From Octopus bimaculoides (Eukaryota), in NCBI RefSeq assembly GCF_001194135.2, contig NC_069001.1, positions 12,545,231-12,590,457 on the forward strand: DNA of 45,227 nucleotides. The letters run 5' to 3'. Numbering within the stretch: position 1 is the stretch's first letter; every line of letters starts with the position of its first letter. Below are positions 1 through 45,227 of the stretch, one piece after another. The notes beneath the pieces were generated by a model. That model did not search any database, was not told where the DNA came from, and saw only the letters and a list, made by a program, of their open reading frames with translations. Position numbers and translations under genes: made by a program.

Positions 1-11339: not shown

Positions 11340-12712
11340 CCCACAAATGAAACCGTAAGAAGTAACCGCTTTAAATATAAACTGAAAGAGTTGCTTGCTA
11401 GCCATGCCTAAAGAAGGGAATAAGATGTTTTGATACAGCTCTTTTGGCGTTGCTTGTATGGCGTCGTTGGGTCGACGCTGACTTATTTGACATCAAACTC
11501 TTAAATTTTTTCTCGTCCTCCGCCAACTCTCTCACTTCCGTTCTTTGCCTCTCTCTCTCGTTCTTTCACCCCTCTCCCTATCCCTGTCTTTCTTTTTATC
11601 AGTGTGATCACCCTAGTTATATTCGTATGAGGGCATAATGTCTCTCACAAACGCTCTCTCTCTCTTTCTTTCTCTCTCTGTCTGCCTGTTTATCTGTCTT
11701 CTCCCTCTCTCTCTCTCTCCCTCTCCATTTGTATTTAGTTATTTGTACTCGTCCTTGCGCATGCGTTTCTCGGTGTTTATCTCCAGTGCCAAATGTTACT
11801 ATCGCCTAAGCTGGTTCCACGTTCAGTCAGATGAGCCAAATATGAGCGTCCAAACAGCTGCACCTAGTCGTCTCATCCCGTCTACGAGAGTTTTCTTTCA
11901 GCTCTTAAATGCCGTCCGAATACAAGTACATACAAACAACTTCCATGGCTCTGTAAACACTTGGTAAATTTAAAGGCAACGAGCTTTTAATATTTTCCGT
12001 GTTTTGAGACAAATTACAATGTACCAGTCCGAGGCGGTGCATTGATGGAACATTAAGATGCTTCGAAGAGTCGTGTATTTTCTGATGCCAACATCTACGA
12101 AAATATAAGCCCCCAACTGCATCGACCCACGTCGGCAGCCGTTCCCTTTCGATACACGTCGGTGTCTTGGAAAGGAGAGACTAGCACACATGGACAGCTA
12201 CCACACTTTCTCGCAAACATTTGATCTGGGCCTTCATATGAGTGTGCAGTTGGATGGCCCGTCTTCGCAGACAATGACCCTACAATGGCAAACATTAAAG
12301 AACATTCATTATTGGAATGTTCTAGCAATCATTGTTTAACCTTCAGTTAGCTTTGACAAGGGAGAATTACTAGGAGCTAAATATTTTAGTTTTCATTTGT
12401 ATTTATTTTATTTATATACTTAATTTATTTATGCGACATTTTTGCGAAGCACAAATATAAATCATTTTCTAATTGGCTTGGATACAACAATCATGAATGG
12501 ATCAAGAATCCCGAAGTAAATGAAGACTGCCAATATCATTCTGAAACAACATTATTCAATATATTGTGTACTCATGTGATTATGTTTATTTTAGACTGTC
12601 GATAATCCTGGGTCAAGATCGGGATACTGATGCCAATAAACATAAATACATTAAATACATACATACATATGTATATATAATTACATATATATGTATGTGT
12701 ATGCATATATAA

Positions 12713-12762
<50 letters not shown>

Positions 12763-13183
12763 GCAAATCTACATATATATGCTTTAGAAACATAAATACG
12801 TACAGGCATACATATAAATACAAACATGCAGAGAGAATTAGATTTTGCTGGTTATGCTGTTGATTTTGTAGTATATGGTATAGATTGTATGGTGCTGCAG
12901 TATATTCAAGTGTGTATAACTACGCACATAAGTAAATAACTCCATTGTCTACAGAAGGTTTATAATATCGAACGTTGTGCGGGATTATGAAATATTTCTG
13001 TAACGAATACTTACAACATTTATTGCATAACAGACAGAATTACAATTCATCCATATATACACGCATACATATATGTATATAGATAGATAGATATATAGAT
13101 AGATACGTAATAGTTGCATATATATGTATTAATAAATATATATATATATACACACATATATGTACACCTATATATTTATGTAA

Positions 13184-13310
<127 letters not shown>

Positions 13311-13995
13311 CGTATAACACCTATGATTAAATGTGCACTTATACTTGCTCACCCGATGCAATAATATCACTATATGAATTAGCTTCTACTTTTCGACAAA
13401 ATTCTTATTTATTTTGTTTACGCAAGCATACATGCACACGTGCACGCGCACGCAGATACACATAAAGATACATTAAATAACATACGAGAGGATTTCTAGA
13501 TTTCTTGAATTGCTTTCCACTTCCAGATAGGGTAAAGCAATTCCTTGCTGAAGAATGGTATCATCTTCCACTACGGAGATGAAGATATTTCAGACATCAA
13601 GAATAATGCACGCTTCACATGACTTGAAGTAAAAGAAAAATTATCTGAAGACCAGTATGCACATGTTTTAGCCTCAACTGACATCATTAGCTCAACGGTT
13701 TTCCGACCTTAACTTCGGGTGGCGTAAAACAAACATATATGCATTTATGAAGTCTAAGTACTTTGTACAAATGACAAGGAAATGAGCCAAGAGAATTAGC
13801 TCAGAATGGCAAGTTGCATGTTTTAGCAACAAAGACGCGAAAGACTATATTAAATAACATGCAAGAATTTTTTTTCCATTTACTGAAATTTTCTTTCCTG
13901 CCGTATATAATTGTGTGTGTGTTTGTGTGTGAGTCAAAATATGTGTACATCTATGCACCTATATGTATGTTTGTGTAAATATTCTATAGAATAAT

Positions 13996-14194
13996 CAGGC
14001 GTGGCCTTTTGGTTAGCAGCTGACTTTCTAATCAGTTGGTCTGTATTCTGTCCCACTAACTGGCTCCTGGCACTTTGGCCACGATTATTCTAACAAAGCC
14101 TCGGGTACGGGAACTGAAAAACAGCCTGCCATATACACCCATGTATACATAAGTACATACATGTGTGTGTGTCTGTGTATGTGTGTGAGAGAGA

Positions 14195-14237
<43 letters not shown>

Positions 14238-14310
14238 TGTGTGTGTCAAGCCGCTTGTCGTTTTCTTTCTGGCTGAAGATTACGAGAAATAGATAATTTG
14301 GTTGTTCCAT
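13996..14310 (+). mobile_element. Degenerate family A SINE with expanded (TG)n hub
   Basis: caggcgtggccttttggttagcagctg...ttctgtcccact...ggcactttggc...aaagcctcggg...ggaactgaaaaacagcctgcc, followed by (TG)n. Confidence 0.65.
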
Positions 14311-14915
14311 TAATCTAAAATCTAGACTTGTCTGCGTGTACATCGGCGGAGGCTACATTCAATTTTATCATCAGTGAGTAACTAGTTGAATCTATCAGTG
14401 TATGTGGGATGACAAAGATGTGCTTCTTTGCTTGTACATGTATCTGTTCGAGACTGTTTCGCTTGTGCGTTTCTGTGCATGTGCTTGTGTGTGCGCGTGT
14501 GTGGGGGATGAGTGGGAGTGTCGGTGTGTGTGTGTGTGTGTGTGTGTCTGTGTGTGTGTGTGTCTGTGTGTGTTCTTGTGTTTTGTACGTGAAAACGTGA
14601 TAAAACTAGCTGAATCAGCTATAATAATGTCAATTTATAGCACCTGAGAATCAAATTTGTTTCAGATTTTTCGAAGAATAAGATTGTAAATCATATTTAG
14701 CGTTACAAGCACACACATACACACAGACGTACCCCTACAGACACGGATACACACAGACATGAAAACATACACGCGTATATTGACACCTGTATAGACATAC
14801 AGGTATAGACATACAGGTACAGACACACACAGATATGCGCACGCAAATACTTCTTTACATTATCTTGACACTAACGACTAACCTAATTTGCTGGCAAGGA
14901 GTTCAGTATGTCTCA

Positions 14916-14953
<38 letters not shown>

Positions 14954-15008
14954 NNNNNNNNNNNNNNNNNNNNNNNNNNNNNNNNNNNNNNNNNNNNNNN
15001 NNNNNNNN

Positions 15009-15041
<33 letters not shown>

Positions 15042-15429
15042 TGTGTGTGTGTGTGTTCCATGATGAACAAGATTATAGATACGCCATTTTGAACCGCGAT
15101 ACTCGCTCTCTTCCCGACTCTTTTACAAAAAGAGATAAGAAAAATCCGACGTAGTATTCTAGATATTTCTGTGGAGAAATGTCGGTATTCTATTATTGTT
15201 CTTCTAAAGAAAAAGCAATATATATGTATGCATATTCCGCATGTATGTAGTTATGTATGCACGTATGTATGTATATATATATATGCATATATATATAAAT
15301 ACATATAAATTGCATATCTATATATGTGTGCATGTATGTATGTATGTATGTATGTATGTATGTTTGTTTGTTTGTATGTGTGTATATATGTATGTGTGTA
15401 TGTATAAATAATTAAATACAGAAATATTT

Positions 15430-15531
15430 ATTATTATCGCTATAGCTACTTTGCTGCAACCGTCGTTATCATAGTCAGCATCGTTGTCATCGTCATCGCC
15501 ATCATCATCATCAGCAATAGTACCCTTATCA

Positions 15532-15572
<41 letters not shown>

Positions 15573-15600
15573 TTCATTATTAGAATTGTCATTATCGTTC
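15430..15600. repeat. (ATC/GTC)n and (ATT)n simple sequence
   Basis: Directly visible. Confidence 0.9.
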
Positions 15601-15720
15601 TTGTATTTTTTCATTAAGATTTTCCACACTAGATGTAGTAAACTTTTCTACTTCATATTCTGGTAGAATCGTTTAGAAGAAAATACGGTTCACGTATTTA
15701 TTTCCAAATCTTTACATTTA

Positions 15721-15964
15721 GCTTATAATCATAAGGTCATGAGTTCGATACGTAGCAACGTTTTGTCACATTGCTCCAGTCCACGTTTTTTTTTTAAATG
15801 GCCAGCCATGCCACATCCTATGTTACGATGTTTCTCCCTGATAACTACGTTAAGGGTACGTGTGTCTGTGGAGATTTCAGCCACTTGCACGTTTATTTTA
15901 CGAGCAGGCTGTTCCGTTGATCGAATCAGCTGTAACACTTGCCGTCGTCACCGACGGAGTACCA
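15721..15964 (+). mobile_element. tRNA-derived SINE, family C
   Basis: B-box gagttcgatac. ctacgttaagggtacg and acgagcaggctgttccgttgatcg...accgacggagtacca are shared with 20232-20555. Confidence 0.88.
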
Positions 15965-15979
15965 GGCGTATTTTGCGGT

Positions 15980-16075
15980 CGATTACTGTCGAAGTTATTT
16001 GCGCCTTCTTCCCTTCTGGGATCCAGAAAATAAAGTACCAGTCAAATACCGTGTTAGATTTGATCGATTAGGTAC
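15980..16075 (+). mobile_element. Degenerate family B SINE fragment
   Basis: gccttcttcccttctgggatccagaaaataaagtaccagt...gatttgatcgatt parallels ctttcggggtcgataaaataaataccagt...gatgtaatcgact at 36220-36276. Confidence 0.55.
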
Positions 16076-16183
16076 CTTTTGATCGATTAAACACTTTCAG
16101 CAATCCTTATCCAAAAAATATGAAGCTCTATTCCGATGTTAAAACTGAGATATTATAATACTTTTTTGATCTAAGCACAGGGT

Positions 16184-16360
16184 CCGAAATTTTGGAGGAG
16201 GTGGGAGGACCAGTCGATTAGATCGACGCCAGTATGCAACTGGTACTTAATTTATCGACCCCGAAAGGATGAAAGGCAAAGTCGACCTTGGCAGAATTTG
16301 ATCTCAGAACATAAAGACAGATGAAATTCCGCTAAGCATTTCGCTCGGCGTGCTAACGTT
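16184..16360 (-). mobile_element. Family B SINE (MetaSINE-like core)
   Basis: Reverse complement contains gttctgagatcaaattctgccaaggtcgactttgcctttcatcctttcggggtcgataaattaagtaccagt, closely matching 36108-36345. I recall this core as the Meta domain of MetaSINEs (unverified). Confidence 0.9.
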
Positions 16361-16364
16361 TCTT

Positions 16365-16472
16365 ATTTCGTCCGTCTTTACATTCTGAGTTCAAAAGCCA
16401 CCCAGGCTGACTATGAAAGCAGTCCAGCACGAGGAACGATTAAATCGACTTGCCTCTCCTCCATCAAAATTT
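16365..16472 (+). mobile_element. Internally deleted family B SINE, head-to-head with previous copy
   Basis: atttcgtccgtctttacattctgagttcaaa...gattaaatcgacttgcctctcctccatcaaaattt. Confidence 0.8.
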
Positions 16473-16506
16473 AAGGAGTACATATAGCAGAGTGGATTAT
16501 TATTAT

Positions 16507-16507
16507 C

Positions 16508-16557
<50 letters not shown>

Positions 16558-16576
16558 CAGCAGCAGCAGCAGTAGC
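16507..16576. repeat. (AGT)n(AGC)n
   Basis: Directly visible. Confidence 0.95.
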
Positions 16577-16716
16577 AATATTACATATGTCTGATTTATT
16601 TCAATTAACGTTTACCAAATCAAGATGTAGATGTTTCTTCCACGAACGATGACGGAGTAAATTACATAGGATGCAGTGTTTCAGTGTGTGTGAGAGTCTA
16701 TTTTTGTGAGTGGGTG

Positions 16717-16758
<42 letters not shown>

Positions 16759-17014
16759 TGTTTGGACGTATGCGTGTCTCAAAGTGTGTATCTGTTTGTG
16801 TGTGTGTGTGTATTCATATGAAGCTTTCTTAAATTCAATTACTATTTCCTTATCGCACCAGTGTCATATAAATCCCATGTTATAGACTTTCAATAATACG
16901 ATGACATAGGTAGATATGTTTTTTTCTTTATATCTCCATGTCTGCGGGTGTACTTGTGTCTGAATATATATATATATATATGCATACATATGTTTGTGTG
17001 TGCGTTATATATAC

Positions 17015-17051
<37 letters not shown>

Positions 17052-17245
17052 NNNNNNNNNNNNNNNNNNNNNNNNNNNNNNNNNNNNNNNNNNNNNNNNN
17101 NNNNNNNNNNNNNNNNNNNNNNNNNNNNNNNNNNNNNNNNNNNNNNNNNNNNNNNNNNNNNNNNNNNNNNNNNNNNNNNNNNNNNNNNNNNNNNNNNNNN
17201 NNNNNNNNNNNNNNNNNNNNNNNNNNNNNNNNNNNNNNNNNNNNN

Positions 17246-17301
<56 letters not shown>

Positions 17302-17687
17302 CATGTATGTATGTATACATGAATACCAATGCTCAGAAACAAAACACAGTATATGCTTTGCGTATTAGACACGATGCGTTTTCATTCAGTAATCTATTTC
17401 TAGTACAACAGATCTAATTTGGTTATTTCAATTACTAAGATTCATACCATCACCAGACTCAAGCAAAAGGAATTATAACATTGTTCTGACCTACATGTCG
17501 TGTACTAAGCCATCGAATGTCTATCTCACGATCGTCTTCCATATTTACCTCTTGATAAAGTACAAGCGCCCGAAACGTCGGTGGTGATTTCTATTTTTCC
17601 CTTTTAAATATAAAACTTCAGTCTTTTCTTTCCTTGTTTTTAGTCTGTATGTGTGTTCGTGTGTGTGAAAGCGTGCGTGTGTGTGAA

Positions 17688-17930
17688 AAGGTAGCCTAGT
17701 CGTTGGAATGTCACACGCACAGTCTCAGGGTCGTGGTTTCGATTCTCAGACAAGGAAGTACATGGTGTTCTGAAGCAAGGACTTCGTATCATTTGCTTTT
17801 CATCCATTTCGACACACGATGTGTGGTACGCCTTGCATCTGAACAAAGGCAGTTGATTTTGATTCAGGGAGTGACTTGAAGTACAGGACAAACATGGGAT
17901 CACAATAAAAGAAAGTCCTCTATGCAGGTT
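17688..17930 (+). mobile_element. Degenerate tRNA-headed SINE
   Basis: A-box-like tagcctagtcgtt, B-box-like ggtttcgattc, then gttctgaagcaaggac as in family C heads. The 3' boundary is uncertain. Confidence 0.5.
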
Positions 17931-19023
17931 GTTCACCAAAACATTGCAGCACCCTCAAGTGTTGCCTACGATCTCACTTATGTATATATATAAAGTTTTC
18001 AGGCTTCGTTGGAATCAGTATTCAAATAGAAGAAGCACCACGATAGAGTCGGGGATAGCGCACCCGTACACTTGCATTTTGTACTGGCATATGCGTAACG
18101 TACTTACTAAAGTAAATACAGATTTATCATTCTAGTTATTCACAAATTCACAAATGGCTGGCAGAAATCATAACGTCTCTTCAAAGTCAAACAAGGGTTC
18201 ACACAATACACGTATTCCACAGTCGACTATCGGCACCACAACAAAACCTTTCGAAGGTACGCACACACAAATAAACACACGCACACACACACAGGCACAC
18301 TCACACTCACGCACAAACACACATGCACAAACACACATATATAAACATACGGCAAATAGGTACATGTATACTCAGTTTGAAACACTTCTTTTTATGAATA
18401 ACCATTAGTTCAACCTAGATTTCATACAAATCACTTTGACACACTATTCTGCCAATCGTTCTTATATTGACCTCCACCTTCTTATTTCCTTCTACACTTT
18501 CTCTGTCGCATTCCATTCTTCCATCATTCTCCGCATTTCCTCTTAAATATTATAAGTTATTTTGTCTGATGTTGCCAGATGTATTTTCTATTTTCCTTTG
18601 TATGAATAACATTTTATATGTGTGATTTTCCGGCTCTTTTCGGGTATTATATATATATATANNNNNNNNNNNNNNNNNNNNNNNNNNNNNNNNNNNNNNN
18701 NNNNNNNNNNNNNNNNNNNNNNNNNNNNNNNNNNNNNNNNNNNNNNNNNNNNNNNNNNNNNNNNNNNNNNNNNNNNNNNNNNNNNNNNNNNNNNNNNNNN
18801 NNNNNNNNNNNNNNNNNNNNNNNNNNNNNNNNNNNNNNNNNNNNNNNNNNNNNNNNNNNNNNNNNNNNNNNNNNNNNNNNNNNNNNNNNNNNNNNNNNNN
18901 NNNNNNNNNNNNNNNNNNNNNNNNNNNNNNNNNNNNNNNNNNNNNNNNNNNNNNNNNNNNNNNNNNNNNNNNNNNNNNNNNNNNNNNNNNNNNNNNNNNN
19001 NNNNNNNNNNNNNNNNNNNNNNN

Positions 19024-19061
<38 letters not shown>

Positions 19062-19097
19062 CACACACATCTGCATATATATGTGTGTGTGTGGTTG

Positions 19098-19143
<46 letters not shown>

Positions 19144-19204
19144 TGAATATTTATATATCATTATTTAAACAAATATATTACGTAACTCCAAGTTTCACCG
19201 TTTT

Positions 19205-19590
19205 CAGTCATGAAAGTTGACGTCATCGCCATCAGCCATATAATCGCTGCTATCATCATCTTCGAGATAATCATGATGTGCAGCAGCATCATTACCATCA
19301 TCATCACCAGCACCAGCACCACGACCAGCGTCGTTATTATCCTTATCGTCACCTTCTTCATAAGGATAGTCGTCGTCGTCGTCGTCGTCAACATCATCTT
19401 CATCATCGTCGTGGTCGTTATCTTCAGCATCACCATCGTAGACGTCGTCGTCGTCGTTATTATTGTCGTCATCGTCATCATCGTCTTCATCGAAGTCGCC
19501 GGCAATAGTCGTAGACGTCGTTGTCGTCAACAACGGCTTTGCCGCAGCTGACGCATCCGTATCGACGTCGGCGTCATTGTCGTCATGGTG
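19205..19590. repeat. (CAT/CGT/GTC)n cryptic simple sequence
   Basis: Triplet low complexity, open in several frames on both strands. Confidence 0.85.
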
Positions 19591-20231
19591 ATAGAGCTTG
19601 AAAGTCATTAAACGTAAAAATGTATGACTTCTGTGATTGTCTTGTTTCAAATTTCCTTTCACGTAACCAGAAGCAATATAGGGATATTATATAAACACAT
19701 ACACATTCATATACTGTCCACGCGATAATGATTATATGCACGTCCTCATATTAAGCCACACACACACACAAACCGGCATACGTACACGCACACTCGCACG
19801 CACGAAGTCACACATAGGAGCTTGATATATGAGCAGTTATCAACACACAGACAGATATTAAAAGACACACGCACGCATTCAGACAGACAAGGACACACGC
19901 ACACATACACACGCACAGTAGTACATACATATACGTACAAGAAATACACACATATGCATACATGTCCATGAACACACTCTCTCCCTCAGCAACGGTTATA
20001 TTGAAACTCCCAGATAGGATATACTTATACAAGCAGCAATAGTTACTCATACAGATACATACATACATACATACACACACACACATACACACACACACAC
20101 GTGTACACACGAACACACACGCGCAAAGGGTAAAACATACATACAAGGAAGTACACACATGCGCATACATACGCGTACTCATACTCAAATTAATTTATAC
20201 TGAAATAATACAATTATATTTAAGAGAATGT

Positions 20232-20555
20232 GAAGGCGTGTGGTTTAGTGGTTATGGGCTTTCGGATCATTATCGTAAGCTCATGGGTTCGATTCCCAGC
20301 GGCGCGTTATGCTCTTCAGCAAGACACTTTACTTCACATTGCTTCAATTCACTCACCCGGTAAAAATGAGTAGTACCTGTATTTCAAAGGGGCCAGCTTT
20401 GCCAAATGCTGCGTCACGCTGCATCTCTCTTAGATCTACGTTAAGGGTACGCCTGTCTATGAAATACTCAGCTGCCTGCACGCTAATATCACGAGCAGGA
20501 TGTTCCGTTGATCGGATCAATCGGAACCCTCGTCGATGTAACCGACGGAGTACCA
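20232..20555 (+). mobile_element. Full-length tRNA-derived SINE, family C
   Basis: A-box tggtttagtgg, B-box ggttcgattccc, cagcaagacactttacttcac, aaatgagtagtacctgtatttcaaagg, 3' end accgacggagtacca. Confidence 0.92.
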
Positions 20556-21306
20556 TTTATTCAAGAAATCAGTGATGACTCTCCCAAGTATACTCGAAAG
20601 ATCATCAACCCTAATAAAACACAAACTATAATAACTTGGCTATAATATTAATATTATTACTGCTCCCAGCTAGATGTGGATGCTGCTGTGTTTGTACCTC
20701 CCCTTGGTGCCTATTTAATTATGGACATATCACAATACCAATGATACAACGCTGGTTTTGGGACTGGCTTATAAAATCGTTAGTCCTCTAGGACGAGCAA
20801 CGTTTGATCAACAATTTGCAATTGTTGTCTGAGTCTTTTTATCCCGCTTTAATTAACTGATGTTTTTCATCTGGTTTTTATTGTTGCTGCAGTGTTGGTT
20901 GTGGCATTAACTTGCAAACTTTTTATTCTGCAAGAACCATCAGGGCTTAATTAACGAAAAGGTTTGGGTTGCTTTTTTATTTTTGTTTAATTAAATTCTT
21001 TTTTTTTCTTTAATTAGCAATTCGGTGTTCGACTTTTAATGTTGGAATCAATTAATTTGATCCATTATATATTGCAAAGAGATTATACAACGTCCGAAGG
21101 AATGACTTCCTTCAGATGTATGACAGATTCTTTGAGACTATGCTCCGAATGAGATCCCTACTATTCCATATTCATGCGTGAGGTGCGTATTATAGAAACG
21201 TGCCTTTCAGGGCTCTAGCCATCACAAGATACCTGATGTATTGCAACCCCTAAAACAGCGGTTGGGTTACCACCTCTATCAACCCCAATAGGATAAAAGA
21301 CAGAGT

Positions 21307-21552
21307 AAAGACCCTTTCTGACTCATATAGGCTCATAGGGCCGGTTTCCCTGTTTACGTTGGTGTATGTATTCCCCGGTTGGACGGAACGCCGGTCTGAT
21401 CCGGGATTACTCATTATCGCTTGCAAAGTAAACTGGATTAACGTGAAATTAAGTAATTTACGCAAAAATAAAACATGTTGACGGTTCGAGAAATCGAAAC
21501 CAAAATGTAGTTATCATGAGTCCAAACTCATATCCACTAAGCCACGCGCCAC
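21307..21552 (-). mobile_element. tRNA-derived SINE, family C' (C-type head, different 3' half)
   Basis: Reverse complement begins gtggcgcgtggcttagtgg...ggtttcgatttc and ends with ggaccggc-like ccgtccaaccggggaatacataca. Confidence 0.75.
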
Positions 21553-22635
21553 ATGATACAAAAAGGAGCGTATTTTGCTGCCGTCATTAGGATACTACAA
21601 AGATTTTTATGGAAACATGCACCTACGTATATGCAGACTAGCAATCGCCTCTATCACTCTCACCAATCAGTAATGGTGTAGAAGGATCTCGCAAGCAGCA
21701 ACCCTCGTTAATTGATTTACTTGTTAAATGAAGCAAGCAAAGACGTCAATGAACCGTGCTTTTTTTTAATCCTTCATACACAATTTCACGANNNNNNNNN
21801 NNNNNNNNNNNNNNNNNNNNNNNNNNNNNNNNNNNNNNNNNNNNNNNNNNNNNNNNNNNNNNNNNNNNNNNNNNNNNNNNNNNNNNNNNNNNNNNNNNNN
21901 NNNNNNNNNNNNNNNNNNNNNNNNNNNNNNNNNNNNNNNNNNNNNNNNNNNNNNNNNNNNNNNNNNNNNNNNNNNNNNNNNNNNNNNNNNNNNNNNNNNN
22001 NNNNNNNNNNNNNNNNNNNNNNNNNNNNNNNNNNNNNNNNNNNNNNNNNNNNNNNNNNNNNNNNNNNNNNNNNNNNNNNNNNNNNNNNNNNNNNNNNNNN
22101 NNNNNNNNNNNNNNNNNNNNNNNNNNNNNNNNNNNNNNNNNNNNNNNNNNNNNNNNNNNNNNNNNNNNNNNNNNNNNNNNNNNNNNNNNNNNNNNNNNNN
22201 NNNNNNNNNNNNNNNNNNNNNNNNNNNNNNNNNNNNNNNNNNNNNNNNNNNNNNNNNNNNNNNNNNNNNNNNNNNNNNNNNNNNNNNNNNNNNNNNNNNN
22301 NNNNNNNNNNNNNNNNNNNNNNNNNNNNNNNNNNNNNNNNNNNNNNNNNNNNNNNNNNNNNNNNNNNNNNNNNNNNNNNNNNNNNNNNNNNNNNNNNNNN
22401 NNNNNNNNNNNNNNNNNNNNNNNNNNNNNNNNNATATATATGGAAGATCTTATTACATACATTGTAGTGTAAAAGCCAGTCAGCTGAAAGTGTTATCGAA
22501 AAGTCACTCAGTATAAAACACATCATTGATAAAAGACAACTTGCATAATTTTGCTTTCCATTATTTTTCTTATTCTTTTTTGCTTCAATAATTTTTCTTT
22601 TCTTTTGGTTAGTTTTTAGTCAATTTTTTTTTTCC

Positions 22636-22684
22636 ACTCACCTGAAAGTAGAAAGAAAAAAAGAGAAAAAAAAAGATTCGTTAG
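22636..22684 (-). promoter_or_regulatory. Candidate recursive splice site (branch point + polypyrimidine tract + CAG|GTGAGT)
   Basis: Minus strand reads CTAAC GAA TCTTTTTTTTTCTCTTTTTTTCTTTCTACTTTC AG|GTGAGT. There is no other AG between the branch point and the acceptor. Confidence 0.55.
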
Positions 22685-22884
22685 ATATTTCGGTGTAGCT
22701 TTAAAAAAATCAATAATAGAAGTTATAGACAATTATAATAAATGACGCGGTCTGAAAAGAAAAAAAAACATATAGCACACATTATAATCATATATATATA
22801 TACATATATACACATTAAAATCACATGTATATATATATACACACACATATATATATAAACATATGCATACATATATATATATAC

Positions 22885-22946
<62 letters not shown>

Positions 22947-24150
22947 GTCATTTGTATATAAGTGTATATGTGTGAGTATATTCATACATTGTGTGTGGGA
23001 GCGGTGAGTGAGTTTGCGGATGTACGTATCTATGTATATATGATGTGTGTGCGTCTATGCTTTTGTATGTCGTTCTCGATGTCGTTCAGTGCTCGTCAGT
23101 GCGTTATTACTTCGCAAGATATAATGCAATTTCATTATACCTTTGCTCGTATGCATGGTTTAATCAGCCTCTTTCATACACTGTCTCTCGTTTCTCTTTT
23201 TCTGTCTCTTCCTGTGAAGATTCTTTGGAAAGTCGCCAAGACAGGTTAATGAGGACACGCAATCAGAAACTACCCCATAGCAAGTAGTTCATTTATGTTG
23301 CTTTGACTTCACCACATGCTTATAGAACTCATATGATCCAACATCCAATTTAGACACTTTATAAGCATTCATTCCATATGGATTACATAAATTAATGAGA
23401 GTCGACGTTTCATTTGAGATCCTCCCTCTTTCACAGCTTATCCTTTTGGTTCCAGTGCTGTAATTTAAGGTATTTGAGGCTGTATAAGAACAAGGAGTTC
23501 CGGAATATTTTTCCTGTATGCTACGTTAAATTTTCTACTGTATCTTCCAGGTTGTACTGACCCTATCACCCTCCCACTTCATATATATATATATATATAT
23601 ATATANNNNNNNNNNNNNNNNNNNNNNNNNNNNNNNNNNNNNNNNNNNNNNNNNNNNNNNNNNNNNNNNNNNNNNNNNNNNNNNNNNNNNNNNNNNNNNN
23701 NNNNNNNNNNNNNNNNNNNNNNNNNNNNNNNNNNNNNNNNNNNNNNNNNNNNNNNNNNNNNNNNNNNNNNNNNNNNNNNNNNNNNNNNNNNNNNNNNNNN
23801 NNNNNNNNNNNNNNNNNNNNNNNNNNNNNNNNNNNNNNNNNNNNNNNNNNNNNNNNNNNNNNNNNNNNNNNNNNNNNNNNNNNNNNNNNNNNNNNNNNNN
23901 NNNNNNNNNNNNNNNNNNNNNNNNNNNNNNNNNNNNNNNNNNNNNNNNNNNNNNNNNNNNNNNNNNNNNNNNNNNNNNNNNNNNNNNNNNNNNNNNNNNN
24001 NNNNNNNNNNNNNNNNNNNNNNNNNNNNNNNNNNNNNNNNNNNNNNNNNNNNNNNNNNNNNNNNNNNNNNNNNNNNNNNNNNNNNNNNNNNNNNNNNNNN
24101 NNNNNNNNNNNNNNNNNNNNNNNNNATATATATATATATATGACATGTAT

Positions 24151-45227: not shown

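What the first reader, a model, noticed from the sequence alone, without database searches (positions are those of the whole stretch)
22636..22690. Textbook recursive (ratchet) splice site on the minus strand: a zero-length exon in a probable giant intron
Seen in sequence: the minus strand reads aaataTCTAAC-gaa-TCTTTTTTTTTCTCTTTTTTTCTTTCTACTTTC-AG|GTGAGT. That is a CTAAC branch point (A at 22681, 39 nt upstream), 32 pyrimidines in 33 nt, no intervening AG, CAG at 22644-22642, and a consensus donor GTGAGT directly after at 22641-22636. It is the only site I spotted in the window with both a strong acceptor and a full donor consensus. Established: AG|GTRAGT ratchet points allow stepwise removal of long introns in Drosophila (e.g. 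Ubx) and in long vertebrate neural genes, often via cryptic RS-exons. A possible downstream cryptic donor, aat|GTATGT at 22460, would define a 181-nt RS-exon. Inference: the window lies in a long intron of a minus-strand gene that is recursively spliced. I know of no report of this in cephalopods or molluscs. Caveat: A/T tracts flank the site on both sides, so the pyrimidine tract could be chance simple sequence.
Basis: partly seen in the sequence, partly recalled or inferred. Interest (0 to 1): 0.75.

Follow-up and report, generated by a model that had tools for sequence, protein, structure and literature searches.

The report
Unverified recursive-splice-like motif in simple-sequence DNA
The sequence really does read as a perfect acceptor fused to a perfect donor splice site. 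It sits in low-complexity, gap-ridden DNA with no detectable gene, and hundreds of such sites are expected by chance in a genome this size, so its use in recursive splicing is unproven and more likely than not absent.

Summary
The minus strand reads TCTAAC, then a 33-nt tract with 32 pyrimidines (22676-22644), then CAG|GTGAGT (junction 22642|22641).

It is the only AG|GTRAGT among 136 AGGT sites in the window, and by far the most pyrimidine-rich. The motif-level features of a Drosophila-type ratchet point are met, including TT at -5/-6.

Nothing that would show use could be tested or found:
- 161 six-frame ORFs match no protein among 5.8 billion, so no exon is detectable on either strand. Intron and intergenic cannot be told apart.
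- No orthologous sequence or transcript data could be reached.
- The site lies in a 1172-bp contig piece between two N gaps. It sits exactly where a T-rich tract switches to an A-rich tract, with (TA)n on both sides.
- No short cryptic RS-exon donor follows.

A null that keeps the real pyrimidine tracts gives 0.002-0.017 such sites per window. That scales to 60-435 per Gb, so hundreds per large genome.

My estimates: chance motif about 0.55, genuine recursive site about 0.22, boundary of an ordinary or cryptic non-coding exon about 0.13. The organism (cephalopod) could not be verified. Interest is low to moderate.

The parts
22680..22685 (-). TCTAAC, a candidate branch-point consensus. The branch A is at 22681, position -40 from the junction.
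   Evidence: Mapped Drosophila ratchet-point branch points lie mostly at -36..-21 (10.1101/006163), so this one is slightly far.
22644..22676 (-). Pyrimidine tract with 32 Y in 33 nt and TT at -5/-6. It contains no AG.
   Evidence: It is one of 21 Y-rich tracts (>=27/30) in the window, 10 on the plus strand and 11 on the minus strand.
22642..22644 (-). CAG, the acceptor-like trinucleotide. The junction falls after 22642.
22636..22641 (-). GTGAGT, a consensus donor hexamer directly abutting the AG. With CAG it can pair at all nine positions -3..+6 with the U1 5' end (one G-U); this rests on established knowledge.
   Evidence: It is the only one of 55 GTRAGT in the window that is preceded by AG.
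22540..22635 (-). A-rich purine tract immediately downstream: 75/96 purines, 61 A. It includes a 28-nt imperfect tandem repeat and has no GT for the first ~100 nt.
   Evidence: The plus strand of this tract gives a near-match to the same acceptor/donor pattern at 22592-22613.
22455..22460 (-). GTATGT (AAT|GTATGT), the best downstream donor-like site. It would close a 181-nt RS-exon (22641..22461) that has stops in all three frames.
   Evidence: Weaker GTs lie at 22540, 22521 and 22507.
22752..22770 (-). A second acceptor-like site upstream, TGTTTTTTTTTCTTTTCAG|ACCGCG. Together with the GTGAGT donor it would delimit a 110-nt non-coding exon (22751..22642).
   Evidence: All three frames carry stops.
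22434..23605 (.). The 1172-bp contig piece that carries the site. It is bounded by N gaps 21792-22433 and 23606-24125 and by (TA)n arrays. Its placement and orientation depend on scaffolding.

Best explanation
The site is most likely a fortuitous splice-site look-alike. A T-rich simple-sequence tract, one of about twenty pyrimidine tracts in this microsatellite-laden window, happens to end in CAG and to abut a GTGAGT hexamer, one of 55 in the window. The result is a sequence identical in form to a ratchet point.

There is no evidence that it lies in a transcribed minus-strand intron. In that case it does nothing.

What is shown: the motif, its uniqueness in the window, the low-complexity setting, the absence of detectable exons, and the chance expectation.

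What is inferred: that it is not used.

Conditional mechanism, from established splicing biochemistry: if the minus strand were transcribed as part of a long intron, U2AF and U2 would be expected to recognise the tract, the AG and the TCTAAC. The upstream exon would be joined to 22641. The regenerated exon|GTGAGT would pair with U1 and be re-spliced, leaving no trace in mRNA. So the site is competent on paper but unproven in use.
For: 1. The 8-mer AGGTRAGT is at chance frequency: 1 found against 1.64 expected.
2. A null that keeps the real pyrimidine tracts expects 0.002-0.017 YAG|GTRAGT-after-tract sites in this window, which is 60-435 per Gb. An independent estimate from 4 strong acceptor-like sites x 55 GTRAGT gives about 0.003. 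A multi-Gb genome would therefore hold hundreds by chance.
3. The local context is simple sequence. The Y tract switches at the site to a 96-nt tract that is 78% purine. (TA)n arrays and assembly gaps lie on both sides. The opposite strand gives a near-match to the same pattern 30 nt away.
4. No coding exon is detectable on either strand anywhere in the 45 kb, and there are no RNA genes.
5. There is no downstream donor within 100 nt, whereas Drosophila ratchet points carry cryptic RS-exons of about 50 nt (PMC8605326).
6. In vertebrate-sized genomes fully suppressed intronic ratchet points are rare. Nine were noted definitively in mammals (PMC8605326), and they are rare in mouse brain (PMC8797253 title and abstract).
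Against: 1. Within this window the combination is a clear outlier: 29/30 pyrimidines against 23/30 for the next AGGT, and it is the only AG|GTRAGT.
2. It also carries features that were not part of the search pattern. These are TT at -5/-6, found in 99.5% of 197 Drosophila ratchet points (10.1101/006163), a strict CTAAC just upstream of the tract, and an AG-free interval.
3. In Drosophila a motif of this strength in a long intron is usually a real, conserved ratchet point. Duff et al. (10.1101/006163) verified 91 of the 160 sites that Burnette et al. predicted from motif plus conservation.
4. A 45-kb stretch without exons is what a giant intron would look like.
5. I could not test transcription or conservation, so non-use is an inference from base rates, not a result.
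Confidence: 0.55

Rival explanations
1. It is a genuine zero-nucleotide recursive splice site (ratchet point) in a giant intron of a minus-strand gene. The upstream exon is first spliced to 22642|22641. The regenerated GTGAGT donor is then used to remove the rest of the intron. Recognition might go through a long cryptic RS-exon that ends at 22461 or 22508.
For: The full motif is present: tract 32/33 Y, TT at -5/-6, CAG|GTGAGT, a CTAAC branch point and no intervening AG (defining features from 10.1101/006163). The window has no detectable exon over 45 kb, which is compatible with a very long intron. A purine-rich tract directly after the junction could serve as an exonic enhancer for RS-exon definition (my inference). 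The within-window chance expectation is about 0.003.
Against: The genome-wide chance expectation is hundreds of sites. There is no evidence for a spanning transcript. The setting is low-complexity, with a mirrored A-tract. The branch point sits at -40, outside the usual -36..-21. There is no donor within 100 nt to form the ~50-nt cryptic exon seen in flies, and the candidates at 134-185 nt are weak (PMC8605326). Abundant intronic ratchet points are documented only in Drosophila, and large vertebrate genomes have few. Contig orientation rests on scaffolding.
Confidence: 0.22
2. GTGAGT is the donor of an ordinary or cryptic non-coding exon, or the CAG is the acceptor of one. One candidate is a 110-nt exon (22751..22642) bounded by the upstream acceptor TGTTTTTTTTTCTTTTCAG. 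Another is a 181-nt exon (22641..22461). It would belong to a UTR, a lncRNA, or a poison or pseudo-exon of a minus-strand transcript.
For: Two strong acceptor-like sites 110 nt apart and one consensus donor give a textbook exon-definition unit. Both candidate exons have stops in all three frames, so only a non-coding or poison role is possible.
Against: No transcript evidence could be obtained. A 110-nt exon of which 33 nt is a pyrimidine tract would be unusual. The same chance argument applies as for the recursive site. Nothing in the protein searches supports a gene here.
Confidence: 0.13
3. The pyrimidine tract is the antisense of a decayed A-rich tail of a retroposed element. The site would then be a by-product of transposon insertion, the way antisense Alu tails create acceptors. 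It could be present in many copies genome-wide.
For: On the plus strand 22645-22677 is an A/G-rich run (GAAAGTAGAAAGAAAAAAAGAGAAAAAAAAAGA). The window is full of interspersed repeats and retroelement fragments.
Against: No second copy of any part of 22434-23605 exists in the window. No repeat library for this organism was available. The sequence to the left of the run on the plus strand is itself T-rich simple sequence, not an obvious element body.
Confidence: 0.1

Closest known systems
Drosophila intronic ratchet points (zero-nucleotide exons; Hatton 1998, Burnette 2005, Duff 2015, Joseph 2018/2021, Pai 2018)
   Same: Juxtaposed acceptor and donor with AG|GTRAGT, a very prominent T-rich tract, TT at -5/-6 and an A branch point upstream. 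The downstream sequence is out of frame and stop-rich, as cryptic RS-exons are (10.1101/006163; PMC8605326).
   Different: Location in a long sense intron, ultraconservation of the SA|SD core, junction, saw-tooth and lariat evidence are all untested. The branch point is at -40 rather than -36..-21. There is no ~50-nt cryptic exon donor. The site is embedded in simple sequence. The genome appears to be a large, repeat-rich one, where the chance background is far higher than in the fly.
Vertebrate RS-exon type recursive sites (Sibley 2015; Blazquez 2018)
   Same: AG|GTGAG is among the accepted RS motifs (listed in 10.1101/2024.12.11.627982). A possible 134-185-nt RS-exon has a weaker downstream donor that would lose in competition to the consensus RS donor.
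   Different: The downstream donors are weak and unconserved as far as can be seen. Fully suppressed sites are rare in mammals: nine are definitive per PMC8605326. There are no expression data.
Pseudo-exons and decoy splice sites in low-complexity or transposon-derived intronic DNA (e.g. antisense Alu poly-U acceptors)
   Same: A strong acceptor is created by a homopolymer-like T tract next to a chance AG and a chance donor. The sequence is non-coding and sits in a repeat-rich neighbourhood.
   Different: No parent element was identified. In a pseudo-exon the donor and acceptor bracket an interval, whereas here they are directly fused.

Membership tests
Drosophila-type intronic ratchet point (zero-nt recursive splice site) | [quoted passage not shown] | tested here: met
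   CAG|GTGAGT at 22644..22636, the only AG|GTRAGT in the window.
Drosophila-type intronic ratchet point (zero-nt recursive splice site) | Prominent pyrimidine tract with TT at -5/-6 (99.5% of 197 sites) | tested here: met
   32/33 Y at 22676..22644, with T at 22646 and 22647 (10.1101/006163).
Drosophila-type intronic ratchet point (zero-nt recursive splice site) | Branch point A, mostly -36 to -21 from the acceptor | tested here: inconclusive
   The best consensus (TCTAAC) puts the A at -40. The other As are at -41, -37/-36 (non-consensus) and -8. Actual use is not testable.
Drosophila-type intronic ratchet point (zero-nt recursive splice site) | Lies in a long intron (>11 kb) on the sense strand of an expressed gene | not testable with these tools
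   No exon was detected on either strand in 45 kb and no annotation could be reached. This is compatible with either an intron or intergenic DNA. Strand also depends on scaffolding of a 1172-bp contig.
Drosophila-type intronic ratchet point (zero-nt recursive splice site) | Short cryptic RS-exon (~50 nt) closed by a weaker downstream donor | tested here: not met
   There is no GT for ~100 nt after the donor. Candidates appear only at 101-185 nt (CAA|GTTGTC, GAT|GTGTTT, TGA|GTGACT, AAT|GTATGT) (PMC8605326). A longer RS-exon remains possible.
Drosophila-type intronic ratchet point (zero-nt recursive splice site) | SA|SD core far more conserved than its flanks and than other intronic AGGT | not testable with these tools
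   No orthologous or allelic sequence was retrievable.
Drosophila-type intronic ratchet point (zero-nt recursive splice site) | Exon-to-ratchet-point junction reads, saw-tooth read density, recursive lariats | not testable with these tools
   There is no RNA-seq access.
Vertebrate RS-exon recursive site | RS acceptor with a reconstituted donor, plus a downstream donor that defines an RS-exon recognised by exon definition | tested here: inconclusive
   The motif AG|GTGAG is acceptable. The only moderate downstream donor is AAT|GTATGT, 181 nt away. Strength could not be scored with a species model.
Conventional internal coding exon boundary | Open reading frame through the exon adjoining the splice site | tested here: not met
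   There are stops in all three frames of both the 110-nt upstream interval and the 181-nt downstream interval, and no protein homology.

The most novel reading that the evidence does not exclude
The site is a functional, constitutively used ratchet point in a giant intron of a minus-strand gene of a cephalopod or other lophotrochozoan. That would be the first recursive splice site described outside insects and vertebrates. It would imply that zero-nucleotide recursive splicing is an ancestral bilaterian way of handling very long introns. In the searchable library no paper links recursive splicing to cephalopods or molluscs beyond one incidental co-mention.
Probability: 0.2. Interest if true: 0.5.

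Novelty: new member of a known kind. Interest (0 to 1): 0.25.

Why it matters
If the site is used, it would extend recursive splicing to a third major animal lineage. It would also offer a way to study how genomes with very long neural-gene introns keep splicing accurate. That would be an expected extension rather than a surprise, because the mechanism already exists in both flies and vertebrates.

If it is not used, which I think more likely, it is a useful caution. In large, microsatellite-rich genomes a perfect AG|GTRAGT with a long pyrimidine tract arises by chance at roughly 60-435 sites per Gb. Motif-only prediction, which works in the compact fly genome, therefore has little predictive value without strand, conservation and RNA evidence.

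The novelty label "new member of a known kind" applies only under the recursive-splicing reading. Under my best explanation there is no functional feature.

Tried and rejected
- RNA structure: the 161 nt around the site fold no better than shuffles (z = -0.10). The T-arm/A-arm hairpin idea was dropped.
- Known RNA families and tRNAs: none in the window.
- Repeat membership: there is no second copy of 22434-23605 in the window. The 14/16 match ACTTTCAGCTGACTGG at 22491..22476 (D10) is at the level expected by chance for this region size (my estimate is about 2 such pairs). It was not pursued.
- Exact look-up of ORFs spanning or next to the site (22616-22732 minus, 22962-23249 plus): not on record.
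Two concatenated six-frame ORF queries then gave no hits.
- Organism identification via the best transposon hits (Logan SRR7158634, 92.6% DNA identity; GCA_024449705.1, 79%): the accessions could not be resolved to a species in the paper library.
- Metagenome scans for a unique flank and for the core: 0 hits.
- Strand-composition skew as a proxy for transcription direction: per-kb AT skew changes sign irregularly, 26 negative and 19 positive bins. It is not informative.
- Dinucleotide-shuffle expectation (0.04): rejected as a null because shuffling destroys the pyrimidine tracts. It was replaced by the tract-preserving nulls.

Full report
**What is there**

Reading the minus strand from 22690 to 22636 gives AAATATCTAACGAATCTTTTTTTTTCTCTTTTTTTCTTTCTACTTTCAG|GTGAGT, exactly as reported.
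- The donor hexamer occupies 22641..22636 and the CAG occupies 22644..22642.
- The 33-nt tract 22676..22644 has 32 pyrimidines.
- TCTAAC is at 22685..22680, with its branch A at 22681. That is position -40 counting the last intron G as -1.
- There is no AG between that A and the acceptor.
- AAT|GTATGT lies at 22460..22455, 181 nt downstream.

**How unusual it is**

AGGTRAGT occurs once on the two strands, against 1.64 expected from dinucleotide shuffles, so the octamer itself is unremarkable.

The combination is unusual for this window:
- Of 136 AGGT sites, this one has 29 of 30 upstream pyrimidines and the runner-up has 23.
- Of 55 GTRAGT hexamers (28 plus, 27 minus), it is the only one preceded by AG.
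- Only four sites in the window pass a strong-acceptor filter of >=18/20 Y followed by YAG.

Shuffles give 0.04 matches to a tract-plus-junction pattern against 2 observed. Shuffling destroys the tracts, however, so I used nulls that keep them.
- Summing the first-order Markov probability of AGGTRAGT over all positions that really follow a strong tract gives 0.002-0.017 expected per window.
- The product of 4 acceptor-like sites and the GTRAGT density gives about 0.003.
- Scaled by the 39.7 kb of non-N sequence, this is 60-435 sites per Gb.

For one window the site is an outlier. For a genome of a few Gb, hundreds of equally good sites are expected with no selection at all.

**The setting**

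The window is a draft-assembly scaffold with 22 N runs (5528 N), about 35% GC, and dense (TA)n, (CA)n and other simple repeats.

The site lies in a 1172-bp contig piece (22434-23605) between gaps of 642 and 520 N. Its strand relative to its neighbours therefore rests on scaffolding.

Within that piece the unique stretch that carries the site is bounded by (TA)n arrays on both sides. The pyrimidine tract gives way, exactly at CAGGTGAGTGG, to a 96-nt tract that is 78% purine and 64% A and contains a 28-nt imperfect tandem repeat. Read on the plus strand, that A-rich tract is itself a T-rich tract. It yields a two-mismatch match to the same acceptor/donor pattern at 22592-22613.

The window holds 21 pyrimidine tracts of >=27/30, 10 on the plus strand and 11 on the minus strand. 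This is the compositional background in which a chance acceptor is easy to make.

The RNA around the site has no structure beyond shuffles (z = -0.10). No other copy of the contig piece exists in the window.

**Gene context**

The key claim, a spanning minus-strand intron, could not be tested.
- Rfam and tRNA scans are empty.
- I translated all six frames and kept the ORFs that were not simple-sequence or in-window repeats. I searched them as two concatenated queries against 5.8 billion proteins: 69 ORFs of >=40 aa and 92 further ORFs of >=28 aa. Neither returned a single hit.
- The only protein-like sequences are transposon relics. One is a reverse-transcriptase C-terminal / zf-RVT fragment at 39523-40032 on the minus strand. 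The other is a roughly 930-bp element with 130-nt inverted ends at 29950-30878. The translated fragments of that element looked mariner-like to me by eye, which is my own reading and untested; Pfam found nothing.

Forty-five kilobases without a detectable exon fits a giant intron, but it fits an intergenic desert just as well.

The per-kb AT skew flips sign irregularly and gives no hint of a transcription direction.

Exact-sequence look-ups of ORFs over and beside the site found nothing. Metagenome scans for a unique flank and for the core found nothing. No ortholog or transcript could therefore be examined.

The organism is also unverified. The best transposon relatives are an unnamed Logan contig (92.6% DNA identity) and an unnamed GenBank assembly (79%), with cnidarian and echinoderm proteins further off. 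This fits a marine invertebrate but does not establish a cephalopod.

**Comparison with known recursive sites**

Duff et al. (10.1101/006163) define Drosophila ratchet points by:
- AG|GT with juxtaposed consensus sites;
- a more prominent pyrimidine tract than ordinary introns;
- TT at -5/-6 in 196 of 197 cases;
- branch points mostly at -36 to -21;
- location in introns of 11-133 kb;
- strong conservation of the core;
- junction reads, saw-tooth coverage and lariats.

Joseph et al. [quoted passage not shown]

Here the first three features are met, and the branch point is slightly too far.
The short RS-exon is absent. There is no GT at all for about 100 nt, and then only weak donors at 101-185 nt.

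The remaining features, which are the ones that distinguish used from unused sites, cannot be tested.

A conventional coding-exon boundary is excluded. Both the 110-nt interval from an upstream acceptor-like site (TGTTTTTTTTTCTTTTCAG|, AG at 22753-22752) and the 181-nt downstream interval carry stops in all frames.

**Weighing it**

The posterior turns on whether the source species has hundreds of conserved intronic ratchet points, as flies do (more than 500 per PMC8605326), or only a handful, as mammals do. PMC8605326 notes nine definitive fully suppressed sites in mammals, and PMC8797253 reports that they are rare in mouse brain.
- Against roughly 200 or more chance sites per genome, a fly-like species would make a site like this more likely real than not.
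- A vertebrate-like species would make it a few per cent.

With no data for any lophotrochozoan I give the fly-like scenario about one in three.

The extra positive features are the strict CTAAC, TT at -5/-6 and the AG-free interval. The extra negative features are the simple-sequence mirror context, the missing short RS-exon and the branch point at -40. These roughly cancel.

That gives these estimates:
- about 0.22 for a genuine recursive site;
- about 0.13 for a boundary of an ordinary or cryptic non-coding exon;
- about 0.55 for a chance, unused motif;
- the remainder for a transposon-tail origin or something not considered.

The transposon-tail origin overlaps with the chance reading.

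**Verdict**

The decisive tests are cheap given the genome annotation, total RNA-seq and sister-species assemblies, and they are listed under next steps.

Noticed in passing
window 4548-4697 and 25740-25907: The sequences on the two sides of two 10-N gaps are near-identical direct duplicates. 4548-4617 matches 4628-4697 at 100% over 70 nt, and 25740-25818 matches 25829-25907 at 97.5% over 79 nt. This looks like unmerged overlapping contig ends, an assembly artefact rather than a real tandem duplication.
   Followed up: no
window 39523-40032 (minus strand): A degenerate retroelement fragment (reverse-transcriptase C-terminal / zf-RVT region). It is 92.6% identical in DNA to a Logan contig from run SRR7158634 and 79% identical to a contig of GCA_024449705.1. 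Protein relatives occur in cnidarians and echinoderms.
   Followed up: partly
window 29950-30878: A roughly 930-bp element bounded by 130-nt inverted repeats (29950-30079 and 30749-30878, 87% identical). Its translated fragments looked mariner-transposase-like to me by eye, but Pfam found nothing.
   Followed up: partly
window 249-502/6199-6457; 4095-4254/6317-6475; 9823-10049/11068-11291; 15800-15964/20391-20555/27239-27344; 16212-16363/36125-36276/10359-10454: At least five families of short (100-260 nt) interspersed repeats at 75-87% identity, probably SINE-like elements. They occur in both orientations.
   Followed up: no
window 25934-25988 (plus strand): A (GTGA)n microsatellite generates nine tandem GTGAGT 'donor' hexamers. 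Simple repeats alone can therefore produce consensus donor strings in this genome.
   Followed up: no
window 7138-7771 (minus strand) and 38609-38977 (plus strand): Long clusters of pyrimidine-rich (CT-type) tracts, with extreme strand skews in the 7-8 kb and 38-39 kb bins. Their origin is unexplained; they are probably degenerate (CT)n arrays.
   Followed up: no
window 19160-19660 and 41780-42950: Extended trinucleotide-type low-complexity regions that translate as runs of D, H, I/V or L in several frames on both strands. They are not coding as far as the protein searches show.
   Followed up: no
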